Of a DNA stretch of 64,000 nucleotides, positions 1 through 64,000 are shown one piece after another. A model generated the notes under the pieces. That model saw only the letters and a list, made by a program, of their open reading frames with translations. It was not told the DNA's origin and did not search any database. A program made the translations under genes and the position numbers. This DNA comes from Botryllus schlosseri (lineage: Eukaryota). Each line of letters starts with the position of its first letter. Within the stretch, counting starts at the first letter, position 1. Where the stretch lies: NCBI GenBank assembly GCA_051294905.1, contig CM119371.1, positions 5,582,001 to 5,646,000 on the forward strand. The letters are read 5' to 3'.

Positions 1-78
1 CTATCACTAACCTCGTATAATATATGTTCATTGTTCAATAATGTTCAGTTTATGTCATAGTCCTTGTACAAATAAAAA

Positions 79-245
79 GTAATCGTGCTTTCACAAAGAA
101 ATCGAATAAATATTGGAAGTAGTCGATTACGATTACGATTACTTCGAATTTTTGTCGAATGTAATCGATTGCGATTACGATTACTTCAAAATGCTGTAAT
201 CGTCGTAATCGATTACGATTACTAATCGCGATTACCCCATGTCTG
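79..245. mobile_element. Terminal part of a MITE with GATTAC/GTAATC subterminal repeats (other end not seen)
   Basis: Dense interspersed gattac/gtaatc motifs ending in ...attaccccatgtctg, a CAG-type terminus on the - strand. Confidence 0.5.
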
Positions 246-313
246 GTGACGATAGCATTTGATTGATACCATTTGTTATGAATTACGAGATATTTATGAT
301 GAATTGCAATGTC

Positions 314-559
314 GCAGGTGAGGCAAGACGCGCACGTGCCTCACCTGTGCCCAACTCTCCTTTCGCGCTGTATTTTTCAATAAGAATTATGCAAATTGAT
401 AATGTTGGGTGAAAAAATGTTCAAATTTAGTTATTTATGAACATCGATGTAAAATATTGATAATCATCGACTCATAGAGGGTTTTCACGATTTTCACTTA
501 CTCACCCTGAAGACAGGTGAGGCACTACCTCACCTGCCTTATTGGACCGCACGTCACTG
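314..559. mobile_element. Right end of a hAT-type MITE
   Basis: Ends in accgcacgtcactg, the reverse complement of cagtgacgtgcggt at ~48790. Internal aggtgaggca/tgcctcacct inverted motifs. Confidence 0.5.
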
Positions 560-821
560 TAATACTTATTGTATTGAATTCGTTGTTCTAATCCGAATCC
601 GAACATCCTAATTAGAGGTCTAATGTACCAAATTATGAGGTTCTATATGAATCAACCGAATTAATGAAATGTCTGAGACAACAGTAAATTATGTTGATGT
701 CCTCCCTAACAAATGAGCTTGAAGAAGGTAAGTTTACCACAGTAACGCTTTTACTAAAACGTTTTTAAGGTAACATGCTATTAAGCGGTAACCAAACCCA
801 GAATCAGCATACCAATGACAC

Positions 822-1544
822 CAGGGCCGGCCAACCCGTGGCCCGCGAGCCACATGTGGCCCGTCTGACAGTATTGAGTGGCCCGCGAGGTAATTTCCGA
901 AATCAGTAATATTATCAAAAATGGATTGCACAGATTGTGAACTTGCAAGGCCAACCAAAAATTTGATTAGTCTGGCCGCAATTCTTGAGATTTGATGAAT
1001 AAAATATCAGTTCCGACGCATTGGCAGATCCATGAGCCATCCACATTTTGGTAGATCTTCGTACACTACAATAAAGCAGAATACTTTGCGATAGATTTAT
1101 CATAAGTAAAAATCTAATACACGCTTCGCTCAACATGTTGTCATTCGATTTTTTGCTTTTAATATTGTTACCCCTTTGTGAAAATGAAAGAACGCCTAAT
1201 GTATCGGATGGAGTGTAACTATATTCGCGATTACGAGACAAAGTGTCATTCAACATATGCGACCTTGCGTTTGCGCTTGCAGAAAGACCGTCGACTATGA
1301 AACCTAGGCCCAAAATGATTGACGCATGTTGGTCAAAGCTTCCGATATCGATATGTCCAGGCGCCGAATAGTCTATTCCTTGCATCTGAGCCCAGCGATA
1401 TACAGCCGGCCCGCAATATAGTCAAGTGACAATATTATTGACCTACGAACTTCGAAAAACTTTCGCGCTTCGCGCGGCTGGTGGCCCGCGCAATAGTTTG
1501 CCAATCAAATGTGGCCCTTTGGCTAAAAAGGTTGGCCACCCCTG
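822..1544. mobile_element. hAT-type MITE
   Basis: TIRs cagggccggccaacc / ggttggccacccctg, ggcccgcg subterminal motifs, 8-bp TSD aatgacac/catgacac (1 mismatch). Confidence 0.85.
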
Positions 1545-2469
1545 CATGACACGATCACTTCTCACTTATTCAAATTTCCAACTTGTCATAAGAATCGGCA
1601 AAACCTACTTCCATCCCCAATGTTGACGAATTGATTGAGGATGACCAGCTAATAAAAAGGCTAACACATGTGCGTTATCATCAAATCAAGGTTTAAATTG
1701 TTTTATTCCATGTCCATGTATTATCTCCATGTCGCCATGATTACTATATAATCATACTATCATACAATCATATTATAATGCGGCCCGCGAGCAGAAAAGT
1801 TTGCCCACTCCTGTGCTAGACCCTAATGTCACGTAGCTATCTGTCAATAACGATGAAGAAGCGCGGTATCTCATCATAACTACAGCACATTCATAATACC
1901 TTCGGAAGCCTAAATATATATTAATGATATAAATGTCTGCGCTGCAGCCAACAGCGCGTGAAAATAAATATCGTGAATCCTAAAATTCGCAGCAATTATT
2001 TCTAGAGATCTGCCAGAATATTTGGGAAACGAAAGCATGATATCGCTAGTTATATTCGATTCTGCTCGGGCGTTAATTCATTACTGCGCAATGTGAAGTC
2101 TGCCTATATCAGTCATACCATTTGAGCAACCTATTACTACGGCATTCTGAAAACTGTACTGTTCAACTTGAAATAGTGTCAACCAGAGTAATAGCGTTCT
2201 TAGTCTGAAATGTTACGCCCTATGCGTTCGTTATAGCCTTGGGCAACGATATCATGATCGCTGTGAAAAATGAAACGAGGCAAACTTCACGATCAGGAAA
2301 AGCAGTCTACCGTGGAAAAGTGTAGCGAATGTTTAGGAAATAAAAACCGTCTACATTTGAGTTGTATGTCCATTGTCCAAGTATCAGATATTAAACTGAA
2401 TAATGGTTGTTTGAGAATATGTAAGTAGTATATGTGATCGCTGGCACATTGGTGTTTTTAACATGGGGT

Positions 2470-2845
2470 AGTATAGGCCCCTCTGGTGAGGTGCCGCGAA
2501 ACTCGTGTTGGTGATGGCACCCTTTTGACCCCCCCCCTCCGCTGGTGAGGTGCCATGTGTTCTTATGGGATCTCTGGTGATGGTACCCTTTCGGGTATAG
2601 GCTGCGTCGGTGATGTGCCGTGAAAACTCGTATTGGTGATGGTACCCTTTCAGACCCCCTATCGCTCATGATGTGCCATGTATTTTTCCGCGATCTCTGG
2701 TGATGTGCCATTGTTTCTTACGTGATCTCTGGTGATGTGCCATTGTTTATCATGGGATCTCTGGTGATACCACCCTTTCAGGTATAGGCTGCGATGATGA
2801 CCTGCCTGATAACGTTACGGGTATAGGGATCTCTGGTGAGGTGGT
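2470..2845. repeat. Degenerate tandem array of the (ctc)tggtgatgtgcc motif
   Basis: About 10 copies of tggtga(t/g)(g)tgcc/ggtacc with shared gggatctctggtga and ggtataggc blocks. Confidence 0.8.
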
Positions 2846-3238
2846 GTTGAATATCAAGTATAGTAAACAGTGACGCCATTACTTAGAATGTATATTCAAT
2901 ATTATTATATATGACCGATTTGAGTTATTCCCAACGTTTGCGGCGAGTGCGACAATGATATATCGTTATTCTTATGGACGCGGTGATACGGTGACGTAGC
3001 TGATATAGACGCGACATGATAGTGTTAGGGACCGCGGTGCTACTTAAAGACGCCATAGTTCAGACATGACAAATGACCGATCGTGTTCTAAGTCTTTCCT
3101 CGCTATTGATCGCTAGCTGAATAGTACTTTCAGATCGGATTATTCGCACCTTGTATACCGCTGTTTCGCACCTACAGAATAGTCTGCTGTTCACAGTTAC
3201 AACAAGAATCACAAGTATACACATTATACATTCATTTA

Positions 3239-3421
3239 TTACTCTGAAATCAAACTCTTCACAAAAGCACGCACAATCGTATCATTCACTTTTTTATCAT
3301 CCCCAAAATTATTCAAGTATTCCTTGGTTGAAAATCCTTGAGTCCTTATTATCAAAAATGGTATGGTGCGGTGTCGGAATCCATTCGCAGGATGTACTAA
3401 AGGTAAATTCAGATAATCCAC
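3239..3421 (-). pseudogene. Short ORF remnant of unknown family, paralog of 4491-4673
   Basis: DYLNLPLVHPANGFRHRTI matches DYLNLPIEHLANGFRHRTI in the other copy; DNA similarity at 3361-3420 vs 4591-4650. Confidence 0.5.
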
Positions 3422-4194
3422 CCGCGATCGCTCGCAAGATAATACCTAAAGGCCGTATCAGACGAGGCGATGTCGGCGGAGCGTTAGTGTTTGTTTTATC
3501 ATCGCTGCCATCGGCCGAATCGCCGCCGATTTTAATTGACAGTGTCAATTAACTCGGCGACATCGCCGGCGATGAGAGAAGTGAGAGATGCGCTCATGCG
3601 TATCCATATATAAACCAGTGTCGAGACTTGAATAGCGTCACTTTTGCTCAAGCCGTTTTGCGGACGGACTATCTGGCGAGGCATTGCGAAACGAATTACT
3701 GTGATGTAGTACTAAATTATTGAGCTGCTTCACTTATCCAGTATAGCCGGCGTTGCAAAATCGGATTCACCCACCACCTTCGAGTAGCACCAGCACGCGC
3801 ACATTCTTCTGCAGCTATCATGGCAGTCAAAACTCGTGCTACTTTCAACTTTTTTGACCTACCCTTACAAATACCATACTACCATGGTTCCGAGAAGGTT
3901 TCATTCGACAAGACATTGCAGCATGAACACATTGGACAGGCATCATAACCATATTGCAGAATTAGTTTCGAATATTTTCGGCTAGTTGTTACTTTGTTTC
4001 TGGATAATTTTGACCAGACGTGACTTTTGACTTCAAGCCGAAAGAAAAGAAAATCGTCAGCTCGACAAACAAAACGGACAATGTACCCCTTGTTATAGGA
4101 CTGGTAGCACTCTAAATTTGTTCTGTCAAAGGTCCAAGGAAATATAAACCAGCCAACTCTAGGCCCTAAATGTATCTAGCTCCGCTGCACAATT

Positions 4195-4365
4195 AGGATT
4201 CTTCAGAATATTTATTCTGTTCGGATTTTCTGGATTACGGACAAGATTTTTCCGATTTGCATGGTTATTTGGATGAGATTGTTCGTATTCGGAAGGATTG
4301 CTCCTCAGAGCTTTGAGCTGTCGGATGGATTTGGATTCTCATAAATCACTATCCGCCCATCACTG
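4195..4365. mobile_element. Terminal fragment of the hAT family seen at 14382-16955
   Basis: Reverse complement resembles cagtgatgagcggat...aatccgtccgacag; ends atccgcccatcactg. Confidence 0.65.
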
Positions 4366-4490
4366 ATCATAATACGGTAGTATGTACAGTACATTGTACA
4401 GTGTACCTGAACTGTACAACAACAAAAAACCTATTCGCAGATGTCAATCATCCCCGAGCAGGTTTAAATGCACTTATTTCTGGCCCAACC

Positions 4491-4673
4491 CTAATCCTCT
4501 ATCAAGTTGACGCTTATCCAAAAAGGTGTGAAATAATTGTAAAATCCTACGTCGGTGACGCGATAATGCATCAGGCATAGCGATCTAGTTATAGTACGGT
4601 GTCGGAATCCATTCGCGAGATGTTCTATAGGTAAATTGAGATAATCCGAAACCGAATATTTGGACTTTGACAT
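4491..4673 (-). pseudogene. Short ORF of unknown family, paralog of 3239-3421
   Basis: Shares the DYLNLPxxHxANGFRHRTI motif. The frame extends upstream (YRNGTWKDGSPVSIQT) to a stop, suggesting decay of a longer ORF. Confidence 0.5.
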
Positions 4674-6602
4674 AGTCTGAATTGAAACAGGACTACCATC
4701 TTTCCAAGTACCATTTCGATATTATACACACATTGATTTGAAATAAGTAATGAAACATTACAACTCTATTCACGGTCTGGCTTTCCGTTTGTCAAAGAGA
4801 CATTTTAACATCTTACCATACTCAAAAGAACTATTCATAATATTAACCGGTGTTAAAAATATAGTTTTCACTTACTTGATTATATCACTACAACTCGCAA
4901 ACTTGAATTAATTCATCCTGGTTGTATTCGTATGATCGATCTTTTTTATTCAATTGTAAAGGTTGTTACTATTCTGAAGACAAAGTATTTACTAATCGGT
5001 GCATATACGATTTGACTTGGACATATTATATTTTGAGTATACGAGATTTGAATGTCTGAACAATAACTGAGAATTAAATGATCGCAAGTGAATCCGTATA
5101 TTACAGCGTAAAAGATATTGGAATGTCAGCAACTCTGTAAGGTCATAGTTACTACCACATTACCTAATTTACCCGACCAACTCGTCATGATCATTCCTGA
5201 AATCAACACAAACATGACCACTGACTTGAGTTAACCACAAAACAGCATCAAGTTTTAAATCCACTTGTAGCTTACGACTTATTTGAATGCGGTTTATGTT
5301 TTGTTGTAATTGAGTGTACGGAAATAGTGTTACGTCTCGACATCTCACCATCTTACCATATTCAAAGAGTCAACCACGAAAACATTGTCAAGTAAATCCG
5401 TTTGTAACTTACCCGACCAACTCAAGCAGTCAGCCAAGCATACACGAGTCCATACAATCACTACAACCTAAAATCCATAACAAGTTCGGTTGTACTCATA
5501 TCCCTACGATGCATCATTTTTATTCAACTTTAAAAGTCGTTACTATTCTGTAAGATAGAGGAATTACTACGCGGTATATTTTGCAAGACAAAGTAATTAT
5601 TACTCGATATATTTTGTAAGACAAAAGTAATTACTACCCGGTGCAGGTGACTTGAGATTAACATAATATGTTTGAGTATACGAGATTTGAAAGTCTGATC
5701 AACGTATAGTTGCGACTTCATTTCTTACAATCGAACGCTGGTGTTATACCGAAAGTTACCATTCTGTAAACATAAGGATTGATACATAGATGTGTCATAT
5801 GTAATAGTTGATCATGACTTGATTATTAAATTATTCGTGTTAATTAGACCCGGCGTTGTGGTAAAGGTTATGACAACAACAATCTTTTCAGTACCGTTGT
5901 TATTAACATATCGAGTTGTAAAACTATGCGTGTCCGAAATGTTCATGATTGGAAAATTATTCTACCTTGATACATATGACTCTGCGTATCGCGGATATCA
6001 GAAAATATTTTACAAATGTAATTGTTTCCAGTAACCAAGACTAAAGATGAAACAACAATTTCGTTTGCTGATTAGCAACCGGTGCAATACTTTATTGTCG
6101 GAATCTGCGATATCGAATTGAAACATACGCACATTACGCAGTACGAAAATATCACTTTGGGCTCCGGGGCGGTGTCATTTAATCTGTGTTAAACTCTGCT
6201 CACACTCTCTGTCGAAAATGCGTGAAATGTAAAAACATTACGAGGTCACACTCTAAGACTTTGATCATCAAAAAAGTTAATAGAGGTATCTTTATTGGAT
6301 AGATTCTATTCAACTGGTCTTGGTTAATACAAAATCCATCAAACAGCAATATCGAAGTATGTGCTACACTGAAATCTACAAAAATGTGTTTGTATTGCTG
6401 TTCATAGTAGCGATATCGATTTGAACCTCCAGAATAATTGTCATCATGTAAGGGAAGTTGTTGTCAATTTGTACGATGTTCACTGAATGCGTACTCTTCT
6501 AGAACTATTGTGTAACACACACGATCAGAGAAATTGGAAATTTCCCCATTGTCATTCGTCACAATACTCGGCCACTAAAATACGTTACTTGAATGTGATT
6601 GA

Positions 6603-6841
6603 ATCGCTGGCAGTTAACTCGATAAATCAAACCCCTAAGAAATTTCACTCACTCATTGGATATTAAACAGGGTCGCCTAATTGGTGTGGGTCGCTTTTTC
6701 TAAATACAAATCATACCTGGCCATCGCTGATAATTAACTCGGTAAATCAAAACCCTAAGAAATTTCACTCACTCGTTGGATATTAAACAGTGTCACCTAA
6801 TCGGTGTGGATCGTTTTTCTAAATGTAAATCATATAGGTCC
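6603..6841. repeat. Two-copy 120-bp tandem duplication
   Basis: atcgctg...taaatcaaa.ccctaagaaatttcactcactc.ttggatattaaacag occurs at 6603 and 6723. Confidence 0.9.
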
Positions 6842-8574
6842 AGCAGAAAAATTTTCACCCACTCGGAAATCAAACCAATGTGTTGGTCTCCATTGGATAT
6901 TTTTGGGGGGTCAAATACTCTGCAATGAACACATTTGAGTGGTTGAGCTTTACATCATCAAGCTGTCATTTGTAAATCAAGATTTCGGTAAACTTGTAAA
7001 TGTATCGTTTAACTAACCGACATTTAGTGATTGGTGAACATACCAAACGATACACATCCACCTCGAAATACCCCGTTGATCGTAATTTTCATCATCGTAA
7101 TAATCGAAGTACATTTGTGTCGAATTCGTAACAACCGACTTTTCTATGACATGATAAATTTTTGACAAGTTTTACTTAGAAGGTTGGTGCATATCGCAAA
7201 AAATAATATACCATTCATATTGATACTGTTACTCCATTGATCGGTATTTTCAAACGAGTAAAATTTATTACTTGAGTTGTTCCGCTTACTATATGTAAAT
7301 GTTAACTCATCCATCTTTCAAAACCACAACGATCAACGATAAAAAGTATGCAATCAAACACAACATGTTTTACTTTTGAAGGACACTAATTATTATCTCA
7401 TTTCGTACTAAGTGTATACGAAAGATATTCATGACACACGAAAATACTCGCTCATGCTACGAATCTGTACAATGATTGGTGGCGCTTTCAAACTGTTTCG
7501 ATGTCACAAGAACTTTATTGCCTGAATGGTTGTTCATGTATCTTAATAATCAAATAGTTCAACACAGAACTAGTACGAACAGAAACATCAGAGTTGTTTA
7601 CACAAAAGTTTGTATGCGTGCAGTATGCGAATACCATGTGTAAGTCGAGCACAGTTGCGGTATCCATCCAAGTTTAGTTAACACAAATTCATTAAAACGG
7701 AGCCGCGTAAACTTTCGTGAAAGAAAAGCATACCCACTTCCCGAGGGTTCTGTCAATGTCATAACAATAAACCAGATACTCCAACAACAGAGTACATATG
7801 TTTTCTAGTCACGGTCCTTACATCTTTCACATAGATCAATCTACTTTGCTACCGAAAAGTGCTGAGTCATCACATGATTGTCCTCACAACAAAACAACCA
7901 ATAGATGGAGCTGTATTAAAATTTTCCTAACCCTTTGCACACCAGTGACAAATTGTTTAGTGTATCGAGTTGTTGTTCAGCGTCAAGTCTCCATGTTGAA
8001 CCATACATTAAAACAGCGCAATCACAATCCAATTAAAACCACGAATCTATTTTCATTTCCTCACAAACTGCCACATACAGAAAAATGAATTTTATTTTCC
8101 CAAAACATACTTGTAACCATTCGCTTTCATTAAACACACAACACCATAAAAGTATTTACTTTCTGCAACATAGACATTCCGATGTAATCAAGAAATATTT
8201 TTATTATTCAAAATCATCGACTTCTGTTTACGGCGTTTGTGTGTGCATGTCATACATGTGGGGGCCCGTATTAAAATGGAAACGGCACGACTGAATGTAA
8301 GGATATAAAAGTCTATCGCATAGATTTACATGTGGTCTTCGCTACGGTTTCAAAAAACGAATCATCTCTTTTGCATTGATCGAGACCGAGCAAGTTAGTT
8401 AATGGCCATGATTCTGTTTGTCATATGCGAATGATATGGTTACTGTCAAATCTACATACAACAACCTTCTGGCACTCATAATAGCAATTTAATTATCCCC
8501 CTTCGTAATTGTATATTCACGACAAGTATATTGTACAACTCGACAGCTACGTTTAACAAGACCAACGACACCGA

Positions 8575-9060
8575 ACCCACGACGTTTACCTATGTAAAAT
8601 TACCACTTTCACTTGGCAGTCCGGTGTTTACCTGAGTAAACATATCATTTTCCTTTGGAGATCTGACGTTTACCGAGAGTGACAATACATTTTCACTTGG
8701 AAATATATTTTTTCCCCGGGTAACAAACCTTTTTCACTTGGAATTTTTTTTTCCGGGTAACAAACCTTTTTCACTTGGAAATGTACTTTTTCTCTTGGTA
8801 ACAAACCTTTTTCACTTGGAAATATATTTTTTCTCTGGGTAACAAACCTTTTTCACTTGGAAATATATTTTTTCCCTGAGCAACAAACCGTTTTCACTGA
8901 GCAACAAACCATTTTCACTTGGCGGGTCGTCGTTTACCTGAGTAAAAAATATAATTTTCCTTTGGAGATCTGGCGTTTACCCAGTGTAACAATACATTTC
9001 CTCTTGGTCATCTAGCTTTTCCTAAAGTAACAAAACCATTTTCATTTTGAAATCTGACAA
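8575..9060. repeat. Minisatellite, ~41-bp unit
   Basis: Repeated aacaaacctttttcacttggaaatatattttt units flanked by more diverged gacgtttacc...tttc(a/c)cttgg units. Confidence 0.9.
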
Positions 9061-9889
9061 ACACACCTGACAATTTGGTATTTGTTGTATTGACGATAGT
9101 TTGAAATAGATTACAACGAACAGTGACGGAAATATACACGGACTACCGGTTTCAGAGTATACCCCCATCAGTCGTATCACATCAATATCATCGGTTAACC
9201 ACATACAATATGCTCTTGTACACCGAAATGAATGTTTTGGAAAATTGGACAATAGGCTTCGATAGTTCTGTGATGTCCGGTCTCGTGCTTTGGATTTTCC
9301 AGAGTCAAAATGTCTGAATAAAACACCTCCTCGACGATGGTTGGTATGTGGATAACGGTGTTCGGAAAACGGTTGGATTTATGTTGCCCATCGCGATAAC
9401 AATTCCAGGTCGAGTTTTCTCCCGTATGTTTACTATATTGTGTCTTTATTGGTCAATGTATGTCTCGACATTCAGTTTGAAATCGGAAACCCTGCTAAAG
9501 TATGTAACCGGATCCGGATATCAACTCTGAATCGATAAACCAATGAACAATATTCAAAGTAAACATGTTACACCCTGTGTTTCCACGAAAAAATACCATC
9601 CAGACATACGTCGCGCTTGTTTGCTCACACCAGTATACGCGTAAATGGAGGTGTGTGACATTGCATGCAATGTGTTGGTATACAAACATCGGGGAGTAAG
9701 CCTTCGATCGACAGACATTATCATAGCCGGTAATTTTGATGCAGATCGAATGTCATCAAGCACACCCGATAACAATGTCATACCAATAAGCCACATTGCA
9801 ATGACTCTGAGTCCGCGCAATTACATCGATATTTCGACACCGTTCACTGATTTATTCGATGGTTTTATCGCGTTGTAACATTACAACAT

Positions 9890-10096
9890 TTTTTTTTCTA
9901 TTTTCCTTTAACTAAACATTTCTTTACAGCCAGACTGTTCATAGTCAAGTGTACCTGTTTGATGCTGGTGTGATCAGACTAGATGACCTTCACGGTCTTA
10001 TCGATCATTCCTATCTAATACCGAATACTGTGCACGCATATTTTCTGTACCACCATCACTGCCGTTTGTTATGTATTTTGGTTCGATGAAAATAAA

Positions 10097-10111
<15 letters not shown>
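9890..10111 (+). mobile_element. 5'-truncated CR1/L2-like LINE 3' UTR with (CT)n tail
   Basis: Near-identical to 11890-12123 and 18310-18543; ends in aataaaga(ct)n. Confidence 0.85.
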
Positions 10112-10135
<24 letters not shown>

Positions 10136-10289
10136 GCATGATATACTGCATGATAATTCGACGATAATTAATGAAACGAATTGATAATACTGCATATTTA
10201 TTCAACGAAAATAAATGAAACGAATTGATAATACTGCATAATTATTCAACGAAAATTAATGAAATGAATTCAATAGCGCAAAAAAAATT

Positions 10290-11065
10290 AAATATTGTCG
10301 CTTTCGAATTGTACGGGGTCATAAAAATTTATCATTCGATTGTACACCATCCATCAAACATCCGTATCTTATGTGTGGCATCTTGCTCACTACCGTACAT
10401 CTTCAACCAAACAATGGGGGTGTTCATGTCCATGTGCATGTGCAGCATACTTCATATCCACGAATGCAGTGGAATGTGGCAATGCTAAGAGATTCGTCAT
10501 GAGCTTCCCCAGTAAAAAGGGAATTTTTATTCACCGAACGCATTGTGCAGATTTCAATTTTTGCAAAAATTCTGTTGGAGGGCATTTTGACTGATAACCT
10601 GCAACTCATATTGCGATCTTGCCAAAGCAGCCCATTCTTCCGACAAATCATCAAGCTCATCAAATAATATCACAGAGGGAAATTGCACAGCTAGAGGAAT
10701 GATTGATTTTACTATTCTTTGTGTTGATTAGGCTGTTAACGGATTCTATACACTCGCTCTTCATTTTTTCAGATACTTTCGCTCATAAGTACGGATTCGC
10801 AGCGCACCCTGTTACGTAATAATTGCTTGTTACTGCACCACCACATAGAATTATTGAAAACAAACACAGCCAGAGACAGTAAATCGCCTTATCAGCGGTA
10901 AATTTAGCGTATGATTTAGTAGTCTATAACCTTAGAATATTCATTGTTCGCACAAATGCAGAAAAACACTAGATTGGCAAAATTTTGCGCAAAATAACAC
11001 TAGAACACTAGGACGACCGAAAAAACACTAGATCTAGTGTTAAAACACTAGGAGTGGCACCACTG
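10290..11065 (-). mobile_element. Decayed hAT transposon remnant with one terminus
   Basis: The - strand reads KLMTNLLALPHSTAFV (~10450-10505), resembling the hAT C-terminal dimerisation motif. Terminus cactaggagtggcaccactg with cactag subterminal repeats. Confidence 0.5.
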
Positions 11066-11085
11066 CTATCAACACTTACGGAGAA

Positions 11086-11284
11086 TCGCGTTCATACTGG
11101 CCATAATTTCCCGCGAATTTACCGAAAAAACGACCTGTATGAACATAAGTTCGCGGTAACTCTAAATAGGTATGAACGCGCACTTTTCTCGGGACTGTTT
11201 CGGTAATTTTTTCTCTATGTGAACATCGCCTGTTTCGGAACTTGTTCCCGAAAGAGTTTCGTAAATCCGGTATGAAAAGGGCCT
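11086..11284. mobile_element. PIF/Harbinger-like MITE interrupting the LINE
   Basis: Right end ccggtatgaaaagggcct next to tta; left end cgcgttcatactgg; repeated gtatgaa motifs. The left TIR is imperfect. Confidence 0.5.
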
Positions 11285-11731
11285 TAGTTAGGTTGCTATT
11301 GGGTGGGGGTAAGTAGATATTTCCCTTTGACGAGGATCTCGTGTAATGGGAATGGACATTTTTTGCAGGTATGAAAAAGTCATCAAACACAGGAGGCAGA
11401 CTATTGGAAAAATATTTGTGAACAACTTTTGATACTTCGAAGCGATATAGCTCATCAACTCGCAAAATTCGATGCTTACGGTAGTAAGGCGATAAATTGG
11501 TACGTAAAGGTACAGATGAGATCAGCCGTATCGCACGGTTTTGCAGGGTTCGAATTCTGCACAGAAATGTTTTGCATGCACTTCCCCATACTACGATTCC
11601 ATATTGCAGGTGAGAGTGGAAAAGAGAAAAATATATGGTTCGTAGTATTGATCTGGAAACCAAAGATTGCAGACGGGTCATTATTCCCACACACCGAGCT
11701 AGTTTTGATATTGTGCATTCAATATGCTGCT
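11285..11731 (-). pseudogene. CR1/L2-like LINE ORF2, post-RT segment
   Basis: QHIECTISKLARCVGIM...LRTIYFSLFHSHLQYGIVVWG...LQNRAIRLI...HSHYTRS is typical of CR1/L2-group ORF2 C-termini. Confidence 0.9.
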
Positions 11732-12123
11732 CGGGACCTATCATTTGGAATGCATTACCACCACATATCCGTGAATTGCCTTATGATAGATTCAAAAAAG
11801 CCCTTCTTGATCACCTCTTATCGTTACACTAACACTGTTGCCCTACCTCGCCCAGACATTGCTTCATTGATCATTTGCTACCATCGTTTAATTTTTCTTC
11901 TATTTTATTTTTTTAACTACTGTAACTTTTTTTACAGCCAAACTGTTTAGAGTCAAGTGTACCTGTTTGATGCTGGTGTGATCAGACTAGATGACCCTCA
12001 CGGTCTTATCGATCATTCCTATCTAATACCGAATACTGTGCATGCATATTTTCTGTACCACCACCACTGCCGAGTGTTATGTATTTTGGTTTGATGAAAA
12101 ATAAAGACTCTCTCTCTCTCTCT
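11732..12123 (+). mobile_element. LINE 3' end (ORF2 last ~30 codons, 3' UTR, (CT)n tail) lying antisense inside the LINE ORF2
   Basis: SGPIIWNALPPHIRELPYDRFKKALLDHLL*, then UTR and tail; flanked by ctgct at 11727-11731 and 12124-12128. Confidence 0.85.
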
Positions 12124-12159
12124 CTGCTTCCAAGACATTTTAGCATCAATAGTGACACC

Positions 12160-15100
12160 AGAGTGTACTCAAAGGTGGTGTGGACACAGAAAAAAATTCT
12201 CTCCTTCACGCTTCACTTGGGTAGTGAAGATTGTTATTTTCGATCCGTTTTTAGTACTGATTCAATGCATAAGCCGGTATTGGTATTTGTTGATATTATA
12301 ACCATGTTTCATATCGATATGGGTGGCAAAATTTCGTATGGTATATCTTGATGATGTGATCTATTACCTTAACAAGTTTCAAGGTCCTCACTTCATGATT
12401 AGGGCAGTAATTTCGTTATCGAAGTCAAGTATTTTATTGTCGATCCGTGTGAAACAGTGATTAAACGCAAACGCCGATATCGTTATGTGTTGATTTTGAC
12501 GATGTTATATACCGAGATGGGTCACACGATTTGGTATGGAATATCTTGAGGATATCATCAAACACTGTACCAAGTTTCAAGTTTGTCACTCAATGTTTAG
12601 GGTGATAATTGCCTTATTCAAATCGACTATCTCTTAAGTGGTGCGCGAAACAGAAACTAAACTACGCGTTGCCAATTTTACGCAAAACTCTATATTGATA
12701 TTTGGATTTTGACGGTATTCTATACGTAGTTTGCAGACAACATTTCGTATGGTATATCTTTATTATATCAGCTAACAGTGTACCAAGATTCAAGGCTGCA
12801 CTCAATTATTAGGGTAGTAATTGGCTTGCCGAAGTCGACAATGTCAATACATCGGTGAGAGGCAGACGGAAACTAGGCTACCGCATAATAGATTTTATGC
12901 AAAAGTCGCTATTGATATGTGTTAACTTTGACGGTGTTTTATACGTATTTCGGAGACAAGATTTCGTATGGTTTATCTTGATTATATCAACTATCGATGT
13001 ACTAGGTTCCAAGGCAATCGCTCAATGGGGTAGGGTAGTTATTGTGTTATCCGAATCGACTGTGTGTATAGAAGTGTGTATAGAAGTGTGCGCTAACGTA
13101 AAACTAGGCTGCCGCATAGCAGATTTTACGCTAAAGTAGCTATTGATATGTGTTGATTTTGACGGTGTTCTATACGGAGTTGGGAAATAAAATTTCGCAT
13201 GGTATATCTTGATTAATGATTATATCAGTTGACGTGCCAATTTTCAAGGCTGTCATTCAATGATTAGGGCGGTAAGTTCGTTAGCGATGAGTAGGCTACA
13301 CTCCAATCCTTGAGTCTTGGATTGGAAGTATTGATGTGTTTATTGTGCCTGCCTTCGTTGTAATATATCCGTCAAATCTGCAATGTTTCTCTGGGTCCAG
13401 TCGAACCTGAAGTAATATAGCCGCATTCAGTTAGATAGCGAAGACTATACGACCGAACGGCTACAAACGGCACCTAGTATAAATAAGAGTCTTCGGAAAC
13501 TATATTATTACTGCCCTCATTATTAAGTGACAACCTTGAAACCTGGCAGTTCGTTAGCTAATATAATCAAGATATACCATGCAAAACTTGTCTCCCAGAT
13601 ACGTATAGAACACCGTCCAAATTACACATATCAATAGCGACTTTTGCGTAAAATCTGTTATGCGGTAGCCTGGTTTCATTCTAGCTCTCGCCGATGCATT
13701 GTCGACTTTGATGAGGCAACTACTACCCTAATCATCGAGTAACAGCCTTGTAACTTCGTACATCGCTAGCTGATGTAATAAAGACATACCATACGAAATG
13801 TTGTCTGGAAACTACGTATAGAATACCGTTAGAATCAAAACATATCAATAGCGAGTTTGGCGTAAAATCGGCTATGCGTAGTTTAGTTTCAGTTTCGTGC
13901 ACAGTGCACACTGCACACGCATACATAGTCGATTTGAATAAGGCAATTATTACCCAATCATTGAGTGACAAATTTGAAACTTGGTACAGTGTTCGATGAT
14001 ATCGTCAAGATATACCATACCAAATCATGTGACCCATCCCGGTATAAAACATCGTCAAAATCAACACATACTGATACCGGTGTTTGCGATCACTGTTTCT
14101 GACGGATCGACGATAAGATACTTGACTTCGACAACGAAATTACTGCCCTAATCATGAAGTAGGAACCTTGAAACTTGGTACGGTATTAGATCACATCATC
14201 TTGATATACCATACGAAATCTTGTGACCCATTCCGATATGAAACATCGTCAAAATCAACATATACCAATATAGGCTTATGCATTGAATCAATACTGAAAA
14301 CTGATCGAAAATAACAATCTTGACTACCCAAGTGAAGCGTGAAGGAGAGAATTTTTTTCTGTGTCCACACCACCTTTGAGTCAGTGATGAGCGGATGTTG
14401 GATTTTGAGAATCCGAATCCGTCCGACAGTTTTGGTGTCTGCGGAACTATCCGTCCGACTCCGGATAATCTCATCCAACTATCCGAATTTATCCGGAAAT
14501 CTCCTTCAAGAATCCGAAAAATCCTTATCGAATAATGATATCGCAGAATATCAATTGTACAGCTGAGCTTAGTTTCAGTTCTGCACTAGAAGATCACGAA
14601 TTGTATCTATGGAATGAACAAAATTGGAATTTCATTTATAGTAAAGTTAACGCAAAGAAACAACGCTACTAATTTGAAGTAAGTGTGCGAATGAAAGTGG
14701 TATCTCGATCAAAAGCAAATGTAAAATGACAAAGATCATTAGGCCATGGCCATATGTAACAATCAGGCATGTAACCATATCACCAAATATATATCAAGAA
14801 GTAATAGTAGCAAGTTGTGAACATGTAATTTTACAATCGGGAGATGGTCAATATTAGATGCAGATAAGCCACATTTTGCCCACAAGTGCTGGAAGGCGTG
14901 AAGGCCTGTTTAGTAGCAACTTGCTGATGCTTATAATACCTTTGGTCAATCAGTTCAAAGCTTCGAGCATGACGCTTATAGTCGTGTCACACAAAATGTG
15001 AATCATAGCACCATCCTGATTCCTGAATGTCCCACAATCTGTCCAAATTTCCTCTCCAGTAGCTGGTTAGTAGTTGTCTTGTCGACTTGTTTATTGGACG

Positions 15101-16970
15101 AGAAGAAACTCATCTTCAACTGTGCTGTATCCTTGGCCTTTTGGATATGGTTTGTAAGGTTCATTGTACCACTTGATAACGTGTGGTGTTTCACTTGAAC
15201 ATAGAAATTATAGCATTCAGCAGAGCCAGTGTCCCATAAATCCGGATGCAATCCCTCTACACTCCACTCTGGCTGTGCTATCTCTCAAGACGTCGACTTT
15301 CTTCAATCCATTATAATTGAGAAACGAAACTCCGACAGTACGGAATCATAGCTCAAATCGACACTCACACGAGGAGTTTGACAACATTCAAGGTCTTCAA
15401 ATAATGCAATGCACATTATGCACTAGTTGATGGACCTCCACTCAAGAGATATGACGCATCACTAACGTACTGATCAACACTCCTTGGCGTTGACTTTCAA
15501 ACTGTTTACATGGTCTCTCGTTGAAATCATATGGAAAAGCACCATAATCACGCCAAAGTCTTTTTTCACAATTCTTCAACTGAAATCAAATTTACTTAAA
15601 CAGACCATTGCTTGACAAAAAAACTAACAGCTTTTTCTTGTATGGCTCAGTGGTTCTGGATGATTGATTCCGTCAATCATATTGTAGAAAATATAGCAGC
15701 TGAAGGAAGGGAAGAGTAAGCACTAAGCAGGACAGTTGAGTAGGTTTGCTTTCGTTGTAACGGTATATAGGAATTCTGGATTTTATAGCCTTGTTAGATG
15801 TTATTAGTGTGCCTTAGTATGATATGCATGTATCTTGAATGATTTCAAAGAGGCTGGTAGGCTGCTGTATCGTCAAGGCATCATTATATTAATTATCATA
15901 CATTTTATCTATATATCTTCTTACATAATTTTCCATATAATTATCTGACTCCAGAAAGATACTTGTACATGTTTGTATGCATATTCTTATTTGGTTGACC
16001 GGGCTGCAGGTGTGTGAATAGCTGTTAACTCGATGTGCCAAGCTGACAAGAAGTCCAAGTCCACACTGGGAATACCTTCTCACAGAATGGAGTTATTACA
16101 TTGTTGAACGTCATCAGGATATATTCCGTTATGATCATGAACTGCTGAAAGACTCATGGTAGCCAAAGATTGTGCCATAGCACAAGCACCGCTGTATAGT
16201 GTTGATCGAAAGGGTATCATACAGCTACTGTGGCAGCATGAAAATCATTCATGCAACAAGTACGCAAAGAGGGATTTGACTTACCGCTATATTAATCTAC
16301 AGAAGACTGCCACAACAACAATTTGAGGATTCTAGAAATTGTATGCCCTATTGTGACATTCATCAGCAATGGGTTAAAAAACTACATGTGAAGGCGAGAA
16401 GCAAACGCAGTTTTGTGACTGATGTTGAAACTATACCTTCAATTTTGCGAACTTCAGACACTGCTCTGCGAGAATACCGTACTGATGATAACCATGTCAG
16501 GCGAGCTCATGTCCAATCATACCATCTTTTATCAGTTCACATATTATTTATCGTTAGACTGGCAAGTATGGTATACTTTATGTGTTTTAGCTAATAAATC
16601 TGATAACATGGCTGATCTTATAGTATTGTCTATTCTTGAATGGTTAGAATGGTAGTGGCAATAGTTGATCTATATTACCTTGGACTCTTGACAAACATTT
16701 TTAGACTGCTACCAGTCATATCGCAAGGTGTCAGCTGTCTGTATTTGGTTATTGAATTGATTACTTCTTTCTATAGGCCTGTAATCAAATCTCACATAAG
16801 GTTACAACTATCCGGAAATATCCTATGAAAAGTTACAACTATCCGACAATATCCGAAAAAATATTTGTGATAATATCCGAGTCCTATCCGACTGCCACAA
16901 AATCGTCTAATATCCGGTCCGAATGCCATCCGAGTCCGTCCGGTGCTCATCACTGCTTTGAGTACACTCT
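12160..16970. mobile_element. Foldback/MULE-like non-autonomous element with ~1-kb inverted arms
   Basis: Termini agagtgtactcaaaggtgg / cctttgagtacactct; 9-bp TSD agtgacacc (12151-12159, 16971-16979). Arms 12160-~13290 and ~13500-14373 are inverted copies built of ~185-bp subrepeats (ttcgtatggtatatcttga). Confidence 0.85.
14382..16955. mobile_element. Decayed hAT transposon nested in the foldback right arm
   Basis: TIRs cagtgatgagc / gctcatcactg; perfect 8-bp TSD ctttgagt; atccg subterminal repeats; BED-finger-like and transposase-like remnants inside. Confidence 0.9.
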
Positions 16971-17795
16971 AGTGACACCGAGATATTTTGCTGAGTCACA
17001 TATGGAGATTTGTTTATGATCGATGTTCACAATGTAACTATGATTGGCATTATTTAAAAGGAGCATCTCGGTCTTATCTGCATTCAAGCTTAGTTTGTTT
17101 GCTTGGAGCCATCTCGACACTTTTGGGAGTTCCCTATTCACGGATGCATGCAAATCATTGCCAGTGTTAGAGGTTATGAAGAGGTGAGTATCATCAGCAA
17201 ATAGGGTTGTGCGGAATAAAGATGCATTAACAATGTCATTAATATAAATGAGGAAAAAAGTCGGTCCAAGGACTGAGCCTTGTGGGACTCCACAAGTTAT
17301 ATCTCTGGTAGTCGATCTTAATGTCCCCAGTTTAACAAATTGTTCGCGATTTGCCAGGTAGCTTTCAAGTAGAGTTGCTGCAATACCCCTGATTCCATAG
17401 TGTTCTAGCTTGTATCTTAAGATTCTGTGGTTAACTGTGTCGAAAGCTTTGCGGAGGTCGATAAAAATGCTGCAGCCACTTTTTTTTGCTTGATGGTTTT
17501 GTAATAGTCCGTTACAATTGATAGTATTGCATGGTTGGTGTTGTGGTTTGATCTGAATCCATGCTGGGTAGGAGACAGTACTGCATTCAATTCAAAAAAA
17601 TTTTTGAGTCGGCAGTCAATCAGTTTCTCAAAAACCGTGGCAAGATTTGGCAGAACAGATATCGGTCGGTAGTTAGAAATTAGCTTTTTACAGCCTTTCT
17701 TAAACACTGGCATTACTCTGGCAGTTTTCAGTGCATCTGGGAAAATGCCCAGACGTATCGACTCATTAAAGAAAATGCATATAACATCACCAATA
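16971..17795 (-). pseudogene. CR1/L2-like LINE reverse transcriptase domain (frameshifted, 5'-truncated)
   Basis: PVFKKG, NYRPISVLP, QHGFR, DLRKAFDTVNH, GVPQGSVLGP, FADDT, KYLGVT; continues as GVTIDAKMSWK at 12126-12159. Confidence 0.95.
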
Positions 17796-18227
17796 ATATT
17801 AAAGACTAGCTAGCGTATTGTATTTGGTTGAAATAATACTTGCGATAAATAATAGTTGTCTGTCTTGGACACGTTTTCCGCGACAGATCTGCATAAAATT
17901 GGGTATGGACAGAGTTTTATCATGTGTCAGTGTCCAAATCCGGATACCATATCCGGATACGCCATTGTTTTATCAGTATGGTGATACAACCGTTCATGTT
18001 GTTACATGCCACATTTAGTAGGTACCCTTCGATTTGTGTGATAGAATTTTGTGTGATAACTTCACTTTGGTGAGGGATATAGTCCGCCCACTTTTAAACT
18101 GAAACAGCCCAGATTTAAGTTTTGCTGAGGTCACGGTATGGATTTGAAATGTGATGGTCAGATTTGCGAAAACTGACCCGATTTCAAAAGGGCTCACATT
18201 AAGAAGTGACCCCCATGTTCACCACCA

Positions 18228-18543
18228 ATCACCTCTTGTCGTTACACTAACACTGTTGCCCTACCTCGCCCAGACATTGCTTCATTGATCATTTGCTACC
18301 ATTGTTTAATTTTTTTTCTATTTTCCTTTCGTAACTAAACATTTTTTGCAGCCAGACTGTTCTGAGTCAAGTGTACCTGTTTGATGCTGGTGTGATCAGA
18401 CTAGATGACCTTCACGGTCTTATCGATCATTCCTATCTAATACCGAATACTGTGCACGCATATTTTCTGTACCACCATCACTGCCGTTTGTTATGTATTT
18501 TGGTTCGATGAAAATAAAGACTCTCTCTCTCTCTCTCTCTCTC
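18228..18543 (+). mobile_element. 5'-truncated LINE 3' end with (CT)n tail
   Basis: Matches 11810-12123 (atcacctctt.tcgttacactaacactgttgcc...aataaaga(ct)n). Confidence 0.9.
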
Positions 18544-19453
18544 CCAAAAATACCATGACTGGTACACGAACGCAAATCAAATATCTGACACTGTCAACTT
18601 TTCGTTTTAGCGATCGCCGATCGGAAATGATGTATTGTTTGCGGACATTTAAAAGGTGCATTAAAGTGAAATGCAACTCAATTGGCGTGTCAATTAAGAG
18701 AGATAATCCAGGTGAAAGAGATGAGAAAACAGGGAGCACTTAAATATCAAGCAAAAACCATAACTGTCAGCATGTTCACGGGGTGCATTGATTGGAGGTA
18801 ATCATGGGGAACATTCCCCAATGTGTGCAGTATACCAAAGAAGGTATTGCAGCATGTGCATAAGTTGGCTAATTTTAAAAATCTTCAAACTTATTGTTGT
18901 CGTATAAAGCTTGTATCCCTGGAAGTATTGATGTTTGTCTCATGTTGTTTGGTTCAAGTTGAATTATAATTTGTGTTAGATGCATATCGAGCTGCTTAAT
19001 TATGGTATCCCATTGTTGGTTCTTATATTCAAATTCTCACTGTTGAAAATGTCACTTGTACTGATTGGCACAGTCACAATGATTCCAGTACCGTACTCGA
19101 ATGTAGTAGTAATTGTGATAATCCAAGTTGAGTATTTAAAGATGATTTTTTTCCTTGATGCAATACTAAGTGTTGTATTATCACTGCCATACATCAGTGA
19201 TTGAATTTGTTGGAAGTAAAGCAATCAGTTATTATGAGCTGAATTTCTATTTTTAAAATGTGAACACTTCCTTATCATGTTTCTATCTAATTAGGAGGGT
19301 TATTACTATTTGAAAATTGGTTTGGTATTTTTCATGCTGCCAAGACAACGCTCGTAAAAATGATATGAGGAACTGCAAATTAATTCATAGCGAGACTTAC
19401 AAACGACTACTCACGAGATAATGGGGGACAGTCTATGTTTATTAGCACTACAT

Positions 19454-20510
19454 CAGACTTGGACAGCTAGATACGGTAATTCAAGTTGTGTTATTAGACT
19501 AATTAGAGCAAAATAGTACGGTAGGTATATAATTGGAATTAATTTGTGAAATGTTAATGTGCTCTAATTCTAATCAAATTTCTGCTCTTCCTGAAAATGC
19601 TACAAGAGATCCGTGTTATGCGAAATCGACTAAGCTCTGTTTTATAGACATTTCCTATTCTCGATTTTATAGTAGTCAATTCTGGTTTGATATGGACTGA
19701 GCTTCATTTTTTTGTATTTATTTGTAATGTGGAATTTAATTCAATTTTGAAGCTTTTGCGAATTCAGTAATTCTTATTTAATTTGGAAAACTAATTTTGT
19801 GTTGTTCTGAAATTCCTCAACGTAATCAATCTCATATTATTTTGATATGTCGTCTTTGCGTCGTAACATCCATTGATCATTAACAATGTTTGATTTTGAC
19901 TGATCACCAGACCTAAGACCGAACAGAGAATTTTCCTGACTTGAGTGTAACTGATAAATGTCTATATAGTTGTTACAGACTTGGACATGATATAGTTCTA
20001 ATTGTTTCATCAGATTAATTAGAGCAAACTGCCAGTACTTATCCAATTTGTGCAATGAGTCGTTACTCCAATTCTAATCTGGTTTTACTGGTCTGGTCTG
20101 GTCTGGTTTTCCTGGAAATGCTACAGGTTTAGTAGTTCTGTTAATGTAATACGAGTCAAGCTTGCCGTACAGACATTTGCTATTCGCCTGCTTATAAGAA
20201 CGGACTCTGATATGAAGTGAACTTGATTCAAGTTTTCAAGAATCCAGTTAATTGTAATATATTTTGGAAAGAAATGTATAACTAGAATTCTAATCCAATT
20301 TCGAATAGCTGAAAATGTATTTGTCAATTCTGCCTGTTATCTGTTAAGGTATTTTTTAAAAAAGCTCAAAACATGGTGAGGCCCTCAATGAGCCCACATT
20401 TCGTAGAATGCCACTCTTTATTACATAGCACATTTTAACGACTCTTATTGATTAGCATTTGAAATTAAATTTCCATGTTCGCTAAGAAACATCCAAGTCA
20501 AGGACTAAAC
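19454..20510. mobile_element. Degenerate copy of the AATTAG-rich hAT-type MITE family (end uncertain)
   Basis: Starts cagacttggacagctag, the reverse complement of the 25578 terminus; many ctaatt/aattag motifs. Confidence 0.55.
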
Positions 20511-20591
20511 CTTAATCGACTTTAGTACAGGCGCTGTAAAACCTGCAAAGGGTTGCTAATTTCGAATTGTGTGTGGATAGGTTTAAGATTA

Positions 20592-21464
20592 CCGTAATTT
20601 TCCATGTATAATCCGCAAAATTTTCACGATTTTTTTGCCCCAAAATCAGGGGGTGCGTATTATACATGGGAACAACACGCTTGAAAAAAATCTCCCTCGA
20701 TGAAAAACTTGAAATCACACCTTTCTTCATGCTTGTTTCCGATCGCGCATCACTTTCAGCCATGTGCCCAGTAAATCGTATTATCAGTGCAACTCGCTAC
20801 CAATTAGCAAAAAGCGTGTTGCCAATTAACGAGAGTCTTCTGCACAGCACGCAATTTCCTGCTGAGTTGGTTTGCCGTTTGCACACGAGCAAAATTAGGT
20901 TATTCATTGATAGCTGAACGCGCGCGCGGCGATCCTCGCTAATTCATCGACAGGCCATGTGCGCAAAATATATTCTTTAGCGTAATCAGTCGCACCTCCA
21001 ACAGACATGGTGTGCACGACATAACCGTTGGCCTTGGAAAACGCATCTGGCCTCATGCGCAAGATGTCGCATCGCCGGCCTCGCAGGCTTTGGCTGCTAT
21101 CTACTATCATATAGAGGCAATACCATTACTTGTATAATGATTAGCAATCGCATCTGTAATACGCCTCGTTTCGCTGGCCCGAACTATCGCGTCGCCAGCC
21201 TCGCAGGCTTTGGCTGCTCTGCACTATCGTTTGGAGACAATACCGTTAATTGCATAATGATTTGACATGGTTGACGGTTGTGTCATGATTGTTCGACAGT
21301 GACATTGCAAAACAGAACAACATCGCGTATTAAAACACAGCTATTCATGTACTATGAATTCAGGGTGCGTACTATACATGGGTACAGGCTTTTTCCCAGA
21401 ATTTGCATGCCATTTTAAGGGTGCGTATTATACATGGGGGCGTACTATACTTGGAAAATCACGG
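20592..21464. mobile_element. Tc1/mariner-pogo (Tigger-like) MITE
   Basis: TIRs ccgtaattttccatgtata / tatacttggaaaatcacgg flanked by TA; repeated gggtgcgtattatacatggg subterminal motifs. Confidence 0.85.
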
Positions 21465-22084
21465 TAGCCGAAGTTGGTTTGTAGAAGGGACAAAATACTG
21501 AAATATCTGTATGCTGACGCTACATGATGTTCTTGACTGAATATTAAAGAGCCTGAAAAGTGGTTGTTGCTCTCAACGCGATTTGCCTTCCAAGTAGGCC
21601 TATTAGTTATTGATATGTGTAGTCCGATATCAAATTTTATTTTTTCCATCACACGAACCCCAGGGTCACACTGAGCCAGTCTCGGGGGTACGCTGGGGTC
21701 AAGACATACACCAGACTCACACAGCTGAAGTCTCTCTTATTTGCAGTAAATGTTCATTGATATTTTTTCTTTTTCTGTGAAAATCATTTTATAATGGTTC
21801 TGTAATTTTCAAGTTATTGTTTATGTACAGCTGAATTCGCGCATCAGTATTCTATAGTAATGCATCAGTTGTGTAATGAGATAGATTTTGATGTTCGTGA
21901 TTAGGCGAAAATTTGTGGTGTTCCGAAGGCTTGCAGATTACCGCATGAGCTCGCTAAGTTAGTTAGAAAAGGTCAAGCTTTCACAATACCTTGCCTTTTG
22001 ATTTGATGATAAGTGGGTGGTGAAAGTTTTTATTAATGACCGAGCAGGTGTGTCTTGGAAAGTTGGAGAACTACTGTTCTAGAA

Positions 22085-22815
22085 CAGGGGCTATCAGGGG
22101 GGCGCAAGAAATTTTTGTCAACTTTGTCAATGTCTGTATAAATTGTGAATAAACATGTTTTTCACAACCATTCTGAAGAGACGATTATTGAAGATTAAAC
22201 TTAATTCGTATTCTAGAAAACTTGCCAAACTCAACTTCAGCAGTCGTGCTCAACGGAGTATAGGCTGACTTCAATTTCATTTGAGCAAATTTTTGATATT
22301 ATTTGAAGATTTAGAGAAATTCTTACGTGCAAGTCATTCATTACTTTATAGCTTTAACAGTAGCCTAAATCTCTGTGCGCTAGGTAGCTGTTGTTGATAG
22401 CTGGCGAACTACACTGCCTAAGACAGACTTAGATGCAATATAGGTTGGCCGGTTTCGCCCTCAATTTGGCTACATATCAACAAAATTTAATTCATTTCCA
22501 AAACTGATGAAATTTAGCATGACAGGACAGAACGACGCCGTGCTCTCTGTAGTCAGTACCAGCATCAGGATTAGTCCCAGTGCAACCTACCTTGAAATTA
22601 ATTGATGTCCTTTTCAATGTTTTTTTGTTATTTTCAAACAAGTTTGTCAGCAATGTAAAAGACTAAACAACTGGAATGCGGAATCAAAATTGGCATATGA
22701 TATACCTCATGTAGCCTATACTATTAGATCAGGGGTGGGGAGCCCGTATGGCCGCATGCGGCCGTAGAAGGGAATTTGTGCGGCATTCGACGCCTAATTC
22801 AATTAGTATGTTGGG
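22085..22815. mobile_element. Partial inverted copy of the composite hAT MITE at 51445-55537, lacking the LTR insertion
   Basis: Reverse complement matches 55088-55510 joined directly to 52010-52311. Confidence 0.85.
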
Positions 22816-23331
22816 CGCAAAAACTATGCAAAACAAATTCGACTCAATTCCAAGCCGTAGAAGTGGAGTTATATCAGTTTTTCTTTGATAATTCTGGGAT
22901 TATCCTTGATCAGTGGATAATCCATGAATTTTCATCGAAAAACTGGAATAACTCCGTTTCTATGGCTTGGAATTGAGTAAAATTTGTTTTCCATAGTCTT
23001 TGAAGACAGCCCAACAATTCCATTCCAATTCCAAAAAATTTGAAAATTTTTTATTGCGTTTCTGGGCAAATTCAAAATTTTATAACTCTACGAAAACCGC
23101 GAATATTGGTTGGAATGAAATCAAATTTGGTGTGCGTCGTTTTTTAAGGCAACCTAACGATTTAATCACGTAGCCCGCAAGATTAAGGAAAAAAAGGTTA
23201 TTTTTGAACAGCCCTACTGTGCATAAATAATATCCTGAATGATGAATATATTATGATTTCAACAACTATTATTGGTATTGTAATTAATCATGTTTCCTAA
23301 AATTCCGTTGTGTTCAGCTGTCTGTCTGCAT

Positions 23332-24039
23332 TAGGGTTGTCCAAAATTTGGAAAATCTCAAAAAGTCTCCGCGATTGTGTCTCATTCTATAGATTATTGA
23401 TAAAAAAAAAAAAAACAATTAGCCTGAAAGAAGCTTACAGGAAAGCCGTTAAGATTTCGGTCAAAGCGTTTGAAAGTAGCTGCTCAAGAATGGGCGTGCC
23501 ACTGACCATAGAACGGCGACGAGACTAGTAATCAAATAACCACGGCTCTTGATTGGCTAATCGGCTATGCTTCAATGACCACGGCAGCAGTAGCTTGCGG
23601 ATTAGATGTTCAAGAAGTCTGCTACCGGCGGGGATTCTGAGTGCGCATTGTTAGTAGTTTGGCAGGTCATGATTTAAGATTAATTCGGGACATGTTGAGG
23701 TACGAAAGACATGATGAACAAACAACACCTGCATCACAGAAGCTTTTACAGCATGACTGCTTCATTGTTAAGGATACGGATAAAGCCTACAATGTCGTGT
23801 TTTCATCGAGAGAAAGCAAAGGCGCTTATGCAATCGTTGAGCGAATTCACCGTTTCAGTACGAATCCACCATCAGTGAATACAAATATATAAAGCTTAAC
23901 AATGATACTATACTTTGACCGAAATCTTAACGGCTTTCCTGTAAGCTTCTTTCAGGCTAATTGTTGTTTTTTATCAATCTATAGAATGAGACACAATCAC
24001 AGAGACTTTTTCAGATTTTCCAAATTTTGGACAACCCTA
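23332..24039. mobile_element. MITE with ~130-bp TIRs
   Basis: tagggttgtccaaaatttggaaaatct / agattttccaaattttggacaacccta; 7-bp TSD tctgcat. Confidence 0.9.
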
Positions 24040-24287
24040 TCTGCATCTTCACCATTTCGGACATGCCTGTGAAAAGTTAAGCATACTAGCAATAGACAAT
24101 AGACATGCATTCATTTCGATAAGTGAGGCTTAAGTCACGAGATGGCAATGCCACCCAGATTCGGGTAGTGGTAATAAACGTCGAAGAACCACTGGTCTCT
24201 AAAAGATTGTCGAACACACTCATCTGTCGGCTAGTGCTATCAGAGCTTGTGTTTAGCGCGACCAAGGCCATGGTGCCTACTCCGAAC

Positions 24288-25578
24288 CAGAATTGAACAA
24301 CTAGAAAATTTTAAGCTTTTTGAATTAGATTAGAATTAGAGCTATACAGTCCTTTCCAAATTAGATTAGAATTATAATTAGAGTTACACATCTTTTTCCA
24401 AACTAGATGAGAATTATAACTAGAGCTAGACAAGTTTTCCAAATTAGATTATAATTAGAATTAGAGCTACACAGCTTTTTCCAAATTAGATTAGAATTAG
24501 AATCACTGAATTCGCAAAAGAAAATTATGAATGGAAAGTGAATACAGCCATTCACAATGCATTCCCATAACCATGAGAATGATGGTTACGTCCGTACACC
24601 AAGCTTGGCTCGTTTGGTACCATACCAGGGGTCACCGCGATCGCGGCAGGCGATCTTATTTGTGAATTTGGAAGAACGCGAAATAAAGCATTTTGAAATG
24701 CTAAACTTGTTTAAGTTTTAAATTATTGTGGGTATTTCAAAATAAGCTATTCGCCTGTGCCCAACAACACTAATCCACACTAGATGAAACGGCTTCGGCG
24801 ATGGCAACAGCATTCCACCGATGGGGAGTCAGCTGATATCAATAAGCACATTGCCTAGAAGTGCAATGACTCAGACACGACCGAGACCAAGACGATTAGA
24901 AAACGGCATAGGACCGTCCCCACAAGATCAATCTTTAGGATGAGATAGTCTTTCAGCTAGTAACATGGCTGGCTAGTCGCAAGTTCGTTTCATCAGTCGC
25001 GGTGAAGCGTTGTCGGGTATCGTGCGCAGCTCATAGTTCAGAATAAAGTGACGTTCATGATCATGATATTTCTTGCATTTGTACTACTTAATAATACATT
25101 GCTTCTTTTGTGGTACAGTAACCATGAGCATTGCACATGTTTGTCAGCACGGCGCTGTATACTAATGTAAAGTTTTAAAGACTGGAATGTTGTTCATTGA
25201 CTACAAGCTACTATCCTAGCAGGCTATTATTCGTCACAATAACTGCTATGACTTACGGTGCAAGTAACGCGGATGGCGAGTTGGCATTGGATTTCCCTGC
25301 GCGAGAGGGATATTCTTGTTAATTCGCTGCAAAATGCCTCGGACAAAGAGGCATTTTCAGGAAAACAATAAATTAGATTAGAATTACAACTAGAGCAGAG
25401 GGGTATTTCACGAATTAGATTAGAATTAGAAATAGAGCATAAAACATTTCACAAATTAGATTAGAATTAGAATTAGAGCATAGAATCATTTTATAAATTA
25501 GATTAAAATTAGATTACTTGCATTTCGCTCTAATTTAGTGAAATTAGACAACTAGAATTATCTAGTTGTCCAAGTCTG
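24288..25578. mobile_element. hAT-type MITE with aattagattagaattaga subterminal arrays
   Basis: Termini cagaattgaacaactag / ctagttgtccaagtctg; perfect 8-bp TSD ctccgaac. Confidence 0.9.
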
Positions 25579-25933
25579 CTCCGAACCAGATACTCGTCCC
25601 TAATCGCCTGGTTGAACCGGGCTGATGGTATCACACTTGTTCTAGAATTGTTCCGAATCTAATATTCAGTGATCCCGGGGATTTGTTGAAGACACAGTCA
25701 ATTAGCAGTTTATTGTCTCGGAACTGAAATCTTTCGGACAATCAAGTTGAGACCTGAACGTCCCAAATCTTCTACCCGCAGCCAATATCCGAATCTGAAA
25801 TGTGATTGTGATCTACAAATGTATGTGCGGAACATCTGTAAGGAACTACTCGTCTGAATTGTCAGGTTGCCGATCATCACAATGGCTACGCTGATAATGT
25901 TGAAAATGATGATTTTCATGTTACATGAGACAT

Positions 25934-26408
25934 TGTTAAACTGTTGTATATATTGTACATATTGTGTATTCGTTGTATACTGTACTAGTGTTTGGAATAT
26001 TCTGGAACTTTGTTAGCTAACCGCTGGTCTCCCTGCAGGAGTGTGAATGACTCATATTGAAAGTGTTCTGGTTTCTCGTGTACGTTCGAGTTAATGTTTT
26101 GATACTCGGGTATAATTGGTTTGATTCTGGGTTACCTCGTGGTAGTACGATACGTCGCTCGCTGTATGAACAGGTCTGCTGTAATATACTCTGCTGTGTG
26201 TGTTGGACTGATGTCTGTCAAGTGTAAGAAATAGGGAATCTCAAGCCGTAGGTAGAACGGAGTAGATCCTGAATTTCATCAAAGGTTATGGGCCCAGCAC
26301 GCTTCCGCTGCGCCACTCTGCTGTGTGTGTTGGACTGATGTCTGTCAAGTGTAAGAAATAGGGAATCTCAAGCCGTAGGTAGAACGGAGTAGATCCTGAA
26401 TTTCATCA
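25934..26408 (+). mobile_element. Copia-like LTR, captured tRNA-iMet half and duplicated LTR 3' end
   Basis: TG...CA unit (25934-26281) with a second copy at ~50210-50504; followed by ggttatgggcccag (copia-type PBS). 26315-26408 repeats 26188-26281. The LTR start and TSD (gacat/gataa) are uncertain. Confidence 0.8.
26284..26322 (-). tRNA. 5' half (nt 1-39) of initiator tRNA-Met; a captured fragment, not a full tRNA gene
   Basis: Reverse complement is AGCAGAGTGGCGCAGCGGAAGCGTGCTGGGCCCATAACC, the conserved animal tRNA-iMet 5' half including the CAT anticodon. The 3' half is absent. Confidence 0.92.
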
Positions 26409-26619
26409 GATAATTGTACTAAACTGGTATTATTAGGTCATAAGTTTGTTGTTCTTGGATATTGTTATTTATCAAACTGTTCCGTTTTTGCTTATTTTTT
26501 CCGTTTTTCAGACTGGGCTGCCATAATATCAGCTTGGTTGAATACTTGTTTTTAAGTAGAGAGCGGTTGATGTGTGATGCTTGAAGAAGTTTAAAGTAAC
26601 ATACAGATAATCCAGAAGA

Positions 26620-28059
26620 ATGACAAACATGTGCTGGATCTGTGGAAAGAGCTTCCATCGTAAGGGCGGATTGAAAGCTCACTTGCGATTCCACCTTATA
26701 AATAGAAATACCGAATGTGAGATCTGCGGAAAAACCTTTGCTGCAATCAGTTTATTGAAAAAACATTTACTATCCCACACTTTTTTGAAAAATCATGAAC
26801 ACAGGGGCATTGGCAAAGAGTATAATCAGATTCTTCACTTGAAAAGACATGCGGATACACGTACTGCTCACCTTGGAGTCAAAAACCACGACTGTGAGAT
26901 CTGTGGAAAATCATTTGTGCGGGTTGGCGACCTGAAAACGCATGTAAATATACATACTGGAAGCAAAAACTTTTCATGTCAGATCTGCGGGCAAACGTTT
27001 ACCCGGTTTGGTCACTTGAAAACACATGGACATACACATACTGGAGTAAAAAACTATGCATGTCAGATTTGCGGAAAAGCGTTTACCCATATTCGTGACT
27101 TGAAACGACATGAAAATACACATACTGGAGTCAAAAACTATGCATGTCAGATTTGCGGAAAAGCATTTACCCATATTCGTGACTTGAAACGACATGAAAA
27201 TACACATACTGGAGTCAGAAACTATGCATGTCAGATCTGCGGAAAAGCGTTTACTCAGCTTGGTAACTTGAAACGACATGAGAATACACATACTGGAGTC
27301 AAAAACTATGCATGTCAGATTTGCGGAAAAGCATTTACCCATATTCGTGACTTGAAACGACATGAAAATACACATACTGGAGTCAGAAACTATGCATGTC
27401 AGATCTGCGGAAAAGCGTTTACCCAGCTGGGTGCCTTGAAAATACATGAAAATACACATACTGGAGTCAGAAACTATGCATGTCAGATCTGCGGAAAAGC
27501 GTTTACTCAGCTTGGTAACTTGAAACGACATGAGAATACACATACTGGAGTCAAAAACTATGCATGTCAGATCTGCGGAAAAGCGTTTACCCATCTTGGT
27601 GCCTTGAAAATACATGGAAATACACATACTGGAGTCAAAAATTATGAGTGTCAGATTTGCGGAAAAGCGTTTACCCATCTTGGTGCCTTGAAACGACATG
27701 AAAATACACATACTGGAGTCAAAAACTATGCATGTCAGATTTGCGGAAAAGCATTTACCCATATTCGTGACTTGAAACGACATGAAAATACACATACTGG
27801 AGTCAGAAACTATGCATGTCAGATCTGCGGAAAAGCGTTTACCCAGCTGGGTGCCTTGAAAATACATGGAAATACACATACTGGAGTCAAAAACTATGAG
27901 TGTCAGATCTGTGGTAAAGCGTTTAGTCTGCTCAGTAACTTGAGAACGCATGTGCATACACATACCGGAGTCAAAAATTTTGAGTGCCAGACGTGCGGAA
28001 AAGCGTTTACCCTGCTTGGTAACTTGAAAAGACATGGAAATACACATACAGCAGAATAG
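26620..28059 (+). CDS. Tandem C2H2 zinc-finger protein (16 intact fingers plus 1 degenerate); possibly the last exon of a longer gene
   Basis: Uninterrupted 479-aa ORF of CxxCGKxF...H...H repeats with TGV(K/R)NY linkers. Confidence 0.92.
   Translation: MTNMCWICGKSFHRKGGLKAHLRFHLINRNTECEICGKTFAAISLLKKHLLSHTFLKNHEHRGIGKEYNQILHLKRHADTRTAHLGVKNHDCEICGKSFVRVGDLKTHVNIHTGSKNFSCQICGQTFTRFGHLKTHGHTHTGVKNYACQICGKAFTHIRDLKRHENTHTGVKNYACQICGKAFTHIRDLKRHENTHTGVRNYACQICGKAFTQLGNLKRHENTHTGVKNYACQICGKAFTHIRDLKRHENTHTGVRNYACQICGKAFTQLGALKIHENTHTGVRNYACQICGKAFTQLGNLKRHENTHTGVKNYACQICGKAFTHLGALKIHGNTHTGVKNYECQICGKAFTHLGALKRHENTHTGVKNYACQICGKAFTHIRDLKRHENTHTGVRNYACQICGKAFTQLGALKIHGNTHTGVKNYECQICGKAFSLLSNLRTHVHTHTGVKNFECQTCGKAFTLLGNLKRHGNTHTAE
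27061..27900 (+). repeat. Coding minisatellite: ten near-identical 84-bp zinc-finger units
   Basis: tgtcagat(t/c)tgcggaaaagc(g/a)tttac...cacatactggagtca(a/g)aaactatgca repeated with a period of 84 bp. Confidence 0.95.
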
Positions 28060-29139
28060 CGGAATGCATATCTTTTTCTTCTCGCGATGATGATCTCGAA
28101 CATGAAGCAGTAATATTGACAGGAATACCTTATACTAAAATAATGCTGTTACTTAGAGTAGACGTTCATTCACTCTGCTATCATGTCAATACGATTTAAT
28201 ATTGCGATCAAATCTGTCAGAGTACTCAACGCATATATCTTTGAATCACCTTTCCGGCTAAATGATTACTGTGCCGGCTGTCCAGAAATTGTGGTGGACT
28301 TGTATCTTCGTGTTACTAAGACTCTTGCCCATTTCCATTTGTCGTTGCCACAATAAAAATTTCTCTATACGTTGTTTTTTATCATCTATTTTTTTCAGTT
28401 TGAACATGTTTCTCCCATTTTCATATTTTAATCACGGTGTATGATTACTGCCTGAAAATTTTTTTCTCACTGCCTTAATCAGTTTCAATAAAGACTGCTT
28501 TTGCGGTAATTTGCGCTGGGTTCGTTGTTTAGAGAAGTTTGATGTGGATATTCAAATCTTTGTATCACGGTGTGATGAGCTAATACTATAGTTTATGTCA
28601 CCTAAATTTTAAGCTTCGTGTACATTATCCTTTGTCATATTGTCTGTTTATTAGCAGTCCGTGCATATCGTTTACACTTTCGTTTCAAATTGTAATGTTG
28701 TGGCCATTCTGTAAATATGTGTTTCTCCTTGCCATCCATTTCATGCAATTTGTCGACATTTTCACTTCTTCAATCCTCATGAGATTTCAATTCGTTCATA
28801 AAAACGGTTAATCATGGAGCTACAATAAGAAGCTCCTTATAGTCTAATATAAGATATGATGTTCTACCAGCTTTTTGGTAGTAGACGTGAAATGATACCC
28901 GTACGATTTGTGATGCAGGTGATTAGCACATCATTGATCGCTATCCTTTGTGATGATGTGATTATAAACAGTCATCCGCAACAAATATTATTTTTATTCT
29001 GTTTCGTTTTGAAATCTATTGAATATCTGATAAATTCTGTGTGTATTTCTGATATACACTCGCTGCATCTTGTCAACAATTTCGTTCCTTCATGAGATTT
29101 TGTTTCATTCAGACTATTTGTAATTCATAGTGCTACAAC

Positions 29140-32100
29140 ACTGCACCACAGGGCTCCTTACCTTGTTTTGTTTGATTTCACGGATTGTTCCAAGACAAGG
29201 ATTTAGTCGACATCGTTCTTGAGTTGTGTAAAAGAATGGTAGGAGTATTTCCTCATTACAAATGTGATGCCCCTCTAACTCTGCCGGTCGAAAATGCATT
29301 AGAACTGTAATGTGCATGACTAGCAGACTTCTACAACCAGATCATTATTGCTCTGGCTAAATGTTGTAAAATGCTTATAATGTAATTCTAATCTAATTAG
29401 TAAACTATTTCTATATATATAGTGTGAAACAAGTCAAGATTGGTGAACAGTTATTTACTATTCTCATGCTTATGATAATCAAATCCGATTTGATATGAAC
29501 TGAACTTGATTTCTTTTCCAACTAGGCAATTGTGATTCTAATCTAATTTGGAAAATTTTGTTTCATATAATTCAAATTCTAATCTAGTTTGGATAATGTG
29601 TTCATTTTTTTCTGACGCAGCTGCGATCACTTGGGCTGTGCACAATAATTTGATGACTCAAATCTGAATCGAGTATCAATTCTAATCATTTGAGTCGAGC
29701 GGTAGGCACTGATTGTTTCGAGTACTGACAATATACGCTCCATGCCACAAAAGGAAAAAATTATATTACCAATAAGCTGAACTGAACCAATGGGAATTAT
29801 ACTTCCGATAATATTTCTCACCGTGAAAAGCTGTAAACCTCTATTGGTCTTATCGCAGCATACGAAACATGTAGTACAAAGCTACTCACGTTACTGAAAA
29901 TGACATTTCTGCGAAGTCGGGACCAACCTAAAGCATTGTCCCATAGTACGATGAAATAGCTATGGTCATAAAGTGAAATATAATCTTTATGACGTGACTA
30001 GAACCGGCATTATATTCCTTGTGGTGTTGCTGTGACGTTAACATGAGTGACTCAAGCTCATTATTTGATTCAGAATCAAATCACTCACATACTCTATTTT
30101 AGCCAGCCCTATTTATCACACGTTCATTATCATTAAGCAAGTATTAAATGAAGTTTATAGTTTGGAAGGTTCGCCAGTCTGCAAAAACTGTTGTCCCATC
30201 TAACCGTCCCTCTAACTCAGAAAGGTTGAGAATTACTGTCCAACAAATAATATTGTTTTTCTCATTCCAGTAGACCAGCTACCTTATTATTTGTTGTCAG
30301 TCGCTGATGGAAACTACAAAAGAAGATGCGCCATCACAGAACCAGAGACTTGGTGTTGTTTGGTTTCGCGATTGTAAAATCATTCACAGAGATATCAAGG
30401 TAACATTATTTGCAGTAGTGCATTCATAAATAATCTTCGAGAATGATGTCAGAACCAGAGCCGACTGATGATTGGTTCGTCAATTTTGGGATAGAATTAT
30501 GCACATTATGTACCATCAACGTAAAATGATTGATGGCGCTACGAGCTCTCTAAAGTGGACTTGTACAAACCACTGGATTTTCAACATGTGCGACAAGAAT
30601 TAGAACTGCTTACTTTTCTTAATTCTCCACTTGAACCAACGATCATCGAAAATCTGCTACTAACTAACTAATACATAACACACTAATGATTGTTTGGTTA
30701 CAAAATTACAAATGAGCTGAGAAATATCGGGGATAGAATTGGCATCTCAAATTGACGGGGTTTCGAGTTTAAAACGGGAGTGGTTTTTGACCCACAATAC
30801 TCAGCCCTGCCTATACCACTGTTTGGCGTGATCACTCTGAGTCATGGTTGTAATTCAAGTTGCGATTTTCAGTGACTCGACTTGACTCGAGTCATTTGTT
30901 CAAATGACTGAAATGACTTGTCTAGAGACTAGGACTGTCACTGTAACTTCGAAGAATAGTAAAGTCACCACATAATTGGTGTTTCGTATAACAGTCCTCA
31001 TACTTGAAAATAGGGCCAGAAACAGGTAAACTGAGGAAAATAACGATATTATGAGTGTGAACCATTCTGTATCACTCGAGAAGAGTTGGAAAATGGTGAT
31101 TGAACCGGATTGGACTGATAATGCAACAGTAAACATAATGACTTGCACTCGGACTCAGATCATTACTCTCTGATTTGGACTCGGACTTGACTCGGCGGTG
31201 ATTCGGAAATGACTCGACTCGAGTCAAAACTATGAAAGTGAGATTGACTTGTGACTTGGTTACAACCCTGCTCTGAGTTAACAAAGGCTGCAAAAATATC
31301 ATGCAACAGAACTCCGGTATCACGCAAACATATGTTTTCTAGTTGTCGGCAACTACATTTATTTGAATGAACCACTCTTCAAGATCTGCAACTACAACTA
31401 GAACAACAATATACCTGAGTAATTCAATATGAAAGTTGTATCGACAGCTTGGAATCTATTCCTGAACGATATGGAGGTGAAGATCGGAGATCTCGTAGAG
31501 ATGTCATCCTGGCTACCAAAGTCGACTTTGACGGCAAAACAAAAAGAATGCTTTTTGTGGCACACCAAAGTATATTGCCCTGGAAGTTATTGGAAAGAAT
31601 GGGCACAGTTTCGATGTGGAGACCTGGTCGCTGGGCTGCGTTGTGTGAGTACCGTATATAAGAACATTCATGTGAAACTTTATTAAACGGTAATTGCGAG
31701 GGTCTTAGGGGTAGGACTGGGAGATTCGAGCAACTGAGTGATTTGATTCTGAATCCAATATGAGCATTAGAGTAGAATATCCGAGTATCACTCAATATGA
31801 CGTCATCGCATTATGAATGATGTGGAAAGTATAGTTACGAAGGCTACCTTTTACGCAACTTCAAATAATACAATGCCAGATCTGCAATTCTGCATCACAT
31901 TGAAGATGATTTCGTATCCTTTCGACCACACCTATTTCATTGCACTTAGTGGCAATGCTGTTGGTAGATCATGACTTCAGAGGCTTTCCACCAAATTTGG
32001 CTCAATTCCAAACAGCTGAAGCTGCGGCAGAGCCAATTGAAATTTTTCAATTTATTTGAAATTGCTAATTTTCCTATAAGAATGGTGCATAACAATTTCT

Positions 32101-32644
32101 GTTCACGTCCAACTGGTATCAGTGAAGTCATTGCAGTAATGGATCAGCAAAAATAGCATTGACGATGGGTAATCGCAGAATTATTAATGAAAAACTCAAA
32201 TAGCTTTGCTTATACGGTTTGGAATTGCGTCAAATTTGCATCGTTTTTATAGACAATTTAACAATTTCATGGGGTTGACAGTATAAAATTTGAAAAGTAA
32301 AAGGATTTTATTTTTCATGTTATTAAAAAAAATTGATTGGCTCTGTTGTGGCTTCGGCTGGTTGGAATTGAGTCAAATTTGGTGTCCAGCCTTTTATAGG
32401 AAACCTATCAATTTAAGCACTGAATTCCAGGAATCTGAAATAAAATTGTTTCAAAGTTTTAAGATCCTATATCTTTACTTCACAGGTGCTACTAATGCAG
32501 AGACACAGAAGCGCATATGTGACAATCAAGAGGCGACCATCATACGCAGCAACGAATCAACGGACTTTCATATGGCAAAATTGGAAGCTCAACTCAAGAA
32601 ATTGATCGATATCCATCCAACATTGAAGTCTGGTATAAATATGG
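29140..32644 (+). pseudogene. PLK1-like: Polo-like kinase 1-like pseudogene, copy 1 (partial, intron-containing)
   Basis: Exon remnants: ~29140-29238 FHGLFQDKDLVDIVLELCKRM; 30301-30399 SLME..KRR.AITEPE..IIHRDIK; 31448-31644 NLFLNDMEVKIGD..LATKVDFDG..CGTPKYIALEV...GHSFDVETWSLGCV; 32486-32644 linker DFHMAKLEAQL. Frameshifts are present. Confidence 0.88.
30843..31270. mobile_element. hAT-type MITE (GACTCGAGTC-rich family)
   Basis: catggttgtaa / ttacaaccctg termini; perfect TSD ctctgagt. Confidence 0.88.
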
Positions 32645-35600
32645 GCTGGTATTGATGTAATCTCTGATTGATTTCATTTTGAATAGAACTCCTTTTACAT
32701 GTCGGCCTATATCTACGAATCACAGATTTGATACCATAACAGACTGTCGCGATAACTGAGGATATAAAAAATTCTCTGCGAAAATCCAGTATGTAAAATA
32801 ATGCTGAAGCAAATCTGGCCGATATTGTGAAATCAATGAAAATTAATGCTTCGCTGCTCTTGTCCACTGTTCAAAGCTGTAAACCTTGACTGGTTTCATC
32901 GCAGCATACAGATTATATTTTTTGCTTGCAAGGTTGTTTATTCGATATTCCATAGACATGAAAATCAAAATAACACACTGGTCGCGACTTAGGTCACCTC
33001 GTAAATACACAACTCGTACACACCTCGTAAATACCAACATAAAAGCACATTGGCGGAAATGACATATCTGGGATATCGTGATCAAACCACAGCACTGTTG
33101 CAAAGTGTAATGAAATAGGTTTGGTCAAAGGAATACCAAATTATCTGATTATGTGATGTAAAACTGGTGTTGGATTCTCAGTAGTCGCATAAAGATATTT
33201 ATAACCTTCCACATCATCAATACTGTCGTGACATAAAAACGAGCCATAATTGAATACTCATCTCGAAGTCGCATACTCGACTCCCAATCAGATATTCAAT
33301 TTTTCCCAGCCAGATGTTCAAAAACTCTTATTTCAAAAGGCAGCATGAAATGAAATCTCTTATTTGGAAGGTTCATTGGTATTCAAAAATTGTTGTCGAA
33401 TTGGACCAGCCTGCTAGCTCAAACAGGTTATGAACCACTGATTTAGAAGTTCCCAACAAATAATATTGTCAATCCATCAATCCAATTATCTTTGATCTTT
33501 TTTGACAGTAGCTGATGGAAGTTTACAAAAGAAGGCGTGCCACCATGGGACCAGAGATTCGTTATTACTTGCAAAAGATCCCGCTGAAGTTTTTCATCGC
33601 CAGGATTGTAACATCATTCACACGGATATCAAGGTAACTTTGGTTGCATGGCATCAGACTAGTGCAAACTGCTGGATACTTTTCAATATGCGTACTAGAA
33701 CTACTCAATTTTGCAAACTCGCAACTACAACTAGAATAACCCACTTTTCTAAACCCGCTACTGGGACTAAAAGTACTGATTTTTTAAAATTCGTATCTAG
33801 AACAAAAAATAGAGCTAGAATCACTCGTTTCTGTAAACTCGCAACTGGAACTGGGACTGCTTATTTTCCGAAACTTAACAGCTAGCACTTGAACTAATGA
33901 TCTTTCAATTCTTGGGACAGACTTGAACATAAAGAACTAATAATCGCTATTGTATACAGATTGCTTTATTGTAAATGAGCTTAGAAATACTGGATACGGA
34001 ATTCTACTTTGAAATGAGAGGGGTTTCGACCCCTATACCCACCCCCTGGTTACGACACTGTTAGTAGTGATGACTTTGAGCTAGCAATGGCTGCAAGAAC
34101 ATCACACAACAAAAAACCGGTATAGGTTCACGACACGTGCTCGCTAGTGGTTCGGCAACTAAAATATTTTTACATGCACAACTAGAACTGGAACTGGAAG
34201 TACTCACTTTTTAACTGGACTAGAACTTGTACAAAAAAGCAGTAGTAGATTGACCATCAACTAAATAAATTGGTAGTTTGTACAAGTCTTCTGTATATAT
34301 ATTAAACATAAATTTGCATTGACAGCTGGTTAACCCGTTCTTAAACAACAACACAAAATAAATATCGGAGATCTTGACCAAGCTACCAAGGTCCACTGCG
34401 GCAATCAAGCAAAGAATACGTTTTGTGGCATACCCAATTATATTATCCCGGATGTTCTCAGCAAGAAGGGGCACATTTTTGAAGTGGAGAGCTTGACGCT
34501 GGGTTGTGCTATGTAAGTATGACTCAACATTAGGCTTCAAATATTCGAGTATCATTATTAAAACGCCGTGGCATGAATGATTTTGAAAGTTCAACTATGT
34601 ACCTTTCACGAGGCCAAAAACAATATAATGCCACATCACTTTAAAGATCAAGTGTTGGTTTTCGACCATAAATATTCCATTACACTTTGTTACAATGCTG
34701 TGGGTCGTTCATGACGTATGGGATATGTCTAATGAAGGTTTACTGCTTACCTCTTACCTCGAGGAAATTATCAAAACTGTGAATCTCATTTCAATCTTCA
34801 GCTTGTCTGAATAAGAGTCGAATTAGAATGATAACTTAGCTACAAAGTTTTTTTTCCTAATTAGATTAGAATCGCTTGATTCGCAATGACTTGGACAATG
34901 AATCAAATCAGAGATTATTCTAATAATGAGAATAGAAAATGTCTCTAAACCAAGCTTGGCTTGTTCCGTAGATACAGTTCTACTATAGCATTTACAGAAA
35001 ACCAATTATTACGCCAGAATTAAAATGCGAGCATAGAAACATTTCATTAATCAGTTTAAAATTAGTTGACCGACATTTTGTTCTGATTAGTTTAGTTAGA
35101 CAACTAGAATTAGCTAGTTGTCCAAATCTGCAACAAGCATCCCTCTTGGTAACTAGATGTATGTTTTTCTTCATCGTAGGTATGCATTGTCAGTTGGTAA
35201 GCTACCGTTTGAAGGCCAGACGTTGCAAGAAACCTCGAATATTGAGAAGAACGAATACGATATCCTGCAAAATATGTCGCCTGCAGCTTGCGATCTTATC
35301 AAAAGGTATGTTCTATCTGTGACTTGGAGTCACCTTCAAATGATGAGTGACTGGACTTACCTCCAAAAATCGTGTGACTCAAGTTATCTCGAGTCAAAAT
35401 GTGTTGTGACTCAAAAGTAGTGACATTTTCCCAACGCTAACCTTCCGTCATTTTCTCAACAGCATGTTGTCTATTGACCCATCACAACGACCTTCCTCGA
35501 AGCAATTTGAGTCTGGTCACTTTTTAAAAGGCAGCATTCCTGAACAACTACCGACCACCTGGTTGGTTATCACTCGGGCTGGGCAAAATCGAGTACACTG

Positions 35601-36501
35601 TAAATTTTTTACCGTTGGTGACGACACCAAAAAGAACGCGTTTTGTGTAAAAAAACTAAACACCTGAAAAGATGTTTCGCGTTTTGGTTTGGCGTTGTCA
35701 AATACTGTGTTGTGCCATATACCCGGTGTCAAAAGATGTGTGGTCTCATATAGGAGTTTTCTACACCGTGCATGAACCCCAATAATCAGGCCTAAATCAC
35801 CCTCTGTAGCTGTTCAAATTGATTACTAAACAATCTGGCGTGCACGACCTCTCCCCGCAGTGATTAAAATGAATTACTAAATGTTCTGGCATACTAGGCA
35901 CACACCCCGCCGCTTGTAACGCAGCATAAAAATCATTCCATAGTTTGCAATGAAACCATCATATTAAAAATCAACGACAGTAATAAGCATTAAGTAATGC
36001 TAAATGCAAGTTATGCACAAAATCAACGACAGTAATAAGCATTAAGCAATGCTAAATGCAAGTTATGCACAATGAAACAGTACTGTTGCTAGTACAAATA
36101 AAGAATTGTGGCACAGCATGAAATAATTAGATTGAAGCCATTTTAGAGCATGCGGTAACTAAGCATAAAGAACTGCCGCATATGACTTAATAACCCCCGA
36201 ACTTAACCCAACCCTTAAATTAACCATTACATATAATCACACTGACCCTTATCTACCCCTTAATGTAACGATTACCCAGCATAGGGCAGAATTCAACCCA
36301 AATGCTGAAGTGTCAAAGGATATCACGGGACATGCTTATATCTCCACTGATCTACTGGAATGATGTATTACATTAGCGAAATACTGCAAAATAAAACAAG
36401 ACAGTGTGACAAGATAAAAGTTCAGTATGAGCTACTGTAAATATCTTGGACAGTACTAACCAACCAAAGAAAGGGGCTTATTATGCCCTTACTGCATGTG
36501 T

Positions 36502-36897
36502 TCACATGTGTTCAAATTTCCTAAAGAAATTACTCAATTTTTCGGAGATAAATTGGGTGTTTTTGTCGCCAACAACAAGCCTCTTAACAAATGCCAGGAT
36601 TTGAAATTCCTTGGGGCATGACACATCCCAGGCATAATAACATGCCATCATATCAATTAAAACATCCAAAACCGTTGCGTCTTTATCACCGCAAGGAATC
36701 AATTCCCCCACAGCTAGAATCCAGCCTTGGATCGAACCATCCTGATGTCTTGCGACGACTAAATGTGAAGTATCATGCTTCTGACTCTTGGTCTCTATGT
36801 CGAGGGCCTGAAACACAGACACATGTTCAAGTGTACACCTACATGCGAATTTTGGAAATCGCTTTGAAAAAAATCTGAAATCATCAGCTAAGGACAT
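36502..36897 (-). pseudogene. Terminal exon of an EnSpm-type accessory ORF (SAMD3-like C-terminal motif), copy A
   Basis: DVLIDMMACYYAWDVSCPKEFQILAFVKRLVVGD resembles the YY.F...YP......F.Q motif of SAMD3-like/EnSpm accessory proteins; recognised from memory only. Confidence 0.55.
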
Positions 36898-36959
36898 CCA
36901 TGAAATAGACCCATTAATAGGTTTCTTTCTATTCCGTTATGCTTTCCCATCCTATACAG

Positions 36960-37241
36960 CAGGGGTTCTCAACCTGGGGGGCGCGAAGAAGCGGTCACCT
37001 GAAAAAATTTTTCGCGCTGCGCACGATTGACCTACAATGCACGCGTGTTTCTCTACATATAGGCCCAATATCATATATATTTATTCTCTCATCAACCTTC
37101 ATAATCGTCCATACCACCAAACAATCTGTTGGGGTTGCTAGCATCCCAGTTGGATTTTGTGATATGACGATAAGGGGGGGGGGCGCGAAATTTGTCACTA
37201 TCAAATAGGGGGGCGTGTCTAAAAAAGGTTGAGAACCACTG
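36960..37241. mobile_element. hAT-type MITE
   Basis: caggggttctcaacct / aggttgagaaccactg; perfect TSD ctatacag. Confidence 0.92.
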
Positions 37242-38632
37242 CTATACAGTAATGTTTTCTCATCATATATTAATTGAAGTAGCAATTCGGTATTCATTAT
37301 GCACCTGTTGAACCACCAGCGCAGTTAACCCCCTCTTTTGTCTGCAGTTAATTTAGGCATCCGAAAGTTACGACTGTAATTCCAGCAGTTTGGTCAGCTC
37401 ATCCCTGTCACCTCCACTGGACTGATGAAATTGAATGATATAACGGTTACTACTAATGCTGAATCAAGATGAATTTTAGGTTCCAATTTACCTGAAAAAT
37501 CTTATCCAATATATTCAATATTTGTTGATTATTGCTTCTCATGTCGTCAATGATTGTTGGCGCAATTATGCTCTTGAAATCTTCTCTGACCTGAGACAAA
37601 AAGTAATACCGACACGAAACACAGATAGAGGTGGCTGATAACATAAGTGGGCCTTTTTGCTATTCACGTCAATGCTATTCACGTCAGCATTTTGATTATC
37701 TATGTAGCCTACGGCTGCATTCCAGTGCATAGTTGCAAGGAACTAACTAGGCGCCAAATACCCCTGTTAAAATGTCCATGGTCTATTTTCAGTGGGCTAT
37801 GGACTAATTTCTCTATTCATGTCATCTTACTCAACGCACCCGAATCGCCAGGGTTCTAATGACTCGATTCAGGATTTTCTGATGACTCGAGTCATTTTCT
37901 CAAAACACGGAAATGACTCGACTCAAATCAATCTATGTATATCGACTCGACTTGGACTCGAGTCATTGCGCATGACTCGTACCAAGCCATATGACTCGAG
38001 ACTCAGGCGGCCAAGACCAACATTTCATTGTAATTTCGAAGAATAGTAAAGTGACCACACTATTGATATTTCGTCTATTGGTACTGGTACTTGAAAATGT
38101 GACCAGAAACTGCTAAAGTGAGGAAAATTGGTATAACATGAATGCGAATCATTCGATGTCACCAACCAGAGTTAAAAAAGTGGATTCAACAAGAATGCTG
38201 AAGAGTACCAAGCTATCCAGTCACACGCTCATGCCCACGGATCTACTGGACTGAAATATATAAACGAAATATTGCAAAAGAAAGCAAGACAGTGTCCCAA
38301 GATAAAAGTAGAGTATGAACTACTGTTCGACAACTTGCACAGCAATAACCAAGTCAAATTAGTGGGCCTATCAGGACCTTGCAGTATGTGCTCAAAATTG
38401 TTGTTGAAGAAATTATTCAATTTTTCACTGACAATAAATTAAACCCATATGTGTCATGCACTATCAAGTCGCATGCTATGTCCAGTGTCGACGAAGCTAA
38501 TGGGATGTGTATACTAACGAAATACTGCAAAATAAACAAGACCGTGAGCCGAGATACAAGCAAAGGATGAGGTACTGTTTAACAACTTGCACAATAATAA
38601 CCACAAGTCAAAGAAAGAGGCCTATTATGCCC

Positions 38633-39050
38633 TTACAATACATGTTCAAAATTCCCAAAAAAATTATTAAATTTTTTAGAGATATATTGGGTGTTTTTAT
38701 CGCCGACAACAACCCTCTGAATAAATGCCATGAATTGAAATTCCTTCGGGTATGACACATCCCAGGCATAATAACATGCCGTCATATCGAATAGAATATC
38801 GAACACCATTGCACCGCCGTTACCTCGCGGGACGGATTTCCCAACAGCTATGATCCAGCCTTGAATTGACCCATCCTGATGTCTTGCGACAACTAGATGT
38901 GGGGATAATGCTTCCGACTCTTGGTCTCTATGTCGTGAGCCTGAAACACAAGACATACTGGTGAAGCATGTGCTTACAAACGAATTTTAGTAATCGCTTC
39001 GAAAAAATTCAAAGTCATGTTAGGATATCCATGAAATACATCTATTTACA
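38633..39050 (-). pseudogene. Terminal exon of an EnSpm-type accessory ORF, copy B
   Basis: HLVVARHQDGSIQGWI...CYYAWDVSYPKEFQFMAFIQRVVVGDKNTQ; clear paralog of 36502-36897. Confidence 0.55.
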
Positions 39051-39829
39051 GGTTAGCCTTTCCTACCTAAACATATTCCAATTACATATTAATGGAAGAA
39101 GCAATTATGTATTTGTTATGTACCTGTTGGACTGGCAAAGCAGTCAAACCGATTTTTGTCGGCAGTTAATTCTGGCGTCTGCGAGTTCCGATTTGTAGTT
39201 ACAGCAGTTTGGAGAGTTCATCCTTGTCACCTTTCAGTGGACTGATGAAATGGAATGATAAAATACTTATTACTAATGCCAAAGCACACTCAACATGCAC
39301 ATCCAAATTTACCTGGAATATTACATCCAATAACTATCATATTTTGATAACGGTTTTTCATGTCTTCAATGGTTGTTGGCGCGATTATGTTCTTGAACTG
39401 TTCTCTTATCTGAGGTGAACAGTAAAATCATCACAAAACACTCATAGAAATGGCGGATAACATTAGGCCAGGACCGGACATCCTTTTTTGTTATTCACGA
39501 CCTCGTTTCGATTTCCTATGTAGCCCACGGCTGCATTTTAGTGCATAGTTATAATGAACTATCTTGACACCAAATACCCACGTTGAACTTTCCATGGTAT
39601 ATTTACAGTGAGTCATGGACTAACCATGTCGTCATGACGTCTTACTCGACAGACCGAAATCGCGAGTAGTCGTGAAGTTAATGTTGTAGTTTCCCATATT
39701 ACTATCAAATATGCAAGCAGATAAGGTAGGCCGTATCTAAGGCTGCCACAATCTTTTACGCAACAAATGTTGAGGCCTAGAAAAATGTGACGCTGAGAAT
39801 GTTAGGGATATTTTGTGCTCACATAAAAG

Positions 39830-40374
39830 CAGGGTTGTAATGACTCGAGTCACGATTTTCTGATGACGCGACTTGACCCGAGTCATTTTCTCAAAATACG
39901 GAAATGACTCGACTCGAGTCAATTTGTATATTGACTCCACTTGGAGTCGGGTCATTGCGCACAACTCGAACCAAGTCAAATGGCTTGAGACTCAGGCCTA
40001 CACTTCATTGTACTTTCGAGGAATAATAAGTAACCACACTATTGGGATTACGTCTATTGGTATCAGTATTATAAATGTGACCAGAAACTGCTAAAAGTGA
40101 GGAAAATCAGTTTATCATAAATGCGAACCATTCGATATCGCCAAGCAGAACTATAAAAAGTGGATTAACAAGACTTTAACTGCAAACTGAGCAGTCAATA
40201 CAATGACTTGGACTAGGACTCGAGTCATATTACCATGGCTCGGACTCTATCATCTGCTCGCTGACTTCGACTTGACTCGATGGTGAATTGAAAATGACTC
40301 GACTTGACTCAAGTCAATCTACAAAAGTGAGATTGACTTGTGACTCGGAGCCTTGTGACTTGGTTACAACCCTG
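39830..40374. mobile_element. hAT-type MITE (GACTCGAGTC-rich family)
   Basis: cagggttgtaa / ttacaaccctg; perfect TSD cataaaag. A truncated relative lies at ~37850-38200. Confidence 0.92.
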
Positions 40375-43300
40375 CATAAAAGACTAAAATCCATGAATGA
40401 GTTTGCAATTGTTCTAGTTTCAATCTTATTCATGGTTTTCCGGAAAAAGCTACAGAAGAACTGTATAGTACGGACCAAGGCAATCTTGCTGAACAAACAT
40501 TTTCTATTCCCATCCTTATGAGATTGAACTCTGATCTGATATGAACTCGAATTGATTGAATATCCGGTTTTAAAAAATTCAGTAAATCTATTTATAATTT
40601 AATTTAAAAAATACCTTTAGCCACAATTGGAATATAATTTGGGAAAATGTAGTACAACCGTATTTCTAATTTGTATAATTCCGGAAAAATGTGCAGCTAG
40701 ACTTGTAATCTAATTTGAAAAAGCTGAACATTTTCTTTTTGTCCAAGTCTGACTTGCCTTACCGTCTACCACACGAGTACGATGAACTATAAAGTGATTA
40801 TAAAATGGTTCCATGATGTAATACCCACACTCACCAGTTTGATATCAGTCTAGGAAGGAAACCGATCAAGTATTCCCAACAGAGGATTGTCTTTTTGCAT
40901 TATCTTAGAACGTCGATGTCCGATTGTCCGTACAGGTGGCGATTCTTGTGGCACTTCAGCAAGTTCGGGTTGTCCGAGGGCCGAGTTTGTAGGGACGGGT
41001 TCTCCGGCAACCGTTTTTAAAGCTTATTCGGGCTATCAAAAAATTAGCACAGCCAACAGGATTGTAGACGGGACATTATTTGATGAACTTATTATCGACG
41101 AAGCATTATTTCTGCATTAATAGCATATATCTGTCAAATTAATATTCATGATTACATTTGGTAAAACCTTTCAACCCCACCCAAGATGCACTGAATAATA
41201 AAGCAGTGTGGAAAGGTTTCACACGGCCAATCAGGAGGAGAGTTATCAAAGCACATGAATAAATCGAATCAACTACATTGTTCGATTCATTGAATCCAAG
41301 AAAGTACATGAATACATCATCACTGCCAACTATACATCATGATGTACACAGGTTAAGGCGAAGCAACAATTATGAGGATTAAATAATTAATATTTTGCGC
41401 AACAATTTGCACAAAACATGTTCATAGGGAACACTGATTCGTGGTGATCAAGTGAGCTCGTATCAATGTTTACAATGGATCAAACCACGAATAACATAGA
41501 ATTTACAAGTGGATATAAACTCTTCTAGCAGAGAGAGTTATCAGAGCATAGGAATAAAATCATCACTGTCGACTGAATTATCATGTAGACTACACAGACT
41601 TTGCAGAAATAGATTCTCCATAGGATATGTTGTTTGCCAATTAACACTTCGTGTACACGGCATGTTCACGGGGAACACGAATAGGTGATGGTCATGTAAA
41701 AACCATTCAATGTCTATAAGTTGGCCAGGCCCTTAAAACGACATCAACCACCTATACCACATCTCCTTCGAGCCTTCAGTGCTTCATAATTAAGCAAGCA
41801 AATGGTGCAATGCCTGACCAGGACCATGTTGTAAATTTCCTCAAACTTTCAAAATGTCACTACACCGGCCTAACTAAGCCCTGATTGCACTAATATTGTA
41901 GCTAACATACTAAGGAAGGCGAATACTTTAGCTTTTACCTTCCAATTTATCGATATGGTGAGATGCGATACCGGTAATGGCTAAGAAAGTCCTCAAATCG
42001 ACGCACACCGCACAGCCGCTCCACCTGTCATGACGTCGTATCGCAAAAGAACCACATGTTTGTGTGCGACAGGTGATGACGTTGTCAGTATTGAGAAAAA
42101 GTGAACGCGAAAAAAGGGAAGACATCAAATTTCTCTCGATCGCGGCGTTGTTTACACCATTGGCCGTTGCCACCAACGGAAAATACGGCGGTTGTGTTGT
42201 CTCGAATTTACAGTGTACCTGAGTGATTCGATTCGGAATCACGTGATATGCTTCGAGTTGAGTCGAGTAGAGTAATCGAGTACCAACAATTATGACGTCA
42301 TACCAGAATGTTATGCGTCAAAGTTCAAATATGTACCGTTTATCCAACCACAAAGAATATAATGCCCGATATCCATCTCATAAAAGATAATTTGGTATTT
42401 TTAGGACCATATTGATTTCATTACACTGGGTTACAATGTTGTGGGATTATCACGAATTCGGAAATGTAGGTTTGTACTATATGTTTTGTATGCTACGATA
42501 CCCCCAATCAAGTTTCAAGGCTTCAACAGTGAAAATTAGTATCGAAACTCTGATTTTCGTTCGTAAATTAACTTTCAGTGGCGAGGAGCGTATAATTTGA
42601 GTACTGGAAAAAAGGGTCTTTTACTACTCGACTGGAATCATTAAAATTAATACTCGATTCAGATTCGAGTACTCGAATCATTGTGCCCTGCCCTAGTTAT
42701 CAGCACCGTATTATCACAACACGTCGACTGGAGCCACGTTCCAACAGTGAGTTTTTTATAATTATACAACAAGGTTATGGTTAGGGCTGGAATCGAGGTC
42801 CTGAGTGATTTGCCTGTGAATCGAGTATCAGGCTTCGAGTACAGGCCCTTAGCCAGCCGAAAAATAAGGAAATCGAGTGTGAAGATAATGAGGTCATAAT
42901 AACCATGATCATCAATGATATGAAAAGTTCAAATGTGTACAATGTACATTTATGTGAACGCAAAGAATATATCGCTACTTTCACATCACATTGAAGATAT
43001 CTGGGAAATTTTTGACCATACTTGTTTCATTGCACTTTGTGACAATGCTGTGGCTTGATCATGATTTCAAAGAAATGTCATGACATGTTCGGTATTATTC
43101 GATACGACCAATAAAGATTTATATCCTCCCATAGTAGAAATAGTATCAAAAGTATAACCCTAGCTTTTGCTAGAATCGTGTAATTTCAGTACTAAAAAAA
43201 TTGTCTCTCACTACTTGGCTCGAATCGTTAGAATGAATACTTGATTCAGATTTAAGAACTCAAATCATCATCATAGCTATCGTGCGAGTTGATCACAATT

Positions 43301-43521
43301 CGACAAATATATCGGTTTTGTGAATATTCGTAGCCAACATGTGTTTCCATACTGAGATACGGCTACCAAGGGTTCTGGCTCCAATGGTAAAAACGAAGTA
43401 GGGAAATTATTTTTTCGTCGTACTTACTATATTACATTTGGTGAAGGTGATGATGTCTGATAATCACGCGTACTGAGCGATATTTTTAAAGATTTATGGA
43501 TATGGAAACGTATGGCGTGTG

Positions 43522-43987
43522 CAGGGCTGTAACCAAGTCACAAGTCAATCTCACTTTTATACTTTTTTTCTACTCGAGTCAAGTCGAGTCATTCTTTATT
43601 CACCATCGAGAGAACAACGAACAGAGGGCCAAGTGCGAGTCATGGTATTATGGCTCCAGTCCGAGTCTAAGTCATTGAGTTGACTGCTCGGTTTCGAGTT
43701 AAAGTCAGGTGAAAACCACTTTTTATAACTCTGTTTGGTGATATCGAATAGTTCAAATTGAAAATATACTAATTTTCCTTACTTTCAACAGTTTCTGGTC
43801 CGTCTGGTTTGAAGTAGCAGTACTAATAGGCGAAATAGCAACCGGGTGGTTACTTCACTATTCTTCGAAATTACAATGAGATGACGCTCTTTGCCGTGTG
43901 AGACGTGAGTCATGTGACTTGGTCCGAGCCATGACTCGAGTCATCAAAACTCAGAGTTGAGTCATGACTCGAGTCATTACAACCCTC
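43522..43987. mobile_element. hAT-type MITE (GACTCGAGTC-rich family)
   Basis: cagggctgtaaccaagtcac ... gtcattacaaccct; TSD degraded. Confidence 0.8.
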
Positions 43988-45226
43988 GACGTACCGCTTT
44001 GAATTTCAACAAACCTAACAACCTATCATAAAGTTTGCAAAGCAGATAAATTTTATCAAAATCTCATCACAAAGGCAGTGCTATTATCGAACAGCAGTAT
44101 CAATTTAATCATGTTTACTTTTGCTGTTGCAGACACAGAAACCTGTTGGTGACAAACCAGAGGCGACCATCATTTGCAGTAACCAATCGCCAGACTTCCA
44201 TATGACAGGCTCAGCTCAAGAAATCAATCGATACCTAACCAAAACAGAAGTCTACAATCAATATGGGTATGTTGGCATTTAGTCACTATGGATCGATTTG
44301 CTCTTTGAAATGTATGCTACTTCTATAAATCAGACATTTTATAAATGCGACTCTTGACAGTATGTGACATTACCAGCAAATTTGTTAACACTGGCTATGT
44401 GTTGCATTTCTGTGTTTTAAAACTCCATTCATTTCAACAGGTGAGGAAGAGAACGCAGATGCGGCACCGGTGATTTGGAAAAACAAACGGGCGGATTATA
44501 CGGATAAAGCAAATTCGGTAAGGCTAATTTAGTATCGTGTCAGTGTCAGGATATAATTATACGCAGTAGCCTGCTGATAAAAGGAGCTTAAAATCTAATT
44601 TGATAAATACAGAGGTGAATAAAGTACTCTGTGTGACTTCTCGACTACAAGTAAATTTCTACTCGATTACATGTAGAAGTAGCCATTTCAAAGAGAGGTC
44701 AAAATTACTTTAGGTGGAAGTAGGTGGTCGAAGTAGTCAGATTTGCTGCATAAGTACATGTAATGTAATGCATTACATTCCTTTTCCATTGCACGCTGTC
44801 ATTAGCCATTTACAAGAAATCTATGTATTGGTGATTAACTCGAAATGACTAATGCCACTACAAATCGCTAAAATCGTCAAAAACGACTCACTAACCATGT
44901 AAGCCCATATCATGCAGCTATTATCACAATTTCACTCGTTTAAGTGCTGTGAATTTGCTACATCCTACTTTCCAAACCTCTGTAGAATTAGGACTTTAAA
45001 AATGAGTGTCTACTATACAACTAAGTGTTGTCCTTGTAATGATGTGCTAGGTTACATTGTGACACAGTGAATATGATGAAAGACGTCAATTTTCATCTCG
45101 ATAAAGTGGTGTAAAGTAGTAGTTTAGTAACTTAGTTTTTCGTATTTAATTTTACACATGCCGAAAACAGTGTTTATTTGATCAAGAACACTGTAAAGAT
45201 GCCTAATTAGAGCGAAGTGCCAGTAA

Positions 45227-45588
45227 TAGGGTTACCATAATCATGTCCTGTTTTAAGATGACTTATCCGTTTTTTTTTTCAATAAATTGAAGGTGTCCTC
45301 GGAGTATGCCAAAATGTCCTCTTTTTTGGGAATTCGTCCTCTTCCTATAAAAAGTTTTATGATGTGATCAGAAAAGTGTACTCGGACACACCAAATGCAA
45401 GTCAATTATCGAAAAATACGTCTCGATGGGCATTTCCCGAGTCAATACTGGAAAAAGTACCCTTTCTTTAGTCAACACAATACTATAACTGCTTTGGAAA
45501 TTGCCCGTTTTCTTTTCCGTTAATATCGATTTCAGAATTTTTGCAAATAGTTCTCTTTCGGATCTCAAAATATGGAAGCCTAACCCTA
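45227..45588. mobile_element. hAT-type MITE
   Basis: tagggttacc / taacccta; TSD gccagtaa/cccagtaa. Confidence 0.75.
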
Positions 45589-47403
45589 CCCAGTAATCTC
45601 GCTGATCCCAGTAAACTCGTCAAAACTTCCTATGCTCTTTTATTAGTTGTTATCTAATCTATTGCTGAAAATGCTGCGGGAGAACTGCATAGTGCCAAAG
45701 GAGCCAAGCTCGGCGTACAGACATTTCCAAATCTGGTGCTTATGAAAATAAACCCTGACTTCATATGAGGTCAAGTAGATTTTTTGTCATATTTTTTCAA
45801 ATTCATAATTAAATTAAATTTCCTACTTCTTGCAAAAACAGTGAATGTAGTTCTAATCTAATTGAAGTAAAATGTAGATATAATCTTATTTTCCAATTGA
45901 ATTTGTGGTTTTCCTGAAACTACTACATGAGAAATGTATCGTGTGAAAAAATCCAAGCTTGAAGTAAAGACATTTGCCATTCTCGTGCTTTTGAAAATGT
46001 TTGATACAAACGGAACTTGATTTTTAGTATTTCTTTCCAATCAGGAATCAGGGTTGTAACTAAATCACAAGGTTCCGAGTCACAAGTCAATCTCACTTTA
46101 TAGTTTTGACTCAAGTCAGTCGAGAGTCATTTTCAATTCATCACCGAGTCAAGCCCGAGTCCAATACAGCTAGTCAGTTCAATCTGGTACAATCTATATA
46201 TTTCGGCTTGTAACTGAGTATAATTTTGTGGCGTTACTTCTACTTGTAATTGATTAGTAATTTACGAGGCCACTTCTACATGAGTACTTTGGGCACCTGT
46301 GCGATTGTTTTAATATATTTTTCTATCATGCAGGACCACACCAAATTGGTTCTGTGTCGTCTGATGGGAGCCGTGATTCACATCAACCAGCAACGTAACT
46401 TAACCACCTACAAATTGAGACTGCTACAAAACACGGATGTGATCGTAGTCTGGACGGTCGCATTAGATACGCAGATTGCATCTTGAAATGACTCGTGTTT
46501 GCAGACTCTACTTCTGAAGATGATTCGTGACGTGCTTGATGCAGCTTTGTGTGATTTTGAAATTGATTTTTGCAATACGTTCATACATTCGATATAGAAA
46601 TCACAAAGGTTTGCAACTGACTGTCTTGGTGCCCAGAATTGTAACCAAGTCCTAGTTCCGAGTCGCAAGTCTCGCTTTATAATTTCGACTCGCGTCATTT
46701 AAAATTAGGGTTACCATACGTCAATTCAATTAGTCAAGTAGTCTACAAATTAGCTAAATATTGGAGATGAAATTGGGATATACAAAGGACGGGGTTTTCG
46801 AATTTTAAATGGGATGAGTTTCGACCACAATAACTGACTCCCTGGCAACGTCACTGCTAGTTGTGTGATGACTCTGAGCTGGCATTGCCTGCAAGCACAT
46901 CACACAACAGGACACGGGTATCACGATTCACATCAAACCAGGGCTTTGGAGCCGGAGCCGTGCATTTTCGCTGGAGCTGGAACTCTACATAAAATTCAGT
47001 CGGAGCTGGAGCCAGTTATTTGAGGAGGAGCTCCGTCTCCGACGTATTTTATAAGATGCTAATATATACCGTATGTAACATTGCAACAACCATATCGGCA
47101 TATCTGCTGTGTTCATATATTCAGCTGCAGGCCTTCGCGCACGAAATTAAGAATCTTTTCCTCTTTGGCGCTACCTTTTCCGACTGACCAAGTGACCATG
47201 TTCCTGGGGATTTAACTATAGATAACTATAATTTAACAGCAGAGTAGATCATTGCTACTCATTCTTAACCACATTGCCTTTATTTTGAATCTGGATTATG
47301 CATGCGTGTAAGGTACGTGGGCAGTGTAATCGTGGCATATTAATGAACAGTGTTTTATTGAACACTGAACAGGCTTTAAAGTCAACGAATTGTCTGTTTA
47401 GTT

Positions 47404-48612
47404 CCGGGGTTCCCAGCCATTTCTTGGCCGTGGCCCATTTTCCGGTTTGAAAATGTGCTGTGGTACACCTCTAATCTTAAAGTCATATTGTTGCTCAAGG
47501 CGTGGTTATCGACGGGGCGATATGCCTATTTCTCTAAAATATGCACATTTTTCTCCTAATTTACTGATCAAATCATAATATAAACATCTCGGGGTATGAC
47601 GAAAAATTTCAAGTTGAATGAATATCCTCCAACAAACGACCCTTCTAGCTCCCCTAATCGGGGATTTGGGTAAGGCAGTTACGGCTGTGGTAGATCATAT
47701 GCTAAAACTTCTGAGTATTTTATGATCGTCCGCTGCTCCATTCGCTTGGTGAAACACAATTTATCAAATACCCGCATACACTGTGTGATTGGGATTTTAG
47801 TTACACTATTGAGAGGAATAGTATAATCATTCAGGGCCAGCTTAAAACAATTCAATAGTGAATGGGGTACTACAGAGGAGTGGAGAAATATTTTATTATG
47901 CATGCTGTGCAATGTACATTGTATGTCACGTACTGAACCAACTGAAGTTGCGATGTCGGAATATTCAATCCAGTGATACTATCAATTCATGTGACTCTTA
48001 CATTATTTACATTGATTTCCAGGCATGACATTTTAAACAGACTCGAAATATTAATGCGTTCCGCTGAATCCTCAATCCATTACTATTCGTTGCGGTGGTG
48101 CAGTGTACCTCCACCAGAAGTTGCTAATAATTTGCAATTATGGCCATTTTTAACTAACAACAATAAGACATACCAAAGTACAGTAAATCTATAAATCAAT
48201 AACACTTCATTCCGAGTTTATTGCACACCCCTTTCAACGGCATACGACATTATGACCCTGCCGGCATACTTGGTTACTTCAGCATTACGTTCCAGGTATT
48301 ATATACGCGAATTTATTTCAGTTGCTGTCAGCCATAGGTAGTCATAGCCAGTGGAAAAGCCGCCGTTTTTGCCTCCCATTTTTGACTTGAAATGTTGACT
48401 CCATACGTACCACTACGTCCCATCAGAGTCAGATGAAAAGCTTTATGTAGCCTACGTATAATCAACTAATATGAATTCATTTTTTAGCGATTAACTCAAC
48501 AAATATTACTTAACTTACATTATTTCTCAAATTTCCCAAATAGCTCTGTGGCTCACCTCAAATGCTCTTGTGGCCCACCAGTGGGCCATGACCCACCCTT
48601 TGACAACTCCTG
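47404..48612. mobile_element. hAT-type MITE
   Basis: ccggggttcccagcc / tttgacaactcctg; perfect TSD gtttagtt; gtggccca subterminal motifs. Confidence 0.8.
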
Positions 48613-50169
48613 GTTTAGTTGATACAGCCTATGGTTTTAGTCCACGAGTCAACATTTAAAAAGCAGGTTTTATGTTACGAATTCCAAGCAACCTTTTGCG
48701 GGCCGCACAGAATGGCTTCTTGGGACCCATTTGGCCGGCGGGCCCCATTTGGCCGACGGGCCGCACTTCGCCCAGATCTGCTGTATATTGCAGTGACGTG
48801 CGGTGAGGTTCAATGGCTGTTGAGGCACGGACCCACTCTTACCTCACACACACACCCACGTAAAGTAGCCTACCTGATAAGCAGGGCTTTGGAGCCGGAG
48901 CCGGAGCTCTACATAAAATTCAGCCGAAGCCGGAGCTGGAGCAAGTTATTTAAGGGGTAGCTCCGGCTCCGACGTATTTCATAAGATGCAACAATACATG
49001 CAACAACCATATCTTCTAAGTTCACATAATTCAATAGCAGGCCTTCGCGAAATTAAGAATCTTTTCCTCTTTGGCTCTACCTCTTCCGACTAACCATGTT
49101 CCAGGGGATTTAACAGCAGAACAGTCCCATGTTCAATTTTCATACATGAGTGCCGAACCTCGGTATGCGAAATATGCCAGTGAATATTGTGGGTATTCGG
49201 CATACCCACAATTTCATCATCAGCACAACCTTGTTGGCCAATTGTATACGGTTCGAAAATAATGATCACTATGTATTACGCGAAATGGGAGAGAGGATAA
49301 AAACGTGATTTCGTTGCACATGTCGATATGACGAGCACGAGCCGAGAAATTCCATCTTATCGTTGCTATGAATCGGATGAGCATATACTCGTTCATTCGT
49401 GATAGTTCTTTAATCGGGCCGCGAAATTGGACAATGTTATTGAGTATCCAATTATGCATGCTAATTGGAATTCATTACCGCGCATCATCGTCATTCACTC
49501 CAGTAAGGATTTTCGAGCGTAAATAGGGGATGGCAGAAGAGTAGCCCAAAACGACATGGTATTTTATGTTGGAGACAAATTACTGATTTGATACGCGATT
49601 TCCAATTTGTAATCATCTGTTTCGTTAATTCATTCTTGATGTCTGCTTGATACTCTAGTATTCCTGGATTGTCGCGCACTGTGACTTGTAAACGTACAAT
49701 GTGCATACTGCATTGTTTTATTCGTTATGGGCATGGCGCAATGTGCATGGCACAGTGTTTAATTCGAATATTCGATTTGTTTCAACCGGAAAATATTATA
49801 TTCAGATAAACTTGATCGACACCGGATGGACTGGTAACGAATGCACCAATATCGAGCGTCAAACCATTGGCCATTTGGTACAAATCGAATTTCTATTGAT
49901 CACGTCGTTATATCCGCCATTATTGCTCTTACTACTGTTACAGTTCAATAATAATTGCACATGTAAAAATTGAATTGAGCTGTATGGCTTAATGTTAACG
50001 AGTACAGTGCCAGTGTTGAATCGCCGCATCAGAATTTTAATGCTGTACACAGCAATGGCACGGAGTAAAGTAAGTTCTAGTGCAACTATGATGTTATGAC
50101 AATTGACAAGTATCCATTATGTCGTCCAAGCCGGCACAGCGGCACCTATGTCTTCGTTGCTGCATCCGA

Positions 50170-50504
50170 TGTTACTGACGGCTGACAGACTCTAGAATAT
50201 TTTTTTGGAATACTTTGGAATATCCTGGAACTTTGATAGCTAACCACTAGTCTCCCTGCATGAGTGAGAATGACTCATATTGATAGTGTTCTGGTTTCTC
50301 GTGTACGTTCGAGTTAATGTTTTGATACTCGGGTATAATTGGTTTGATTCTGAGTTACCTCGTGGTAGTACGATACGTCGCTCGCTGTATGAACAGGTCC
50401 GCTGTAATATACTCTGCTGTGTGTGTTGGACTGGTGTCTGTCAAGTGTAAGAAATAGGGAATCTCAAGCCGTAGGTAGAACGGAGTAGATCCTGAATTTC
50501 ATCA
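50170..50504 (+). mobile_element. Solo LTR of the Copia-like family at 25934
   Basis: ~290 bp nearly identical to 25990-26281 and ending tttcatca, with no PBS after it. The 5' boundary is uncertain. Confidence 0.8.
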
Positions 50505-51559
50505 GGCATGTGTGCTTTGGTGTTTGTTTCGGAAGCCAAATTGTTGAGGGGAAATGACAGACATTTTGGCGTACTTCAAGCTCTTATTACTATCTGTTAT
50601 TTTTACTGCAGAAGATACATGTTGAAGCATAAAAACAAGTTTAGTAATACCTCTATTTTCTTAAAATAAAGCTATACTAAATGTAACTTTTACGATCTAC
50701 AATATTTGTTATCAACGTATACTAATCGTGCAAAGTGTTGAAACCATATCCGATACAACTTCTCCGTACTGCTCTTCGCCTAAAATTGAGGCCTTACAAT
50801 ATGCGGTAGGGCGCCATGCCATGGTATTCTTTAAAACGGGGCCTTCTTGTAAATAAAGGGTTAGTAGCGCATTTTCATATCAATACTATAATTTGCATCC
50901 CATGATGCGAAAGAATGCTTATTCTGTAAATCAAACTCTTTGCACCTTCCGCATAGCTCAATTTGCAGCTTTTGACAATCCATGCGAACGAATTAAGACT
51001 GTTTTCAAAACTATACTTACTTACGTGAGTAGATTTTAAGTCAGTCAATTCTACTTCTATTTCAAGTAATTTTAGGTGGCTTATGGAAGAAGTTCTTCTA
51101 CTCGTACTTGAGTAGATTTTTTCCTCGCTACTTCTACTTCTTCTTGAGTAGCTTTCTTGACTACTTTGACCACTATCGTTTGCCAGGAGAGTCATCACAT
51201 CCGGCTTCGGGGATCTTTTTAGTATTAAAGTGTATTCTTTCAGACATTATCATGATACCAATCCAAATCAATCAGCAAAATGAAATATCGCATATTATCA
51301 CATTTGAACCAGACTTTACAAGCTACTGGATTTTCAAAACATGCAAAACTAAACCAGAACGAACGACATTTGAAAGTCTGCAACAAACTAGAACACAACT
51401 AAATAGATTCAATTCAAAAACATATCATTAATTATATTTTACAGCAGCGGTTCTCAACCTTTTTTGACACGCGCCCCCCTTGGCGATGGTCAAAAATATC
51501 GCGCCCCCCTGACCCCCCTTACATTTATCGTCATGTCAAAAAGAGCCTATAATCTAATA

Positions 51560-52087
51560 CAGAGGTGGGCAACCTTCTTGCTAATCATGGCCGCATTTCG
51601 ATTACTTATGTAGCCTAAGGCCGCATTCCAGGGCATAGCCGCAATGAACGATCTGGACGCAAAATACCTATGGTAAACTGTCCAGTCCATATCCATTCCC
51701 GGTGAACTCCGGACTATTATACCTTTCACAACGGCCTATTGTACGCACCGAAATCGCGGGTGGCAATGCTATGAATAGTTGCTGGGAGTGCAGACTGTCG
51801 CGCGGAGCGCGAAAATGTTTCAGAGCCACGAATGAATTGTTATTTCTTGAGGATTCCCATTCCTGCTGCAATTAAGGGCGCTACTGCATTAAAATCGAAA
51901 ATTGAAGTCTTGTTGAATTGCGCGAAGCGCGAAGAAAATTTCAAGATTGAATAAAATCTCTCGAAAATTCGGGAGTGAATTCGTAATTGCAATTTGCATG
52001 TCTACGGCTGCCAACACATACTAATTGAATTAGGCGTCAACGGCCGCACAAATTCCCTTCTACGACCGCACGGGCTGCCCATCCCTG
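51560..52087. mobile_element. Nested hAT-type MITE
   Basis: cagaggtgggcaacc / gggctgcccatccctg; TSD atctaata/atctgata. Confidence 0.85.
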
Positions 52088-52311
52088 ATCTGATAGTATA
52101 CATAAGGTATATCTTACGCCAATTTTGAATCCACATTCCAGTTGTTTAGTCTTTTACATTGCTGACAAACTTCCCCAAACTTGTTTGAAAATACCAAAAA
52201 ACATTGAAAAGGACATCAGTTAATTTTAAGGTAGGTTGCACTGAGACTAATCCTGATGCTGGTAGTGACTACAGAGAGCACGGCGTCGTTCTGTCCTGCC
52301 ATGCTAAATTT

Positions 52312-55083
52312 TGTAGCGTACCGCTCATTGATTACTCAATTGCCCCGATTGATCATTCTAATTACCCTCGCTCTATCACTGATTATGCCTCTATACTCGT
52401 TGCTGTTGCCAACCTATGTGGCAGTCGGCATTTAGTCACCGTCGGAGGTGCAGTCGGCTTTTAGTCACCGTCGGAGGTGCTGTCGCTTTTAGTAACCGTC
52501 CGAAGAACATCGCCGCCGTTGTTTCAAGTTGCTTTTAATAAAAGAGTTACGCTAACGTGTCAAAGTTATTTACACCGAGCCGCGGACCCAGAAGAACGCG
52601 CGCCCACGACAGAGCACGCTATATTTTGGTGACCCCGACGTGATTTCGCTTTTAAACGTGATAGCCGACGTGATCTTTTTGGAAATGCAACGCGGTAGAC
52701 GGGACAACTGTAATGCCGCAAGATAAAACAGGATCAACGATGGAAAGCGATGAACTCACGGAACGCATAAACGAGATTTGCCCTGGCTACATAGGAATCG
52801 TTAGTTTGTGTTCATTGATGCGGGATTTCAACGACATGGAATTCGGACCTTTCCACACGTAGGCCTACTTGCTTCGGTACGACGCTTCAACTCGGCGCCA
52901 CTCAACGCGAATTGAACTGCTGAGCGAGCGGGATTGCTTCGATTGCTTCAGTGTCGGTTAAATTTTGATTGGGTAGGCTACGCCATACCGCTGATAGAAG
53001 ACTCCAGAACAACTCCAATCTGCATGCAGAAGACTTCACCAAGTACAACTTCTTTCATCGATTGCAGACTTGCATGTTTGCAGCACGACGATGACATGAT
53101 CGAGCCTTAGCACAGCGACTACGTACACTGAATTCTCTTCGCAACTTCATATCCGCGATCGCCCGACACCGATATACTCGCTTTTCTACGTAGATATAGA
53201 AGCAGCTATGCTGTCTCACTACGCATTCCAACTGTAGAACGAAAGATGAGCCGAACGAAACTCTACACAACCGACGGAACCATTATTCATGATGGGACCA
53301 TGAACCGAATCGAATCACCTCGACATTGACAGAAACAGCGGAAATGCGCTCAAACGCAGATCCCCCCTTCATTCACTCTTGTCGAGCGACGACTTGCAAC
53401 TAACCTATCAACTTGATAGGTATATTCCGAATGAAAACGCTCTTCGTCTCAGTATTATGTGGCAGACGCTTCCGACTTTCTATTTTACATTACCCGCTCA
53501 CGCATCCGAGAATCTACTAGACTTCCCACGGACCTTAACGACACGACTTGCGAAATATGGAGCGCGACAGAGTTAATTCGTGCAACGTCAACGTGCTGGT
53601 CCAATAACGCTCGAAGTGCAATCGAAATGTAGGGATTCTCTTGATCCATTGCCAGTGTACTTGTCGAACAATTCCGCTCCGTGATGTTAATAGACGTTCC
53701 CCTAGCAATATCTGCATATTCATTCATTTGTTTAATGTGCGTATTGACCGTTTTTCAGTCGACTCTAATGAATTCTTATCGTTATTTTACGCCATCAGTC
53801 ACGACTAGACGTTACATATCCCGAAACTGTTGTAAGGTTGATCATCACGTGATATGATATTACTAACTTCGATTTATGTTAGCGAATTATGACGTCATCT
53901 CTTACGCCCAAAAGCTTTCGCAGCCCATACCTACTTGCGTACCATATAGGATTAGACAACGCTTGTAGTCACACAATTCTAAAGTATCTCACTCAACCGT
54001 TACTCGATCAACTATACTTTTTCGCCATCGAAGGTCTGTAATGTGCATGGCACTTGAATGTGTTTACTCTCCATTTAGTGAATACCTCTTCTAGTATTAT
54101 TCACTATTCACTCCGATGGTATCGGCTACGCTAGTAAATCCAAACGCTCTTTCTCTGGGTTGCGCAGATTCCAGATGACTTTAATTCGAATTCAAAATCA
54201 CACTTCGAATTCAAAATCCCACGTCCCAAACGATAATTACGCACGCACACGTGTTTTTGAAATGATAATCACACTGTACATCACTCGATCCAGTTTGTTC
54301 TGTCCACGTCAAGTTTTGATCCGCACTGAAATGTTTTTCACAATTCGAACGATTACCTGTCCGCATGACGTCTCAACCAATTGGCTTTGAATATGCCAGT
54401 GGCCGTATTATTCGTACCCCACGATTTTGTGTTGTCACCAGTATTTGAAATGTATATTTATTGTGATACTCGTTCACTTTTCCGTCATCACTTATATTAG
54501 TTTCGCCGCAAGCTTATTCACCTCTCTGTATGTCATATAAAGCGTGCCGCAATTGTAATGTCTATTTATCGCTTAACATTATTTTGTCGTTCATGTCTTT
54601 ACCACCGTACCCACCCCACTTTCGTTCGCCGTTGAACCATTAGAGTTGTACTAAGTATTCTATCTTAGTCTGTAATCCCTACCGTGTCATGCTGATTGAG
54701 TCCGTCACTTAGTAGTTAAATCGTTGTCTCTAGTTTCTATAATATCCTAAAGCTTTTACCAACCAGGGGGGCCCTTGTAGCGTACCGCTCATTGATTACT
54801 CAATTGCCCCGATTGATCATTCTAATTACCCTCGCTCTATCACTGATTATGCCTCTATACTCGTTGCTGTTGCCAACCTATGTGGCAGTCGGCATTTAGT
54901 CACCGTCGGAGGTGCAGTCGGCTTTTAGTCACCGTCGGAGGTGCTGTCGCTTTTAGTAACCGTCCGAAGAACATCGCCGTCGTGTTTTAGTTGTTTTAGT
55001 AAAAGAGTAATGCTGACGTGTTTACTATGTCTTACCGAGCCGCGGACCCAGAAGAACGCGCGCCCACGACAGAGCACGCTATA
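52312..55083 (+). mobile_element. Non-autonomous Gypsy-like LTR retroelement
   Basis: LTRs 52312-52623 and 54776-55083 (tgtagcgt...acgctata), 4-bp TSD attt, PBS after the 5' LTR, G-rich tract before the 3' LTR. The ~2.15-kb interior has no long ORF. Confidence 0.92.
52627..52644 (+). promoter_or_regulatory. Primer-binding site complementary to the tRNA-Trp 3' end
   Basis: tggtgaccccgacgtgat is the reverse complement of ATCACGTCGGGGTCACCA. Confidence 0.85.
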
Positions 55084-55689
55084 ATTTGATCAGTTTTGGA
55101 AATGCACTAAATTGTGTTGATTTACAGCAAATGGAGGGCGAAACCGGGCAACCTATATTGCATCTAAGTCTGTCCTAGGCAGTGCAGTTCGCCAGCTATC
55201 AACAACAGCTACCTAGCGCACAGAGATTTAGGCTACGGCCAAAGCTATAAAGTAATGGATGACTTGCACGTAGGATTTCTCTAAATCTTCAAAGAATATC
55301 AAAAATTTGCTCAAATAAAATTGAAGTCAGCCTATACTCCGTTGAGCGCGACTGCTGGAGTTTGAGTTTGGCAAGCTTTCTAGAATACGAATTAAGTATA
55401 ATCTTCAATAATCGTCTCTTCAGAATGGTTGTGAAACACATGTTTAGTCACAATTTATACAGACATTGACAAAATTGACAAAAATTTCTCGCGCCCCCCC
55501 CTGAGAGCCTCCAGCGCCCCCAGGTTGAGAACCCCTGTTTTACAGGAATCAGATTGGCTTTCCACGTCAACATCAGTACAAAATTACTGAGAATCAGTCA
55601 GACATGACTACCAGAATCCAGGATAAACTAAGCAATTAATAGCTAGCAATGTCTGCAAGATAATCACACAAAAGGACACATATCATAAC

Positions 55690-55932
55690 GACATTCAACA
55701 AATGCACAACGATAAGCAACAGATCTACAACAAGTCAACAATAATCAACAAATGTACAATGATATTCAACATATTTAAAAACATAGTCAAGAAATGTACA
55801 ACGGCTGTGAACAAATGTACAACGACCGTCAACAAATGTAAACGACTGTCAAGAAAAGTTCAACGATATTATAATAATGATCATCAATATTAAACATATG
55901 TACAACGATACTGAACAAATGTACAACGATAC
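55690..55932. repeat. Degenerate ~21-bp tandem repeat (aacaaatgtacaacga)
   Basis: About 10 imperfect copies. Confidence 0.75.
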
Positions 55933-56419
55933 TTCTCTCTTTCAGACTGGCTATAAGTTACTGCAATACGTTGCACGATTCTCATAAAATGTGCAGTGTA
56001 CACGGAAGATATCTAGGCTCATATAGTATGATGGCCAGAGAGATGCATTCACACTCTAGGACAATCACATGGCACAGTTGGCAGCGGCGCAATGCTACGG
56101 TAGCTACATCACGGATATATAGCGTTGTACCAATGACTTTAGAATCTAAAGTTTAGATGGAGAGTTGACCAGTGTTCGGTTTGATGATACCAATTATTTC
56201 AATTTTCATGACTTTAATCACGGCTGCATGCGCGTCCGGTATAATCTCATGTGAGGCGTGGGAAGCTCAAATATGTACCTTTTCTGTGACAAAGAATATA
56301 ATACCAGGTCCAGATCAAATTGGAGTAGGCTATATTTGTTTTTCTTATCATACCTATTTGATTGAGCACAGTGACAATGCTGTGGGTCGATCATGAGCCG
56401 ATATGAAGAGACATTTGTT

Positions 56420-56590
56420 CTTGTTTGATGCTGATGTGATCAGACTAGTTGACGTCATAAGTCGTACCTATTATTCCTATCCGATACCGAATACTAGGCA
56501 TGCGTATATATTCTGTATCATCATTGTTGTCGTGTCTTTGTTGTGTATTTCGGTTTGATGATAATAAAGGCTTTCTGTATCTATCTCTCT
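56420..56590 (+). mobile_element. Older diverged copy of the LINE 3' UTR
   Basis: tgtttgatgctgatgtgatcagactag...ataccgaatact...aataaag followed by a degenerate CT tail. Confidence 0.7.
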
Positions 56591-58101
56591 GTCCCTCTTC
56601 ACTAGCTGCCGAACCAAATAAACGACATAATGAGTAGTCTAACCCTTGTCAATGGGTGTCAGATGGTAGTTAGGTTAAAAGTAAGATCGAATTCTTGATT
56701 CAGCAGACCAACGATGTTGAATCAAAATTATTTACTGAAGTCGGAGCACATTAATGATTAATATTCTAGCATTGTAAATTTCTGATCACAATGGCAACAA
56801 GAAACCTTTAGATGACAACGGATAGACTGACTTGGGTGAATTTTAGGTAAAAAATCCGACTGTAGAGGAAGTTGGCTTAGTTTTAAATTCAACGACCGTG
56901 AAGGCTCTGCTTTAAGTCTCGGCAACAACAAATCGAGGGCATTTGCATACAAGGAAACCGAATTAAAAAGAGCAACGACACAGGTGAACAAATTGGTCGT
57001 TTAAGCATCCTCCTGTCGGTTCATTACATCGAGCAGTAGGCCGAGATGAACCTTAGATCAAGAGATGGTAATTGCTTGTTTCTTCCTTATCTGTTCATTA
57101 TGTCGCAATGTCCCGCTTGCATATCTAGATTGGTTAAAAATGATAAAACTTAGGTTGTACTAAAATTATATGTTAATTGCCACTAATAGTTGATTTATCA
57201 ACGGAAATCATCTTTAAATAGTATTTTTCGCCGTTAAACCTTGAAACATTGACTGATGGTATCACGTTAGTGAAAATGACACGTCGGTGAAGGCGTGATT
57301 AGCCCATATCCTCACAGCATTGTCACAACGACCAATCATGCGGGCATGCTCGTAAAAACACCAAATTATCTTTAATGTGGTGTATAGCTGGCAGTATACT
57401 CTTTGTGAACATATATAAGCTACGAATTTGAGCTCTATTCATCTTTTCTACTATTATGGCGGCATCATTATTGATTCTAGAATGTTCGACTTGCATCCCT
57501 CACGTAATTGAATTTGCCCAGACCCGGTTATCAACTTGGACTACATATAACTCGGCATCTCAACAAATGTACAACGAAGTTGCCTTTTTCAGACTGTTAA
57601 GTCACTAAGCATGCGTTGCCACATTATCACATCGGTGATTGATCATATTTACTTGTTTTGGTCAAAAGTGAGTCATGGAAAGACAACTCATGTCATTTCG
57701 AATTCTTCCACATTGATTGGAGTTAGGATATGAAGCTGAAGCTGAACATGAACATGTCAGTGGTATGACATTAGTGAAAGCTCTTCGGAGGAAATGCTTA
57801 ATCACAAATGTCGCATTCAGATGCACTCATATATCCATATGACACATGATTTTGCGGTTTCATGTAAATGTGTTGCACAAACACCGCATTTACAATCAAT
57901 GCTAGAATATATATCCAGATGACAGTTTACTGAACTCACAGGAACCTTTCTTTTCTGTAAACATCAGCATGTCAATTATTATAATATCTTAGGGTAGCTG
58001 TATCAGTATGTCTGATATTTATGATTTTTGACACGCTCATGCAGAACCATATGACGTGCAAAGGAAGCCTCCTGATTAAATGCTCTCCCACATGCATCAC
58101 A

Positions 58102-59478
58102 TTAATGATTTCTCGGACCAGCATGTATATCCATATGGAGCTTGAAGCTACCATTATGTGTAAATACTTTCCCACACACATCACACTCAAGCCTGATGCC
58201 AGCATGGATATCCATATGACTCTTAAGGTTACCCTTCTGGAAAAATGCTTTCCCACATACATCACACTTGTGATTTTTGATACCAGCATGTCTATTATAA
58301 TGAAGCCTTAGAGAACTCCTCTCTGTAAATGATTTCCCGCATACATCACATTTATGATTTTTTAATCCAACATGCATATCCATATGAGAATTAAGGTGAC
58401 TCTTCTTGGTAAATGCTCTTCCACATATATCACAAATATGATTTTTGATGGCAGCATGTATATCCATATGACTCTTGACGCTACCTTTCTGGGAAAATGC
58501 ATTCCCACATACATCACATTTATGATTAAAACAAGCATGTTCAATAGAATGAGCCTTGAGAGAGCTCTTCTGTGTATATGCTTTCCCACATATATCACAT
58601 GTATGATTTTTGATATCAGCATGTATATCAGAATGAACGTTAAGAGAACTCTTCTGTGTAAATGCTTTTCCACATATATCACATGCATAATTTTTGAGAT
58701 CAGCATGTATATAAGAATGAAACCTGAGATGACTCTTTTGTGTAAATGATTTCCCACATACCTCACATTTATGATTTTTAATTCCGCCATGCATATCAAC
58801 ATGGCACTTGAGGTCACTCTTCTTGGTAAATGCCTTTCCGCATATATCACAAACATGTTTTTTGATACCAACATGTACATCCATATGATCCTTGAGGTTA
58901 CCTTTCCGGGAAAATGCTTTCCCACATACATAACATTTATGATTTTTGAATCCAACATGCATATCCATATGAGAATTAAGGTCAGTCTTCTTAGTAAATG
59001 CTTTTCCACATATATCACAAACATGATTTTTGATACCAACATGTACATCCATATGACTCTTGAGGCTAACTTTCCGGAAAAATGCTTTCCCACATACATC
59101 ACATATAAATTTTTTGACGCCAATGTGTGTATTTGTATGGATCTGGAGGTTACACTTCCGAGCAAAGGCTTTTCCGCATATATCACATTCATGCTTTTTG
59201 ACGCCAGCATGCTTATCAGCATGACATTTGAGCTTCTTCATAAGGGTAAATGTCTTTCCACATATATCACATTCATTATTTTCGATTCCAGTATGCACAT
59301 GTGTATGAATGTTGACGTTGTTGTTGCGAGAAACCGTATTCTTGTAGATATCGGGTCGACCAGCTTTCGCTTTGTAGTCAATACCTATTTTATTTGACTC
59401 CATTTTCTCCTTTTTGAGAGAATGCTCTTCACACTTCCACAGAACGCTTTGCTTTATGACAGTGGAAAAAACATTCAA
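58102..59478 (-). CDS. Tandem C2H2 zinc-finger protein (14 fingers; a 15th lies beyond the stop); true start uncertain
   Basis: 458-aa ORF of CD(I/V)CGKAF...H...H repeats with (V/A)G(I/L)KNH linkers. The listed start is a TTG, and a probable splice acceptor lies near 59527. Confidence 0.85.
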   Translation of the reverse strand: MNVFSTVIKQSVLWKCEEHSLKKEKMESNKIGIDYKAKAGRPDIYKNTVSRNNNVNIHTHVHTGIENNECDICGKTFTLMKKLKCHADKHAGVKKHECDICGKAFARKCNLQIHTNTHIGVKKFICDVCGKAFFRKVSLKSHMDVHVGIKNHVCDICGKAFTKKTDLNSHMDMHVGFKNHKCYVCGKAFSRKGNLKDHMDVHVGIKKHVCDICGKAFTKKSDLKCHVDMHGGIKNHKCEVCGKSFTQKSHLRFHSYIHADLKNYACDICGKAFTQKSSLNVHSDIHADIKNHTCDICGKAYTQKSSLKAHSIEHACFNHKCDVCGNAFSQKGSVKSHMDIHAAIKNHICDICGRAFTKKSHLNSHMDMHVGLKNHKCDVCGKSFTERSSLRLHYNRHAGIKNHKCDVCGKAFFQKGNLKSHMDIHAGIRLECDVCGKVFTHNGSFKLHMDIHAGPRNH

Positions 59479-60063
59479 GAAATGATCTTCAAGATCGAAC
59501 TGCCTGGGACTACTTTAAGCAGATTCTAAAAAAAATTTGCAAACTGCATTAAGGACATAAAGCTCAAAATGACAATATGACCACAGCGCACATCTGATAT
59601 GTATGAAATAGTGGAAGTAAACTATACTTGCGCATATGATAAGTGACCAGCGATGGTTATGCTTTACTCTTAGATGTCATTTTGTTTCTCGATGTCACTG
59701 TTGAACAACCATGACATAACGATCGCTAATAATTATACACCCAACGGCATTGTGTCTAATTGACTGTAGATAGATAGCAGACAAAGCTTGTGATGCCAGT
59801 GACGCGATAGTTCGGGCCGGCGAGGATGTCTTGCGCACGGGGCCCATTAAAAATGCGATTGCTGAGGCCAGCGATTATATCGTGCGCACCAGGCCAGCTG
59901 GAGAGGCGGCTGTAGTGTTTAGGCCAGCTTTTCTCAACCGCTGTGCCGCGGCACACTAGTGTGCCATTTATGTCTCGCAAGTGTGCCGCGAGCTATTTAA
60001 TCGGAATTTTGAAATTATTCGCAAGACAATTCTAATCTATAGAAAACTGTCAATAATCTAAAT

Positions 60064-61377
60064 CAGTGATTCTCAAAGTGGGCGCCAGCGCCCCCCTGGG
60101 GGCTTTGGCGAGCGTGGTGGTGGCGTTGGCTATGAAATGGGCGAGTGGGGGCCGCTGGTTACAAATTGAGCGGTAGGGGGCGCTGAGAGCAAATGGGGCC
60201 GGTAAGGGTTTGAAGGGCAACTGCAGCGTAGTGTTGAAACGATTGACGAATATACCAGCAAAATATACCGTAAAAACTGCTAAATTTGTCAAGTCTATTT
60301 ATATTTGATCCAGGCGTCTGTCTATTTGAGCGGCTGTACCGGAAAATTCCATTGTTATTTAATAATATCTATTCTAACCATTCATGGACTGATTCAGCAG
60401 TCGGCAGCAGAATCGTCAGAAAGCGTGGTATATTGCGTGGTGAGAACTACGATGTAATTGAAAACTTACACTGCTGCACAGTTAAGTGCGATGGCTTCAA
60501 GGAAAACTGCCTTCGGCGATTTTACTCTCTGTTTCAAACGGTCGTGTTATTCTCATACTGACGCCACCCTGTCCCCCAATGGTTCTGGTTGCGAGATAAG
60601 ATATCGCTTATAACTGACCGACACAGGCAAAGTTTTATCAGTCGAATTTTATTCATTTTTTGGTAATAATGAAATCTGATCAAGGTGAAAATGGCACTGT
60701 ATGAATTCAGTAATAACCCGTGATAGATCAGAGAGATTTACTAAGACGTGAACTTTTCAAATGCTCAACTATGCCTAGGCTTGATAACGCTCCTGCTCGC
60801 ATCGGTCTAATTTTGGCGTAGAAGTATACAGCAATCATCTCGAAAAAGGATATATTGTAATTTGATTTCAGGATATATTCCCATCAGAGGTTCGGTACTA
60901 GATAATCAGTCCATTCCATGAAATTTCCGAGCATGAAATAAATAAAAAGCCGTCTACATTGCGGAACAGTTTTGTGCTCACATCACCAACGTTCAATATC
61001 TCTTACTATCAATCGTTCCGGATACACAATTGAGTCATATAGAAATACTCTTCCGGGAAAAGGTTTAAATATGTCCTCAATGCCTATCATGGCTTATATT
61101 TATTAGAACGTGCTTCCAGTGCCGTGACAAATCTTCTGACTCACAGCAGAAACCTAGCCGGATGAGGAGATTTCACATTGCTCCTATAAAATATCTAACC
61201 CAATATAAGGACGAGGATGATGACATATACAGCAGCTTCATATATCTTAATTTTAATTGTAATATATGCAAGACAACTTTCGCTTTGACATTAGCTGTGA
61301 TGGGAGGGGGTCAGGGGGCGCTGGTACTTTATTCGTTGTCCAGGGGGCGCTAGCTCAAAAAAGTTTGGGAAACACTG
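60064..61377. mobile_element. hAT-type MITE
   Basis: cagtgattctcaaagt / agtttgggaaacactg; perfect TSD atctaaat; gggggcg subterminal motifs. Confidence 0.92.
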
Positions 61378-61450
61378 ATCTAAATCGAGCTTTATGTGAA
61401 GTTTGTACATTTGATAAATCAAAATTGATGTTATGCCCGCAATCAATAGC

Positions 61451-61969
61451 TAGGGCTGGGCAAAATCGAGTAGGCTACCTGAGAGATTCGATTCTATTCT
61501 GAATCACGGGTTACGAGTGAGTCGATTAATTATTCGAGTATCATCCATTATTACGTCACTGCAGAATGTACTATGTCAAAGTTCGAATATGTACCTTATA
61601 TGTCACCACAAAGAATACACTGGCTGCGTTATGCGTGAGATACTTTGGTGTTTTTTAGACCATACCGATTTCATATAACTTCTTGACAATGTTGTGGAAT
61701 GATCATGACTTCAGGAATGTGTTATTTTTAGTAACGTTGGTAGCTTTGTACTATGTCTCGTATGCTGCGACTCGCCCAATCATGGTTTCAAGGCTTCATT
61801 AGGGGAAAATAGTATCAAAACAATACTTCTCTATAGTAAATTACCTTTCAGATGCGAGGAGAGTGTAATTTCAGTACTCGAATAAATCGTCTTTTACTAC
61901 TCGACTTGGAATCATTGCAATTCATTCTCGATTAAGATTCGAGTACTCGCAACATTGTGCCCAGCCCTA
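61451..61969. mobile_element. MITE of the family split at 35574-42695
   Basis: TIRs tagggctgggca / tgcccagcccta; no clear TSD. Older relatives lie at ~31708, 33050, 34530, 42782, 56200 and 57300. Confidence 0.8.
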
Positions 61970-62344
61970 AGAAAAACCTCTAATTCACTCTACCGGTAGT
62001 ATCGCGTGCCTAGAAAGCCGAATTCAGCTTTGCACAATACGTTGATTGATCGCAGTGAAGAGTGTTGTAATGTTATTTCCGTTTATATTTTCTAAGGCTT
62101 GAGCCTGCATCCTTGTTTCATCAATCAGTGTGTTGTATACCGGCGAGTAATAGACACGTACTCTGCAGTATGTCCGCCGTATACCATAAAACGTCAGAAC
62201 AATGTGATAGTGTGATCGTGTGATAGTGTGCCGCGAACTATTTTTCATAAGGGTCAAGTTCAAATCAAAGTTCATGCCCATAAGCATGATTATGGCAAAT
62301 GTCTGAAGGCCTGCACCGAACTTGGCTCATTTCTCACTCTACGG

Positions 62345-63228
62345 CAGTGGTTATCAAACTGGAGACATGCCCCTCTTGGGGAGGGTGAGAGCATCTGAAG
62401 GGGGCGCGAAGATGCGGTCAACTAAACATATTTTTCGCGGTCGGTGCGATTTACTTCCAACGCAGAGTTATTACTCTGTGTATAGTCCTAATTTCATTTT
62501 TAATTCTCTCATCAACAGTCATAAATAATTTTCCTTGCAGTCAAATCCTTGTAAAGTTGCATTCATTTTTCGTAAAATTTGCTGTAAATACTTGCATTTA
62601 TTTTCCACAAAAGTTGCACCAAAAAGTTACATTTATGGACAAGTTCCTTGAAATTATTGGAGCATGAGATATGAGATACGCTAATCGATAAGTATGCATG
62701 ACGTTGTAGTAAAACTCAGTGTTGGCGACTTCTCAAAATCAATAGCCTGAAATAATTGACCCAGGGAAAATATAAATTTCGGCGGTCTAGCCTGAATGTA
62801 CGTCAAATCAGAAAGGACCTCAAATTTAAACGAGAGTGAAATAAATCAAGCAATCTATATGTATATAGTGCCAAATATTTTCAGTAAAAAGTTAGTTTCA
62901 TGAAAAAGCGAAAAAAGTTGCATGAAAAATCGAAAGAGTTCCAAAAAAGCTGCGTGAAAAAAATGGAGAAAAGTTGCAAAGAGTGGCAATATTAGAGTCC
63001 CCAAACAGCCTAAAACACCATACTACATAACTTATAAGTATTTAGGAAGCTGCCGGAAGCTGTAAAAAGAGTTGCGAAAACTTGCCCTAGTCATAACTTT
63101 CCACCGCATCAAACTACCAGTTGAGATTGCTAGCATTCTGGTTGCATTTTGTGATATGACGGTAAGAGGGCGCAATATTTTTCACTATCATAAAGGGAAG
63201 GGTGTCTAAAAAAGTTTGAGAACCACTG
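62345..63228. mobile_element. hAT-type MITE
   Basis: cagtggttatcaaact / agtttgagaaccactg; TSD ctctacgg/ctctatgg. Confidence 0.88.
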
Positions 63229-63350
63229 CTCTATGGGTTCTCCTGTAGCATTTTCAGAAGAGAAGAAGTTAGATTAGCATCAAAATGAGAGAATCGAAAC
63301 ATTACACAAATTAGACTAAAGTTCTATTGATGGCATTACCGTCTAATTAG

Positions 63351-63925
63351 CAGAGTTGTAACCAAGTCAAAAGGCTCCAAGTCACAAGTCAATCTCACTT
63401 TTATTGTTTTAACTCGAGTCAAGTCGAATCATTTTCAATTCAACAACGGAGTCAAGTTCGAGTCCAAGTCAGTGAGCAGAGGGTCGAGTCCGAGTCATAT
63501 TATTATGACTCGAGTCCTAGTCCAAGTAATTGTGTTAACTGCCCAGTTTCCAGTTAAAGTCTTGTTAACCCCACGTTTTATAACTTTTTTTCATGATAAC
63601 GAATGGTTCCCATTTACAATATATTAATTTTCCTCACTTTTAGCAGTTTCTGGTCGCGTTTTAAAGTAACAGTACCAATAGACGAAGTCCAAATAATGTG
63701 GTTACTTCAGTATTCGTCGAAATTATAATGAAATGTCGGTCTTGGCCGTCTTAATCTCGAGTCATATGACTTGGTTCGAGTCATGCGCAATGACTCGAGT
63801 CCAAGTCGATTCAATACACGGATTTAGTCGAGTCGAGTCGAGTCGAGTCCTTTCCGTACTCTCAGAAAATGACTCGAGTCTAATCGAGTCATCAGAAAAT
63901 CGTGACTCGAGTCATTACAACCCTG
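63351..63925. mobile_element. hAT-type MITE (GACTCGAGTC-rich family) nested in an AATTAG-family fragment
   Basis: cagagttgtaa / ttacaaccctg; TSD ctaattag/ctaattaa. Confidence 0.9.
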
Positions 63926-64000
63926 CTAATTAATCTACTCAGACAACTAGAATGATCTAGTTGCCCAACTCTGTTGTAGCGCTAGTAATCAAGCAGTCGC

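Follow-up and report, generated by a model that had tools for sequence, protein, structure and literature searches.

A probable dead-end product of half-tRNA-primed reverse transcription in the genome of Botryllus schlosseri

The genome of Botryllus schlosseri holds a 511-bp insert in which a full long terminal repeat (LTR) of a copia-type element is followed by AA, a DNA copy of the 5' half of an initiator tRNA and nucleotides 291-384 of the LTR. Our best reading, which we consider probable, is that plus-strand strong-stop DNA was copied through the whole half-tRNA primer, annealed by the eight nucleotides ACTCTGCT to the minus-strand copy of the LTR, and that the product was integrated. The insert documents a replication error of a known type, of which such traces are rare, and does not represent a new kind of element. 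It lies in the stretch analysed here (the window), which comprises 64,000 nt of assembly GCA_051294905.1 (contig CM119371.1, 5,582,001-5,646,000, forward strand) and to which all positions refer unless another contig is named.

Results

Architecture of the insert

All parts of the insert are read on the plus strand. The complete LTR (25898-26281, 384 bp) belongs to a copia-type family that we call family A; it begins TGTTG, finishes TCATCA and has the TG...CA termini. It was delimited by the start common to the family, the end motifs and BLAST, in which 25898-26295 matched nt 1-398 of the 3116-bp parent element at 98.0%. An AA spacer (26282-26283) follows; comparison of the junctions shows that normal elements of families A and B have the same spacer ahead of their primer-binding site. 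At 26284-26322 stands a copy of initiator tRNA-Met in antisense, nt 39 to 1, which agrees at 39/39 positions with two tRNA genes; its first 12 nt lie where normal elements have their primer-binding site. Next comes a second copy of the final 94 nt of the LTR (26315-26408, ending in CA); it corresponds to parent LTR nt 291-384 and is 100% identical to 26188-26281, and a repeat search returned the pair as an exact direct repeat with a spacing of 127 nt. The age of the insert is not readable from these 94 identical bases.

The word ACTCTGCT at 26315-26322 is both the end of the tRNA copy (last 8 nt) and the start of the LTR tail (first 8 nt). The same word, equal to a copy of tRNA nt 8-1, lies within the complete LTR at 26188-26195, the putative landing site. 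Each LTR contains this word a single time, and the rest of the 3116-bp parent, internal region included, is free of it. A sequence-only reading of the window had already described this succession of LTR end, AA, reverse complement of tRNA-iMet nt 1-39 and second LTR tail, as well as the 8-nt overlap shared by the tRNA 5' end and the LTR, and each of these features was found again here. The start of the LTR, which had been placed at 25934, had to be moved: since all family copies found share 36 more bases to its left, the LTR begins at 25898. Once this start is set, a perfect 5-bp duplication, GATAA, is seen at 25893-25897 and 26409-26413. The perfect target duplication argues that the insert entered the chromosome as an LTR-ended unit, by integrase, and the earlier proposal of an integrated mini-element without internal region is supported for a unit of 511 bp.

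The title of that reading, according to which the element jumped back into itself, suggests self-integration of the cDNA into its own LTR. This is misleading, as the inner junction joins the copy of the tRNA 5' end to LTR nt 291 and not to an LTR terminus, and carries an 8-nt overlap and no duplicated target, which points to strand transfer. A related possibility is that a cDNA fragment was captured at a chromosome break without integrase. Replication intermediates are captured in this way in yeast according to a passage of PMC11372161, and a family B locus without target duplication (L070, described below) would fit such an origin, but the outer ends of the window insert are exact LTR termini bordered by the 5-bp duplication typical of the family. 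We therefore give next to no weight to self-integration or break capture and retain strand transfer followed by integrase insertion.

A tRNA gene or a tRNA-derived SINE was ruled out as the source of the tRNA match, which covers nt 1-39 only and is antisense; ARAGORN found no tRNA gene in the window. As to the surroundings, a 479-aa open frame with tandem C2H2 zinc fingers (26620-28059, plus strand) lies 212 bp downstream of the mini-element, and a second, 5'-truncated family A LTR is found at 50214-50504 (LTR nt 94-384, 96% identity).

Normal relatives of the window LTR

The 495-Mb genome was searched with 25934-26408 as query. The commonest complete form of family A measures 3116 bp and has one frame of 765 aa, which encodes a copia-type gag (PF14223) and a Pol beta-barrel (protease barrel). 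No integrase and no reverse transcriptase were found in this frame, and family A is by its coding content non-autonomous. Longer copies hold later insertions, such as the non-LTR element in L068. Perfect 5-bp duplications flank 10/10 other family A copies with both flanks available (four full-length elements and six solo LTRs).

Family B has 284-bp LTRs and elements of approximately 4958 bp, with one 1456-aa frame that encodes, in this order, a copia-type gag, a beta-barrel, a pre-integrase domain, an integrase core, an SH3 domain and RVT_2. In the frame of L091, rve spans residues 623-716 and RVT_2 residues 975-1215, and this copy is flanked by the 5-bp target duplication AAATG/AAATG. Because families A and B share their LTR termini, the AA spacer, a 12-nt primer-binding site and the polypurine tract, family A probably draws its enzymes from family B or a close relative. 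The gag of family A, together with the termini, primer-binding site and polypurine tract that it has in common with family B, also assigns the window LTR, as judged from sequence, to the Ty1/copia type (Pseudoviridae). The features of this type that were found are a copia-type gag (PF14223 E-values of 5e-17 and 2e-17 for family A, 4e-14 for family B and 2e-33 for a third family, C), an integrase ahead of RVT_2 in family B, and TG...CA LTRs with a 5-bp duplication.

The normal junction between LTR and internal region is essential for the interpretation of the insert. In the first set of loci, all six close 5' LTR junctions consist of AA and 12 nt that match tRNA nt 39-28 except for a C at position 8, followed by an unrelated leader. 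Normal family B junctions have the same AA and 12 nt with C at position 8 (3/3). The primer-binding site of 14-15 nt assumed earlier is thus replaced by one of 12 nt with a mismatch. Genome-wide, a pattern of LTR end, AA and site returned 38 junctions (control pattern, 0), with C at position 8 in 32, G in four and A in two. This C pairs with neither tRNA variant of the genome. The base of the primer is present in none of the 32 normal junctions, and the six non-C junctions all lie within aberrant or diverged structures. Since 32/38 junctions keep the C and no normal copy has the tRNA base, normal transposition cycles do not pass on the primer sequence, a statement that is drawn from genomic copies and not from marked elements. 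The possibility, raised as a refutation by the sequence-only reading, that the 39 nt are the normal primer-binding site of full-length members is contradicted by the same counts (12 nt in 6/6 close junctions, C in 32/38 genome-wide). In families A, B and C alike, the match of the primer-binding site begins at tRNA nt 39; the next position is G in the tRNA genes and A in the elements.

Several family A and B insertions (L010, L023, L027, L067, L070) have flanks that belong to the same G-rich satellite-like repeat with TTAGGG-like units, which may be a preferred or a tolerated target of both families.

Origin of the 39-nt stretch

Two tRNA-Met(CAT) genes of the Botryllus genome (C4:20237192 and C15:18475952; pattern search and ARAGORN) agree with the opposite strand of the 39-nt stretch at each of their first 39 positions (39/39). 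In both, A1 faces U72, the anticodon stem contains three G-C pairs and the T loop is rich in A, which we take to be the marks of a eukaryotic initiator tRNA. A genome-wide search for the 39-mer on both strands with at most two mismatches gave 51 matches and its reversed-order control pattern none; the tRNA match is far above chance.

Which tRNA served as template can be read at position 33. This position is C in the two genes, and in one more with a further mismatch, and U in some 46. A DNA copy of the primer is expected to carry G when made from a C33 gene product and A when made from a U33 gene product. Both the G and the A variant are present among the primer copies in the genome, from which it follows that the tRNA itself was the template. 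In the window insert the tRNA base G stands at the mismatch position and is followed by tRNA sequence as far as nt 1. The tRNA base at this position and the continuation along the tRNA argue that the stretch was templated by the primer and not inherited from a parent element. The template of the stretch was thus a C33-type tRNA. Its tRNA origin reads as unambiguous for nt 39 to 9 only, as nt 8-1 are common to the LTR. Copying very probably reached nt 1, i.e., a primer with a mature 5' end, because the overlap amounts to 8 nt and each guiding base fewer would leave a coincidence of one in four. By its extent, the DNA copy indirectly implies a primer of nt 1-39.

The tRNA context also bears on an assembly or polishing artefact, in which a solo LTR or a full element would have been mis-assembled into a duplication with 127-bp spacing. 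Repeats are where assemblies fail, and the insert junction is known from the assembly sequence alone. Yet an assembler could hardly invent a 39/39 match to the 5' half of the animal's own initiator tRNA in exact register with the AA spacer and the site, with the tRNA base at the mismatch position and a perfect target duplication around the whole; shorter primer copies moreover exist at three other loci. An artefact is in our opinion very improbable, and we continue with copying of the primer.

Botryllus has approximately 50 initiator-type tRNA-Met genes, most of them with U instead of C at position 33 (L032-L060 and further matches, with clusters on C8, C14 and C15). They are arranged in large tandem clusters, and in 6/10 loci scanned a tRNA-His gene starts 4-6 nt after the tRNA-Met gene, while a tRNA-Asn and a second tRNA-Met were each found next to it once. 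The tRNA-Met/tRNA-His pairs could represent dimeric tRNA genes or else a repeat derived from tRNA.

Uniqueness of the 511-bp form

Among 42 matches (40/260 candidates scored), the window locus is the only one that covers the whole query. It is also the only exact match to the 39-mer outside a tRNA gene among the 51 matches with at most two mismatches. A 20-nt pattern gave 68 matches, of which 49 are preceded by the G of the tRNA and 19 by the A of the elements; the latter are the window, three family B loci and 15 family C copies. The 511-bp form, whose uniqueness rests mainly on these pattern searches, is single-copy in the 495-Mb genome and hence an accident, as the sequence-only reading had foreseen for the case of one copy, and not a TRIM-like family.

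A mobile, non-autonomous mini-family of the TRIM type, for which the 39 nt would serve as a long primer-binding site, was accordingly rejected. The insert does have an LTR, a primer-binding region and a right end of the LTR type, and family C shows that long tRNA matches can be heritable. Against this stand the single copy and the structure itself: no polypurine tract separates the tRNA copy from the LTR tail, and U3 is missing from the piece on the right, which would leave a transcript unable to regenerate the LTR. We consider a TRIM-like origin extremely improbable and treat the insert as a unique product.

Family C: a long inherited match

Family C is a third copia-type family, with 15 loci (L073-L087) on 12 contigs, e.g., at G000:C2:6501676. 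Its LTR measures approximately 197 bp, ends in ...TTCAACA and has no spacer before the tRNA match. This match is the regular primer-binding region in 15/15 copies, with the same letters after it. In three copies it consists of 29 matches in a row (tRNA nt 39-11), one mismatch and two more matches (31/32), and in the remaining 12 it has one to three substitutions. The 29-nt match of family C compares with 12 nt in families A and B. A long half-tRNA match thus seems able to be normal and inherited in this genome, though not in the family of the window element. The long site may stem from an old read-through that became fixed or from selection for a longer primer duplex.

Other loci with primer copies or odd junctions

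Copies of the tRNA beyond the normal site were found in rearranged structures in 4/4 cases, namely the window and three family B loci. In this sample, copying of the primer goes together with dead-end products.

The first of these loci, L069 (G000:C4:11230500-11238500, minus strand), consists of an LTR, AA and a 22-24 nt tRNA copy, continued by internal nt 2852-3034 with a 2-nt overlap; no target duplication was found. By its arrangement it is a parallel case to the window insert, with read-through of the primer and a subsequent forward jump to another landing site. Two loci that share this course but differ in landing site argue for a recurrent failure mode. In L070 (G000:C5:10383500-10391500), an LTR that is about 3 nt short at its 5' end is followed by AA and a 28-nt tRNA copy of the U33 type. 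This LTR was later split by nested short inverted-repeat elements and sits inside the G-rich satellite; no target duplication was found, and the locus looks like captured plus-strand strong-stop DNA. The third locus, L071 (G000:C6:11744200-11752500, approximately 4077-4260), carries the reverse complement of LTR nt 151-283, then LTR nt 260-284, AA and a 29-nt tRNA copy, again of the U33 type, and has the appearance of a folded-back minus strand that went on to copy its own sequence and the primer. The primer copies other than that of the window end at tRNA nt 18-16, 12 and 11.

The remaining two non-C junctions deviate in other ways. L067 (family A; G000:C10:13027200-13034800) is flanked by the target duplication CCCCC and has lost the stretch from its primer-binding site to an internal look-alike of this site (9/10 letters, approximately 750 nt downstream) and with it gag; a mis-targeted plus-strand transfer is a possible cause. 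L072 is a diverged relative.

Proposed course of events

In the reading that we favor, reverse transcription would have gone wrong in a single round and yielded a dead-end product, which integrase would then have inserted; we hold this to be probable. Plus-strand strong-stop DNA would start at the polypurine tract, copy the LTR from minus-strand DNA and then AA. It would go on to copy the primer, still joined to the minus strand, up to the 5' end of the primer. As the normal acceptor could pair with 12 nt only, the last 27 nt would remain unpaired. The unpaired 3' end, ACTCTGCT, would then anneal to the sole complementary 8-mer on the minus-strand DNA, inside the copy of the LTR, and the annealed plus strand would be extended to the end of the minus strand. 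The predicted product terminates correctly on both sides, in U3 on the left and in U5 on the right; with both ends normal, integrase could insert the molecule. Read-through of the primer with strand transfer by microhomology, as envisaged by the sequence-only reading, is supported by the lack of the 39 nt in the parents, by the tRNA base at the mismatch position and by the parallel in L069.

The second strand could be completed by two routes. Either a heteroduplex would be integrated and resolved by host replication, or the 3' ends of the read-through plus strand and of a nascent minus strand would pair and extend each other. The routes differ on whether transcription starts at 26188. TATA-like motifs would place the transcription start approximately 50 nt upstream of 26188, or of the corresponding box, in families A and B and at the box itself in family C, and the inverted arm of L071 extends to family B LTR nt 151. 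That the 94-nt tail may equal R-U5, with a transcription start at 26188, is kept as a variant of the model only. The word ACTCTGCT is intact in 26/29 family A LTR copies, a count that is uninformative on constraint because the LTRs are 92-99% alike.

The main competitor of this course is a two-step origin, in which a full-length family A element with a 39-nt tRNA copy inserted at GATAA and later suffered a deletion between its two ACTCTGCT words. The final sequence and the target duplication would come out the same, microhomology deletions are common, and L067 illustrates that integrated family A copies can have deletions beside the primer-binding site along with target duplications. The pattern searches, though, revealed no element in the genome in which a 39-nt copy is followed by internal sequence, and a plus strand with 27 unpaired 3' nucleotides would have no simple route to a complete element. 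In addition, the deletion must begin exactly at the end of the tRNA stretch, a position that only the one-step course predicts, and two rare events are needed. We judge the two-step origin quite unlikely and keep to a single faulty round of reverse transcription.

Discussion

Half-tRNA priming of copia-type elements is known from a small number of biochemical studies, in flies and in yeast. Kikuchi (1986) and Ke (1999) reportedly described initiator tRNA-Met as the primer of Drosophila copia and yeast Ty5, through its anticodon stem-loop or its 5' half, and the copia primer found biochemically is said to comprise nt 1-39. The Botryllus fossil implies a primer of this same extent. In the Botryllus genome, DNA copies of the primer are available that place the primer end at tRNA nt 39 and indicate that two initiator-tRNA gene variants both prime. 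The window insert is an unusually clean molecular fossil in a field where direct evidence of half-tRNA priming is scarce. As a single locus, it is a curiosity with no evident effect on the host.

The modification state of the primer offers one explanation for the exceptional length of the copy. Initiator tRNAs carry m1G9 and m2G10, and m1G blocks reverse transcriptases. The tRNA copy of the window passes G10 and G9 with the correct bases, whereas the other primer copies end earlier. Full read-through would fit a primer without the usual methyl groups at G9 and G10, which we note as a lead and not as a result. The series of copy stops (nt 18-16, 12 and 11, and 11 in family C) with one full read-through provides a natural read-out of how modification of G9 and G10 may set the plus-strand stop.

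Passages of PMC10886601 and PMC5371799 describe copia and Ty5 as primed from the anticodon stem-loop of initiator tRNA-Met. Families A and B resemble these elements in a primer-binding site that is complementary up to tRNA nt 39, and in being of the Ty1/copia type with 5-bp duplications. They differ in the host, the 2-nt spacer, the 12-nt site and the fixed mismatch opposite tRNA position 33. The kind of evidence differs as well, since it is a genomic DNA copy of the primer here and not RNA from particles.

Run-on of the plus strand has a counterpart in retroviruses. According to PMC8599865, loss of the stop in the primer tRNA lets plus-strand DNA run on and end in sequence that is non-complementary for plus-strand transfer. 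The likeness lies in plus-strand strong-stop DNA that passes the tRNA part matching the primer-binding site and is mismatched to its acceptor (PMC8599865, same passage). The retroviral case described there concerns whole tRNA-Lys3, in which the stop lies at m1A58, and DNA that runs on past it reportedly fails to integrate (PMC8599865). In Botryllus, by contrast, a half-tRNA would have been run through to its 5' end, and a chance 8-nt match would have rescued an integrable but dead germ-line product.

Two further classes of aberrant cDNA are comparable. Inserts of the tRNA primer or the primer-binding site occur at HIV 2-LTR junctions, as stated in part of PMC5618025. Letters derived from the primer are likewise kept beside the U5 end in aberrant cDNA (PMC5618025, in part), but 2-LTR circles are, in the account given there, unintegrated and have both LTR termini at the junction. 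The Botryllus product, on the other hand, is integrated, and its second piece comes from inside the LTR and is attached through microhomology. In the case of Ty1, replication intermediates with nucleotides that occur only in cDNA are captured at chromosome breaks, as a passage of PMC11372161 reports. There, too, intermediates become genomic DNA (PMC11372161), which fits L070 and L071; the window element differs by its integrase-type ends and target duplication. Full-text literature searches, with most subscription journals outside their scope, retrieved no description of an integrated LTR element with a copy of a whole half-tRNA primer.

The landing site may have a function of its own, although we consider this rather unlikely and put it forward only tentatively. 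In this proposal ACTCTGCT would be a second functional contact of the primer: nt 1-8 of the half-tRNA would pair with a box in the element RNA, 94 nt upstream of the LTR end, to form a two-part site, and the 29-nt site of family C (31/32) would mark the natural plus-strand stop just before G10 and G9. Nucleotides 1-8 could pair with the box because the 5' acceptor strand is without a partner in a half-tRNA. A two-part primer site that uses other tRNA arms is known from Ty1. The box of family C, ATTCTGCT, lies at the same distance of 94 nt and would pair with all eight tRNA bases, including one G-U. In family B, 6/8 letters of the box are kept, at 82 nt.

Follow-up and report, generated by a model that had tools for sequence, protein, structure and literature searches.

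The zinc-finger gene and its surroundings

The window, by which is meant the whole 64,000-nucleotide stretch of Botryllus schlosseri DNA that was analysed, carries a gene for a poly-zinc-finger protein. The features of the gene and of its flanks are given in Table 1. Translation of the 479-codon open reading frame gives 16 C2H2 fingers with the pattern C-x2-C-x12-H-x3-H; both Cys and both His are kept in all 16, and the frame is open throughout. The fingers are joined by the linker TGVKNY, whereas the canonical C2H2 linker is TGEKPY.

Table 1. Positions in the window of the zinc-finger gene, its parts and its flanking features.
Feature	Position	Strand	Remarks
Conserved upstream block, putative promoter and non-coding first exon	25576..25898	+	CCAAT at 25782-25786; possible splice donor CAG/GT at 25865/25866
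510-bp insertion, solo-LTR-like copy of a dispersed repeat	25899..26408	+	Flanking direct repeat GATAAT; internal duplication of ~113 bp
Pyrimidine-rich stretch, putative 3' end of a 5'-UTR intron or trans-splice acceptor	26409..26511	+	Ends acceptor-like, tttttcag/ACTGGG; conserved in paralogues
Putative 5' UTR	26512..26619	+	In-frame TAA at 26608-26610, directly before the ATG
Coding sequence	26620..28059	+	479 codons and TAG; 16 C2H2 fingers and one degenerate finger; no other domain
N-terminal module, conserved	26620..27039	+	Fingers 1-2, degenerate finger lacking the Cys pair, fingers 3-4
Middle array, fast-changing	27040..27879	+	Ten finger cassettes of 84 bp, nearly identical, in the order A' A B A C B D E A C'
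C-terminal part, conserved	27880..28056	+	Two fingers (LLSNLRT, LLGNLKR) and the family C-terminal end ...HGNTHTAE
Candidate polyadenylation signal	28352..28357	+	First AATAAA 3' of the stop; second AATAAA at 28487-28492

Pfam recognises zinc-finger families alone in the open reading frame, with zf-C2H2 found in 16 stretches (E 2e-93). KRAB, SCAN and ZAD have no match there, and the conserved N-terminus consists of fingers only. The best relatives of solved structure are DNA-bound arrays, these being ZNF568 (5v3m, E 4.6e-72), Aart, CTCF, and the fingers of PRDM9. We infer from the sequence that the protein is a sequence-specific DNA binder with no recognisable effector domain.

Close relatives were not found among public proteins, where both the whole protein and residues 1-118 retrieved generic poly-ZNF proteins at ~52% identity or less. 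An exhaustive representative search with residues 1-118 had long multi-finger proteins of 30-44% identity as all of its best 150 matches, behind which a closer single-stretch relative could be hidden. Exact look-ups of the window protein, nine of its paralogues, and one conserved neighbour protein gave no match. The ESM Atlas offered generic ZNF clusters only, without useful taxa, and a literature search for ascidian C2H2 expansions found nothing specific. Among the sequencing runs listed for the stretch, 20 match part of it (shares of 0.15-0.59), and none is recorded as an RNA run containing it.

The conserved upstream block lies just upstream of the ATG region in seven of the eight compared paralogue loci, with 82-99% identity, while the match in the eighth (L018) is limited to 25757-25814. 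Its last ~120 bases are nearly invariant in the alignment, distant paralogues included. The 510-bp insertion is absent from the compared paralogues, where the bases corresponding to 25898 and 26409 are directly joined. The dispersed repeat to which it belongs has 43 DNA matches in the genome (the window copy counted), on many contigs and at 84-100% identity, several of them being same-strand pairs 2.7-4.3 kb apart.

A clustered family of paralogues

A six-frame search of the genome itself gave 164 matches, the best of which fall into two clusters of the contig that carries the window, one at 4.1-6.5 Mb and one at 21.9-22.15 Mb. The window gene is one of at least 30 clustered paralogues on this contig. 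At the 30 loci examined the architecture is the same: a middle array built of one-finger cassettes of 84 bp lies between conserved fingers at the N-terminus and two conserved fingers at the C-terminus. The family is large, clustered, and lineage-specific, with the birth-and-death evolution of the KZNF and FiNZ type.

For each N-terminal finger there are 0-5 differences from the positional counterparts in paralogues, and for each C-terminal finger there are 2-5. The three closest paralogues (L011, L012, and L013) are 96-99% identical to the window gene in the upstream block, 97-98% in the N-terminal fingers (88-89% for distant paralogues), 93-98% in the C-terminal fingers, and 96-97% in the 3' flank.

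Structure of the ten-unit array

The array of ten consecutive, nearly identical fingers that had been reported from the sequence was found again, both by repeat finding and by translation. Tandem Repeats Finder identifies one array, at 26874-28049, with a period of 84, 14.0 copies, 86% matches, no indels, and a score of 1561. The original prediction had placed the ten units at 27061-27900. They are indeed ten in-frame units of 84 bp, but in the register from linker to His they occupy the span given in Table 1, a shift of 21 bases. Fingers 5 to 14 carry the helices HIRDLKR, HIRDLKR, QLGNLKR, HIRDLKR, QLGALKI, QLGNLKR, HLGALKI, HLGALKR, HIRDLKR, and QLGALKI, which matches exactly the order A A B A C B D E A C that had been read.

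Any two of the ten units are separated by 0-11 differences in 84 bases, 7.2 on average. Four of the 45 pairs are identical and 23 have at least 90% identity; across all 16 fingers it is again 23 pairs, out of 120, that reach 90%. Within the ten units, 18 of the 84 columns vary. Most of the differences between cassettes are in the helix, at -1, +1, +2, +3, and +6. Of these, the variation at -1 (H/Q), +2 (R/G), +3 (D/N/A), and +6 (R/I) had been listed, but that list omitted other variable residues: +1 (I/L), K/R in the linker, A/E before the first Cys, and E/G after the first His.

The backbone had been described as homogenised. This holds to the extent that 19 of the 28 third-codon positions are invariant, but the homogenisation is less than was implied, with a backbone pS of 0.18 and cassettes drawn from a family-wide pool. 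A backbone pS of 0.18-0.29 indicates that the cassettes are old lineages rather than freshly homogenised copies. Silent markers private to each helix type (columns 30, 42, 48, and 75) show that whole units have been copied, rather than contact codons having mutated on a fixed backbone. A block of two units at 27292 is found again at 27712, the copies differing at 1 of 168 bases.

Cassette A (HIRDLKR) is present in four copies, three of them identical. Among the 29 loci of the finger census it is private to the window gene, and it is one base from the HLRDLKR cassette of L013. Units D and E had been thought to be recombinants of the other types, which holds only in part. Four gametes are seen in 10 of the 45 informative column pairs. 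However, the nearest relative of D is an HLGALKI unit of a paralogue (2 differences, against 3 for the nearest unit in its own array), and E is isolated, with no close relative (4-7 differences).

Identical units raise the question of the assembly, in which the ten units could have been put together in the wrong number or order. Three identical units and exact repeats within the array of up to 166 bp are of the kind that could cause such an error. This is nevertheless very improbable, since the frame is intact through every unit, the same architecture recurs at about 30 independent loci, and the array is only 1.2 kb, with repeats of at most 166 bp that are presumably short beside long reads.

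Turnover of the array between paralogues

The gene and its three closest paralogues differ greatly in the number of fingers, with 16 in the window gene, 30 in L011, 21 in L012, and 27 in L013. Middle units of the window gene with a collinear counterpart (3 or fewer differences) number 2 of 10 in L011, 3 of 10 in L012, and 2 of 10 in L013. The rapid restructuring that had been proposed is thus supported by flanks and end fingers that are 96-99% identical while only 2-3 of the 10 middle units are collinear, as measured on paralogues rather than on individuals. Near-identical flanks around so few collinear units indicate that the arrays restructure much faster than their bases change.

In the middle array, whole cassettes and blocks of two cassettes are copied, lost, and exchanged in register. 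The likely mechanism is unequal exchange among the 84-bp units or gene conversion, operating inside an array and perhaps also from one paralogue to another. Shuffling of a shared finger library in this way would re-program a long DNA-binding surface.

Variation at DNA-contact positions

Diversity was expected to be concentrated at the DNA-contact positions, with an excess of non-synonymous change, and it is. For the ten units, pN/pS is 3.4-3.9 at the contact positions (-1, +2, +3, and +6) and 0.12-0.15 in the backbone, values that rest on about 18 variable columns in units that are recombining and not independent, and that relaxed constraint and cassette shuffling could have inflated. The same direction is seen at two other scales. 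A young subclade, formed by the window gene and the paralogues at 4.66, 5.00, and 5.42 Mb of the contig, has a pN/pS of 1.60 at contact positions and 0.26 in the backbone (6 N/0 S against 4 N/8 S, Fisher's test, p = 0.013). The 477 fingers of 29 loci have 1.29 and 0.41, and the entropy at their contact positions is 2.3-3.0 bits. Of the amino-acid diversity, a share of 0.58 falls at the four contact positions, compared to 0.24 in an unrelated ZNF gene at 58 kb. Diversifying selection appears to have acted on the contact residues, with the Cys, His, and hydrophobic core residues retained.

Not all members of the family are intact. Only 7 of the 30 loci have a single open reading frame that spans the whole distance between the conserved start and the conserved C-terminus, and the frame is split in two of the three closest paralogues, so that the family includes decaying copies. 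The window gene could be on the same path of decay as its broken relatives. It would then be a decaying or neutrally drifting copy with an unstable coding minisatellite, and its contact diversity would be a legacy of functional ancestors or paralogues, passed on by gene conversion. The many broken members are in keeping with this, as are the young solo-LTR-like element in the conserved upstream region and the dN/dS of the N-terminal module, which has a median of 0.45, reaches 0.8-1.1 in some pairs, and is 0.33-0.87 against the closest paralogues on very few changes. However, the window gene has an open frame of 479 codons and intact Cys and His pairs, the backbone is constrained within the array itself, a private cassette has been amplified to four copies without the frame being broken, and the insertion is in an apparent intron or promoter, outside the coding sequence. 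Decay is therefore an unlikely account of this copy.

The family might instead be one of ordinary young transcription factors that regulate host genes, the arrays having diverged by sub-functionalisation after duplication rather than through conflict with repeats. CTCF, one of the solved relatives, is an example of an ordinary regulator that is a poly-ZNF protein lacking accessory domains, and the present evidence contains no tie of the family to transposable elements (TEs). Against this, contact pN/pS is above 1 at all three scales, the interior turnover is extreme between copies with flanks that differ by 1-4%, and the family has birth-and-death dynamics with many broken copies, all of which is atypical where the targets of a regulator are conserved. 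A family of this ordinary sort is likewise improbable.

The stretch is probably best seen as the variable central part of an intact poly-C2H2 gene that has one coding exon and belongs to a lineage-specific family with at least 30 paralogues on one contig.

Comparison with PRDM9

The array had been called PRDM9-like, and there are clear similarities. As in PRDM9, going by the consulted sections of Oliver et al. 2009 (PMC2779102), the gene has a single-exon 84-bp C2H2 array of identical or nearly identical fingers, contact diversity at -1, +3, and +6, changes in unit number, and conserved edge fingers around a fast-changing interior. The contact diversity share is inside the range of 0.29-1.0 given for full-length PRDM9 in the part of the preprint 10.64898/2026.09.07.749791 used here.

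These features of a coding minisatellite could suggest a PRDM9-like recombination factor that marks meiotic hotspots with its array, with the methyltransferase coming from a partner or from an exon that has escaped notice. The absence of a nearby KRAB or PR/SET exon, noted from the start, was borne out: neither domain, nor SSXRD, is found in the open reading frame or in the 82 ORFs of 35 aa or more that lie on the same strand from 17.8 to 30.4 kb, which match 0 Pfam families. Genome scans for PF01352 and PF09514 had 0 matches, in runs that had no positive control. An in-frame stop is present right before the ATG in the window gene and in each of the nine paralogue loci L002-L010, where the stop-to-stop frame opens 9-12 bases (3-4 codons) ahead of the Met, and PRDM9 is one or a few genes rather than dozens of paralogues.

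The contig does carry PR-domain exons, which lie at 5.92 and 6.25 Mb, inside the span of the ZNF cluster. However, the nearest is about 275 kb from the gene, and no finger array is found within 7-8 kb downstream of them (two 8-kb pieces). The C16 PR-domain gene has fingers of a different backbone with GEKP linkers. A search with the PR-exon protein gave one weak match, and no sequence link was found between the fingers of the family and the PR-domain genes of the genome. Derivation of the family from a local PRDM9-like gene was considered and rejected for lack of support, the PR-domain exons on the contig having no array and the C16 fingers being different.

Identity between the units is high, with at least 90% in 23 of the 45 ten-unit pairs, but lower than in mouse PRDM9, for which the consulted sections of Oliver et al. 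(PMC2779102) put all pairs above 90%. For tunicate Prdm9 fingers, the same sections report that no concerted evolution or positive selection was found, a result that counts against the PRDM9-like reading in a tunicate genome. The truncated cnidarian PRDM9 paralogues, as covered in the part of the preprint 10.64898/2026.09.07.749791 used here, resemble the family in the birth-and-death of variable finger arrays outside vertebrates, but they retain PR/SET by definition, and the window family has none.

The window gene is not a PRDM9 orthologue, and the label holds as an analogy only. Recombination targeting, which had been offered as one possible function, is unlikely for a gene that has no PR/SET and many paralogues rather than being single-copy, and the specific reading of a hotspot-marking factor is scarcely credible. 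What stands of the original interpretation is the coding minisatellite, its contact-position diversity, and its fast restructuring, and not the comparison with PRDM9 beyond analogy.

Comparison with TE-targeting zinc-finger families

The KRAB-ZNF clusters of tetrapods are similar in being large, clustered, lineage-specific families that grow by segmental duplication and contain many pseudogenes. They also gain and lose fingers and have a replacement excess at contact residues, and the closest solved chain is that of ZNF568 (PDB 5v3m). They differ in having KRAB, for which there was no match in the open reading frame, in the neighbourhood, or in the genome scan, the last lacking a positive control. 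Both DNA identity between fingers and re-use of cassettes are higher here than is usual for KZNFs.

The FiNZ-ZNF genes of cyprinid fish, as described in the portion of Wells et al. 2023 (PMC10547256) consulted, are proposed as a non-KRAB analogue of TE-repressing ZNFs. They share with the window family a lineage-specific expansion, a conserved family-specific N-terminus, and positively selected fingers. The lineage differs, and the conserved N-terminus here is made of fingers (two and one degenerate) instead of a separate domain. The same portion of that paper links ZNF diversification to TEs across metazoans, independent of the accessory domain.

By analogy with KRAB-ZNF and FiNZ-ZNF, the most likely role of the protein, though at somewhat less than even chance, would be to recognise targets in the genome that evolve quickly, transposons or satellites for example. 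TE surveillance, as had been suggested, is a reasonable guess. A more specific and more doubtful version is that the family is a counterpart of KRAB-ZNF and FiNZ in the sea-squirt lineage that has no separate effector. The fixed N-terminal fingers would then be the effector or partner-binding part, and the middle, re-programmed by shuffling a shared stock of cassettes within and between clustered paralogues, would track fast-evolving repeats, either TEs or the abundant satellite of the genome.

Implications

Rapidly evolving families of tandem zinc fingers are believed to bear the traces of conflict between a genome and its repeats. To our knowledge, functional work on such families is confined to the KRAB-ZNFs of tetrapods and the FiNZ-ZNFs of fish. 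The family described here is very regular in its build, with fixed ends and a cassette-shuffled middle, and several of its copies have diverged recently, so that single events of duplication, deletion, and conversion can be read. It is therefore a convenient natural system for the rate and the steps by which finger arrays are re-programmed.

For PRDM9 research there is a caution, in that minisatellite-like fingers with contact-site diversity do not by themselves mark a PRDM9. The family also makes it possible to ask how a protein made only of fingers exerts its effect. If it is indeed an effector-free counterpart of the KRAB-ZNF and FiNZ families, then minisatellite dynamics of PRDM9 grade would belong to an entire gene family, and not to a single gene.

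The array and its reading frame

Tandem Repeats Finder places a single array in the gene (period 84, 14.0 copies, 86% matches, no indels, score 1561). The sole long frame across it has its first ATG at 26620 and translates to 479 residues with 16 canonical C-x2-C-x12-H-x3-H fingers. Fingers 5 to 14 are the ten consecutive near-identical units of the original prediction. Its coordinates, 27061 to 27900, refer to that array too, starting from the first Cys; the linker-to-His register is used here. Pairs of units differ at 0 to 11 of 84 bases (mean 7.2), with 4 of 45 pairs identical, 23 of 45 at least 90% identical, and 18 of 84 columns variable. The units are real as predicted; only 1 of 91 finger pairs is at least 90% identical in the control gene, the second, unrelated poly-zinc-finger gene of the window.

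Translation reproduces exactly the predicted helix (-1 to +6) order, A A B A C B D E A C, where A is HIRDLKR, B QLGNLKR, C QLGALKI, D HLGALKI, and E HLGALKR. Positions -1, +2, +3, and +6 vary as proposed, but that list was incomplete: +1 (I/L), the linker (K/R), the residue before the first Cys (A/E), and that after the first His (E/G) vary too. Each type of helix has silent markers of its own (columns 30, 42, 48, and 75) and the units have therefore been copied whole, as cassettes.

Coordinates of features in the window (C1) and on contigs C1 and C16 of the same genome
Feature	Position	Strand
Reverse-transcriptase fragments	11076-11780 and 16950-17809	-
Upstream segment 1	23332-24039	
Upstream segment 2	24203-25598	
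42-bp tandem repeats	24324-24503 and 25370-25513	
Conserved upstream block	25576-25898	
CCAAT, within near-invariant ~120 bases of the block	25782-25786	+
510-bp insertion	25899-26408	
Proximal region	26409-26619	
Long reading frame	26611-28059	+
Tandem array	26874-28049	
Ten units, linker-to-His register	27040-27879	
Second copy of the dispersed repeat	50214-50504	
214-bp direct repeats	52311-52524 and 54775-54988	
Control gene	58102-59514	-
Family member L019	C1:4086542-4088002	-
Family member L020	C1:4196645-4198105	+
PR/SET exon copy (L041)	C16:3154831-3157965	
PR/SET exon copy	C16:3.13 Mb	
PR/SET exon copy	C1:5.92 Mb	
PR/SET exon copy	C1:6.25 Mb	

Turnover of the array

The closest paralogues, L011, L012, and L013, are very young relatives of the window gene, with identities of 96-99% in the upstream block, 97-99% in the proximal 5' region, 97-98% in the N-terminal fingers, 93-98% in the C-terminal fingers, and 96-97% in the 3' flank. 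In the window gene, each of the six end fingers is 0 to 5 differences away from its positional counterpart. The paralogues have 30, 21, and 27 fingers, respectively, against 16 in the window gene, and unit-level alignment finds collinear counterparts (3 or fewer differences) for 2, 3, and 2 of the ten middle units, always adjoining the conserved ends. With so few collinear units between near-identical flanks, the interior has been rebuilt while the flanks gained 1-4% substitutions.

Among the 29 loci of the finger census, the A cassette is private to the window gene, where three of its four copies are identical; a single base separates it from the HLRDLKR unit at the equivalent position of L013. 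The two-unit A-C block at 27292 has a second copy at 27712, the two differing at 1 of 168 bases, and the RIGHLKT-type unit is missing from the window array though abundant in all three paralogues. All four gametes are present at 10 of 45 informative column pairs of the ten units, consistent with exchange between cassettes. Cassette D, predicted to be a recombinant, is closer to a unit of L011 (2 differences) than to the nearest unit of its own array (3) and is thus inherited, not newly recombined. The description of the backbone as homogenised is right only in part: backbone pS among distinct cassettes (0.18 in the window, 0.29 in the young subclade of the window gene and its paralogues at C1:4.66, 5.00, and 5.42 Mb) indicates old lineages that have been shuffled, rather than a freshly homogenised array.

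Probable selection at contact positions

Nei-Gojobori counts per codon give pN/pS of 3.4-3.9 for the contact codons (-1, +2, +3, and +6) of the ten units and 0.12-0.15 for the 21 backbone codons, the non-synonymous excess expected from the original prediction. For the young subclade (69 distinct fingers) the values are 1.60 and 0.26, and for 29 loci (420 distinct fingers) they are 1.29 and 0.41. Among the changes in the ten units, all 6 at contact codons are replacements and none is silent; the other codons show 4 replacement and 8 silent changes (Fisher p = 0.013). Median dN/dS across the N-terminal module is 0.45. Of the amino-acid diversity, the four contact positions account for 0.58 in the ten units; other paralogues give 0.26-0.53 and the control gene 0.24, and the range quoted in a preprint for full-length PRDM9 is 0.29-1.0 (10.64898/2026.09.07.749791). 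Drawn from few, non-independent, recombining units, all these figures speak for diversifying selection at the contact residues, short of proof.

Gene structure and upstream region

Pfam identifies only zinc-finger families in the frame; between 17.8 and 30.4 kb, a further 82 + strand ORFs, each 35 aa or longer, match no family. An in-frame TAA lies immediately 5' of the ATG, and each of the nine paralogue loci compared likewise has a stop-to-stop frame that begins just 3-4 codons ahead of the Met. The most likely start is 26620, for a protein that would end ...HGNTHTAE and thus be essentially all fingers.

Upstream, the conserved block joins the proximal region directly in seven of eight paralogue loci; the eighth, L018, matches the block in part only. 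The final ~120 bases of the block are nearly invariant, distant paralogues included. The proximal region ends with a pyrimidine tract and tttttcag/ACTGGG at 26511/26512. The layout may be that of a promoter with a non-coding first exon, followed by a short intron (or an acceptor for trans-splicing) and then a 5' UTR of 108 bases.

In the window gene the two conserved parts are split by the 510-bp insertion, which has GATAAT on both sides. It is one of 43 matches, the window's own copy counted, to a repeat dispersed over many contigs at 84-100% identity. As several of these are same-strand pairs 2.7-4.3 kb apart, the insertion looks like a solo LTR. The ~400-bp repeat has two copies in the window, of which this one has an internal duplication of ~113 bp, and the copies elsewhere, which are often paired, resemble LTRs that bound a small element.

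Other repeats are found in the window. Upstream segments 1 and 2, the latter edged by ATTAGA-rich 42-bp tandem repeats, are missing upstream of the more distant paralogues, in which the conserved blocks on either side adjoin, and are probably nested TE insertions. The two stretches of reverse transcriptase, the second with pieces matching RVT_1 at E 1.9e-24 and 7.8e-08, are retrotransposon remains upstream of the gene. The direct repeats, 99% identical, 2464 bp apart, and each containing a 29-bp tandem repeat, lie where the window is richest in GC (0.455) and look like two LTRs or the ends of a small element. The control gene has a 470-aa open frame, a ~70-aa non-finger N-terminus, G(I/V)KNH-type linkers, and an old, divergent array (69% matches by Tandem Repeats Finder).

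The paralogue family

A six-frame search of the 495.5-Mb assembly finds at least 164 matches to the window gene, the best of them on its own contig at 4.1-6.5 Mb, around the window (5.58-5.65 Mb), and at 21.9-22.15 Mb. All 30 loci examined share the start M-T-x-x-M-C-W/S-I-C-G-K, then two fingers and a degenerate finger, followed by two extra anchor fingers in the members nearest the window gene. The middle array takes the totals to 9-30 fingers, and many loci close with two conserved fingers and ...TH(T/A)(V/A)E. An uninterrupted ORF from conserved start to conserved end is present in 7 of the 30; the rest are split or differently ended, so that decaying copies are present in the family. Each position of the linker, T-G-V-K-N-Y, is kept in 359-399 of 477 fingers. 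In public protein collections exact look-ups found no match, and the best relatives are generic poly-zinc-finger proteins at about 52% identity or less. Two 515-aa members, L019 and L020, have nearly identical finger lists and lie in opposite orientation ~110 kb apart: within the cluster, a segment has recently been duplicated in inverted orientation.

Relationship to PRDM9 and other zinc-finger families

According to Oliver et al. 2009 (PMC2779102), no other mouse zinc-finger gene comes near PRDM9 in inter-finger identity. The window gene was originally likened to PRDM9, with the proviso that no KRAB or PR/SET exon was recognised in the window. The proviso stands: PR/SET, KRAB, and SSXRD are absent from the ORF and its 82 + strand neighbours. 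Genome scans for KRAB and SSXRD, run without a positive control, were blank.

The genome has nine matches to PR-domain exons, including an unrelated PRDM-type gene on C9. PRDM9-type PR/SET exons, ending ...EEQNL(V/I)AFQYRGEIYYRSFCDIKPNTEMFVWYG..., are present in four copies. The two C1 copies fall within the span of the zinc-finger cluster, with no finger array up to 7-8 kb downstream. Downstream of one of the two C16 copies (L041), exons of a single finger recur every 353 bp, with a GEKP linker and a backbone unlike the window family, seemingly one exon per finger within a 353-bp tandem unit. Derivation of the window family from these genes was considered and rejected for want of any link, the C1 copies lacking nearby fingers and the C16 fingers being different. 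The window gene is not a member of the PRDM9 family.

Among solved structures, those nearest to it are tandem arrays bound to DNA, namely ZNF568, Aart, CTCF, and PRDM9 fingers. By the way it evolves, the family fits the lineage-specific, clustered, fast-diversifying zinc-finger families that Wells et al. 2023 (PMC10547256) tie to TEs whatever their accessory domain. It differs in having no separate effector domain, in a conserved N-terminus built of fingers with the linker TGVKNY, and in the cassette re-use and identical finger pairs of several members (13 pairs in L014, 9 in L021). The window gene would work as a putative re-programmable DNA binder.
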